Below, piece after piece: positions 1 through 64,000 of a stretch of DNA of 64,000 nt. Each line of letters opens with the position of its first letter. Position 1 is the stretch's first letter. The stretch lies in the NCBI RefSeq assembly GCF_024223415.1, contig NZ_CP100500.1; one strand, 5' to 3'. The stretch is from Escherichia coli (GTDB lineage: Bacteria > Pseudomonadota > Gammaproteobacteria > Enterobacterales > Enterobacteriaceae). The position numbers and the translations under genes were made by a program. The notes beneath the pieces are model-generated. The model ran no database searches. It saw only the letters and a list, made by a program, of their open reading frames with translations, and was not told the DNA's origin.

Positions 1-1157
1 ATCAACCATACGGTCTGCCAGTCGGTAATGCCGTTTTGGGTGTACATCTCAACAACTTTACCGCTCACGATGCCGCCGAGGATACAGCCGAAGCCGTTAG
101 TCATCATCAGGAACATCCCTTGTGCACTGGCGCGAATTGCCGGGCTAACTTCTTTTTCGACAAACACCGAACCAGAGATGTTGAAGAAGTCGAATGCGCA
201 ACCGTAAACGATCATCGACAGAACCAGCAGTACGGTGCCGAACGGAGTCGGGTCGCCGTAAGCAAACAGCGCAAAACGCAGGATCCACGCCACAATACTG
301 ATCATCATTACGTTCTTAATACCGTAGCGGCTTAAGAAGAACGGGATGGTCAGAATGAACAGGGTTTCAGAGATCTGCGAAATCGACATGATGATTGACG
401 CATGCTGCACAATAAAGCTGCTGGCAAACATCGGATCTTTGTCGAAGCTGTGCAGGAAGGTATTACCGAACATGTTGGTAATCTGCAGTTCCGCGCCCAG
501 CAGCATTGAGAAGATGAAGAAGATTGCCATACGCTTGTTTTTAAACAGCGCGAATGCATCGAGGCCCAGCAGGGTTGTCCAGCTCTGATTCGCTTGCTGT
601 TTAGCAACCGGAATATGCGGCAGAGTCAGGGTAAACAGAACCAGAATGGCGGAAAGTGCTGCGCCAATATACAGCTGCATGTGGCTTAATTCGAAGCCAG
701 ACAGGCTCACCACCCACATTGCCATGATAAAGCCGATGGTGCCCCAGATACGGATTGGCGGGAAGTCAGTAACGATATCCATCCCGGCATTTTGCAGGCG
801 ATAGTAAGAGATGGTGTTGATTAACCCAAGCGTTGGCATATAAGCAAACGAGTTAATCAATATCACAAGGAACATCGCTTCCGGCGTCGTGACCTGTGCC
901 GCCATGAACAGCGTGATAGCGCCAATGGTGTGGCAAATGGCATATACCCATTTCGCACTTAACCATTTGTCGGCCACAATCCCCAGCAGCGCAGGCATAA
1001 AGACCGCGGCGATACCCAGTGAACTATAAACTGCGCCAATAGAAGCACCGTCAAACTTCAGGGTAACAAACATATAGGAGCCGAGGGTCGTCAGCCAACT
1101 TCCCCACAGACAGAACTGCAGAAAAGAGAGGATTTTCAGCTGCAGCTTAAGATTCAT
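1..1157 (-). CDS. nupG: nucleoside:H+ symporter NupG, 5' portion; the gene runs off the window start
   Basis: Minus-strand frame from ATG at 1155-1157 translates MNLKLQLKILSFLQFCLWG..., matching the NupG N-terminus, and stays open to the window edge. Confidence 0.85.
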   Translation of the reverse strand, partial: MNLKLQLKILSFLQFCLWGSWLTTLGSYMFVTLKFDGASIGAVYSSLGIAAVFMPALLGIVADKWLSAKWVYAICHTIGAITLFMAAQVTTPEAMFLVILINSFAYMPTLGLINTISYYRLQNAGMDIVTDFPPIRIWGTIGFIMAMWVVSLSGFELSHMQLYIGAALSAILVLFTLTLPHIPVAKQQANQSWTTLLGLDAFALFKNKRMAIFFIFSMLLGAELQITNMFGNTFLHSFDKDPMFASSFIVQHASIIMSISQISETLFILTIPFFLSRYGIKNVMMISIVAWILRFALFAYGDPTPFGTVLLVLSMIVYGCAFDFFNISGSVFVEKEVSPAIRASAQGMFLMMTNGFGCILGGIVSGKVVEMYTQNGITDWQTVWL

Positions 1158-1304
1158 GTTAATTTCCTCACATCGTGATGCGGATGAGTGTTTGAAAAAG
1201 CACATTTGACCGTGCGAGATGATGGGATTCTATCAACTTCGCGGACTGGTTTTTTGTTACCTGTGGCAAATAATTGCAAACATTCCTAATTTGCAAAACG
1301 AAAT

Positions 1305-1320
1305 TGTGATATGGATAACA
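1305..1320. promoter_or_regulatory. CRP-like site (TGTGA-N6-TAACA) in the nupG/mltC intergenic region
   Basis: tgtgatatggataaca read directly; nupG is a known CRP/CytR/DeoR-regulated gene. Confidence 0.35.
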
Positions 1321-1358
1321 TTTTTGCCCCTGAGCATCGTCAGGGGCGGTTAGTGGAA

Positions 1359-2465
<1,107 letters not shown>

Positions 2466-2502
2466 TTATGCAAGCTGCCGGAGGCGTGCTCCGGCACTGT
2501 TT

Positions 2503-2781
<279 letters not shown>

Positions 2782-2805
2782 TCATCCTCTTTATCGACTC
2801 ACGCG

Positions 2806-3858
2806 CTAAACCGGCGCGCCAGTGCGTAACTGCTGTAACAAACGCTCCACGGGAGCCGCCAGGCCAACTGACGGCGGTTGCGCTAAGTTATACCAGAGCG
2901 CATTGCCTTCATCCATGCAGCCGGTGAATGACGACACGGGAAGCCACATAGGCACAATATCTAAGTGGAAATGGCTGAAGGTATGCCGAAACGCGGTCAG
3001 CTGCGTCAGGTTATCGGCAGCAATCTGCCGTTGCGCCAGCCACTGCCGCAAACTTTCTTCGTCGGCAAACTGCGGGAAACAGTATAAACCGCCCCACAAT
3101 CCGCTCGGCGGACGCTGCGCCAGCAATACTTCATCTTCGTGCTGTAACAGGAGAAAGTAGCCGGTGCGCTCCGGCAGCGTCTGTTTCGGTTTTTTGCCCG
3201 GATAAAGCGACCAGCTATTGTTGGTGGCGGCAATACATCCGTTTTGTAGCGGACAGAGCGAACATTTCGGCTTCGAACGCGTGCAAATCATCGCGCCCAA
3301 ATCCATCATCGCCTGATTAAACCGTTCCACGCCGACCGCGGGCGTCACCTGCTCGCTTAAACTCCATAATTTATTCTCGACCTCTTTTTTCCCAGGCCAG
3401 CCGCTTACAGCATAGCAGCGCGCCAGCACCCGTTTGACGTTACCGTCGAGAATCGGAAAGTGCTTACCCAGAGAAAGCGAGAGAATCGCGCCTGCGGTGG
3501 AACGCCCGACGCCCGGCAGTGCTGCAACTTCCTCAAAGGTTTCCGGGAATATACCGCCGTGTAAGGTCGCCACTTGTTGTGCCGCTTTATGCAGATTGCG
3601 CGCGCGGGCGTAATAGCCAAGCCCGGTCCACAAGTGGAGAACTTCGTCGAGCGGCGCATTGGCGAGATCGGTCACCGTCGGGAAGCGCGCCATAAAGCGT
3701 TCAAAATAGGGGATAACGGTCGCAACCTGAGTTTGTTGCAACATCACTTCTGAGAGCCATACTTTGTAGGGCGTCTTGTCAATTTGCCAGGGCAGAGTTT
3801 TTCGCCCGTATTTATCGTACCAGTCCAGAACCTGGGCTGAAAATTGCGACGCTTGCAT
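2806..3858 (-). CDS. mutY: adenine DNA glycosylase MutY
   Basis: Translation [45 protein letters not shown]...; internal Met chosen as start (the ORF track gives a longer upstream frame). Confidence 0.93.
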
Positions 3859-4018
3859 GGTCACCGAATTCACTGTTGTTGGGGGCAAGATTGCAGCACA
3901 GCGACGGCAGGGTGTAAACCGGAACTTTCCGCAGCCACGGCCTTATCATGCTTGCATCCGGCAACTAACTTTGGATAATGCCCGTTTTCAGAACACTTTC
4001 ACAAGCGACTAAATCTTT

Positions 4019-4738
4019 ATGAAAAACGACGTCATTTCACCGGAATTTGATGAAAACGGCCGCCCACTGCGCCGTATCCGTAGTTTTGTGCGCCGCCAGG
4101 GGCGACTGACCAAAGGCCAGGAACATGCGCTGGAAAACTACTGGCCGGTGATGGGCGTTGAGTTCAGCGAAGATATGCTGGATTTCCCCGCGCTTTTTGG
4201 CCGTGAAGCGCCGGTGACGCTTGAGATTGGTTTTGGCATGGGGGCGTCGCTGGTGGCAATGGCTAAAGATCGCCCCGAGCAGGACTTCCTCGGCATTGAA
4301 GTGCATTCACCGGGCGTTGGTGCGTGCCTGGCTTCTGCGCATGAAGAGGGCTTAAGCAACCTGCGCGTGATGTGTCACGATGCGGTTGAAGTGCTGCATA
4401 AAATGATTCCTGACAATTCATTGCGCATGGTGCAGCTCTTTTTCCCTGACCCGTGGCACAAAGCGCGCCATAATAAACGCCGTATCGTTCAGGTGCCGTT
4501 TGCCGAACTGGTAAAAAGCAAACTGCAGCTGGGGGGCGTATTCCATATGGCGACCGACTGGGAACCTTATGCGGAACATATGCTTGAAGTGATGTCTTCT
4601 ATTGACGGTTATAAAAACCTGTCAGAGAGCAATGATTACGTACCGCGTCCGGCATCACGTCCGGTGACGAAATTTGAACAACGTGGTCATCGTCTTGGTC
4701 ACGGAGTATGGGACTTAATGTTCGAGAGGGTGAAATAA
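4019..4738 (+). CDS. trmB: tRNA (guanine-N7)-methyltransferase
   Basis: 239-aa [52 protein letters not shown]... Confidence 0.93.
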
Positions 4739-5064
4739 TGGCAAAGAACCGTAGCCGTCGTCTGCGTAAAAAAATGCACATCGACGAATTCCAGGAATTA
4801 GGATTTTCGGTGGCATGGCGATTCCCGGAAGGTACATCGGAAGAACAGATTGATAAAACCGTTGATGATTTTATTAACGAGGTTATCGAACCGAACAAAC
4901 TGGCCTTTGACGGCAGCGGTTATCTGGCCTGGGAAGGTCTGATCTGCATGCAGGAAATCGGCAAATGCACTGAAGAACATCAGGCGATTGTGCGTAAGTG
5001 GCTGGAAGAGCGCAAACTGGATGAGGTACGCACCAGCGAACTTTTCGACGTTTGGTGGGACTAA
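4738..5064 (+). CDS. yggL: DUF469 protein YggL
   Basis: [29 protein letters not shown]...; start overlaps the trmB stop. Confidence 0.88.
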   Translation: MAKNRSRRLRKKMHIDEFQELGFSVAWRFPEGTSEEQIDKTVDDFINEVIEPNKLAFDGSGYLAWEGLICMQEIGKCTEEHQAIVRKWLEERKLDEVRTSELFDVWWD

Positions 5065-5094
5065 GAAAGCATACGGGCGATGACAAATGCAAAA

Positions 5095-5185
5095 CTGCCT
5101 GATGCGCTACGCTTATCATGCCTACAAAGATGCACGATCGAGTAGGCGGGATAAGGCGTTTACGCCGCATCCGGCATGGAAAACG
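5095..5185. repeat. REP / palindromic unit cluster
   Basis: gcctgatgcgctacgcttatcatgcctac ... ggataaggcgtttacgccgcatccggc, typical enterobacterial REP consensus. Confidence 0.8.
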
Positions 5186-5247
5186 CGTACTTTGTTATCA
5201 ATCTGGGGCCAGCAAATGCTGGCCTGATTTGTTCTTGAGGGAAGACT

Positions 5248-5967
5248 ATGATGCGCAAAATGCTGCTGGCGGCAGCACTTTCAGTGACGGCAATGACCGC
5301 TCACGCCGACTACCAGTGCAGCGTCACGCCGCGTGACGATGTGATTGTCAGCCCGCAAACCGTGCAGGTGAAGGGCGAAAACGGCAATCTGGTGATCACG
5401 CCAGACGGCAACGTGATGTATAACGGTAAGCAATATTCCCTGAATGCCGCCCAGCGCGAGCAGGCGAAGGATTATCAGGCTGAACTACGTAGCACGCTGC
5501 CGTGGATTGATGAAGGCGCGAAAAGCCGCGTCGAGAAAGCCCGTATTGCTCTGGATAAAATTATCGTTCAGGAGATGGGCGAAAGCAGCAAAATGCGCAG
5601 CCGTCTGACCAAACTTGATGCGCAGCTGAAAGAGCAGATGAACCGCATTATCGAAACGCGCAGCGATGGCCTGACGTTCCACTATAAAGCCATTGATCAG
5701 GTTCGCGCTGAAGGCCAGCAATTAGTGAATCAGGCAATGGGCGGAATTTTACAGGACAGCATTAATGAAATGGGCGCGAAAGCGGTGCTGAAAAGCGGCG
5801 GTAACCCATTACAGAATGTGCTGGGAAGCCTGGGGGGGCTGCAATCCTCAATCCAAACCGAGTGGAAAAAGCAGGAAAAAGATTTCCAGCAGTTTGGCAA
5901 AGATGTTTGTAGCCGCGTTGTGACTCTGGAAGATAGCCGCAAAGCCCTGGTCGGGAATTTAAAATAA
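5248..5967 (+). CDS. yggN: periplasmic DUF2884 protein YggN
   Basis: MMRKMLLAAALSVTAMTAHADYQCSV... signal peptide; recognised YggN. Confidence 0.88.
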   Translation: MMRKMLLAAALSVTAMTAHADYQCSVTPRDDVIVSPQTVQVKGENGNLVITPDGNVMYNGKQYSLNAAQREQAKDYQAELRSTLPWIDEGAKSRVEKARIALDKIIVQEMGESSKMRSRLTKLDAQLKEQMNRIIETRSDGLTFHYKAIDQVRAEGQQLVNQAMGGILQDSINEMGAKAVLKSGGNPLQNVLGSLGGLQSSIQTEWKKQEKDFQQFGKDVCSRVVTLEDSRKALVGNLK

Positions 5968-6142
5968 TCCTCTATTTTAAGACGGCATAATACTTTTTTA
6001 TGCCGTTTAATTCTTCGTTTTGTTACCTGCCTCTAACTTTGTAGATCTCCAAAATATATTCACGTTGTAAATTGTTTAACGTCAAATTTCCCATACAGAG
6101 CTAAGGGATAATGCGTAGCGTTCACGTAACTGGAGGAATGAA

Positions 6143-7189
6143 ATGGAGTTTTTCAAAAAGACGGCACTTGCCGCACTGGTTATGGGTTTTAGTGGTGCAG
6201 CATTGGCATTACCCAATATCACCATTTTAGCAACCGGCGGGACCATTGCCGGTGGTGGTGACTCCGCAACCAAATCTAACTACACAGCGGGTAAAGTTGG
6301 CGTAGAAAATCTGGTTAATGCGGTGCCGCAACTGAAGGACATTGCGAACGTTAAAGGCGAGCAGGTAGTGAATATCGGCTCCCAGGACATGAACGATGAT
6401 GTCTGGCTGACACTGGCGAAAAAAATTAACACCGACTGCGATAAAACCGACGGCTTCGTCATTACTCACGGTACCGACACGATGGAAGAAACCGCTTACT
6501 TCCTCGACCTGACGGTGAAATGCGACAAACCGGTGGTGATGGTCGGCGCAATGCGTCCGTCCACGTCTATGAGCGCAGACGGTCCATTCAACCTGTATAA
6601 CGCGGTAGTGACTGCAGCTGATAAAGCCTCCGCTAATCGTGGCGTGCTGGTGGTGATGAACGACACCGTACTGGACGGTCGCGATGTCACCAAAACCAAC
6701 ACCACCGACGTAGCGACCTTCAAGTCTGTTAACTACGGTCCTCTGGGTTACATTCACAACGGTAAGATTGACTACCAACGTACCCCGGCACGTAAGCACA
6801 CCAGCGACACGCCGTTCGATGTCTCTAAGCTGAATGAACTGCCGAAAGTCGGCATTGTTTATAACTACGCTAACGCATCCGATCTTCCGGCTAAAGCACT
6901 GGTAGATGCGGGCTATGATGGCATCGTTAGCGCTGGTGTGGGTAACGGCAACCTGTATAAAACCGTATTTGACACTCTGGCGACCGCCGCGAAAAACGGC
7001 ACTGCAGTAGTGCGTTCTTCCCGCGTACCGACGGGCGCTACCACTCAGGATGCCGAAGTGGATGATGCGAAATACGGCTTCGTCGCCTCTGGCACGCTGA
7101 ACCCGCAAAAAGCGCGCGTTCTGCTGCAACTGGCTCTGACGCAAACCAAAGATCCGCAGCAGATCCAGCAGATCTTCAATCAGTACTAA
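6143..7189 (+). CDS. ansB: L-asparaginase 2 (periplasmic)
   Basis: 348-aa ORF MEFFKKTALAALVMGFSGAALALPNITILATGGTIAGGGDSATKSNYT... Confidence 0.95.
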   Translation: MEFFKKTALAALVMGFSGAALALPNITILATGGTIAGGGDSATKSNYTAGKVGVENLVNAVPQLKDIANVKGEQVVNIGSQDMNDDVWLTLAKKINTDCDKTDGFVITHGTDTMEETAYFLDLTVKCDKPVVMVGAMRPSTSMSADGPFNLYNAVVTAADKASANRGVLVVMNDTVLDGRDVTKTNTTDVATFKSVNYGPLGYIHNGKIDYQRTPARKHTSDTPFDVSKLNELPKVGIVYNYANASDLPAKALVDAGYDGIVSAGVGNGNLYKTVFDTLATAAKNGTAVVRSSRVPTGATTQDAEVDDAKYGFVASGTLNPQKARVLLQLALTQTKDPQQIQQIFNQY

Positions 7190-7195
7190 TCACCT

Positions 7196-7223
7196 CGCCC
7201 CGGTATCGTGCCGGGGCTTTTTC
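7196..7223 (+). terminator. rho-independent terminator of ansB
   Basis: GC hairpin gccccggtatcgtgccggggc followed by a T-run. Confidence 0.7.
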
Positions 7224-7305
7224 ACTTCAGACTTACGTCCATTGCCAATTTTTATTACCATGATGATAATCACTGGAATAAATTATTCCGCGCGAGGGTT
7301 TTCGG

Positions 7306-8313
7306 GTGAAAAAGCAATGGATTGTTGGCACGGCGCTGCTTATGTTGATGACTGGTAATGTCTGGGCAGATGGCGAACCGCCAACTGAAAATATCTTAAA
7401 AGATCAATTCAAAAAGCAGTATCACGGCATTCTCAAGCTTGATGCTATCACCTTAAAAAATCTTGATGCTAAGGGTAATCAGGCCACCTGGTCAGCGGAA
7501 GGCGATGTCTCTTCCAATGACGATCTCTATACCTGGGTCGGTCAGTTGGCAGATTACGAACTGCTCGAACAGACCTGGACGAAAGATAAAGCGGTAAAAT
7601 TCTCGGCGATGTTAACCAGTAAAGGAACGCCCGCGTCTGGCTGGTCGGTGAACTTTTACTCTTTTCAGGCGGCAGCCAGCGATCGTGGGCGGGTGGTCGA
7701 CGATATCAAAACGAATAATAAATATCTGATCGTGAATAGCGAAGATTTCAATTATCGCTTTAGTCAGCTTGAATCTGCGTTGAATACCCAGAAGAACTCG
7801 ATTCCTGCGCTGGAAAAGGAAGTGAAAGCGCTTGATAAGCAAATGGTGGCGGCGCAGAAAGCAGCGGATGCATATTGGGGAAAAGATGCAAACGGTAAGC
7901 AAATGACCCGCGAAGACGCCTTTAAAAAAATTCACCAACAGCGTGATGAGTTTAATAAACAGAACGATAGCGAGGCGTTCGCGGTTAAATATGACAAAGA
8001 GGTTTATCAACCGGCGATTGCGGCATGTCATAAACAGAGTGAAGAGTGTTATGAAGTGCCGATTCAGCAGAAACGAGATTTCGATATCAACGAACAACGG
8101 CGACAGACTTTTCTGCAATCACAAAAACTTAGCCGTAAATTGCAGGATGACTGGATAACGCTCGAAAAAGGGCAATATCCGCTAACGATGAAAGTTTCAG
8201 AAATAAACAGTAAAAAAGTCGCGATTTTGATGAAAATTGACGATATCAACCAGGCTAATGAACGCTGGAAAAAAGATACCGAACAACTGCGGCGCAATGG
8301 GGTGATTAAGTAA
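7306..8313 (+). CDS. yggM: DUF1202 protein YggM (GTG start)
   Basis: 335-aa ORF MKKQWIVGTALLMLMTGNVWADGEPPTENILKDQFKKQYHG... Confidence 0.85.
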   Translation: MKKQWIVGTALLMLMTGNVWADGEPPTENILKDQFKKQYHGILKLDAITLKNLDAKGNQATWSAEGDVSSNDDLYTWVGQLADYELLEQTWTKDKAVKFSAMLTSKGTPASGWSVNFYSFQAAASDRGRVVDDIKTNNKYLIVNSEDFNYRFSQLESALNTQKNSIPALEKEVKALDKQMVAAQKAADAYWGKDANGKQMTREDAFKKIHQQRDEFNKQNDSEAFAVKYDKEVYQPAIAACHKQSEECYEVPIQQKRDFDINEQRRQTFLQSQKLSRKLQDDWITLEKGQYPLTMKVSEINSKKVAILMKIDDINQANERWKKDTEQLRRNGVIK

Positions 8314-8319
8314 GTTTTG

Positions 8320-8555
8320 ATATAGCGCACGATTTGTAGCAGGATGCGGCGTTGACCCCGCATCCGGCAATCAACGTCTGATGCGACGCTAGCGCGTCTT
8401 ATCAGACCTACAACAGCTGCCACATGTCGGCTGAGGTGCTCACGCCGCATCCGGCAATCAACGTCTGATGCGACGCTTGCGCGTCTTATCAGACCTACAA
8501 CCGTTGCCACATGTAGGCTGGATAAGGCGTTCACGCCGCATCCGGCAATACAAGT
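8320..8555. repeat. BIME: two tandem ~87-bp REP-containing units plus flanking palindromic units
   Basis: catccggcaatcaacgtctgatgcgacgct[a/t]gcgcgtcttatcagacctacaac... occurs twice, offset about 87 bp (8361 and 8448). Confidence 0.85.
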
Positions 8556-9692
8556 TTACTCAGCCAGAAAAAGCTCCAGCAGCGAATTTAAAAACAGCTT
8601 CCCATGTTCCGTAATCTGCCAGTAATCCGCACATTCGGTGAGATAACCCTGGGCAATCGCCTCGTCTAACTGTGGGCGAATCACATCTTCGCAAAGCCCG
8701 GTATACGCACTAAACTCCACGCGCGGCGCAGGTTCCAGCAACCGGAAGCGATTCATAAAGAACTCAAACGGCTTATCTGCGGCTTCGACATCACGCTGGC
8801 TTTCCAGATACCTTCCCTGCATAAAACCACGCGGATGACGCGTTTTGGTGGTACGCAGAATGCGCCCATCCGGGAAGGTCACTTTGCCGTGCGCGCCGCA
8901 GCCAATACCGATGTAGTCACCAAAGCGCCAGTAGTTGAGATTGTGCTGGCACTGATAACCGAGTTTGGCGTAAGCGGAAGTTTCATATTGCTGATAACCC
9001 GCTGCGGTTAATAACTGATGCCCCTGTTCGAAAATATCCCACAGCGCGTCGTCGTCCGGCAGTACCGGCGGGCGTGAACCAAACAGCGTATTAGGTTCGA
9101 TGGTCAGTTGATACCAGGAAAGATGCGGCGGATTCAGTTCAATAGCCTGGCGCAGATCGCCAAGCGCCTCTTCCAGCGATTGATCCGGTAGCCCATGCAT
9201 CAAATCAAGGTTAAAGCTACGTAACCCTAAACCGCTCGCCAGCTTTGCCGCTCGTTTCGCTTCTTGCGGGCCATGAATACGTCCCAGCCGTTTCAGCTTT
9301 TCTTCGCTAAAACTCTGTACCCCAATAGAGATACGATTTACACCGGCACGCTGATAATCAACAAAGCGATCGGCTTCTACCGTACCGGGGTTCGCTTCCA
9401 TGGTAATTTCTGCATCCGCTGCCAGCGGCAAACGCGCACGCACGCCGTCCAGCAGCGTTTGCATCGCCGAGCCGGAAAGCAGGCTCGGCGTACCACCGCC
9501 AATAAAGATTGTCTTTACTTCACGGCCCTGAGCGTAAGCCACATCGTTGTCCAGATCGTTAAGCAGATGCTGAACGTAATCGTCGTGCGGCACTTCTCCT
9601 TTCAACGCGTGAGAGTTGAAATCGCAGTACGGGCATTTCTGCACGCACCACGGGATATGAATGTAGAGACTCAGCGGCGGTAATTTAACCAT
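8556..9692 (-). CDS. hemW: heme chaperone HemW (radical SAM, coproporphyrinogen oxidase-like; YggW)
   Basis: 378-aa [36 protein letters not shown]... with CxxxCxxC radical-SAM motif. Confidence 0.92.
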
Positions 9693-10278
9693 TACGTAAA
9701 GCGTCCAGCAGCAGTTTCAACGCCTGACCACGGTGGGAAATGGCGCTCTTTTCTTCGCGAGTCAGTTCGGCAGCGGTTTTCCCTTCGGAAGGAACGAAGA
9801 AGATTGGATCATAACCAAAGCCGCCAGTACCGGCCGGTTCACGAGTAATCACACCAGGCCAGCTACCGTGGCACACCAGCGGAGTCGGATCTTCCGCGTG
9901 ACGCAGATATACCAGCACGCAGTGGAAACGCGCCTGACGTTGTTCGTCCGGTACGTCTTTCAGTGTTTCCAGCAGTTTTTGCAGATTCTTTTGATCGGTC
10001 GCGTCTTCACCGGAATAACGCGCGGAGTAAATGCCTGGCGCGCCACCAAGTACATCTACCGCCAGACCGGAGTCGTCGGCAATTGCCGGTAAACCGGTCA
10101 CTTTTGCCGCATGGCGCGCTTTCAGAATCGCGTTTTCGATAAAGGTCAGGCCGGTTTCTTCAGCGGAATCTACGCCGAGGTCTGTTTGGGCCACGATATC
10201 AAGACCGAAGTCGCTAAGCAGCGACGCCAGCTCACGCACTTTACCGGCATTGCCGGTTGCGAGGACAACTTTTTGCAT
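9685..10278 (-). CDS. rdgB: dITP/XTP pyrophosphatase
   Basis: 197-aa [53 protein letters not shown]... Confidence 0.93.
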
Positions 10279-10285
10279 AGGATAC

Positions 10286-10576
10286 CTAATTAATTAACGC
10301 CGCGATTTCTGGCGGGATTTGTTGCGGATTAATGATTTTAATTTGTTTGTGGCGGCCAAGTTCGCCTTTTTCAATCACCACCTGGCTTTTGGCAACCCGG
10401 AATTGCTTACCGAGAAACTTCACCAGATGGCTGTTGGCCTGACCGTCAACCGGCGGCGCGGTAATGGCGACTTTAACTTCGTCGCCATGTAAACCGACAA
10501 TAGAATCACGGCTGGCTTTCGGCTGAATATAGAGCCGTAAAACCAGACCGTCATCATTAACTGTTACGGCACTCAT
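10286..10576 (-). CDS. yggU: DUF167 protein YggU
   Basis: [36 protein letters not shown]...; an alternative Met four codons upstream would end the gene at 10588. Confidence 0.85.
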
Positions 10577-11139
10577 AACGCCATCCACAGCCCCGGCAGC
10601 AGCATATTTCCGGTTGCCTGTAATACTTCTGCGACACCCATATTGATGACATACAGCAGCAGAACGAGGATCATCGGCGAGAAATCAATCCCACCCATTG
10701 CCGGTAGCAGGCGGCGAATCGGGCGCAGCAGCGGATCGGCCAGCTGAATCAGCACGTATTCAATCGGGCTACGACCCTGGCTTACCCAGCTCATAATCGC
10801 CATCACCAGCAGGACCCAGAAAATCAGCAGGCCGATGGTTTTCAGCAGAATCAGTAAACCGGCAATCCAGATGATTGGCAGGAAGGTCACCACTTTAAAC
10901 AGCACGATGGCTTTGATAAAACTGAGAATATAGGCAACCAGCAGCGAGGCGCTATCAATGGGGCCCATTGCCGGAATAACGCGGCGCAGTGGCCCGATAA
11001 TTGGCTGCGTTACCTTCACTACAAACTGTGAGAAGGGGTTGTAAAAATCACAATGAGCCCACTGCATCCAGATGCGTAATAACAGCACCATGGTATACAG
11101 CTCAATGACCGTTGAAAGCAGGAAAGTCAACGTATTCAT
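10573..11139 (-). CDS. yggT: YggT family inner-membrane protein
   Basis: 188-aa hydrophobic [42 protein letters not shown]... Confidence 0.9.
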
Positions 11140-11156
11140 GGCGTTCCTTTAATTCC

Positions 11157-11861
11157 TTATTTTTTAGAGTAATCACGCGCACCAAAAATTGCAGTGCCGA
11201 TACGAACCATCGTGCTACCTGCCGCAATGGCGGCTTCCATATCGTCCGACATTCCCAGAGAGAGTGTGTCGATATGCGAGTAGCGCGTTTTCAGTCCGGC
11301 AAATGCTACAGCCATTTGGCGTGCAACTTCAAACTGCCTTACATATTCTGACTCAGGCGCAGGGATTGCCATCAGCCCGCGCAGACGTAAACGCGGTAGT
11401 TCAGCGACCGCAGCTGCCAGCTCGTCCAGTTCTGCCAGTTGAATCCCGGACTTACTGTTTTCATCACTAATATTAATTTGAATCAGCACGTTAAGAGGGG
11501 GAAGTTCTGCCGGGCGCTGATCGTTGAGGCGGGTAGCGATGCGCAAACGGTCGATGGTATGACACCAGTCGAAATGCTCTGCCACCAGGCGGCTTTTATT
11601 AGACTGCAACGGGCCAATAAAATGCCATTCTAATCCTGTTACGCCCAGTTCCTGAAAGTGGCGAATTTTATCTACCCCTTCCTGAACGTAGTTTTCACCA
11701 AATTGACGCTGCCCGGCATCAATGGCTTCTGCGATGGCGCTCGCAGGTTTTGTTTTACTGACTGCAAGCAGCGTAATTTCTTCTGGAGAACGGCCGCAAC
11801 GCGTTGCAGCCGCTGAGATTTTGTCCCGGACCTGTGCCAGGTTATGCGCAATATCGTTCAT
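11157..11861 (-). CDS. yggS: pyridoxal-phosphate homeostasis protein YggS
   Basis: 234-aa ORF MNDIAHNLAQVRDKISAAATRCGRSPEEITLLAVSKTKPASAIAEA... Confidence 0.92.
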   Translation of the reverse strand: MNDIAHNLAQVRDKISAAATRCGRSPEEITLLAVSKTKPASAIAEAIDAGQRQFGENYVQEGVDKIRHFQELGVTGLEWHFIGPLQSNKSRLVAEHFDWCHTIDRLRIATRLNDQRPAELPPLNVLIQINISDENSKSGIQLAELDELAAAVAELPRLRLRGLMAIPAPESEYVRQFEVARQMAVAFAGLKTRYSHIDTLSLGMSDDMEAAIAAGSTMVRIGTAIFGARDYSKK

Positions 11862-11878
11862 TTTCCGAGGATCTTAGT

Positions 11879-12859
11879 ATGAATATGGAAGAAATTGTGG
11901 CCCTTAGTGTAAAGCATAACGTCTCGGATCTACACCTGTGCAGCGCCTGGCCCGCACGATGGCGCATTCGCGGGCTAATGGAAGCTGCGCCGTTTGATGC
12001 GCCGGACGTCGAAGAGCTACTGCGGGAGTGGCTGGATGACGATCAGCGGGCAATATTGCTGGAGAATGGTCAGCTGGATTTTGCCGTGTCGCTGACGGAA
12101 AACCAGCGATTGCGTGGCAGCGCAATCGCGCAACGGCATGGCATTTCGCTGGCGTTACGGCTGTTACCTTCGCACTGCCCGCAGCTCGAACAGCTTGGCG
12201 CACCAACGGTATTGCCGGAATTACTCAAGAGCGAGAATGGCCTGATTCTGGTGACGGGGGCGACGGGGAGCGGCAAATCTACCACGCTGGCGGCGATGGT
12301 TGGCTATCTCAATCAACATGCCGATGCGCATATTCTGACGCTGGAAGATCCTGTTGAATATCTCTATGCCAGCCAGCGATGTTTGATCCAGCAGCGGGAA
12401 ATTGGTTTGCACTGTATGACGTTCGCATCGGGATTGCGGGCCGCATTGCGGGAAGATCCTGATGTGATTTTGCTCGGAGAGCTGCGTGACAGCGAGACAA
12501 TCCGTCTGGCGCTGACGGCGGCAGAAACCGGGCATCTGGTGCTGGCAACCTTACATACACGTGGTGCCGCGCAGGCAGTTGAGCGACTTGTGGATTCATT
12601 TCCGGCGCAGGAAAAAGACCCCGTGCGTAATCAACTGGCAGGTAGTTTACGGGCAGTGCTGTCACAAAAGCTGGAAGTGGATAAACAGGAAGGACGCGTG
12701 GCGCTATTTGAATTGCTGATTAACACACCCGCGGTGGGGAATTTGATTCGCGAAGGGAAAACCCACCAGTTACCGCATGTTATTCAAACTGGGCAACAGG
12801 TGGGGATGATAACGTTTCAGCAGAGTTATCAGCAGCGGGTGGGGGAAGGGCGTTTGTGA
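11879..12859 (+). CDS. yggR: PilT-like type IV pilus retraction ATPase homologue YggR
   Basis: MNMEEIVALSVKHNVSDLHL... with Walker A GATGSGKST; internal Met chosen over the longer track ORF. Confidence 0.88.
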   Translation: MNMEEIVALSVKHNVSDLHLCSAWPARWRIRGLMEAAPFDAPDVEELLREWLDDDQRAILLENGQLDFAVSLTENQRLRGSAIAQRHGISLALRLLPSHCPQLEQLGAPTVLPELLKSENGLILVTGATGSGKSTTLAAMVGYLNQHADAHILTLEDPVEYLYASQRCLIQQREIGLHCMTFASGLRAALREDPDVILLGELRDSETIRLALTAAETGHLVLATLHTRGAAQAVERLVDSFPAQEKDPVRNQLAGSLRAVLSQKLEVDKQEGRVALFELLINTPAVGNLIREGKTHQLPHVIQTGQQVGMITFQQSYQQRVGEGRL

Positions 12860-12861
12860 CG

Positions 12862-24049: not shown

Positions 24050-24970
24050 ATGAGCACCTTAGGTCATCAATACGATAACTCACTGGTTTCCAACGCCTTT
24101 GGTTTTTTACGCCTGCCGATGAACTTCCAGCCGTATGACAGCGATGCTGACTGGGTGATTACTGGTGTGCCGTTCGATATGGCCACTTCTGGTCGTGCGG
24201 GGGGACGCCACGGTCCGGCAGCTATCCGTCAGGTTTCGACGAATCTGGCCTGGGAACACAACCGCTTCCCGTGGAATTTCGACATGCGTGAGCGTCTGAA
24301 CGTCGTGGACTGTGGTGATCTGGTATATGCTTTCGGCGATGCCCGTGAGATGAGCGAGAAGCTGCAGGCGCACGCCGAGAAGCTGCTGGCTGCCGGTAAG
24401 CGTATGCTCTCCTTCGGTGGTGACCACTTTGTTACGCTGCCGCTGCTGCGTGCTCATGCGAAGCATTTCGGCAAAATGGCGCTGGTACACTTTGACGCCC
24501 ACACCGATACCTACGCGAACGGTTGTGAATTTGACCACGGCACCATGTTCTATACCGCGCCGAAAGAAGGTCTGATCGACCCGAATCATTCCGTGCAGAT
24601 TGGTATTCGTACCGAATTTGATAAAGACAACGGCTTTACCGTGCTGGACGCCTGCCAGGTGAACGATCGCAGCGTGGATGACGTTATCGCCCAGGTGAAA
24701 CAAATTGTGGGTGATATGCCGGTTTACCTGACCTTTGATATCGACTGCCTGGATCCTGCATTTGCGCCGGGAACCGGTACGCCGGTAATTGGCGGTCTGA
24801 CCTCCGATCGCGCTATTAAACTGGTACGCGGCCTGAAAGATCTCAACATCGTTGGGATGGACGTAGTGGAAGTGGCTCCGGCATACGATCAGTCGGAAAT
24901 CACCGCTCTGGCAGCGGCAACGCTGGCGCTGGAAATGCTGTATATTCAGGCGGCGAAAAAGGGCGAGTAA
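24050..24970 (+). CDS. speB: agmatinase
   Basis: 306-aa [61 protein letters not shown]... Confidence 0.96.
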
Positions 24971-24971
24971 G

Positions 24972-25077
<106 letters not shown>

Positions 25078-25607
25078 TGAACTGCACCCCAAATGTTGGA
25101 CATAATCTGACATCTGAAGGTGCAGTTTATGAAACATTCATTTGAAGTAAAACTTGCCGCTGTAAATCATTACCTGGCCGGTCATGCAGGCATCATTTCT
25201 ACGGCAAAACTCTTTCAACTTTCTCACACCAGCCTCTCACACTGGATTAATCTTTTTCTTCTTCACGGTCCTCAGGCACTGGATTGCAGACACAAGCGTA
25301 GCTATTCTCCTGAAGATAAACTTTGCGTGGTTCTTTATGCTCTCGGGCATTCTGAGTCTCTACCCCGGGTAGCTGCCCGGTTTAACATTCCCAGCCACAA
25401 CATGGTTAAAAACTGGATAAAAGGCTACCGCAAATCTGGTAATGAGGCCTTTATCAGGCGCAGGAAGGAGAAAAGCATGACCCGTTCTGATGATACCCAT
25501 GAAAACGAGGCAAACATGACGCCGGAAGAGATGAAGAATGAGCTGCGTTATCTTCGCGCAGAAAATGCATATCTGAAAGCCATGCAGGAGCATCTCCTGG
25601 AAAAAAA

Positions 25608-26600
<993 letters not shown>

Positions 26601-26611
26601 ACCACCAGGCT

Positions 26612-27370
26612 TTACTTAATCCCATCCGCGCTCATGCGATCGCGAATATGCTGGGCGCGTTCGGCGGATGCAGGATGGTCGTCAAACATTGAGCTTTGGC
26701 GACCTTCTTCCAGTTTTGCCAGTTTTTCAAAGCTGGTGGCAAGACCTGCCGGGCTGATGCCGCGTTGGCGCAGAAGATCGTAAGAATAATCATCGGCTTC
26801 TGCTTCCTGGCGCTGGGAGAATTGCGAATTGACTAATTTCTCGCCCAGATCACCGAGTTGTGATTGAGATAAACTGCCGACAATCCCGCCCGCAGAGGCC
26901 GCAGCTACTCGCACGGCATTTGTACCAAGTGCCACCTGCATTCCTTTTTTCACATGGCCTAACGCCACGTGCCCCATTTCGTGACCGATCACCGCTTCGA
27001 CTTCGTTATCCGTCATCATATCCATCAGCCCGCTATAGACACGGATACAGCCGTTAGCCATTGCAAAGGCGTTCACATCCTTCGCCATATACACTTTGTA
27101 ATTTACCGGCTGACCGTTGATATTGTTGCCTAGCGCATTGGCAATAGTTGTCAGACGTTTAGCGTATTCGCTATTGGCTGGCGCAATCGTCGCCTTGCTG
27201 TCCATCTCCTGACATGCCTGATCGCTCAGGGTTTTCACCTGCGCATCACTCAAACTGTAAGCCTGAAAAGCTTCCGCTCCTGATGAGAGCAGTCCGTTGG
27301 AGTCCATATTCTGGCAACCAGTCAGTACCGTTGCCACGCTCATTGCTACCAATAAGGCGCGAATTTTCAT
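26612..27370 (-). CDS. loiP: M48-family metalloprotease lipoprotein LoiP (YggG)
   Basis: MKIRALLVAMSVATVLTGCQNMD... with HEMGH zinc motif; internal Met chosen over the longer track ORF. Confidence 0.9.
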   Translation of the reverse strand: MKIRALLVAMSVATVLTGCQNMDSNGLLSSGAEAFQAYSLSDAQVKTLSDQACQEMDSKATIAPANSEYAKRLTTIANALGNNINGQPVNYKVYMAKDVNAFAMANGCIRVYSGLMDMMTDNEVEAVIGHEMGHVALGHVKKGMQVALGTNAVRVAAASAGGIVGSLSQSQLGDLGEKLVNSQFSQRQEAEADDYSYDLLRQRGISPAGLATSFEKLAKLEEGRQSSMFDDHPASAERAQHIRDRMSADGIK

Positions 27371-27647
27371 GTTTTTTCTTCCGCACAAGGTCAGGATTAT
27401 TCTAAAAATGCGCCGTTTGCAGGTGAACCGACGCTCAGTCTCAGTATAAGGAAAAGCGCAGCGGACGGGCGAGTAGATTGCGCAACATGCGAGCATGATC
27501 CAGAGATTTCTGAAGCGGCAAAAGGATGTTCCATGTACATGACGCGCGGCTTGCGGTAAATTGTTGGCAAATTTTCCGGCGTAGCCCAAAACGCGCTGTC
27601 GTCAAGTCGTTAAGGGCGTGCCCTTCATCATCCGATCTGGAGTCAAA

Positions 27648-29639
27648 ATGTCCTCACGTAAAGAGCTTGCCAATGCTATTCGTGCGCTGAGCATGGACGC
27701 AGTACAGAAAGCCAAATCCGGTCACCCGGGTGCCCCTATGGGTATGGCTGACATTGCCGAAGTCCTGTGGCGTGATTTCCTGAAACACAACCCGCAGAAT
27801 CCGTCCTGGGCTGACCGTGACCGCTTCGTGCTGTCTAACGGTCACGGCTCCATGCTGATGTATAGCCTGCTGCACCTCACCGGCTACGATCTGCCGATGT
27901 CCGAGCTGCAAAACTTCCGTCAACTGCACTCCAAAACTCCGGGCCACCCGGAAGTGGGTTACACCGCTGGTGTGGAAACCACCACCGGTCCGCTGGGGCA
28001 GGGTATTGCCAACGCAGTAGGTATGGCGATTGCAGAAAAAACGCTGGCGGCGCAGTTTAACCGTCCGGGCCACGACATTGTCGACCACTACACCTACGCC
28101 TTCATGGGCGACGGCTGCATGATGGAAGGCATCTCCCACGAAGTTTGCTCTCTGGCGGGTACGCTGAAGCTGGGTAAACTGATTGCGTTCTACGATGACA
28201 ACGGTATCTCTATTGATGGTCACGTTGAAGGCTGGTTCACCGACGACACCGCAATGCGTTTCGAAGCTTACGGCTGGCACGTTATTCGCGACATCGACGG
28301 TCATGACGCAGCATCCATCAAACGCGCAGTAGAAGAAGCGCGCGCAGTGACTGACAAACCGTCCCTGCTGATGTGCAAAACCATCATCGGTTTCGGTTCC
28401 CCGAACAAAGCCGGTACTCACGACTCCCACGGTGCGCCGCTGGGTGATGCAGAAATCGCTCTGACCCGCGAACAGCTGGGCTGGAAATACGCACCGTTCG
28501 AAATCCCGTCTGAAATCTATGCGCAGTGGGATGCGAAAGAAGCAGGTCAGGCGAAAGAATCCGCATGGAACGAGAAGTTTGCTGCTTACGCCAAAGCTTA
28601 TCCGCAGGAAGCTGCTGAATTCACCCGTCGTATGAAAGGCGAAATGCCGTCTGACTTCGACGCGAAAGCGAAAGAGTTCATTGCTAAACTGCAGGCTAAT
28701 CCGGCGAAAATCGCCAGCCGTAAAGCGTCGCAGAATGCTATCGAAGCGTTCGGTCCGCTGTTGCCGGAATTCCTCGGCGGCTCCGCTGACCTGGCACCGT
28801 CTAACCTGACCCTGTGGTCTGGTTCTAAAGCAATCAACGAAGATGCTGCGGGTAACTACATCCACTACGGTGTTCGCGAGTTCGGTATGACCGCGATTGC
28901 TAACGGTATCTCCCTGCACGGTGGCTTCCTGCCGTACACCTCCACCTTCCTGATGTTCGTAGAATACGCACGTAATGCCGTACGTATGGCTGCGCTGATG
29001 AAACAGCGTCAGGTGATGGTTTACACCCACGACTCCATCGGTCTGGGCGAAGATGGCCCGACTCACCAGCCGGTAGAGCAGGTTGCTTCTCTGCGCGTGA
29101 CCCCGAACATGTCTACATGGCGTCCGTGTGACCAGGTTGAATCCGCGGTCGCGTGGAAATACGGTGTTGAGCGTCAGGACGGTCCGACCGCGCTTATCCT
29201 CTCCCGTCAGAACCTGGCGCAGCAGGAACGTACTGAAGAGCAACTGGCAAACATCGCGCGCGGTGGTTATGTGCTGAAAGACTGTGCTGGTCAGCCGGAA
29301 CTGATCTTCATCGCTACCGGTTCAGAAGTTGAACTGGCGGTTGCTGCCTACGAAAAACTGACTGCTGAAGGCGTGAAAGCGCGCGTGGTTTCCATGCCGT
29401 CTACCGACGCATTCGACAAGCAGGACGCGGCTTACCGTGAGTCTGTCCTGCCGAAAGCTGTTACTGCACGCGTTGCGGTGGAAGCGGGTATTGCTGACTA
29501 CTGGTACAAGTATGTTGGCCTGAATGGCGCTATCATCGGTATGACCACCTTCGGTGAATCTGCTCCGGCAGAGCTGCTGTTTGAAGAGTTCGGCTTCACT
29601 GTTGATAACGTTGTTGCGAAAGCAAAAGCGCTGCTGTAA
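27648..29639 (+). CDS. tktA: transketolase 1
   Basis: [52 protein letters not shown]... Confidence 0.96.
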
Positions 29640-29660
29640 TCAGTAAGACGTTTTGTGAGA

Positions 29661-29685
29661 AGGGCCGCGAAAGCGGCCCTTTAGA
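29661..29685 (+). terminator. tktA terminator hairpin
   Basis: gggccgcgaaagcggccc followed by ttt; the same hairpin recurs at 29838-29855. Confidence 0.5.
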
Positions 29686-29689
29686 TTAT

Positions 29690-29835
<146 letters not shown>

Positions 29836-29858
29836 GGGCCGCGAAAGCGGCCCTTTTT

Positions 29859-30767
29859 TTACTTAGTAGAGATAAACGGAACTGTGCTGCCGGGGATCAT
29901 GGTATCGGGCAGTTTACCGTCCCAACGTTCGGCAGTGGTGAGGGCTACAAGTCCGGGATTATCCCGCAGAGCTTCACCGCGCAGGCGGATTGCTTCTGCT
30001 TCAGCCGCACTTTTTAAACGAATAGTTTCAGCCTCTGCCGCGCCTCTTACGCGAATAGTTTCCGCTTCTGCTTTGGCTGCCGCCAGTTTACTGTCTGCTT
30101 CTGCCTGGGCCTGAGTTACCGCTATTTGCGCCTGGATTTTCTCTGTTTCCAGATTTTGCTTACGCGTGGCAATGGCGACTTCTGCTTTCATTCGGTCTTC
30201 AATCGACTTTTCATAAGCGTCAGAAAAATCAATATTTTCAATCTGGACCCCGTCAATTACCACTGGCCCAACAACGGCTTTGCGCATGGCATTTTGCAGA
30301 TCCTGAACCAGTTTTGTACGATCCTGTACAGCGCTGATGGCGGTATATTGGCCGAAAACGTTCTCCAGTTGAGTTGGCAACTGACGGACAATCAGACGAT
30401 CTTTTAATGCTTCAATGGTGTTGTAGGTGGTATAAACCGCGCCTGCTTCTGAAGGTTTAATGTGGAAGCTGACTGATACTGTCATTTGTGCCGGTTGCTG
30501 GTCGCGGCTGTAGGCCTGTAATCCCTGATAGACCACAGCCTGATTACGCGTGGAAATTTTCTCCACGCTTTCCATAAACGGGATCTTAAAACCCAGACCC
30601 GGCTCGGCAACTTTTACGATTTTTCCGTAGCGCAGCAAAATGCCGCGTTCACCTTCATTAACGGTGTAATACGAGAGAAATGGCAGCACAACCACGGCAA
30701 GCACGCCGATGGCGATAGCAAGAGATTTTTGTGGGCGAAATGAGGTTAATGAAACAGGTGCTTTCAT
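29859..30767 (-). CDS. SPFH/band-7 (stomatin/prohibitin-like) membrane protein with a C-terminal Ala/Glu-rich repeat
   Basis: N-terminal TM segment SLAIAIGVLAVVVLPFLSYY, SPFH-like core, then AAAKAEAETIRVRGAAEAETIRLKSAAEAEAIRLRGEA. Confidence 0.65.
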   Translation of the reverse strand: MKAPVSLTSFRPQKSLAIAIGVLAVVVLPFLSYYTVNEGERGILLRYGKIVKVAEPGLGFKIPFMESVEKISTRNQAVVYQGLQAYSRDQQPAQMTVSVSFHIKPSEAGAVYTTYNTIEALKDRLIVRQLPTQLENVFGQYTAISAVQDRTKLVQDLQNAMRKAVVGPVVIDGVQIENIDFSDAYEKSIEDRMKAEVAIATRKQNLETEKIQAQIAVTQAQAEADSKLAAAKAEAETIRVRGAAEAETIRLKSAAEAEAIRLRGEALRDNPGLVALTTAERWDGKLPDTMIPGSTVPFISTK

Positions 30768-31144
30768 GACAATCTTCCTTGAGTAAAGTGTGGGAATATG
30801 TCACATGAGATGAGGAGAAAACAGCCGACAGGTGAGAATTCAGAATCTATAAAGGGGTATAGCGAAAAAACATTGCATTAGGAAAGTATGTTTTCGAACA
30901 TTCAATAAATAAATAGAGATATTCATCACAAATACAATAACAAACAAAATGTTGATTTTGTGATAAGCATAACAAATACAAAGTTGACTTTAAAAATATC
31001 AATTTCATATTGTTGTTATTTAAGGTTTTATTATTTTGGTTTATGGGGTTTTTCTTCTCGCGTACCCAATTGCTTTCATTAAACCGCACGAGTATTTTAT
31101 TTTTACCGCCGGACGGTACCCTAAAAATAAAATAAGGATAATTT

Positions 31145-31588
31145 ATGCGGCTTAGTGATTATTTTCCAGAATCATCAATCTCAGTTATACATTCAGCAAA
31201 AGATTGGCAGGAAGCTATCGATTTCTCGATGGTATCATTGCTGGATAAAAACTATATCAGCGAGAATTACATTCAGGCAATTAAAGATTCCACCATTAAC
31301 AATGGCCCTTATTATATTCTCGCACCAGGCGTGGCAATGCCTCATGCGCGACCGGAATGTGGGGCGCTTAAAACCGGGATGTCTTTGACATTACTTGAAC
31401 AAGGTGTTTATTTTCCGGGGAATGACGAACCAATTAAATTACTCATCGGACTCTCTGCTACCGATGCCGATTCGCACATTGGCGCTATTCAGGCGTTAAG
31501 TGAATTACTGTGCGAAGAAGAAATACTCGAACAACTCTTAACAGCATCATCAGAAAAACAATTAGCGGACATTATCAGCCGCGGATAA
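31145..31588 (+). CDS. cmtB: mannitol-family PTS enzyme IIA (cryptic cmt operon)
   Basis: 147-aa ORF MRLSDYFPESSISVIHSAKDWQEAIDFSMVSLLDKNYISENYIQ... Confidence 0.88.
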   Translation: MRLSDYFPESSISVIHSAKDWQEAIDFSMVSLLDKNYISENYIQAIKDSTINNGPYYILAPGVAMPHARPECGALKTGMSLTLLEQGVYFPGNDEPIKLLIGLSATDADSHIGAIQALSELLCEEEILEQLLTASSEKQLADIISRG

Positions 31589-31615
31589 TTACTCTCTCCT
31601 CTACAGGATAATATT

Positions 31616-33004
31616 ATGGAAAACAAGTCTGCTCGTGCAAAGGTCCAGGCTTTTGGGGGCTTTTTGACTGCAATGGTCATCCCCAATATTGGTGCTTTTA
31701 TTGCCTGGGGTTTTATTACTGCGTTATTTATTCCCACCGGTTGGCTGCCTAACGAACATTTCGCCAAAATTGTCGGCCCGATGATTACCTATTTATTGCC
31801 CGTGATGATTGGTTCTACCGGTGGTCATCTGGTCGGCGGTAAACGCGGCGCGGTCATGGGCGGAATAGGTACTATTGGTGTGATCGTCGGCGCAGAGATC
31901 CCGATGTTCCTTGGCTCAATGATTATGGGGCCGCTCGGTGGTCTGGTCATAAAATATGTTGATAAGGCACTGGAAAAACGCATACCTGCCGGTTTTGAGA
32001 TGGTTATCAATAACTTCTCATTAGGTATCGCGGGGATGCTCCTTTGCCTGCTGGGTTTTGAAGTGATCGGCCCGGCGGTGTTAATTGCCAATACTTTCGT
32101 CAAAGAGTGTATTGAGGCGCTGGTACATGCGGGTTATCTGCCTCTGCTGTCAGTCATCAATGAACCGGCGAAAGTGCTTTTCCTTAATAATGCGATCGAT
32201 CAGGGCGTCTATTATCCGCTGGGAATGCAACAGGCTTCGGTTAACGGTAAATCCATCTTCTTTATGGTGGCCTCTAACCCAGGTCCGGGCCTGGGGCTGC
32301 TGCTGGCGTTTACCTTGTTTGGTAAAGGGATGAGTAAACGTTCTGCGCCCGGGGCGATGATTATTCACTTCCTCGGTGGGATCCACGAACTGTATTTCCC
32401 ATATGTGCTGATGAAGCCGCTGACTATTATTGCCATGATTGCGGGCGGTATGTCTGGCACCTGGATGTTTAACTTACTGGACGGTGGTCTGGTGGCTGGC
32501 CCAAGTCCGGGGTCTATCTTTGCTTACCTGGCGCTGACGCCGAAAGGTTCGTTCCTGGCGACAATTGCCGGTGTTACGGTAGGTACCCTGGTGTCCTTTG
32601 CTATCACTTCGCTGATACTGAAGATGGAAAAAACGGTGGAAACGGAGAGCGAAGATGAGTTTGCTCAGTCAGCCAATGCGGTTAAGGCGATGAAACAAGA
32701 GGGTGCATTCTCGTTAAGCAGGGTTAAGCGTATCGCCTTTGTTTGCGATGCGGGGATGGGCTCCAGTGCGATGGGCGCGACCACCTTCCGTAAACGCCTG
32801 GAAAAAGCGGGGCTGGCAATTGAAGTAAAACATTACGCCATAGAAAACGTGCCTGCGGATGCGGATATCGTCGTTACTCATGCCAGTCTGGAAGGGCGCG
32901 TGAAACGTGTGACGGATAAACCACTGATATTGATTAATAACTATATTGGCGATCCAAAACTCGACACTTTATTTAATCAATTAACCGCCGAACATAAACA
33001 CTGA
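31616..33004 (+). CDS. cmtA: mannitol-family PTS enzyme IICB (cryptic)
   Basis: 462-aa ORF MENKSARAKVQAFGGFLTAMVIPNIGAFIAWGFITALFIPTGW... Confidence 0.9.
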   Translation: MENKSARAKVQAFGGFLTAMVIPNIGAFIAWGFITALFIPTGWLPNEHFAKIVGPMITYLLPVMIGSTGGHLVGGKRGAVMGGIGTIGVIVGAEIPMFLGSMIMGPLGGLVIKYVDKALEKRIPAGFEMVINNFSLGIAGMLLCLLGFEVIGPAVLIANTFVKECIEALVHAGYLPLLSVINEPAKVLFLNNAIDQGVYYPLGMQQASVNGKSIFFMVASNPGPGLGLLLAFTLFGKGMSKRSAPGAMIIHFLGGIHELYFPYVLMKPLTIIAMIAGGMSGTWMFNLLDGGLVAGPSPGSIFAYLALTPKGSFLATIAGVTVGTLVSFAITSLILKMEKTVETESEDEFAQSANAVKAMKQEGAFSLSRVKRIAFVCDAGMGSSAMGATTFRKRLEKAGLAIEVKHYAIENVPADADIVVTHASLEGRVKRVTDKPLILINNYIGDPKLDTLFNQLTAEHKH

Positions 33005-33018
33005 TTACAGAGGTAAAA

Positions 33019-34296
33019 ATGAAAACCAAAGTTGCTGCTATTTATGGCAAGCGGGATGTCCGTCTGCGCGAATTTGAACTGCCAGAAATTACCGATAATG
33101 AATTACTGGTGAGTGTGATTTCTGACAGCGTCTGTTTATCCACCTGGAAAGCGGCGTTACTCGGTAGTGAACATAAACGCGTACCCGACGATTTAGAAAA
33201 TCATCCGGTCATTACCGGGCATGAATGTGCCGGGGTTATTGTCGAAGTGGGTAAAAATCTCACTGGCAAATATAAAAAAGGCCAGCGTTTTGTATTGCAA
33301 CCGGCGATGGGGTTACCAAGCGGATATTCAGCGGGCTACAGCTACGAATATTTTGGCGGCAATGCCACTTATATGATTATTCCCGAAATCGCCATTAATT
33401 TGGGCTGCGTATTACCGTATCACGGCTCTTATTTTGCTGCGGCGTCGCTGGCAGAGCCTATGTGCTGCATTATTGGTGCTTATCATGCCAATTATCACAC
33501 CACGCAATATGTTTATGAGCATCGCATGGGCGTCAAACCTGGCGGTAATATTGCACTGCTGGCGTGTGCAGGTCCGATGGGCATTGGCGCTATCGATTAC
33601 GCCATTAACGGCGGCATACAACCGTCGCGGGTGGTGGTGGTCGATATCGACGACAAACGTCTGGCGCAGGTACAGAAGCTGCTGCCGGTGGAACTGGCGG
33701 CCAGTAAAGGCATTGAGCTGGTGTATGTGAATACCAAAGGGATGAGCGATCCTGTCCAGATGCTGCGGGCGCTGACAGGAGATGCCGGGTTCGATGACAT
33801 TTTTGTTTATGCGGCGGTGCCTGCTGTCGTTGAGATGGCTGATGAATTACTGGCGGAAGATGGCTGTCTGAACTTCTTTGCCGGGCCGACGGATAAAAAC
33901 TTCAAAGTGCCGTTTAATTTCTACAACGTTCATTACAACAGCACGCACGTCGTCGGTACATCCGGCGGTTCAACGGGCGACATGAAAGAGGCGATTGCCC
34001 TTAGCGCCACTGGGCAGTTACAGCCGTCGTTTATGGTGACCCATATCGGTGGCCTGGATGCGGTGCCAGAAACCGTGCTCAATCTGCCGGATATCCCTGG
34101 CGGTAAAAAACTCATTTATAACGGCGTGACCATGCCGCTCACTGCCATTGCCGATTTTGCCGAAAAAGGCAAAACCGATCCGCTGTTTAAAGAGTTGGCG
34201 CGGCTGGTTGAGGAAACGCACGGCATCTGGAATGAACAGGCCGAGAAATATCTGCTGGCACAATTTGGCGTTGATATCGGGGAGGCCGCGCAATGA
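33019..34296 (+). CDS. yggP: zinc-type alcohol dehydrogenase-like protein YggP
   Basis: 425-aa ORF MKTKVAAIYGKRDVRLREFELPEITDNELLVSVISDSVCLSTWKAALLG... Confidence 0.88.
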   Translation: MKTKVAAIYGKRDVRLREFELPEITDNELLVSVISDSVCLSTWKAALLGSEHKRVPDDLENHPVITGHECAGVIVEVGKNLTGKYKKGQRFVLQPAMGLPSGYSAGYSYEYFGGNATYMIIPEIAINLGCVLPYHGSYFAAASLAEPMCCIIGAYHANYHTTQYVYEHRMGVKPGGNIALLACAGPMGIGAIDYAINGGIQPSRVVVVDIDDKRLAQVQKLLPVELAASKGIELVYVNTKGMSDPVQMLRALTGDAGFDDIFVYAAVPAVVEMADELLAEDGCLNFFAGPTDKNFKVPFNFYNVHYNSTHVVGTSGGSTGDMKEAIALSATGQLQPSFMVTHIGGLDAVPETVLNLPDIPGGKKLIYNGVTMPLTAIADFAEKGKTDPLFKELARLVEETHGIWNEQAEKYLLAQFGVDIGEAAQ

Positions 34297-35258
34297 TGTC
34301 CCTGGCGTGGCCATTATTTCGCGTTACGGAACAGGCAGCGTTGGCTGCCTGGCCGCAAACCGGATGTGGCGACAAAAATAAAATTGATGGCCTGGCGGTC
34401 ACCGCGATGCGCCAGGCATTAAACGACGTCGCTTTTCGTGGACGAGTGGTTATCGGCGAAGGAGAAATTGACCATGCGCCGATGCTGTGGATTGGCGAAG
34501 ATGTGGGCAAAGGCGATGGACCAGAAGTCGATATCGCGGTTGATCCCATTGAAGGCACGCGGATGGTGGCGATGGGGCAGAGCAATGCGCTGGCGGTCAT
34601 GGCTTTCGCCCCTCGAGATAGCCTGTTACATGCGCCCGATATGTATATGAAAAAGCTGGTTGTTAATCGACTGGCTGCCGGGGCGATTGATCTGTCTTTG
34701 CCTCTGGCGGACAACTTGCGTAACGTGGCGCGGGCGTTAGGTAAACCGCTGGACAAGCTGCGCATGGTTACGCTGGATAAACCGCGTCTGAGTGCCGCGA
34801 TTGAGGAAGCAACACAGCTGGGGGTGAAAGTTTTTGCCCTGCCGGATGGCGATGTCGCCGCCAGCGTGCTGACCTGCTGGCAGGATAATCCTTACGATGT
34901 GATGTACACCATCGGCGGTGCGCCAGAAGGCGTGATTTCTGCCTGTGCCGTTAAAGCATTAGGCGGGGATATGCAGGCCGAGCTGATTGACTTTTGTCAG
35001 GCTAAAGGGGATTACACGGAAAATCGGCAGATTGCAGAGCAGGAGCGCAAGCGTTGCAAGGCAATGGGCGTTGACGTTAACCGTGTGTACTCGCTCGATG
35101 AACTGGTGAGGGGGAACGATATCCTCTTTAGCGCTACGGGCGTCACGGGCGGCGAGTTGGTGAACGGTATCCAACAGACGGCGAATGGGGTGCGGACGCA
35201 GACATTACTGATCGGCGGCGCGGACCAAACGTGTAATATAATAGACTCCCTGCATTGA
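34293..35258 (+). CDS. yggF: fructose-1,6-bisphosphatase, class II (GlpX-like) YggF
   Basis: 321-aa ORF MMSLAWPLFRVTEQAALAAWPQTGCGDKNKIDGLAVTAMRQALNDV... Confidence 0.9.
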   Translation: MMSLAWPLFRVTEQAALAAWPQTGCGDKNKIDGLAVTAMRQALNDVAFRGRVVIGEGEIDHAPMLWIGEDVGKGDGPEVDIAVDPIEGTRMVAMGQSNALAVMAFAPRDSLLHAPDMYMKKLVVNRLAAGAIDLSLPLADNLRNVARALGKPLDKLRMVTLDKPRLSAAIEEATQLGVKVFALPDGDVAASVLTCWQDNPYDVMYTIGGAPEGVISACAVKALGGDMQAELIDFCQAKGDYTENRQIAEQERKRCKAMGVDVNRVYSLDELVRGNDILFSATGVTGGELVNGIQQTANGVRTQTLLIGGADQTCNIIDSLH

Positions 35259-35279
35259 TGGTGATCTATCGGAAGACCA

Positions 35280-35789
35280 ATGGCGACGCTGACAGAAGAT
35301 GATGTGCTTGAGCAACTGGATGCACAGGACAATTTATTTTCATTTATGAAAACTGCGCATTCTATTTTGCTCCAGGGGATACGCCAGTTTCTGCCGTCGC
35401 TGTTTGTCGATAACGATGAAGAGATCGTCGAATATGCAGTGAAGCCGTTACTCGCCCAAAGCGGCCCGCTTGACGATATTGATGTCGCACTGCGTTTGAT
35501 TTATGCGCTGGGGAAAATGGATAAATGGCTGTACGCCGATATCACGCATTTTTCCCTGTTCTGGCATTACCTGAACGAACAGGATGAAGCGCCCGGATTT
35601 GCCGATGACATGACCTGGGATTTTATCAGCAACGTCAATAGCATAACCTGCAATGCGACGCTCTATGACGCGTTGAAAGCGATGAAGTTCGCCGATTTCG
35701 CCGTCTGGTCAGAGGCGCGTTTTAGCGGAATGGTCAAAACGGCGCTGACGCTGGCAGTAACGACCACCTTAAAGGAATTAACGCCGTGA
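35280..35789 (+). CDS. yggD: MtlR-like transcriptional regulator YggD
   Basis: 169-aa ORF MATLTEDDVLEQLDAQDNLFSFMKTAHSILLQGIRQF... Confidence 0.85.
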   Translation: MATLTEDDVLEQLDAQDNLFSFMKTAHSILLQGIRQFLPSLFVDNDEEIVEYAVKPLLAQSGPLDDIDVALRLIYALGKMDKWLYADITHFSLFWHYLNEQDEAPGFADDMTWDFISNVNSITCNATLYDALKAMKFADFAVWSEARFSGMVKTALTLAVTTTLKELTP

Positions 35790-36499
35790 AAATTGAATTA
35801 ACGGTGAATGGGCTGAACGTGCAAGCGCAGTACCATGATGAAGAGATAGAACGCGTGCATAAACCGTTGCTGCGTATGCTGGCGGCCTTACAGACGGTAA
35901 ATCCGCAGCGCCGAACCGTGGTTTTTCTTTGCGCTCCGCCGGGGACGGGGAAATCTACCCTAACCACCTTCTGGGAATACCTCGCGCAACAAGACCCGGA
36001 ACTGCCCGCTATTCAGACGCTGCCGATGGATGGTTTTCACCATTACAATAGCTGGCTGGATGCGCATCAATTGCGCCCCTTCAAAGGCGCACCAGATACA
36101 TTCGATGTGGCGAAACTGGCGGAAAATCTGCGCCAGGTAGTGGAAGGGGATTGTACGTGGCCGCAATACGATCGACAAAAGCATGATCCGGTTGAAGATG
36201 CGTTGCACGTTACCGCACCACTCGTCATCGTCGAAGGAAACTGGTTGTTGCTGGACGACGAGAAGTGGTGCCAGCTTGCGCAATTTTGTGATTTCTCGAT
36301 CTTTATCAACGCGCCAGCTACTGCGTTGCGGGAACGACTGGTAGGGCGCAAGCTGGCGGGAGGGGTATCGCTGGCAGATGCAGAAGCTTTTTATGACCGT
36401 ACCGACGGGCCGAATGTTCGCCGGGTGCTGGAAGAGAGTCTGCCTGCAAATTTGACTTTAATGATGACCGCTACGGGTGAATATCGTCTGGTGGATTAA
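35786..36499 (+). CDS. yggC: P-loop nucleoside/pantothenate kinase-like protein YggC
   Basis: 237-aa ORF with Walker A PPGTGKST; MKIELTVNGLNVQAQYHDEEIERVHKPLLRML... Confidence 0.88.
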   Translation: MKIELTVNGLNVQAQYHDEEIERVHKPLLRMLAALQTVNPQRRTVVFLCAPPGTGKSTLTTFWEYLAQQDPELPAIQTLPMDGFHHYNSWLDAHQLRPFKGAPDTFDVAKLAENLRQVVEGDCTWPQYDRQKHDPVEDALHVTAPLVIVEGNWLLLDDEKWCQLAQFCDFSIFINAPATALRERLVGRKLAGGVSLADAEAFYDRTDGPNVRRVLEESLPANLTLMMTATGEYRLVD

Positions 36500-37148
36500 C
36501 GTTCCTGATTAGACCATCTTCCAGTCGCACCACACGAGAGAAATGACGCCGGGTAAATGCGGCGTCATGACTGATTGCTACGACGCTCGTGCCTCGCTGG
36601 CGGCACTTCTCCAGCCAGCTTTCAAACACGCTCAACCAATTTTCGTCAAAATCCCGACTCGGCTCGTCCAGCAGCAATAGTGGCGGAGAGAGTGCTTCCA
36701 GGCAGGCGACGGCGACCATCCGTCGCTGCGCACTATGCAGATCCAACGGGTGCGCGTTGGCAGTGTCTGCTAACTGACAACATTGCAGGGCAGCATGGGT
36801 ACGTTGAGTGATTTCATCCGCCGGGCATTTTTGCAGTTTCAAACCAAATGCGATCTCGTCAGCGACGGTGCTGTGAAAAAGTTGGTTTTCCGCTTCCTGA
36901 AACAGTACGCCAATCTTTGCCGCGCGCTGGCGGTTTTTCAGGTTTTTCATCGCCTGTTGTTGCAGCATAACCGTACCGGCTGTGGGCGTAAGAAGACCTG
37001 CCATTACTCGTAACAGCGTCGATTTCCCTGCGCCATTGTCGCCGGTCAGCGCCAACCATTCACCTTGTTTGAGTTGCAGAGAAATGTCGCAAAGACAATC
37101 CGTTGCCGCGCCAGGCCAGCGATAAGATATCTGATTTAACGTTAACAT
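36471..37148 (-). CDS. ABC/ECF-type ATPase subunit with degenerate signature and Walker B motifs (EcfA'-like)
   Basis: MLTLNQISYRW...; Walker A GDNGAGKST, signature position reads LHSAQRR instead of LSGGQ, Walker B LLLLDEPS; its 3' end overlaps the yggC 3' end convergently. Confidence 0.7.
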   Translation of the reverse strand: MLTLNQISYRWPGAATDCLCDISLQLKQGEWLALTGDNGAGKSTLLRVMAGLLTPTAGTVMLQQQAMKNLKNRQRAAKIGVLFQEAENQLFHSTVADEIAFGLKLQKCPADEITQRTHAALQCCQLADTANAHPLDLHSAQRRMVAVACLEALSPPLLLLDEPSRDFDENWLSVFESWLEKCRQRGTSVVAISHDAAFTRRHFSRVVRLEDGLIRNVNPPDDIHP

Positions 37149-37825
37149 AGTGGCTGGAGCGCTCCGTTTTGCAATTGCCACGCTTGCTGGCAGTAGTTCA
37201 GGAAAGGTGTGCGATGACGTTCAAAAAGAATAATCAGCGAACCACGTTCAAACGCCCAGTGTTGTAAGCGCTGCAACAGCATTTCGCTGGCCTGCGGCGT
37301 CAGGCGGCTAAAGGCTTCATCAAGAATTAATAGCTTTGGCTGCATCGCGATGGCGCAGGCGATGACCACGCGCTGTGTCTCTCCACCGGAGAGTGTTGCC
37401 GGGTGACGATGGCGCAACGGCTGGCACTCGGTCAGAGTCAGGGCGGCATCAATCCGAGCCATAATCTCTGCTTCAGCAAGACACAGATTTTCTGGCCCAA
37501 AGGCAACTTCTTCTTCCACGCTAAAGGTACAGCCGGAGAGCTGCAAATAGGGCGATTGCTGGACGAGCTGGATGGTGGCGGATTGTTCATTAAGCGGGAG
37601 ATGCCCAATGGGCGTACCGAGGAGCGTCCCCGTGCCTGTTATCTCTCCTGGCAGAAAGTCCGGATACCAGCCCGCCATCAGCTGTGCCAGCGTACTTTTG
37701 CCACTGCCGTTGTCACCAAAGATGGCGACCATCCCCGGTTTGACATAGTGAAAGTCATAACAGAACGGAGGATGTGTTGAGTGTGTCGGGCAATAACGGA
37801 ACTGTTCTAACGTAACCATATCCAC
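37142..37825 (-). CDS. ABC/ECF-type ATPase subunit (EcfA-like)
   Basis: Walker A GDNGSGKST, signature LSGGETQR, Walker B LLILDEA; start overlaps the preceding gene. Confidence 0.75.
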   Translation of the reverse strand: MDMVTLEQFRYCPTHSTHPPFCYDFHYVKPGMVAIFGDNGSGKSTLAQLMAGWYPDFLPGEITGTGTLLGTPIGHLPLNEQSATIQLVQQSPYLQLSGCTFSVEEEVAFGPENLCLAEAEIMARIDAALTLTECQPLRHRHPATLSGGETQRVVIACAIAMQPKLLILDEAFSRLTPQASEMLLQRLQHWAFERGSLIILFERHRTPFLNYCQQAWQLQNGALQPLC

Positions 37826-38514
37826 GCTCCGAATTCTGTCAGCATCAGCAAGATCATGGTGTAACGCGCTACGCGTTGTAGGGTGCTATCGGCTGGTGCC
37901 CACAACGTTGTTCGTCGATTGTGGATCCGAAATGCCCGCATATCCAGCGCCGCACCACGGACAGCAAGATCGTTTAGCGCATTGTGTGTTAGCGGAATAA
38001 TTAACGCGGGCATCGCACGTAAACGCTGATACCAGCCCTCATCCAGCGGCACGCCGCGGGCACGCTGCGCTTCATGAATAATCGCTAATTGCCGTTTTAA
38101 CTGCTCAACGACCAATAACGGCCCGGCAAACAGATAAGCGACGCCTGGCGGCAGGCGAGAAGCAAACAGAGCGCGGATAAAACATTGCACGGGGACGTAC
38201 TGCATCCACAACTGTGAGGTTGAAACAATCGCCAGAATCCGCAACCAGAGCGTAATAGCATGCGTCCAACGCTCCGGCGAACGCGGCGTGCCGCTTAGCC
38301 ATTCTGTTAGCCAGCCACCGTGTACCAGCCACAGCCCGGCTCCCAGCGAGAACATCAGCCAGACGACATATTTTGCCCGCCGCCGCGTGGCCTTTAGCGC
38401 AATAAGGCAGAAAAAGGTCGCCGCGCTATAGATCGGCAAAATGGTCTGCGCGGGCAGGATAAGCGTGGTGCAGGCCGCCAATGCCCACAGTGTTAATGAG
38501 GTAAATGGATGCAT
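37807..38514 (-). CDS. ECF transporter transmembrane T component (CbiQ/EcfT family)
   Basis: 235-aa polytopic membrane ORF with C-terminal Arg-rich coupling-helix region (...AIIHEAQRARGVPLDEGWYQRLRAMP...). Confidence 0.65.
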   Translation of the reverse strand: MHPFTSLTLWALAACTTLILPAQTILPIYSAATFFCLIALKATRRRAKYVVWLMFSLGAGLWLVHGGWLTEWLSGTPRSPERWTHAITLWLRILAIVSTSQLWMQYVPVQCFIRALFASRLPPGVAYLFAGPLLVVEQLKRQLAIIHEAQRARGVPLDEGWYQRLRAMPALIIPLTHNALNDLAVRGAALDMRAFRIHNRRTTLWAPADSTLQRVARYTMILLMLTEFGAWIWLR

Positions 38515-39093
38515 TTAGCGCACGGCAGCCATTGCCGGAAAATGGCGCGTGGTGCGAATCGGCAGCTGGCGCAGTAAAAGCCAGACAATCACCGCTGTAA
38601 GAGTTTTATCGACCAGGTTCGCGCCTATCACCGTAATCGCCACCGACTCCACCAGGTTTTGCCCCATCGAGTGCATCCAGGCAACGAACAAATCGGCTCC
38701 GCTACCGGTGACACCGCCGAACAGCGCAGTACGCAGCGGTACAGCGACGACCGTTACCGCAAGCGTAATAATCACGCCGCTGACAACGACTTTTGGCAGG
38801 GTGCGGAACCAACCCGCTCGCGCCAGCCAACCGGCGACCAGGCCGATGACCATCGCCACGGGCGCAAATGCGGCGGCGATCGGGTCGGTCAGCAATCCCC
38901 AGAGTAAATTGGTCAGTAAACCGGTCAGCATCCCGATCACCGGACCAAGCAGTACCGCGCTAATAAGTGTGCCGATGGAGTCGAGAAATATAGGTAATTT
39001 GACCATGCTGGCCAGTTGCCCGCCGATCATATTGATGGCGATAGATATAACGATTAACACCAGCGCCTGACTGGAAAAGTGGCTACGCGCCAT
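38515..39093 (-). CDS. ECF transporter substrate-specific S component (small integral membrane protein)
   Basis: 192-aa hydrophobic ORF MARSHFSSQALVLIVISIAINMIGGQLASMVKLPIFLDSIGTLISAVLLGP...; GAGAGG ribosome-binding site 7 nt upstream of this Met; stop abuts the T-component start. Confidence 0.6.
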   Translation of the reverse strand: MARSHFSSQALVLIVISIAINMIGGQLASMVKLPIFLDSIGTLISAVLLGPVIGMLTGLLTNLLWGLLTDPIAAAFAPVAMVIGLVAGWLARAGWFRTLPKVVVSGVIITLAVTVVAVPLRTALFGGVTGSGADLFVAWMHSMGQNLVESVAITVIGANLVDKTLTAVIVWLLLRQLPIRTTRHFPAMAAVR

Positions 39094-39115
39094 AAGAAAA
39101 CCTCTCTGAAAGTAG

Positions 39116-39547
39116 TTATTTAACGGGGGAAATATGCAACTCGTCGTAACCAGAAAGCGCGCAAGGTTGGCGGCTAAACGCCAGTTCCTCAAGGCTACCG
39201 ATCACCAGTTCAAGCGTGGTCCGCACGGTACAGCCGGGCATCATATGACCGCCAAGCATCGTGCCGTGTGGATCGGAAACGCAGAGATGAAGATGCTCAC
39301 CACTCTGTTCCAACGTGCCGTTTAGTGAGATCACTTCGAATGTACCGTTCAGGAGCGTGGTGCCTTCTTGCCCGGCATAGCGCAAGGCGATGTCAGTCAG
39401 GCTACCGGTACAGCCTGCAATCCAGGCGGCATGAAGTTGCTGCTGCTGTGCAAAAGCGTGTAGCTGGGAAAAAACTTCCTGCCCGGGGAGGAGGCGCAGT
39501 GCGTAAAAGCGTGCGGAGGAAGAATATGGGTAGGGCAATGTCATCAT
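39116..39547 (-). CDS. PPC/DUF296-domain protein (AT-hook-less PPC DNA-binding-like), first gene of the ECF-type operon
   Basis: 143-aa ORF MMTLPYPYSSSARFYALRLLPGQEVFSQLHAFAQQQQLHAAWIAGCTGSLTD...; family assignment from memory of DUF296 proteins. Confidence 0.5.
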   Translation of the reverse strand: MMTLPYPYSSSARFYALRLLPGQEVFSQLHAFAQQQQLHAAWIAGCTGSLTDIALRYAGQEGTTLLNGTFEVISLNGTLEQSGEHLHLCVSDPHGTMLGGHMMPGCTVRTTLELVIGSLEELAFSRQPCALSGYDELHISPVK

Positions 39548-39918
39548 TGGAGTACTCCGAAACTCGGACGTATTGCGGATAATATCGACGCTGCATCAGT
39601 CATATTCTGATATAAGTCAGGGTTTGTGACGGCACAACGAAAAGATTTTGCTACGCTTATTCGTGATTCTGCAAAGTGGAATAAATTCCACAGGGGCGGG
39701 GCTGAAAACGTGACGTAAGTCAGATAATTGTCTTCTTTGACTGGACAATCATTCCTTTTATTCCACGTTTCGCTTATCCTAGCTGAAGCGTTTCAGTCGA
39801 TTAAATGTTCGACAATTAACCAATCAGTCGCAGTTTGCGACAGGTAAGGTTTCCCCGGACGATTTGCTGGATTACTCTGTCTGGCAAATTTGCTCAGGGA
39901 AAACCTTGCAGGAGATCT

Positions 39919-40938
39919 ATGACCGTACGCGTAGCGATAAATGGCTTCGGTCGCATCGGGCGTAATGTGGTTCGTGCTTTGTATGAATCCGGACGCCGGG
40001 CGGAAATTACCGTGGTGGCAATCAACGAACTGGCGGATGCTGCGGGCATGGCGCATTTGTTGAAATATGACACCAGCCATGGCCGTTTTGCATGGGAAGT
40101 ACGACAGGAACGCGATCAACTTTTTGTTGGTGATGACGCCATCCGCGTATTGCATGAACGTTCACTGCAATCGCTCCCCTGGCGTGAACTTGGCGTTGAT
40201 GTAGTCCTCGACTGCACCGGCGTATATGGCTCCCGCGAGCATGGCGAAGCGCATATTGCCGCCGGGGCCAAAAAAGTGCTCTTTTCACATCCTGGCAGTA
40301 ACGATCTCGACGCGACCGTTGTTTACGGCGTCAATCAGGATCAACTTCGTGCGGAACACCGCATCGTTTCTAACGCTTCCTGTACCACGAATTGCATAAT
40401 TCCCGTCATCAAATTGTTAGATGATGCGTACGGTATTGAGTCCGGCACTGTGACCACAATTCACTCCGCCATGCACGATCAACAGGTTATTGATGCATAC
40501 CATCCTGACCTGCGTCGCACCCGGGCAGCCAGCCAGTCGATCATTCCGGTCGATACTAAACTGGCCGCCGGTATCACACGATTTTTTCCGCAATTTAACG
40601 ATCGCTTTGAAGCGATTGCGGTACGTGTGCCAACCATAAATGTGACGGCAATCGATTTAAGCGTGACGGTGAAGAAACCTGTAAAAGCCAATGAAGTCAA
40701 CCTGTTGCTGCAAAAAGCAGCACAAGGTGCATTTCATGGTATAGTTGACTATACGGAATTGCCGTTGGTCTCTGTAGATTTTAACCACGATCCGCACAGT
40801 GCCATTGTCGATGGCACCCAAACCCGGGTCAGTGGCGCACACCTGATCAAAACGTTGGTCTGGTGCGATAACGAATGGGGCTTTGCTAACCGAATGCTCG
40901 ACACGACGTTAGCTATGGCTACTGTTGCTTTCAGGTAA
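39919..40938 (+). CDS. epd: D-erythrose-4-phosphate dehydrogenase
   Basis: [55 protein letters not shown]...; internal Met chosen. Confidence 0.95.
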
Positions 40939-40987
40939 GACGCAAGCAGCGTCTGCAAAACTTTTAGAATCAACGAGAGGATTCACC

Positions 40988-42151
40988 ATGTCTGTAATTA
41001 AGATGACCGATCTGGATCTTGCTGGGAAACGTGTATTTATCCGTGCGGATCTGAACGTACCAGTAAAAGACGGGAAAGTAACCAGCGACGCGCGTATCCG
41101 TGCTTCTCTGCCGACCATCGAACTGGCCCTGAAACAAGGCGCAAAAGTGATGGTAACTTCCCACCTGGGTCGTCCTACCGAAGGCGAGTACAACGAAGAA
41201 TTCTCTCTGCTGCCGGTTGTTAACTACCTGAAAGACAAACTGTCTAACCCGGTTCGTCTGGTTAAAGATTACCTCGACGGCGTTGACGTTGCTGAAGGTG
41301 AACTGGTTGTTCTGGAAAACGTTCGCTTCAACAAAGGCGAGAAGAAAGACGACGAAACCCTGTCCAAAAAATACGCTGCACTGTGTGACGTGTTCGTAAT
41401 GGACGCATTCGGTACTGCTCACCGCGCGCAGGCTTCTACTCACGGTATCGGTAAATTCGCTGACGTTGCGTGCGCAGGCCCGCTGCTGGCAGCTGAACTG
41501 GACGCGCTGGGTAAAGCACTGAAAGAACCTGCTCGCCCGATGGTGGCTATCGTTGGTGGTTCTAAAGTATCTACCAAACTGACCGTTCTGGACTCCCTGT
41601 CTAAAATCGCTGACCAGCTGATTGTTGGTGGTGGTATCGCTAACACCTTTATCGCGGCACAAGGCCACGATGTGGGTAAATCCCTGTACGAAGCTGACCT
41701 GGTTGACGAAGCAAAACGTCTGCTGACCACCTGCAACATCCCGGTTCCGTCTGATGTTCGCGTAGCAACCGAGTTCTCTGAAACCGCTCCGGCTACCCTG
41801 AAATCTGTTAACGACGTGAAAGCTGACGAGCAGATCCTGGATATCGGTGATGCTTCCGCTCAGGAACTGGCTGAAATCCTGAAGAATGCGAAAACCATTC
41901 TGTGGAACGGTCCGGTTGGCGTGTTCGAATTCCCGAACTTCCGCAAAGGTACTGAAATCGTGGCTAACGCTATCGCAGACAGCGAAGCGTTCTCCATCGC
42001 TGGCGGCGGCGACACTCTGGCAGCAATCGACCTGTTCGGCATTGCTGACAAAATTTCCTACATCTCCACTGGCGGCGGCGCATTCCTCGAATTCGTGGAA
42101 GGTAAAGTACTGCCTGCAGTAGCGATGCTCGAAGAGCGCGCTAAGAAGTAA
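40988..42151 (+). CDS. pgk: phosphoglycerate kinase
   Basis: [48 protein letters not shown]... Confidence 0.96.
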
Positions 42152-42365
42152 AAAATCACAGGGCAGGGAAACCTGCCCTTGTTTCAGCGCGCTTTTAGAG
42201 CACGCATTTTTTCATACTCTAAATAATTCGAGTTGCAGGAAGGCGACAAGAGAGTGAATCCCCAGGAGCTTACATAAGTAAGTGACTGGGGTGAGCGAAC
42301 GCAGACGCAGCACATGCAACTTGAAGTATGACGAGTATAAGGCCCGACGATACAGGACAAGAGAC

Positions 42366-43445
42366 ATGTCTAAGATTTTTGATTTCGTAAAACCTGGCGT
42401 AATCACTGGTGATGACGTACAGAAAGTTTTCCAGGTAGCAAAAGAAAACAACTTCGCACTGCCAGCAGTAAACTGCGTCGGTACTGACTCCATCAACGCC
42501 GTACTGGAAACCGCTGCTAAAGTTAAAGCGCCGGTTATCGTTCAGTTCTCCAACGGTGGTGCTTCCTTTATCGCTGGTAAAGGCGTGAAATCTGACGTTC
42601 CGCAGGGTGCTGCTATCCTGGGCGCGATCTCTGGTGCGCATCACGTTCACCAGATGGCTGAACATTATGGTGTTCCGGTTATCCTGCACACTGACCACTG
42701 CGCGAAGAAACTGCTGCCGTGGATCGACGGTCTGCTGGACGCGGGTGAAAAACACTTCGCTGCTACCGGCAAGCCGCTGTTCTCTTCTCACATGATCGAC
42801 CTGTCTGAAGAATCTCTGCAAGAGAACATCGAAATCTGCTCTAAATACCTGGAGCGCATGTCCAAAATCGGCATGACTCTGGAAATCGAACTGGGTTGCA
42901 CCGGTGGTGAAGAAGACGGCGTGGACAACAGCCACATGGACGCTTCTGCACTGTACACCCAGCCGGAAGACGTTGATTACGCATACACCGAGCTGAGCAA
43001 AATCAGCCCGCGTTTCACCATCGCAGCGTCCTTCGGTAACGTACACGGTGTTTACAAGCCGGGTAACGTGGTTCTGACTCCGACCATCCTGCGTGATTCT
43101 CAGGAATATGTTTCTAAGAAACACAACCTGCCGCACAACAGCCTGAACTTCGTATTCCACGGTGGTTCCGGTTCTACTGCTCAGGAAATCAAAGACTCCG
43201 TAAGCTACGGCGTAGTGAAAATGAACATCGATACCGATACCCAATGGGCAACCTGGGAAGGCGTTCTGAACTACTACAAAGCGAACGAAGCTTATCTGCA
43301 GGGTCAGCTGGGTAACCCGAAAGGCGAAGATCAGCCGAACAAGAAATACTACGATCCGCGCGTATGGCTGCGTGCCGGTCAGACTTCGATGATCGCTCGT
43401 CTGGAAAAAGCATTCCAGGAACTGAACGCGATCGACGTTCTGTAA
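42366..43445 (+). CDS. fbaA: fructose-bisphosphate aldolase class II
   Basis: MSKIFDFVKPGVITGDDVQKVFQVAKENNFALPAVNCVGTDSINAVLE... Confidence 0.96.
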   Translation: MSKIFDFVKPGVITGDDVQKVFQVAKENNFALPAVNCVGTDSINAVLETAAKVKAPVIVQFSNGGASFIAGKGVKSDVPQGAAILGAISGAHHVHQMAEHYGVPVILHTDHCAKKLLPWIDGLLDAGEKHFAATGKPLFSSHMIDLSEESLQENIEICSKYLERMSKIGMTLEIELGCTGGEEDGVDNSHMDASALYTQPEDVDYAYTELSKISPRFTIAASFGNVHGVYKPGNVVLTPTILRDSQEYVSKKHNLPHNSLNFVFHGGSGSTAQEIKDSVSYGVVKMNIDTDTQWATWEGVLNYYKANEAYLQGQLGNPKGEDQPNKKYYDPRVWLRAGQTSMIARLEKAFQELNAIDVL

Positions 43446-43467
43446 GATATTCCTTTCTGCTTATCTC

Positions 43468-43502
43468 AAGGCCCGCTCTGCGGGTCTTTTTTTTGCCAAA
43501 AG
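43468..43502 (+). terminator. fbaA rho-independent terminator
   Basis: gcccgctctgcgggtc followed by tttttttt; a near-identical copy lies at 43636-43670. Confidence 0.65.
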
Positions 43503-43635
43503 AAAAATTGCCTGATGCGCTACGCTTATCAGGCCTACACGTATCCTGCAATATATTGAATTCGCAGGTTTTTGTAGGCCGGATAAGGCGTTCACGCCGC
43601 ATCCGGCATGACAAAGCGCACATTGATATCTGTCT
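43503..43635. repeat. BIME / REP pair
   Basis: gcctgatgcgctacgcttatcaggcctac ... gtaggccggataaggcgttcacgccgcatccggc. Confidence 0.8.
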
Positions 43636-43803
43636 GAGCCCCGCTCTGCGGGTCTTTTTTTCGCCAAAAGCAAGGTGATACAGATGAGAAATCTGTGATC
43701 TATTTGGCAAAATTATGCTTTATTGTTTACCCTTGTCAGACTGCCCGTCATAAGGCGGCGGAGTGTATTTCTCCATTTTGAGTCAGTTGAAAAGGAATAT
43801 TGA

Positions 43804-44679
<876 letters not shown>

Positions 44680-44688
44680 TCATGTGAA

Positions 44689-44711
44689 GCGCCCATGAAA
44701 TTCATGGGCGC
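44689..44711. terminator. hairpin between convergent mscS and the solute-binding-protein gene (possible bidirectional terminator)
   Basis: gcgcccatgaaattcatgggcgc; no strong U-run on either side. Confidence 0.35.
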
Positions 44712-44720
44712 ACTACCAAT

Positions 44721-45764
44721 TTAACGCATTGTTTCATCAAGTATATTGGCAACTTTTTGCATGACTTCCCCGGCATTATCCACGCCTTCAGTTTTTTGCT
44801 GTTCTACCCACTGCGTTTGCTCTTGCTGATAACCAATCGCTTTCTGCCAGGCGTCCAGCTCTGATTTTTTCAAATAGCGAACCTGTGCACCTTCCTGCTC
44901 AAGCGTTTTTACCATGCTGATCAGGTTGTTATCTAATGCCTTGCCCAGCGCTTTCTCGGTTGTAATGGCCGCTCGTTGAATAGCCTCACGATCTCTGTTA
45001 TCAAGGTTTTCCCACGTTTGTTTATTCATTACCAACAGATAAACATGACCAAGCCAGAGCGAAGGGGAGAGCAACACATTCGGCGCAGCACGTTCAGCAT
45101 GGATGTCATATCCGCTATCAAGATTGACCATTAAGCCATCGAGTTGTCCGTCGCGGAGTGCTGTCGTAATTTGCTCATTCCACGGTAAGGTTACGGTTTT
45201 TGCCCCCGTATGAGTTAAATAAGCCCGGTGCCAGAAACTGGCTGTTCGCCAGGTGGTTCCCTGAAGTGCAGTCAATTTATCAATGGGCCTGGTAGAGAAA
45301 AAGCCTACCGGGTAGCCAAGGAAAAACTGTAAATTCACGATATTGTTACGCTCAAGTTCAGCGTTAAACTCGGGAATTTCCGCATATACGCGACGAAAGA
45401 ATTCTACCTGACTGGCTCCATGATCCGGGCCAATAGCAAAGCTCTTGAAGATTTGATGAAGCGGTAATTGTTTCGCTGTGTATTCCGGTACCACTATACC
45501 CATATCAGCTTTGCTACCATCACTTATTGTCGTCAGAGCGTCATAGCTGATGGCGGTTTCACCGTTCCAGTGTGGTTCGATTTTCAAACGCCCCTGCGAC
45601 TCTTTTTCAATTTCTGCAAAAAATATCTCTTTAATTATTTGTGTACGCATTCCCCCGTAGGGTTCATGGTCTGTATAACGAAGAATTTTTTCAGCGGCAA
45701 CGTTGTGGGAAGATATCAGAAGTAATCCTGATACCAGAGAAAGTAAAAAGTGTTTGAATGTCAT
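44721..45764 (-). CDS. DctP-family (TRAP-type) periplasmic solute-binding protein, orphan (no DctQ/DctM adjacent)
   Basis: Signal peptide MTFKHFLLSLVSGLLLISSHNVAA, then a fold-length ORF with DctP-like stretches (...ALRDGQLDGLMVN..., ...TWENLDNRDREAI...); internal Met chosen. Confidence 0.6.
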   Translation of the reverse strand: MTFKHFLLSLVSGLLLISSHNVAAEKILRYTDHEPYGGMRTQIIKEIFFAEIEKESQGRLKIEPHWNGETAISYDALTTISDGSKADMGIVVPEYTAKQLPLHQIFKSFAIGPDHGASQVEFFRRVYAEIPEFNAELERNNIVNLQFFLGYPVGFFSTRPIDKLTALQGTTWRTASFWHRAYLTHTGAKTVTLPWNEQITTALRDGQLDGLMVNLDSGYDIHAERAAPNVLLSPSLWLGHVYLLVMNKQTWENLDNRDREAIQRAAITTEKALGKALDNNLISMVKTLEQEGAQVRYLKKSELDAWQKAIGYQQEQTQWVEQQKTEGVDNAGEVMQKVANILDETMR

Positions 45765-45818
45765 CTCAGTTCCATCTGTAATTTTATTGGTCGTCATTAA
45801 TATCAAAAACCGTGAACT

Positions 45819-46748
45819 TTAACAACTAAAATCGAACTTCATATTTTTAAAGTCCAGCCACGCATTGCCAGTACCAAAATTATACCCGCCGAAGTATTCT
45901 TCAAATTCAATATAAAAAGGTGACATTCCATCTGGTATAGATTGAAATGGAACCATTGAACCACCGAGATGATCGGGTTGATGTGCACTATGCCACTGGT
46001 GAGTTTCACATTTACTCTTTCCCTCTGCATCTTTAGAAAAATAACGAATGGACTGATATTCCGTATTATTTCTTTCTGTGGGGCTAATTCCCGCATTAGG
46101 ATCAAAAGCGCGCGGCTTACATGAAATCGCCAGATTGAAAGCCAGCGACTGCTCAGGAATGGTGCCCATTTTACGGTATACAAAATTGCTTTCAGGCGTA
46201 TCTTTTGGTCTGACGCTTGCCTGAAAATAACTAAACGCACTGCCGGTGGTCATCCATTCTGGTGTATCTTGCTGGTTGCGATAGTGATTAGGTATAAGTT
46301 CAGGCGGTTCACAAAATGGGCCGTTGAACTCTTGCTGGGTGAGTAAAATCACCGCATAAGAACAACCTAATATATCTTCCATCCGAAATAGCCGTGGATG
46401 TCGTTGCTTTTCTGCCAGCCAGAAAACATAAAGGTCTGGATCTTCGGGGGGGGTGCAGGACTCGAAACTCTCAAACACATCCAATATTTCTTCTGTACAT
46501 GGTGTTCTGCCATCGTTGTGCTCGGGCGCAACAGCAAAGAAAGATAACGCGACAATCTCTGGCCCATAAATCCGATAATCTTCTGGCAACAACAGGGTAA
46601 ATCCATGATTCAATGGGAAACCATTATTTGGATCCAGCGGCCACTGTTCGGGCGTTATGCCTGGCGGTAGGCCAAAGCACCAACCTTGTTGGCGCGGTAT
46701 ATTTTCGCGAATAGGATGGGGCAAGAGGGTAAGATCATAAGCATGCAT
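45819..46748 (-). CDS. hypothetical cytoplasmic protein (309 aa), family not recognised
   Basis: No signal peptide or TM segment; AT-rich coding sequence; His/Cys-containing motifs (CETHQWHSAHQPDHLGG, FYIEFEEYFGGYNFGTGNAWLDF). Confidence 0.5.
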   Translation of the reverse strand: MHAYDLTLLPHPIRENIPRQQGWCFGLPPGITPEQWPLDPNNGFPLNHGFTLLLPEDYRIYGPEIVALSFFAVAPEHNDGRTPCTEEILDVFESFESCTPPEDPDLYVFWLAEKQRHPRLFRMEDILGCSYAVILLTQQEFNGPFCEPPELIPNHYRNQQDTPEWMTTGSAFSYFQASVRPKDTPESNFVYRKMGTIPEQSLAFNLAISCKPRAFDPNAGISPTERNNTEYQSIRYFSKDAEGKSKCETHQWHSAHQPDHLGGSMVPFQSIPDGMSPFYIEFEEYFGGYNFGTGNAWLDFKNMKFDFSC

Positions 46749-46951
46749 TGTGTGAGTCCTTTATAAAGCGAGGCCGTAATGGCCGTAGCACGATTCCTGT
46801 GAGCGATATTGTTATCCAAAAAATAGCCACGCATCCTGACTGTTCGTTTTTTTATTAATATTATTAATATGCTATTAAAAATATCCATTTCCGCTAATGA
46901 TGCTCACACGCTATAGTCTGCAAATCAGATAATTAGCTCGGAATAAATTAC

Positions 46952-47587
46952 GTGATTTCTTATTACTTTCAAGGTCTTGCACTTGGTGCTGCTATGATCC
47001 TACCGCTCGGTCCACAAAATGCTTTTGTGATGAATCAGGGCATTCGTCGTCAGTACCACATTATGATTGCCTTACTTTGCGCTATCAGCGATTTGGTCCT
47101 GATTTGCGCCGGGATTTTTGGTGGCAGCGCGTTATTGATGCAGTCGCCGTGGTTGCTGGCGCTGGTCACCTGGGGCGGCGTAGCCTTCTTGCTCTGGTAT
47201 GGTTTTGGCGCTTTTAAAACAGCGATGAGCAGTAATATTGAGTTAGCCAGTGCCGAAGTCCTGAAGCAAGGAAGATGGAAAATTATCGCCACCATGTTGG
47301 CAGTGACCTGGCTGAATCCGCATGTTTACCTGGATACTTTTGTTGTACTGGGCAGCCTTGGTGGGCAGCTTGACGTCGAACCAAAACGTTGGTTTGCGCT
47401 CGGGACAATTAGCGCCTCTTTCCTGTGGTTCTTTGGTCTGGCTATTCTCGCAGCCTGGCTGGCACCGCGCCTGCGCACGGCAAAATCACAGCGCATTATC
47501 AATCTGGTAGTGGGATGTGTCATGTGGTTTATAGCCTTGCAGCTGGCGAGAGACGGTATTGCTCATGCACAAGCCTTGTTCAGTTAG
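46952..47587 (+). CDS. argO: arginine exporter (LysE family), GTG start
   Basis: (M)[46 protein letters not shown]... Confidence 0.93.
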
Positions 47588-47679
47588 GCGCTATCTGATG
47601 GAAAAATAAAACAGAGGCGCTAAGCTTGCCTCCAGAGGTCCTGAATTTTGGGCAAGTCAATTAACACGGAGAGACTAAC

Positions 47680-48420
47680 GTGAAGTTCAAAGTTATCGCC
47701 CTGGCGGCATTAATGGGTATTAGCGGGATGGCAGCGCAGGCTAACGAATTGCCGGATGGACCGCATATTGTCACCTCCGGTACGGCAAGCGTGGATGCGG
47801 TGCCAGACATTGCCACTCTTGCGATTGAAGTTAACGTGGCCGCGAAGGATGCCGCTACTGCCAAGAAACAGGCAGATGAGCGCGTCGCACAATACATTTC
47901 CTTCCTTGAACTCAATCAGATCGCGAAAAAAGATATCAGCTCAGCGAACTTACGCACCCAGCCAGATTATGATTATCAGGATGGTAAAAGTATCCTGAAA
48001 GGCTACCGCGCAGTGAGAACGGTGGAAGTCACGCTCCGTCAGTTAGACAAACTGAATTCCTTGCTGGACGGCGCGCTGAAGGCGGGTCTTAACGAAATTC
48101 GTTCTGTGTCGCTGGGCGTGGCGCAGCCGGATGCCTATAAAGACAAAGCGCGTAAGGCAGCGATTGATAACGCGATTCATCAGGCGCAGGAACTGGCGAA
48201 CGGCTTTCATCGTAAACTGGGGCCGGTATATAGCGTGCGCTACCATGTTTCCAACTATCAGCCCAGCCCAATGGTGCGGATGATGAAAGCCGATGCCGCG
48301 CCGGTCTCAGCCCAGGAAACTTACGAGCAGGCCGCTATTCAGTTTGATGATCAGGTCGATGTGGTCTTCCAGTTAGAACCTGTGGATCAACAACCCGCTA
48401 AAACACCTGCAGCACAATAA
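47680..48420 (+). CDS. yggE: SIMPL/DUF541 periplasmic protein YggE (GTG start)
   Basis: MKFKVIALAALMGISGMAAQANELPDGPHIVTSGTASVDAVPDIATLAIEVN... Confidence 0.9.
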   Translation: MKFKVIALAALMGISGMAAQANELPDGPHIVTSGTASVDAVPDIATLAIEVNVAAKDAATAKKQADERVAQYISFLELNQIAKKDISSANLRTQPDYDYQDGKSILKGYRAVRTVEVTLRQLDKLNSLLDGALKAGLNEIRSVSLGVAQPDAYKDKARKAAIDNAIHQAQELANGFHRKLGPVYSVRYHVSNYQPSPMVRMMKADAAPVSAQETYEQAAIQFDDQVDVVFQLEPVDQQPAKTPAAQ

Positions 48421-48587
48421 TACTTGTAGCCCGACGTATTCGTCGGGCTAATGCCTTTACCCGATATTGCCTCCTTTTTCTGTAATTTTCTGTAAAACCA
48501 TGACGTAATCACCTATCTTTGCTCGCGGTTTCATCAAGGATAGGCTGACTGAAACGGTTAAGCGGACAAGGATGCGGGGGAGGGGGG

Positions 48588-49484
48588 ATGGACATTTTTA
48601 TTTCGAAAAAGATGCGCAATTTCATTTTATTAGCGCAAACCAATAATATTGCCCGGGCGGCAGAAAAAATCCATATGACGGCTTCGCCATTTGGTAAAAG
48701 CATTGCCGCGCTGGAAGAACAAATTGGCTATACGCTATTTACCCGTAAAGATAATAATATCAGTCTCAATAAAGCCGGTCAGGAACTGTATCAAAAGCTG
48801 TTCCCGGTTTATCAACGGCTTTCTGCGATTGATAATGAAATCCATAACTCAGGACGTCGTTCACGAGAAATTGTGATAGGCATAGATAATACTTATCCGA
48901 CAATTATTTTTGATCAGTTGATTAGTCTCGGAGATAAGTATGAAGGCGTGACCGCCCAGCCAGTTGAGTTCAGCGAAAATGGCGTTATCGATAATCTTTT
49001 TGACCGCCAGTTAGATTTTATTATCTCCCCACAGCATGTATCTGCACGAGTTCAGGAACTGGAAAACCTGACTATCAGTGAACTACCACCGCTGCGATTA
49101 GGCTTTCTCGTTTCTCGCCGTTATGAAGAGCGTCAAGAGCAAGAGCTGCTTCAGGAGCTGCCCTGGCTACAAATGCGCTTTCAGAACCGGGCCAACTTCG
49201 AAGCAATGATTGATGCGAATATGCGACCTTGTGGGATCAATCCAACCATTATTTATCGTCCCTACAGTTTTATGGCCAAAATCAGCGCCGTGGAGCGCGG
49301 ACATTTTCTGACGGTGATCCCGCATTTTGCCTGGCGACTGGTGAATCCGGCAACGCTGAAATATTTTGATGCACCGCACAGGCCGATGTATATGCAGGAA
49401 TATCTTTATTCAATCAGAAATCATCGTTATACCGCCACGATGCTTCAGCATATTGCTGAAGATCGTGACGGGACGAGTCATTAA
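48588..49484 (+). CDS. ygfI: LysR-family transcriptional regulator YgfI
   Basis: 298-aa ORF MDIFISKKMRNFILLAQTNNIARAAEKIHMTASPFGKSIAALEEQIGYTLFTRK... Confidence 0.85.
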   Translation: MDIFISKKMRNFILLAQTNNIARAAEKIHMTASPFGKSIAALEEQIGYTLFTRKDNNISLNKAGQELYQKLFPVYQRLSAIDNEIHNSGRRSREIVIGIDNTYPTIIFDQLISLGDKYEGVTAQPVEFSENGVIDNLFDRQLDFIISPQHVSARVQELENLTISELPPLRLGFLVSRRYEERQEQELLQELPWLQMRFQNRANFEAMIDANMRPCGINPTIIYRPYSFMAKISAVERGHFLTVIPHFAWRLVNPATLKYFDAPHRPMYMQEYLYSIRNHRYTATMLQHIAEDRDGTSH

Positions 49485-50959
49485 CCCAGCATCGAGCCGG
49501 TTGCAATTAAATTACGGTGTAAGTCGAAGACGTGGCTAAGATCGTGGTGAATATGTCCGCCAGGCGCATTTTCCAGATAGCGATGCAGATAATCCCGATA
49601 CATAGGATGTGCACAATTATCAATGATCGTGCGGGCGCGTTGAAGCGGGGAAAGACCGCGCAGATCGGCGATCCCTTGTTCGGTGATGATCACTTTGACG
49701 CTGTGTTCGCTGTGATCAACATGGCTGCACATTGGCACGACGGTTGAGATCTTGCCTTCTTTAGCAATCGACGGGGCCATAAAGATCGACAGATACGCGT
49801 TGCGTTCAAAATCACCGCTGCCGCCGATGCCGTTCATCAGATCGACCCCGGCTACGTGCGTTGAGTTGGCATGCCCGTAAATATCAAACTCCAGGCCGAC
49901 GTTCAGAGCGATGACGCCCAGACGACGGATGATTTCCGGGTTATTGGAAATCTCCTGCGGACGCAACACAATGCGGCTGGCAAAGTAATCCATATTGTCG
50001 TAAATCTTGCGCAGGGAATCGGCCGAGATTGTCAGGCTGGAGGCGCTGGCCCCGCTGATTTTGCCGGTTTCCAGTAAATGCACCACCGATTCCTGTAGCA
50101 CTTCCGAATACATCATAAACGGAGGAATTTCCGGGTTTTCCCCCAGACGCGCCATTACCGCATTATTGATATTGCCCACGCCACTTTGCAGCGGCAGAAA
50201 TTCCGGCGGAATACGCCCATGCGCCATTTCCTGCAATAAGAACGTGACCACGTTATCGGCAATCTGCTGGCACATGGGATTTTGCTTATCCAGCATATTA
50301 CCGGCGTCAGGCAAGTTGGTTTCCACGACGGCGACAATCTTTTTCGGATCGATTTGCACATAGCGGGTACCGACGCGATCCATTGCATGGAAGATCGACA
50401 CGCTATTACGCCGCGGTGGCGCGCCAGGAATCACAATATCTGCCAGTTCTGCAACGCGCGGATCGTGATAGTGATTAAGTTCAATGATCACTTTCTTCGC
50501 CCGCAGCAGCCATGTCGGCGCATTACCGATCCCGCTGGTTAACCAGACTCGACCATCCGGTGCCAGTGCCGATGCTTCGATGACGGCAACATCAATGTCG
50601 CCGAAGAAACCGTAATTGACCATTTGCGCCACTTCGCTCAAATGCAGGTCAACGAAACTCACCGCGCCCTGATTGATCTTTTTACGTAAACCGGACGATG
50701 TTTGATATGGCGCACGCCAGGAAACAGCATCGGCGTCAGAAAGTACATCGTCAGCGGCGGCGCTGATTGACGCCCCCGTCAGCAGGCGAATTTGATACGG
50801 CTTTTTGGCCTCATGCTGTTCGTTAGCTCTGCGGGCAATCGCGGTGGGTAGGGCTTTCGGCGAACCCGCTGGGGTAAAGCCGCTAAATGCCACCATGTCG
50901 TTATGCTGGATAATTTCTGCCGCTTCATCGGCGGTCATCCTTGTCCACTGAGTTTCCAT
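49481..50959 (-). CDS. scpC: propionyl-CoA:succinate CoA transferase
   Basis: 492-aa ORF METQWTRMTADEAAEIIQHNDMVAFSGFTPAGSPKALPTAIARRANEQ... Confidence 0.93.
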   Translation of the reverse strand: METQWTRMTADEAAEIIQHNDMVAFSGFTPAGSPKALPTAIARRANEQHEAKKPYQIRLLTGASISAAADDVLSDADAVSWRAPYQTSSGLRKKINQGAVSFVDLHLSEVAQMVNYGFFGDIDVAVIEASALAPDGRVWLTSGIGNAPTWLLRAKKVIIELNHYHDPRVAELADIVIPGAPPRRNSVSIFHAMDRVGTRYVQIDPKKIVAVVETNLPDAGNMLDKQNPMCQQIADNVVTFLLQEMAHGRIPPEFLPLQSGVGNINNAVMARLGENPEIPPFMMYSEVLQESVVHLLETGKISGASASSLTISADSLRKIYDNMDYFASRIVLRPQEISNNPEIIRRLGVIALNVGLEFDIYGHANSTHVAGVDLMNGIGGSGDFERNAYLSIFMAPSIAKEGKISTVVPMCSHVDHSEHSVKVIITEQGIADLRGLSPLQRARTIIDNCAHPMYRDYLHRYLENAPGGHIHHDLSHVFDLHRNLIATGSMLG

Positions 50960-50982
50960 TTTTACTCCTTCGTTCGCAGGGA

Positions 50983-51768
50983 TTAATGACCAACGAAATT
51001 AGGTTTACGTTTTTCGAGGAAAGCGCTCATCCCTTCCTGGTAATCTTCGCTGTCATAAACCGCGCGGCGCATCCCCTGAATACGTTCAAATTCATCGGAG
51101 TTCATGGTGTGCGCTTCGCCCAGTACACGCAGCTCTTCTTTGATAACGGCAATGGCTAACGGCGCTTTCTCAGAGATGTGGTGCGCCATTTGTAAGGTGA
51201 AATCTTCCAGTTCTTCCACTTCCACAACATGGTTGAGGATGCCGACAGCCAGCGCGCGTTGGGCGGTGATTGGCGAAGCGGTAAAAATCAGCTCTTTGAC
51301 AATGTGGAAGCCCGCGTCGCGGGTCAGGTTGTGAATGCCGACCAGGTTATACGGGACGCCGAGGTTTACAGGCGTCATTGAGAAGGTTGAGGTACTGGCG
51401 GCGATGATCAGATCGGAACTCATGATCATTTCAAATGCTCCACCCCAAACACTACCTTCCACCATCGAAATGATCGGTTTCGGGAATTTTTGGATCATGC
51501 GGGTGATTTGACGCAATGGATCATCATAGGAGAGCGGATCGCGACCGCCAGACGGCAGTTCGTGAATATCGTGACCTGCGGAGAAGACTTTGGATCCACT
51601 CGGCGCGCGCAAAATGATACAGCGAATTTCCGGCCGGTTGAGATCGCTTAACGCCTGCATAAGATCATCAATAAAGACTTTACTTAAGGCATTAAGTTTT
51701 CGGCCATAGTTAAACTCAATGACCGCCACTTTGTTGATAGTGGCAACGTTCACATACTGATAAGACAT
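50983..51768 (-). CDS. scpB: methylmalonyl-CoA decarboxylase (crotonase fold)
   Basis: MSYQYVNVATINKVAVIEFNYGRKLNALSKVFIDDLMQAL...; internal Met chosen. Confidence 0.93.
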   Translation of the reverse strand: MSYQYVNVATINKVAVIEFNYGRKLNALSKVFIDDLMQALSDLNRPEIRCIILRAPSGSKVFSAGHDIHELPSGGRDPLSYDDPLRQITRMIQKFPKPIISMVEGSVWGGAFEMIMSSDLIIAASTSTFSMTPVNLGVPYNLVGIHNLTRDAGFHIVKELIFTASPITAQRALAVGILNHVVEVEELEDFTLQMAHHISEKAPLAIAVIKEELRVLGEAHTMNSDEFERIQGMRRAVYDSEDYQEGMSAFLEKRKPNFVGH

Positions 51769-51778
51769 AAAAATTCCT

Positions 51779-52774
51779 TTAATCAAAATATTGCGTCTGG
51801 ATAAATTCACTGAGCTGCCGCAGGCCGGTGCGCGGTGAGAGCGTATTGTTTTTGACCGCTAAAAGCGTCTGGCGGTAATAGCGATCGAAATCTTCATTCG
51901 CGAACAGGTGATTCAGTACTTCTTCTTCGGTCTGCTTACGCAGCCATTCCACCGATTGTTGTTGCCGCACTTGTTGTAAACGACCACTGGCAGTTAGCGC
52001 GGTTTTGAAGTCGATGATGGCGTGCCAGATCTCATCGATTCCACGTTTTTCCAGTGCGCTACAAGTCAGAACCCGTGGCTGCCATTCGTCGTATTTACGT
52101 CGCAGAATATGCAGGGCACTCTCGTACATATGCCGGGCAATGGCGACATTGGTATGGTTATCGCCATCGTCTTTGTTGATAACGATCAGATCAGCCACTT
52201 CCATCAGCCCTTTTTTAATGCCCTGCAGATCATCGCCGCCACCGGCAATTTGCAACGAGATAAAACAGTCCACCATGCGGGCGACTTCCGTTTCCGACTG
52301 CCCGACGCCAACCGTTTCGACAATCACTACGTCATAACCCGCCGCTTCGCATAACAGCATTAATTCCCGCGCTCGCTGACTGGCACCGCCCAGATGACCG
52401 GAGGATGGTACCGGGCGAATAAACGCCGTCTCGGCACGCGCCAGGTCATTCATGCGGGTTTTATCCCCGAGAATGCTACCGCCAGTGACCGGACTGCTGG
52501 GATCGACCGCAATAACCGCAACCTTTAATCCATCACGAATCAACAACATGCCAAAGGCTTCAAGAAAGGTACTTTTCCCCGCGCCGGGTGTGCCGGTAAC
52601 GCCCAGTCGCAGGGCGTTACCGCAGTACGGCATAATGGCATCAAGCAGTTGCGTACTTAGCGCCTGATGACGCGGGTGACGGCTTTCCACCAGCGTCATG
52701 GCTTGGGCGAGTGTGGCACGCTCACCCTGACGTAAGCGGCGAATACTTTCTGCCAGCGTGGCTTCATTAATCAT
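51779..52774 (-). CDS. argK: methylmalonyl-CoA mutase-associated GTPase (MeaB/ArgK)
   Basis: 331-aa [49 protein letters not shown]... with P-loop GTPGAGKST. Confidence 0.93.
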
Positions 52775-54911
52775 GATGCTGGCTTATCAGATTCAGTACG
52801 TCGCGCACACTGTCGAGCATAGGTGTACCTGGACCATAAATCGCCGCCACGCCGCGCTCTTGCAGGAAGGCGTAATCCTGCGGTGGAATGACGCCACCGG
52901 CGACTACGCAGATATCTTCGCGTCCCCATTTTTTCAGCGCTTCGACCAGTTCCGGGATCAGCGTTTTATGACCGGCAGCCAGTGAGGATGCGCCCACTAC
53001 GTGAACGTCATTTTCTACTGCCAGGCGGGCGATCTCTTCAGGTGTAGAGAACATCGGGCTTAAATCTACGTCGAAACCGAGATCGGAATAGGCGCTGGCG
53101 ATCACTTTCGCGCCGCGATCGTGCCCATCCTGGCCCATTTTGGCGATCAGAATGCGCGGGCGACGACCATTGTCGGCAAGGAACTGCTCCGTTTGCGCAA
53201 CAATGGCATCGAACTCGGAGGCCGATTTCTCAGATTGATGATAGCTTTGCGCAATCACGCCGGTAACACACTGGCTTGGCACCAGATAACGGTCGAAAGC
53301 GGCTTCCAGCGCATCGGAAATTTCACCCAGGGTGGCGCGAACGCGAGCGGCATTAACAGCGGCAGCCAGCAGGTTTTCGTTATGCTGTGCGGCGTGAGTC
53401 AGGGCGTTCAACGCGGCGGTTACGGCGGCATTATCACGGGTGGCGCGAATGCGTTCCAGCGAAGCAATTTGCTCGTTACGCACCATCACGTTGTCGATCT
53501 CAAGTACATCGGTTTCGTCTTCGTGATCCAGTTTGTACTTGTTGACACCAACGATGACACGTTTGCCCTGGTCGATAAGCGACTGTTCGCGCGCTGAGGC
53601 CTCTTCGATCATTCGTTTTGGCAGACCTGCTTCGATCGCTTTCGCCATGCCACCGGCTTCGTCGATCTGTTGGATAATAGCTCTGGCTTGTTTGACGATT
53701 TGATCGGTCAGCGACTCAATGTAATAGGATCCGGCCAGTGGATCGACGGTGCGGCAGAGTTCTGATTCTTCCTGGATGATGATCTGGGTGTTGCGGGCAA
53801 TGCGTGCTGAGAAATCGGTAGGCAAACCAAGCGCTTCGTCAAAGGCGTTGGTATGCAGTGACTGAGTACCGCCCAGCGTCGCAGCCAGTGCTTCAATGGT
53901 GGTGCGGATAACGTTGTTATACGGATCCTGTTCAGTCAGGCTCCAGCCTGAGGTCTGGCAGTGGGTACGCAGCGCCAGTGATTTCGGGTCCTGTGCGCCA
54001 AATCCACTGACCGCTTCGCTCCATAAATAACGTGCCGCACGCAACATGGCGACGTTCATAAACAGATCCATGCCGATGCCGAAGAAGAACGACAGGCGAG
54101 GAGCGAAGTCATCAATTTTCAGTCCGGCAGAGATTGCTGCTTTGATGTACTCAATCCCATCAGCGAGCGTAAATGCTACCTGCTGCACGCAGTTGGCACC
54201 CGCTTCACCCATGTGGTAACCGCTGATACTGATGGTATTAAATCGCGGCATGTTGCCGGAACACCAGGCGATGATGTCGGCGATAATGCGCATTGACGGT
54301 TTTGGCGGGTAAATATAGGTGTTGCGGCAGAGGTACTCTTTGAGGATATCGTTCTGAATGGTGCCGGTCAGTTTATCAGGTGTAACACCTTGCTCTTCCG
54401 CGGCGACGATATAAAACGCCAGTACTGGTAGCACTGCGCCATTCATGGTCATCGAAACCGACATTTTATCCAGCGGGATCTGGTCGAACAGGACTTTCAT
54501 ATCTTCCACGGTGTCGATAGCGACGCCCGCTTTGCCGACGTCGCCCGCCACGAGCGGGTTATCGGAGTCGTAGCCTCGGTGGGTGGCAAGGTCAAACGCA
54601 ACGGAAAGACCTTTTTGCCCGGCGGCCAGGTTACGGCGATAAAAAGCGTTGGACTCTTTTGCTGTTGAAAAACCAGCATACTGACGGATGGTCCACGGTT
54701 GGGCGGTATACATAGTGGCACGCGGGCCACGAACGTAGGGCGGCAAACCTGGAAGGGTACCTGTCACCTCCAGATTATCGAGATCGGCTTCGGTATACAG
54801 CGGCTTGATGGCGATCCCTTCCGCGGTTTGCTGAACCAGCGAGTCGACAGTTTTCTCCCGACGGCTCAATTCCTTGTTGGCAAGCTGTTGCCACTCCTGC
54901 ACGTTAGACAT
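52767..54911 (-). CDS. scpA: methylmalonyl-CoA mutase (Sbm)
   Basis: [46 protein letters not shown]...; internal Met chosen. Confidence 0.93.
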
Positions 54912-55114
54912 TATTTGCTCCGTAAAACGCAATCAAAATGAGGGTATTTGCGCCTACGGTGAGCTTTTTACGTGGGTTTGTCGCCAGCAAAAAAAATGCA
55001 TTCAGACGTCGTTTTTTGCCGCCTGAGATTTGTCTATTTTGTGATGTGATTCAAGGAATACAAAAAGAAGTGAGGGCAACGCCTGATATGTGCTATCAGG
55101 CATTATTTGGTGGA

Positions 55115-56008
55115 TTAATCCTGACGAAGGACTTTGTGACCATAATCGAGTAACGCATCAGTGACTTTACGCATCATGCGGCTTTCAGGAGCAAAGCGGT
55201 GCCAGTAGAGCATCCGTCGTTGAAATAGCCCAGGCGTTAAGTCAATCAGTTCACCGCAGGCCAGCTCTTTCTCGATTTGCAGGTGCGGGATCATACAGCA
55301 GGTGGTGCCCTGGCGAGCAAGTTGTACGAACGCTTCTGAAGAATTAACGATATGGCAGGGCACGCTGCCTGGAGGCAGATCGAAGTTTTGCTGCAAAAAG
55401 GCCTGGTGCATATCGTCAAGATGGTCAAACGCGACCACTGGCGCTTTCAGTAATGCCGAACGCGTTACGCCGTTAGGGAAATATTTTTCGGCAAAGGGTT
55501 TTGAGCTGACGAACAGATAGTCGAGCGCACCAAGTTTATCGACAAGACAACTCGGCAGCGCCTGATGTTGAATACTCACCGCGCCGACCACTTCGCCGCG
55601 ACGCAGACGTTCCTGAGTGCGGGTTTCATCTTCTACCTGCAAGTTGAGGCGGATAGGCGAATCAGCCAACACAGGAGCCAGTGCCGGAAGCAACCACGTC
55701 GCCAGACTGTCGGCATTGACCGCCAGTGAAAGCAGCAGCGGAGTCGAACCGGTTTGTTCATCGCCCAGCCACTCTTCTTCCAGCAACTCCACCTGGCGCA
55801 GCAGTGCCAGCAGTTTTTGACCTTGTTCCGTTGGGCGCGGCGGTACGGTACGCACCAACAGCGGCTGCCCGAACATATTTTCCAGTTGCTTAATGCGCTG
55901 TGAGACGGCTGATTGTGTAATGCACAGCTTTTGTGCCGCGCGCTCAAATCCTCGTTCACGTATCACCGCATCCAGTGCCTGTAATGTTCTGTAGTCCGGG
56001 CGTTTCAT
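55115..56008 (-). CDS. argP: LysR-family regulator ArgP (IciA)
   Basis: [51 protein letters not shown]...; internal Met chosen. Confidence 0.93.
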
Positions 56009-56428
56009 TGCTGTTGTCTGCTCCTGGTAAATGCTTTTTCCTGCACTATGACACAATTTTGTGTCAGGTTGCATATACCGAAGCCGTCGGCGGGTAACAT
56101 TTGTATTCGTGGTTAAACGCGCAGCTTAAAAGATCAGGGATTTGCGCTAATGCATTTCGCTCAGCGAGTTCGCGCCCTGGTTGTGTTGAATGGCGTGGCG
56201 TTATTGCCTCAATTTGCCTGTAAACAGGGGCTTGCGAACGGTGAACTGGTGCGCCTGTTTGCACCGTGGAGCGGCATACCCAGATTGTTGCATGCCTTAT
56301 TTGCGGGGCGAAAGGGGATGCCTGGCGATATTTTATGGATGAGTTAACCACGCGGCTTGCCAACGGGGTCTGAATCTCTTTTTTTGTATATAATGCGTGT
56401 GAAATTTCATACCACAGGCGAAACGATC

Positions 56429-57088
56429 ATGACGCAGGATGAATTGAAAAAAGCAGTAGGATGGGCGGCACTTCAGTATGTTCAGCCCGGCACCATTGTT
56501 GGTGTAGGTACAGGTTCCACCGCCGCACACTTTATTGACGCGCTCGGTACAATGAAAGGCCAGATTGAAGGGGCCGTTTCCAGTTCAGATGCTTCCACTG
56601 AAAAACTGAAAAGCCTCGGCATTCACGTTTTTGATCTCAACGAAGTCGACAGCCTTGGCATCTACGTTGATGGCGCAGATGAAATCAACGGCCACATGCA
56701 AATGATCAAAGGCGGCGGCGCGGCGCTGACCCGTGAAAAAATCATTGCTTCGGTTGCAGAAAAATTTATCTGTATTGCAGACGCTTCCAAGCAGGTTGAT
56801 ATTCTGGGTAAATTCCCGCTGCCAGTAGAAGTTATCCCGATGGCACGTAGTGCAGTGGCGCGCCAGCTGGTGAAACTGGGCGGTCGTCCGGAATACCGTC
56901 AGGGCGTGGTGACCGATAATGGCAACGTGATCCTCGACGTCCACGGCATGGAAATCCTTGACCCGATAGCGATGGAAAACGCCATAAATGCGATTCCTGG
57001 CGTGGTGACTGTTGGCTTGTTTGCTAACCGTGGCGCGGACGTTGCGCTGATTGGCACACCTGACGGTGTCAAAACCATTGTGAAATGA
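56429..57088 (+). CDS. rpiA: ribose-5-phosphate isomerase A
   Basis: [48 protein letters not shown]...; internal Met chosen. Confidence 0.95.
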
Positions 57089-57343
57089 TCTGACGGGGGA
57101 ACCTCCCCCGTTAAAAAAATTCTCTTCATTAAATTTGGTGACATGTGTCACGTTTTTACCTGGCTATTGTCGATTGCTCTAAATAAATCCTCTAAACCAG
57201 CATATTCATCCAAGAATTACCTTTGCGTGATATTTCCTCAACATCGCGACGCAAACGTTCATATTGCCGCAATATTATTTTTTGATATGTTGAAAGGCGG
57301 ACGCAAATCCGCACACAACATTTCAAAAGACAGGATTGGGTAA

Positions 57344-58576
57344 ATGGCAAAGGTATCGCTGGAGAAAGACAAGATTAAGTTTCTGCTGGTAGAAGGCGTG
57401 CACCAAAAGGCGCTGGAAAGCCTTCGTGCAGCTGGTTACACCAACATCGAATTTCACAAAGGCGCGCTGGATGATGAACAATTAAAAGAATCCATCCGCG
57501 ATGCCCACTTCATCGGCCTGCGATCCCGTACCCATCTGACTGAAGACGTGATCAACGCCGCAGAAAAGCTGGTCGCTATTGGCTGTTTCTGTATAGGAAC
57601 AAACCAGGTTGATCTGGATGCGGCGGCAAAGCGCGGGATCCCGGTATTTAACGCACCGTTCTCAAATACGCGCTCTGTTGCGGAGCTGGTGATTGGCGAA
57701 CTGCTGCTGCTATTGCGCGGCGTGCCGGAAGCCAATGCTAAAGCGCACCGTGGCGTGTGGAACAAACTGGCGGCGGGTTCTTTTGAAGCGCGCGGCAAAA
57801 AGCTGGGTATCATCGGCTACGGTCATATTGGTACGCAATTGGGCATTCTGGCTGAATCGCTGGGAATGTATGTTTACTTTTATGATATTGAAAATAAACT
57901 GCCGCTGGGCAACGCCACTCAGGTACAGCATCTTTCTGACCTGCTGAATATGAGCGATGTGGTGAGTCTGCATGTACCAGAGAATCCGTCCACCAAAAAT
58001 ATGATGGGCGCGAAAGAAATTTCACTAATGAAGCCCGGCTCGCTGCTGATTAATGCTTCGCGCGGTACTGTGGTGGATATTCCGGCGCTGTGTGATGCGC
58101 TGGCGAGCAAACATCTGGCGGGGGCGGCAATCGACGTATTCCCGACGGAACCGGCGACCAATAGCGATCCATTTACCTCTCCGCTGTGTGAATTCGACAA
58201 CGTCCTTCTGACGCCACACATTGGCGGTTCGACTCAGGAAGCGCAGGAGAATATTGGCCTGGAAGTTGCGGGTAAATTGATCAAGTATTCTGACAATGGC
58301 TCAACGCTCTCTGCGGTGAACTTCCCGGAAGTCTCGCTGCCACTGCACGGTGGGCGTCGTCTGATGCACATCCACGAAAACCGTCCGGGCGTGCTAACTG
58401 CGCTGAACAAAATCTTCGCCGAGCAGGGCGTCAACATCGCCGCGCAATATCTACAAACTTCCGCCCAGATGGGTTATGTGGTTATTGATATTGAAGCCGA
58501 CGAAGACGTTGCCGAAAAAGCGCTGCAGGCAATGAAAGCTATTCCGGGTACCATTCGCGCCCGTCTGCTGTACTAA
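57344..58576 (+). CDS. serA: D-3-phosphoglycerate dehydrogenase
   Basis: 410-aa ORF MAKVSLEKDKIKFLLVEGVHQKALESLRAAGYTNIEFHKGALDDEQLKESIRD... Confidence 0.96.
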   Translation: MAKVSLEKDKIKFLLVEGVHQKALESLRAAGYTNIEFHKGALDDEQLKESIRDAHFIGLRSRTHLTEDVINAAEKLVAIGCFCIGTNQVDLDAAAKRGIPVFNAPFSNTRSVAELVIGELLLLLRGVPEANAKAHRGVWNKLAAGSFEARGKKLGIIGYGHIGTQLGILAESLGMYVYFYDIENKLPLGNATQVQHLSDLLNMSDVVSLHVPENPSTKNMMGAKEISLMKPGSLLINASRGTVVDIPALCDALASKHLAGAAIDVFPTEPATNSDPFTSPLCEFDNVLLTPHIGGSTQEAQENIGLEVAGKLIKYSDNGSTLSAVNFPEVSLPLHGGRRLMHIHENRPGVLTALNKIFAEQGVNIAAQYLQTSAQMGYVVIDIEADEDVAEKALQAMKAIPGTIRARLLY

Positions 58577-58597
58577 TTCCCCTTCTCTGAAAATCAA

Positions 58598-58628
58598 CGG
58601 GCAGGTCACTGACTTGCCCGTTTTTTTA
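58598..58628 (+). terminator. serA rho-independent terminator
   Basis: cgggcaggtcactgacttgcccg followed by ttttttt. Confidence 0.75.
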
Positions 58629-58749
58629 TCCCTTCTCCACACCGTTGCCGCGTTGCGCATTCTACTTTGCGAGTCTGCTCCAGAAAATAAATCAAAGTCA
58701 GATCAATGCGTTGTGTTTATTTAATGGGGATTTACGATGGCGGGACAGC

Positions 58750-58905
58750 ACAGGGCTGTAACGCTAAAGCCCTCACCGAAGCGAGGGCTTGAAGGAGAAG
58801 GGTTATGATGCGACTTGTCATCATACTGATTGTACTGTTACTCATAAGTTTCCCAGCTTATTAACAGTCAGTCTCAGGGGAGGAGTCATCCTCCCTTACC
58901 CTTAC
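58750..58905 (-). ncRNA. sibC: SibC antisense sRNA (type I antitoxin) overlapping ibsC; ends approximate
   Basis: Inferred from the ibsC position and the known Sib/Ibs architecture; hairpin aagccctcaccgaagcgagggctt at 58757-58780 could serve as the minus-strand terminator. Confidence 0.4.
58805..58864 (+). CDS. ibsC: type I toxin peptide IbsC (19 aa, hydrophobic)
   Basis: atgatgcgacttgtcatcatactgattgtactgttactcataagtttcccagcttattaa gives MMRLVIILIVLLLISFPAY; sits in the serA/ygfA intergenic region as in K-12. Confidence 0.7.
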   Translation: MMRLVIILIVLLLISFPAY

Positions 58906-58964
58906 TCACTAAATTAGGTTAAAGAATCAACGATGTCAATCAGGGCGATGCAGGTGTGTCGCCC

Positions 58965-59513
58965 TTACCACTCCCAGACTTTCGACGGTGTAATCACCGC
59001 AGGCAGTGGGATATCCCACTCTTCAGTGGGGAGTTTTTCCACCAACTGACAATCATGCGCATAACCCACCGGTTGCATTTTATAGTGCTGCCAGTTTTGT
59101 AAGGTCCGATCATAAAAACCACCGCCCATTCCCAGGCGCTGACCGTACTCATCAAAGGCGACCAGCGGTGTGATCAACACGTCTAATCGGGAAAGGGGTA
59201 GCACGTCACGCACATCCAATTTTGGCTCATGGATCTTCAACCTGTTCATCACCAGTTCGCTTTGCGGATGGTAATTCAGGAACAGCAAATTACCGGCACT
59301 AAAGGGATGCAAAACTGGAAGATATACGCGCTTACCGGCGCGCCAGAGTTGTTCTATGAGTGGCTGGGTGTCGAGTTCGCCATCAAAAGAGAGGAATACA
59401 GCGACCGTATGTGCCATCACCACCGGGGGATAAGTCATCATCCGGGTAGCGGCTTGTTGACCCATTTCCTGCTGTTGTTCCGGCGTTAACGTACGACGAC
59501 GTTGCCGAATCAT
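58965..59513 (-). CDS. ygfA: 5-formyltetrahydrofolate cyclo-ligase
   Basis: MIRQRRRTLTPEQQQEMGQQAATRMMTYPPVVMAHTVAVFLSFDGELDTQPLIEQLW...; the 182-aa Met was chosen and upstream Mets are possible. Confidence 0.88.
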   Translation of the reverse strand: MIRQRRRTLTPEQQQEMGQQAATRMMTYPPVVMAHTVAVFLSFDGELDTQPLIEQLWRAGKRVYLPVLHPFSAGNLLFLNYHPQSELVMNRLKIHEPKLDVRDVLPLSRLDVLITPLVAFDEYGQRLGMGGGFYDRTLQNWQHYKMQPVGYAHDCQLVEKLPTEEWDIPLPAVITPSKVWEW

Positions 59514-59585
59514 TTTGCGGATTTCTTGTCGGGATAATGTCAGTGGGAGTTCTGGTAGTTGCGTCATGGCTGGTGCCAGATAAGA

Positions 59586-59771
59586 AGGGAATCTCCGAGA
59601 TGCCGCCGCAGGCTGTAACCCTTGAACCCTTGGTTCAAGGTGAATGTGTCGTCGCAGTTTTAAGGCTTCTCGGACGGACCGAGCATGCTCACCAACCGCG
59701 GAGCGCCACATTCTTGTGGTATGAAATATCGGCTCAGGGGACTGGCCCGCTTGCGAACATCTCAGAGAAAT
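59586..59771 (-). ncRNA. ssrS: 6S RNA (ends within a few nt)
   Basis: Minus-strand sequence AUUUCUCUGAGAUGUUCGCAAGCGGGCCAGUCCCCUGAGCCGAUAUUUCAUACCACAAGAAUGUGGCGCUCCGCGGUUGGUGAGCAUGCUCGG... recognised as E. coli 6S RNA, upstream of ygfA. Confidence 0.9.
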
Positions 59772-59812
59772 TTTGTCTTCACGGTTACTCTACCACAGTA
59801 AACCGAAAAGTG

Positions 59813-60208
<396 letters not shown>

Positions 60209-60309
60209 CTATAGCTACCCTGATGAGAAGAGACAAGCCCTTTTCTGGTCCACCAGGGCCCAAAGTGGTAGCATATCATGAATATTCCTCCCTTTGACGA
60301 CGAATGCTT

Positions 60310-60888
60310 ATGTCTATACAGAACGAAATGCCTGGTTACAACGAAATGAACCAGTATCTGAACCAACAAGGGACGGGTCTGACCCCTGCTGAGATGCATG
60401 GTTTAATCAGTGGGATGATATGTGGCGGTAACGATGACAGCTCATGGCTGCCGCTACTTCACGACCTGACGAACGAAGGCATGGCTTTCGGTCATGAGCT
60501 GGCACAGGCACTGCGTAAAATGCACTCTGCCACCAGCGATGCCCTGCAAGATGACGGCTTCCTTTTTCAGCTTTATCTGCCTGATGGCGATGATGTCAGC
60601 GTTTTCGATCGGGCTGATGCACTGGCAGGTTGGGTCAATCACTTCCTGCTTGGTCTTGGCGTTACGCAACCGAAGCTGGACAAAGTGACCGGAGAAACCG
60701 GTGAAGCCATCGACGATCTGCGTAACATCGCGCAGCTGGGCTACGACGAAGACGAAGATCAGGAAGAGCTTGAAATGTCGCTTGAAGAGATCATCGAATA
60801 CGTTCGTGTTGCCGCGCTGTTATGCCACGACACCTTTACTCATCCGCAACCGACCGCGCCAGAAGTACAAAAACCGACTCTACACTAA
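60310..60888 (+). CDS. ygfB: UPF0149 protein YgfB
   Basis: [48 protein letters not shown]... Confidence 0.9.
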
Positions 60889-60913
60889 AAACAAAAAACG
60901 TAAGGAGAGTGTT

Positions 60914-62239
60914 ATGAGTGAGATATCCCGGCAAGAGTTTCAGCGTCGCCGTCAGGCCCTGGTGGAGCAAATGCAACCCGGCAGCGCCGCGCTGATTTTT
61001 GCTGCACCAGAAGTAACACGTAGCGCCGACAGCGAATACCCCTATCGTCAGAACAGTGACTTCTGGTACTTCACCGGCTTTAACGAACCGGAAGCGGTGC
61101 TGGTGCTGATTAAAAGCGATGACACTCATAACCACAGCGTTCTGTTTAACCGCGTTCGCGACCTGACGGCGGAGATCTGGTTTGGCCGTCGTTTAGGTCA
61201 GGATGCCGCGCCAGAGAAACTGGGCGTTGACCGCGCACTGGCATTCAGCGAAATTAATCAGCAACTTTATCAACTACTTAATGGTCTGGATGTGGTTTAC
61301 CACGCCCAGGGCGAATATGCATATGCTGATGAAATCGTGAACAGCGCGCTTGAGAAACTGCGTAAAGGTTCGCGGCAAAATCTCACCGCGCCGGCAACGA
61401 TGATCGACTGGCGTCCCATTGTTCATGAAATGCGCCTGTTCAAATCGCCGGAAGAGATTGCCGTACTTCGCCGCGCGGGTGAAATCACCGCCCTGGCGCA
61501 TACTCGGGCGATGGAAAAATGCCGTCCGGGAATGTTCGAGTACCACCTGGAAGGCGAAATTCACCACGAATTTAACCGCCACGGCGCGCGCAATCCTTCC
61601 TATAACACCATTGTCGGCAGCGGTGAAAACGGCTGCATTCTGCATTACACCGAAAACGAGTGTGAACTGCGCGACGGCGATCTGGTGTTGATTGACGCGG
61701 GTTGCGAATACAAAGGTTACGCTGGCGATATTACCCGCACCTTCCCGGTCAACGGCAAATTCACTCAGGCTCAGCGTGAAATCTACGACATTGTGCTGGA
61801 GTCTCTCGAAACCAGCCTGCGCCTGTATCGTCCGGGAACTTCCATTCAGGAAGTCACCGGTGAAGTGGTGCGCATCATGGTTAGCGGCCTGGTAAAACTC
61901 GGCATCCTGAAAGGTGATGTTGATGAACTGATCGCTCAGAACGCCCATCGTCCTTTCTTTATGCATGGCCTTAGCCACTGGTTAGGACTGGATGTCCATG
62001 ACGTGGGTGTTTATGGTCAGGATCGCTCGCGCATTCTGGAACCGGGCATGGTACTGACCGTAGAGCCAGGGCTGTATATTGCGCCGGATGCAGAAGTGCC
62101 AGAACAATATCGCGGTATCGGCATTCGTATTGAAGACGACATTGTGATTACCGAAACCGGTAACGAAAACCTCACCGCCAGCGTGGTGAAAAAGCCGGAA
62201 GAAATCGAAGCGTTGATGGCAGCTGCGAGAAAGCAATGA
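60914..62239 (+). CDS. pepP: Xaa-Pro aminopeptidase
   Basis: MSEISRQEFQRRRQALVEQMQPGSAALIFAAPEVTRSADSEYPYRQNSDFWYFTGFNEP...; internal Met chosen. Confidence 0.95.
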   Translation: MSEISRQEFQRRRQALVEQMQPGSAALIFAAPEVTRSADSEYPYRQNSDFWYFTGFNEPEAVLVLIKSDDTHNHSVLFNRVRDLTAEIWFGRRLGQDAAPEKLGVDRALAFSEINQQLYQLLNGLDVVYHAQGEYAYADEIVNSALEKLRKGSRQNLTAPATMIDWRPIVHEMRLFKSPEEIAVLRRAGEITALAHTRAMEKCRPGMFEYHLEGEIHHEFNRHGARNPSYNTIVGSGENGCILHYTENECELRDGDLVLIDAGCEYKGYAGDITRTFPVNGKFTQAQREIYDIVLESLETSLRLYRPGTSIQEVTGEVVRIMVSGLVKLGILKGDVDELIAQNAHRPFFMHGLSHWLGLDVHDVGVYGQDRSRILEPGMVLTVEPGLYIAPDAEVPEQYRGIGIRIEDDIVITETGNENLTASVVKKPEEIEALMAAARKQ

Positions 62240-63414
62240 GCGTAATCATCGTCGGTGGCGGCATGGCGGGCGCGACGCTGGCGCTGGCTATTTCCCGGTT
62301 AAGTCACGGGGCGCTGCCGGTACATTTGATTGAAGCGACCGCGCCAGAATCACATGTTCATCCGGGCTTTGATGGGCGAGCGATTGCGCTGGCGGCGGGT
62401 ACCTGTCAGCAACTGGCGCGCATTGGCGTCTGGCAATCTCTGGCGGATTGCGCAACCGCCATCACTACCGTGCATGTCAGCGATCGTGGTCATGCCGGAT
62501 TCGTCACCCTCGCCGCAGAAGATTACCAACTGGCGGCGCTGGGGCAGGTTGTCGAATTGCACAATGTCGGGCAACGGCTGTTTGCATTGCTGCGCAAAGC
62601 ACCTGGCGTAACGCTGCATTGCCCGGATCGCGTGGCTAACGTTGCCCGTACTCAGAGTCATGTTGAAGTGACGCTGGAGTGTGGCGAGATGCTGACGGGC
62701 CGCGTGCTGGTAGCCGCTGATGGCACCCATTCAGCGTTAGCCACTGTGTGCGGCGTTGACTGGCTGCAGGAGCCTTACGAACAACTGGCTGTGATTGCCA
62801 ACGTTGCGACTTCCGTTGCGCATGAAGGGCGCGCTTTTGAACGCTTTACGCAACATGGCCCGCTGGCGATGTTGCCGATGTCTGACGGACGCTGTTCGCT
62901 GGTCTGGTGTCATCCACTGGAACGGCGCGAAGAGGTGCTGTCGTGGAGCGATGAGAAGTTTTGCCGTGAACTCCAGTCGGCCTTTGGCTGGCGACTTGGG
63001 AAAATTACCCACGCTGGTAAACGCAGTGCTTATCCGCTGGCGTTAACCCACGCCGCCAGATCTATTACCCATCGTACCGTGCTGGTGGGCAATGCGGCGC
63101 AAACCCTGCACCCGATTGCCGGGCAAGGGTTCAACCTCGGTATGCGAGATGTCATGAGTCTTGCGGAAACCCTGACTCAGGCGCAGGAGCGCGGAGAAGA
63201 CATGGGTGATTACGGCGTATTGTGTCGTTATCAGCAGCGTCGACAGAGCGATCGCGAAGCAACCATTGGCGTCACGGACAGCCTTGTACATCTTTTTGCC
63301 AACCGATGGGCGCCGCTGGTTGTCGGGCGCAACATCGGGCTGATGACGATGGAATTATTTACCCCGGCACGCGATGTGCTGGCGCAGCGCACCCTCGGTT
63401 GGGTGGCGCGTTGA
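62236..63414 (+). CDS. ubiH: 2-octaprenyl-6-methoxyphenol hydroxylase
   Basis: 392-aa ORF MSVIIVGGGMAGATLALAISRLSHGALPVHLIEATAPESHVHPGFDGRAIALAAG... Confidence 0.95.
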   Translation: MSVIIVGGGMAGATLALAISRLSHGALPVHLIEATAPESHVHPGFDGRAIALAAGTCQQLARIGVWQSLADCATAITTVHVSDRGHAGFVTLAAEDYQLAALGQVVELHNVGQRLFALLRKAPGVTLHCPDRVANVARTQSHVEVTLECGEMLTGRVLVAADGTHSALATVCGVDWLQEPYEQLAVIANVATSVAHEGRAFERFTQHGPLAMLPMSDGRCSLVWCHPLERREEVLSWSDEKFCRELQSAFGWRLGKITHAGKRSAYPLALTHAARSITHRTVLVGNAAQTLHPIAGQGFNLGMRDVMSLAETLTQAQERGEDMGDYGVLCRYQQRRQSDREATIGVTDSLVHLFANRWAPLVVGRNIGLMTMELFTPARDVLAQRTLGWVAR

Positions 63415-63436
63415 AGGCGGTTTTAAGGAATAAACA

Positions 63437-64000
63437 ATGCAAAGTGTTGATGTAGCCATTGTTGGCGGCGGCATGGTGGGGCTGGCGGTTGCCTGCGGCT
63501 TACAGGGTAGCGGCTTACGCGTTGCCGTACTGGAGCAGCGCGTACCGGAACCTCTGGCGGCGGATGCACCACCACAACTGCGCGTTTCGGCTATCAATGC
63601 CGCCAGCGAAAAATTACTCACCCGTCTTGGCGTCTGGCAGGACATTCTCTCTCGTAGGGCCAGTTGCTATCACGGCATGGAAGTGTGGGACAAAGACAGT
63701 TTTGGTCACATTTCGTTTGACGATCAAAGCATGGGCTATAGCCATCTTGGGCATATCGTTGAAAACTCAGTGATTCACTACGCGCTGTGGAACAAAGCGC
63801 ATCAGTCGTCAGATATCACTCTGTTGGCCCCCGCAGAATTACAGCAGGTCGCCTGGGGAGAAAACGAAACCTTCCTGACGCTGAAAGATGGCAGCATGTT
63901 AACGGCGCGTCTGGTGATTGGTGCGGATGGCGCTAATTCCTGGTTGCGCAACAAAGCCGATATTCCGCTGACTTTCTGGGATTATCAGCATCACGCGCTG
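63437..64000 (+). CDS. ubiI: 2-octaprenylphenol hydroxylase UbiI (VisC), 5' portion; runs off the window end
   Basis: MQSVDVAIVGGGMVGLAVACGLQGSGLRVAVLEQRVPEPLAADAPPQLRVSAINAASEKLL... Confidence 0.9.
   Translation, partial: MQSVDVAIVGGGMVGLAVACGLQGSGLRVAVLEQRVPEPLAADAPPQLRVSAINAASEKLLTRLGVWQDILSRRASCYHGMEVWDKDSFGHISFDDQSMGYSHLGHIVENSVIHYALWNKAHQSSDITLLAPAELQQVAWGENETFLTLKDGSMLTARLVIGADGANSWLRNKADIPLTFWDYQHHAL

What the first reader, a model, noticed from the sequence alone, without database searches (positions are those of the whole stretch)
58750..58905. Intact ibsC/sibC type I toxin-antitoxin pair in the serA/ygfA spacer
A 19-codon hydrophobic ORF (MMRLVIILIVLLLISFPAY) lies on the plus strand, with hairpins on both sides consistent with an overlapping antisense Sib RNA. 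This is a known system but is easily missed because the ORF is below usual calling thresholds. The penultimate residues read FPAY, which may differ by one residue from the K-12 peptide as I recall it.
Basis: partly seen in the sequence, partly recalled or inferred. Interest (0 to 1): 0.35.

Follow-up and report, generated by a model that had tools for sequence, protein, structure and literature searches.

The report
Ordinary ibsC/sibC toxin-antitoxin locus
This is the well-known E. coli ibsC/sibC pair (a 19-residue membrane toxin gene covered by an antisense RNA antitoxin), intact and in its usual place, carrying the commonest E. coli allele rather than the K-12 one.

Summary
A 19-codon ORF (58805-58864, +) encodes MMRLVIILIVLLLISFPAY. 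It lies inside a full-length Sib RNA gene on the minus strand (58903 to 58763), which scores 136.5 bits against Rfam RF00113 (E 2e-29). The setting is the K-12 rpiA-serA-[ibsC/sibC]-fau(ygfA)-ssrS-zapA arrangement. RefSeq annotates the identical peptide as IbsC in the nearest genomes.

The two flanking hairpins are the SibC terminator and the SibC 5' stem-loop P2. Promoters, Shine-Dalgarno sequence, start, stop and predicted fold are all intact.

The suspected difference from K-12 is real. Residue 17 is Pro (CCA) instead of Ser (AGC), with all three bases changed. CCA is the commonest haplotype, found in 2789 of 5426 complete E. coli genomes against 2165 for the K-12 form. Other Ibs copies also have Pro here.

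The triplet corresponds to SibC nt 49-51 in the apical loop of target-recognition domain 1. This is the triplet Han et al. 2010 mutated to retarget SibC to ibsD. This allele is one base from the SibD form, so K-12 specificity rules may not transfer exactly.

This is a known system and of low interest.

The parts
58805..58864 (+). ibsC coding sequence: 19 codons plus TAA, encoding MMRLVIILIVLLLISFPAY.
   Evidence: Translation. It is 57/60 nt identical to K-12 ibsC b4665. The identical protein WP_071525914.1 is annotated as IbsC in strains SCU-316 and KV7.
58792..58797 (+). ibsC Shine-Dalgarno sequence AAGGAG, 7 nt before the ATG. It lies inside the TRD2 target.
   Evidence: Read directly from the sequence and identical to K-12. 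G50, G51 and G53 of the ibsC mRNA in Han 2010's numbering (PMC2943612) fall on window G58794, G58795 and G58797.
58745..58903 (+). ibsC mRNA of 159 nt, as defined for K-12 by primer extension and transferred here by alignment.
   Evidence: PMC2943612 reports a 159-nt transcript with an 18-nt 5' overhang beyond the SibC 3' end. The numbering check on G50/G51/G53 fits. The fold has z = -4.9 and the same architecture as K-12. The 3' end is inferred.
58711..58738 (+). Putative ibsC promoter: TTGTGT, 16-nt spacer, TACGAT, ending 6 nt before the +1 at 58745.
   Evidence: Inferred from position relative to the K-12 transcription start. The sequence is identical to K-12 over this stretch. The consensus promoter scan did not pick it up.
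58763..58903 (-). SibC antitoxin RNA, 141 nt. The 5' A is at 58903 and the 3' end at 58763. It covers the whole ibsC ORF and its translation initiation region.
   Evidence: Mapped from K-12 sibC b4446 through alignment A1. Rfam RF00113 scores 136.5 bits. The MFE is -55.3 kcal/mol with z = -5.3, and the dot-bracket structure is identical to that of K-12 SibC.
58911..58939 (-). sibC promoter: -35 TTGACA (58939-58934), 17-nt spacer, -10 TAATTT (58916-58911), with +1 A at 58903.
   Evidence: This is the first 30 positions of the Rfam model. TTGACR-17-TAnnnT is conserved in all five K-12 sib genes. There is one spacer difference from K-12, at 58920. The consensus scan missed it because the -10 matches only 3 of 6 positions.
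58767..58790 (-). SibC terminator stem-loop (nt 114-137, called P7 in Han 2010).
   Evidence: A 10-bp stem with a 4-nt loop in the MFE fold. Four of its pairs change on both sides across paralogues while staying paired.
58878..58895 (-). SibC 5' stem-loop P2 (nt 9-26). The loop differs from K-12 at 58886-58887.
58836..58858 (-). TRD1 (SibC nt 46-68, P5 stem-loop) and its target in the ibsC ORF. The variable triplet 58853-58855 is ibsC codon 17 (CCA) and SibC U49-G50-G51.
   Evidence: TRD1 limits and the G49CU51 to UGC retargeting experiment come from PMC2943612. The triplet lies in the 8-nt apical loop, nt 48-55.
58789..58805 (-). TRD2 (SibC nt 99-115, the J1/7 single strand) and its target over the ibsC Shine-Dalgarno and start region.
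   Evidence: Limits from PMC2943612. It is identical to K-12 and has 9 differences from the D and E copies.
58764..58764 (.). SNP private to this strain (C; every other genome examined has G). It is SibC nt 140, after the terminator stem, and ibsC mRNA nt +20.
   Evidence: A 34-mer centred on it has no match in 5426 complete E. coli genomes. It is one of 7 differences from strain KV7 in 20 kb.

Best explanation
This is the chromosomal ibsC/sibC type I toxin-antitoxin locus of E. coli, in single copy and apparently functional.

The plus strand carries a short mRNA (about 58745-58903) encoding IbsC, a 19-residue hydrophobic inner-membrane peptide. When over-produced, IbsC depolarises the membrane and stops growth.

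The minus strand carries the 141-nt SibC RNA (58903 to 58763). It has its own TTGACA-17-TAATTT promoter and a +1 A. It is perfectly complementary to the whole ibsC ORF and ribosome-binding site.

SibC recognises the ibsC mRNA through two independent domains. TRD1 is the apical loop of stem P5 and pairs inside the ORF around codon 17. TRD2 is the single-stranded J1/7 segment and pairs over the Shine-Dalgarno and start region. Pairing then spreads, translation is blocked and the mRNA is degraded, so the toxin is normally not made.

This strain carries the Pro17 (CCA / SibC U49G50G51) haplotype. That is the commonest E. coli form and probably the older state. K-12's Ser17 (AGC / G49C50U51) is a less common variant. 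Because antitoxin and target are two strands of one DNA, the change keeps cognate pairing perfect.

Basis of each step:
- Shown here: sequence, synteny, intactness, predicted fold and allele frequencies.
- Taken from K-12 literature: toxicity, the TRD mechanism and transcript ends.
- Inferred: that both strands are expressed and behave the same way in this strain.
For: Identity and context:
- Rfam RF00113 matches full-length at 136.5 bits, E 2e-29.
- Gene order is the same as K-12 (rpiA, serA, ibsC/sibC, fau, ssrS, zapA, ygfB, pepP) and the spacer has the same 388-bp length.
- RefSeq annotates ibsC at this position in the nearest genomes, with the identical protein WP_071525914.1.

Intactness:
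- The ORF, the AAGGAG Shine-Dalgarno sequence, both promoter regions and the terminator are unchanged from K-12, or changed only in loops.
- SibC MFE structures of the window and K-12 alleles are identical.
- All transcribed differences from K-12, other than the private SNP in an unpaired stretch, fall in hairpin loops or keep a pair. These are +1 A-U versus G-U, the P1 loop, the TRD1 loop and the P2 loop.
- In 13 Sib copies there are 33 consensus pairs, 7 with compensatory changes. All ORFs stay open, and the B-type deletion is exactly 3 nt.

Allele status:
- The CCA haplotype occurs in 2789 of 5426 genomes, K-12 AGC in 2165 and GGA in 1843.
- Pro17 also occurs in IbsB and IbsE, in Escherichia sp. 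E1V33 and in Citrobacter sp. NCU1.

Mechanism from the literature:
- PMC2943612 defines the TRDs and cognate-only repression.
- PMC8309996 reviews depolarisation and loss of viability on IbsC over-production.
- PMC12956327 shows that NAD capping of SibC requires a +1 A, which this locus retains.
- PMC4447067 reports sigma-S RNA polymerase bound at sibC.
Against: There are no expression data for this strain.

The consensus promoter scan found no sigma-70-like site on either strand of the spacer. The same sequences drive transcription in K-12, so this reflects the scan's strictness.

The predicted ibsC-side loop is smaller in this allele. It is the 4-nt loop UCCC, against the 6-nt loop UUCAGC in K-12. 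It also lacks the UUCA (YUNR) motif that Han et al. suggested helps first contact, so kinetics could differ.

The toxicity of the Pro17 peptide has not been reported in any paper I could read. C-terminal residues are said to matter for IbsC toxicity.
Confidence: 0.93

Rival explanations
1. The locus is functional, but this TRD1 allele weakens the orthogonality described for K-12. SibC with U49G50G51 partly represses ibsD, because its TRD1 is one base from the SibD-type TRD1. This reading is compatible with the best explanation and refines it.
For: Han et al. showed that changing G49CU51 to UGC is enough for SibC to repress ibsD. The window has UGG, one base away.

In TRD1, window-C against ibsD has 2 DNA differences, and one of them becomes a G-U pair in the SibC x ibsD direction. 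K-12-C against ibsD has 4.

The 23-mer duplex energy for SibC(window) x ibsD is -33.5 kcal/mol. It is -27.7 for K-12 SibC and -37.1 for the retargeted SibC1d.

The closest genome, KV7, has an ibsD ORF identical to K-12's, so no compensating change is seen there.
Against: The remaining mismatch (G-G) sits in the centre of the kissing loop, where single mismatches usually matter most in antisense systems.

In the reciprocal direction, SibD x ibsC(window) has two true mismatches (-26.8 kcal/mol).

TRD2 remains fully C-specific.

Duplex energies of isolated 23-mers ignore loop geometry.

The strain's own sibD is outside the window.
Confidence: 0.15
2. The S17P change attenuates or abolishes IbsC toxicity, so the locus is an RNA gene with a harmless ORF.
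For: Proline is a helix breaker. The review of Mok et al. 2010 says residues 6-19, including the C-terminus, are needed for toxicity.
Against: Pro at this position is the family norm. It is found in IbsB (SFPAY), IbsE (SFPTY), further copies in KV7 and O157:H7, Escherichia sp. E1V33 and Citrobacter. It is also the commonest E. coli haplotype.

The ORF and Shine-Dalgarno sequence are strictly conserved.
Confidence: 0.07
3. The ORF is a chance reading frame and the element is only a repeat or non-coding RNA.
For: Short ORFs are abundant by chance. There are 81 of at least 20 aa in 4.5 kb.
Against: The frame is open in all 13 aligned copies, including those whose nucleotide sequences have diverged. 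An indel in the B type is exactly one codon. The peptide pattern MM(K/R)..II...LL.IS(F/L/W).AY is kept, and a Shine-Dalgarno sequence sits at the right distance.

The K-12 peptide is experimentally toxic.
Confidence: 0.02

Closest known systems
E. coli K-12 MG1655 ibsC (b4665) / sibC (b4446)
   Same: Same spacer (serA-fau, 388 bp) and same orientation relative to the neighbours. The Sib RNA is 141 nt and the ORF 19 codons. Promoters are the same apart from one spacer base at 58920. TRD2, the Shine-Dalgarno sequence and the terminator stem are identical, and the predicted SibC fold is the same.
   Different: There are 13 base differences in 388 bp.
- Codon 17 is CCA (Pro) against AGC (Ser), which is SibC nt 49-51 UGG against GCU in the TRD1 loop.
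- The P2 loop differs at nt 17-18.
- The ibsC +1 is A against G, and the 5' hairpin loop also differs.
- One base differs in the sibC promoter spacer.
- One SNP, at 58764, is private to this strain.
- The predicted ibsC target loop is 4 nt instead of 6 and lacks UUCA.
E. coli K-12 ibsD/sibD (and Han et al.'s SibC1d mutant)
   Same: Same family and fold. The TRD1 region differs from the window's at only 2 DNA positions. The window triplet UGG is one base from SibD/SibC1d UGC.
   Different: It sits at a different locus (yqiK-hldE). TRD2 has 9 differences, including a 3-nt indel. The peptide is MMKLVIILIVLLLVSFAAY.
Tandem C-type pairs in the serA-fau spacer of other E. coli (for example O157:H7 PV15-279 and SCPM-O-B-8794)
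   Same: Same spacer and same repeat unit. The fau-proximal copy carries CCA at codon 17, as the window does.
   Different: Those genomes have two copies in a 781-bp spacer. Their TRD1 loops differ at four consecutive bases (TTC GGA against TTG CCA in O157:H7). The window has one copy.
Other chromosomal type I toxin-antitoxin pairs with cis-antisense RNAs (ldr/rdl, hok/sok, symE/symR)
   Same: A small toxic protein whose mRNA is repressed by an antisense RNA from the same locus (PMC2943612 introduction).
   Different: In ibs/sib the antisense RNA spans the entire ORF and translation initiation region, and the toxin is only 18-19 residues.

Membership tests
Sib RNA (Rfam RF00113, SIB_RNA) | The covariance model of sequence plus structure matches above the curated gathering score. 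| tested here: met
   136.5 bits against a gathering score of 56, E 2e-29, model positions 1-147 of 147. It is the only such match in the 64-kb window.
Sib RNA (Rfam RF00113, SIB_RNA) | Conserved fold: P1 closing stem, P2, P5 and P6 stem-loops, single-stranded J1/7, and a terminator hairpin. | tested here: met
   The MFE fold reproduces the elements Han 2010 locates by position: P1 (1-6 with 101-106), the P5 loop (48-55), J1/7 (107-113) and the terminator (114-137). It is identical to the K-12 fold. In 13 copies there are 33 consensus pairs, 7 compensatory.
Sib RNA (Rfam RF00113, SIB_RNA) | Own promoter giving a roughly 140-nt transcript antisense to the ibs gene. | tested here: inconclusive
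   TTGACA-17-TAATTT with a +1 A is present and conserved among the paralogues. The consensus scan does not call it. No transcript data exist for this strain.
Ibs toxin family (type I toxin) | An 18-19 codon hydrophobic ORF on the strand opposite the Sib RNA and wholly inside it, preceded by a Shine-Dalgarno sequence. | tested here: met
   The ORF at 58805-58864 lies within SibC at 58763-58903. AAGGAG sits 7 nt upstream.
Ibs toxin family (type I toxin) | Sequence pattern shared with IbsA-E: MM(K/R), a hydrophobic core, and a C-terminal S(F/L/W)xAY or SFPTY. | tested here: met
   The window peptide is 18/19 identical to K-12 IbsC. Its C-terminal ISFPAY is identical to that of IbsB.
Ibs toxin family (type I toxin) | Match to a curated protein family model (Pfam or NCBIfam). 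| not testable with these tools
   search_protein_families accepts proteins of 20 residues or more, and the peptide has 19. As a substitute, NCBI's pipeline names the identical protein WP_071525914.1 'type I toxin-antitoxin system toxin IbsC'.
ibsC/sibC orthologue specifically (rather than an A, B, D or E copy) | Position between serA and fau(ygfA), C-type TRD2, and the MMRLV N-terminus. | tested here: met
   Synteny is shown. TRD2 is identical to K-12 SibC and has 8-11 differences from the other copies. Arg3 is present.
Type I toxin-antitoxin system (functional definition) | The peptide is toxic when made, and the antisense RNA prevents its synthesis. | not testable with these tools
   This has been shown only for the K-12 allele (PMC2943612, PMC8309996).

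The most novel reading that the evidence does not exclude
C-type Sib/Ibs loci of E. coli form a natural allelic series at the TRD1 kissing-loop triplet that Han et al. changed by mutagenesis. The series is CCA, AGC and GGA, with TTG-CCA in some tandem pairs. The window's majority allele (SibC UGG) is one base from the SibD-type loop. In most E. coli, then, SibC may partly cross-repress ibsD, and the strict cognate-only rule derived from K-12 may be a property of the K-12 allele. The loop would be a hotspot of diversifying change that keeps tandem copies orthogonal.
Probability: 0.15. Interest if true: 0.35.

Novelty: already known. Interest (0 to 1): 0.1.

Why it matters
As a finding it matters little. 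The system was described in 2008-2010 and current RefSeq annotation already names ibsC at this spot.

K-12 is the odd one out, not this strain.

One point has some value beyond that. Natural variation between E. coli strains at this locus concentrates in the RNA loops that make first contact. This includes the three bases shown experimentally to set Sib target specificity. Strain collections therefore already contain a ready-made set of specificity variants for studying how duplicated antisense toxin-antitoxin pairs stay insulated from each other.

Tried and rejected
1. Consensus promoter and terminator scan of the spacer. It found only the serA terminator and no promoter. The sibC -10 (TAATTT) and the SibC terminator's short U tract fall below its thresholds. 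This is uninformative, not negative evidence.

2. Reading Fozo et al. 2008 (PMC2597788), Fozo, Hemm and Storz 2008 (PMC2593563) and Mok et al. 2010 (PMC3009890, and by DOI). None is held. Their content is cited only through Han 2010 and a 2021 review.

3. Full-text search for the Pro17 peptide string. No paper contains it. Only the K-12 string appears, in one paper.

4. Genome-contig scan with an ibsC-specific 27-mer. It returned only 4 loci, too strict for a real survey of other species. It did give Escherichia sp. E1V33 and Citrobacter sp. NCU1 with CCA at codon 17. The direction of change is therefore suggested, not proven.

5. Loop inversion by template switching as the cause of the three-base change. 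Rejected, because UGG/CCA and GCU/AGC are not reverse complements of each other, and neither are the P2 loop variants (sequences).

6. Gene conversion from ibsD. CCA-GCT-TAT-TAA is one base from ibsD's GCA-GCT-TAT-TAA. However, the flanking diagnostic sites (CTCATAAG, CAGTC) stay C-type, so any tract would be 14 nt or less. This can be neither shown nor excluded.

7. Whether the private SNP at 58764 signals anything unusual. It does not. It is one of 7 SNPs in 20 kb against the nearest genome.

8. A weak Rfam match to archaeal snoRNA sR32 inside fau (20.5 bits against a gathering score of 40). Treated as chance.

Full report
**The observation**

The plus strand at 58805-58864 reads ATG ATG CGA CTT ... 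TTC CCA GCT TAT TAA and translates to MMRLVIILIVLLLISFPAY*. My first translation at 58806 was one base off.

A 19-codon frame is not evidence in itself. The 4.5 kb around it contain 81 ORFs of at least 20 aa. The evidence lies in what surrounds and overlaps it.

On the minus strand, Rfam's SIB_RNA model (RF00113) matches full-length at 58939-58789. It scores 136.5 bits against a gathering score of 56, with E 2e-29. It is the only such match in the 64-kb window.

The neighbours are rpiA, serA (57344-58576, +), fau/ygfA (from 58965, -), 6S RNA (59588-59771, -), zapA, ygfB and pepP. This is the K-12 order around ibsC/sibC.

**Mapping onto K-12**

The serA-fau spacer (58577-58964) is 388 bp, the same length as in K-12 MG1655, and aligns without gaps with 13 differences.

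Transferring the K-12 annotation puts SibC at 58903 (5') to 58763 (3') on the minus strand, 141 nt.

Han et al. 2010 (PMC2943612) report a 159-nt ibsC mRNA with an 18-nt 5' overhang beyond the SibC 3' end. That places the ibsC +1 at 58745 and its end at 58903. Their G50, G51 and G53 then fall on window G58794, G58795 and G58797, so the numbering holds.

The sibC promoter reads TTGACA (58939-58934), a 17-nt spacer, TAATTT (58916-58911), then +1 A. The same TTGACR-17-TAnnnT layout is present upstream of all five K-12 sib genes. The simple consensus scan missed both promoters.

**The hairpins**

Folding the 141-nt RNA gives -55.3 kcal/mol with z = -5.3. The structure has:
- P1: nt 1-6 paired with 101-106.
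- P2: nt 9-26.
- P5: nt 36-70, with an 8-nt apical loop at 48-55.
- P6: nt 79-100.
- J1/7: nt 107-113, single-stranded.
- Terminator hairpin: nt 114-137.

These are the elements and positions that Han et al. describe. The K-12 sequence gives the identical dot-bracket string.

An alignment of 13 Sib copies (the window, K-12 A to E, six copies from strain KV7 and from O157:H7) has 33 consensus pairs, 7 with compensatory changes. All ibs frames stay open, and the B-type deletion is exactly one codon.

**The residue difference**

K-12 IbsC ends ...SFSAY and the window peptide ends ...SFPAY. Codon 17 is AGC in K-12 and CCA here, with all three bases different.

I counted haplotypes with 34-nt queries centred on the codon. 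Megablast needs an exact 28-mer, so only exact carriers are hit. Among 5426 complete E. coli genomes:

| Codon 17 haplotype | Genomes |
|---|---|
| CCA (window) | 2789 |
| AGC (K-12) | 2165 |
| GGA (Gly) | 1843 |

GGA is the serA-proximal copy in both tandem C-type pairs I examined. O157:H7 is one example, with a 781-bp spacer, and SCPM-O-B-8794 is the other. About 1886 genomes have two places matching the spacer.

Pro at this position also occurs in K-12 IbsB (CCC) and IbsE (CCG), in Escherichia sp. E1V33 (CCA) and in Citrobacter sp. NCU1 (CCA).

So the window carries the common and probably older state, and K-12 is the variant.

**What the triplet is at the RNA level**

On the SibC strand the triplet is nt 49-51. 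It reads UGG here and GCU in K-12, and it lies in the apical loop of P5.

Han et al. define TRD1 as nt 46-68 and TRD2 as nt 99-115. Either domain alone suffices for repression. Changing G49CU51 to UGC, the SibD sequence, lets SibC repress ibsD. The window allele is one base from that.

Comparisons over the TRD1 23-mer:
- Window-C differs from ibsD at 2 DNA positions, one of which becomes a G-U pair in the SibC x ibsD direction. K-12-C differs at 4.
- Crude duplex energies with ibsD are -33.5 kcal/mol for SibC(window), -27.7 for SibC(K-12) and -37.1 for the retargeted mutant. Cognate pairs give -37 to -42.
- TRD2 is identical to K-12 and remains far from D and E, with 9 differences.

The nearest genome, KV7, differs from the window at 7 positions in 20 kb. 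Its ibsD ORF is identical to K-12's.

Weakened discrimination against ibsD is therefore conceivable. It rests on one central loop mismatch and on energies that ignore loop geometry. I give it about 15%.

**Other differences from K-12**

Within the transcribed region the remaining changes are:
- ibsC +1, A for G. This keeps the first pair of the 5' hairpin as A-U instead of G-U.
- Two bases in that hairpin's loop.
- Two bases in the P2 loop of SibC.
- A SNP at 58764 (SibC nt 140, after the terminator stem).

The 58764 SNP has no match in any of the 5426 genomes. It is simply one of the 7 strain-level SNPs.

Every difference that is not private lies in a loop or preserves pairing. This is the pattern expected for a structured RNA under constraint.

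On the mRNA side, the predicted target hairpin has a 4-nt loop (UCCC) instead of K-12's 6-nt UUCAGC. It loses the UUCA motif that Han et al. proposed as a YUNR contact point. The SibC-side loop keeps a YUNR in both alleles, CUGG here and CUGA in K-12.

**How it most likely works**

From K-12 work, Ibs peptides of 18-19 residues are lethal when over-expressed. Constitutive Sib RNA represses them, in a cognate-specific way except for ibsA. Repression results in degradation of the ibsC mRNA, and RNase III cleaves the SibC-ibsC duplex in vitro.

IbsC over-production depolarises the membrane within minutes and induces psp genes (PMC8309996).

A 2025 preprint reports that Salmonella IbsA binds the a and b subunits of the ATP synthase Fo sector. 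This has not been shown for IbsC.

SibC is NAD-capped in stationary phase, and capping needs the +1 A (PMC12956327). This locus retains that A at 58903.

Sigma-S RNA polymerase binds at sibC (PMC4447067).

All sequence determinants named in those studies are present here. That they operate in this strain is inference.

**Verdict**

This is a correct identification of a known, already-annotated system, in single copy and intact. The flagged residue difference is the commonest E. coli allele.

Copy-number variation of Ibs genes between strains is in the literature. Seven Ibs genes are reported in O157:H7 Sakai (PMC2887945).

The concentration of natural variation in the TRD1 loop triplet is a small point I could not find stated in the papers available to me. 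It does not change the classification.

Noticed in passing
Locus L013 868-927 and 1261-1320 (O157:H7 PV15-279); locus L009 (E. coli SCPM-O-B-8794): About a third of complete E. coli genomes (roughly 1886 with two matching places) carry two tandem C-type ibs/sib copies between serA and fau, in a 781-bp spacer. In O157:H7 the two copies are near-identical. They differ at four consecutive bases in the TRD1 loop (TTC GGA against TTG CCA) and at one base in TRD2. This looks like divergence that keeps the copies insulated from each other.
   Followed up: partly
Locus L007 18994-19510 (strain KV7, yqiK-hldE spacer): Relative to K-12, the TRD2/Shine-Dalgarno-proximal segments of the D-like and E copies look exchanged. 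KV7 'D' has K-12 E's TTGTATAAGG, and KV7 'E' has TTATAGAAGG, close to K-12 D's TTACAGAAGG. The ORF and TRD1 parts are unchanged. This suggests recombination between tandem copies that reshuffles the two recognition domains.
   Followed up: no
Locus L008 14855-15570 (strain KV7, mdtA-yegL spacer): KV7 has three ibs copies here where K-12 has two, six in total. The ibsA-like copy begins ATGAGG (MRKH...) instead of ATGATG. One B-like copy ends ...ISWPAY.
   Followed up: no
window 58764: A single base (C) found in none of 5426 complete E. coli genomes. It lies after the SibC terminator stem (nt 140) and is +20 of the ibsC mRNA. It is one of 7 SNPs in 20 kb against the nearest genome, KV7, so it is ordinary strain variation.
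   Followed up: yes
window 58943-58964 and 59588-59771: 6S RNA (ssrS; Rfam 139.8 bits) and fau lie on the same strand as sibC, directly upstream of it. Between the fau stop (58965-58967) and the sibC -35 box there is only a GGGCGA/TCGCCC hairpin with no T run after it. Read-through from ssrS-fau into sibC therefore seems possible. It might relate to the two SibC transcripts mentioned in PMC4447067.
   Followed up: no
window 58965-59711: The fau reading frame is open for 248 codons from an upstream ATG. It is annotated as 200 codons in KV7 and SCU-316 and as 182 codons in K-12, so the start site is annotated inconsistently.
   Followed up: no
window 8425-8495; 29746-29788; 43531-43573: Three Rfam matches above gathering score: naRNA4 (63 bits) and two to ES036 (53.5 and 42.5 bits). 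I recall these as REP-type repeat elements but did not check.
   Followed up: no
window about 44721-46748: By the KV7 annotation, a TRAP-transporter substrate-binding protein gene and a hypothetical gene lie between mscS and argO. From memory these two genes are adjacent in K-12, so this may be a strain-variable insertion. I did not check it.
   Followed up: no
Locus L011 (Enterobacteriaceae MAG UBA3516): An ibs-like ORF (MMRLVIILVMLLVVSYPAY...) lacks the stop codon at the usual position and runs on (...YEDT...). It may be a decayed or extended copy.
   Followed up: no
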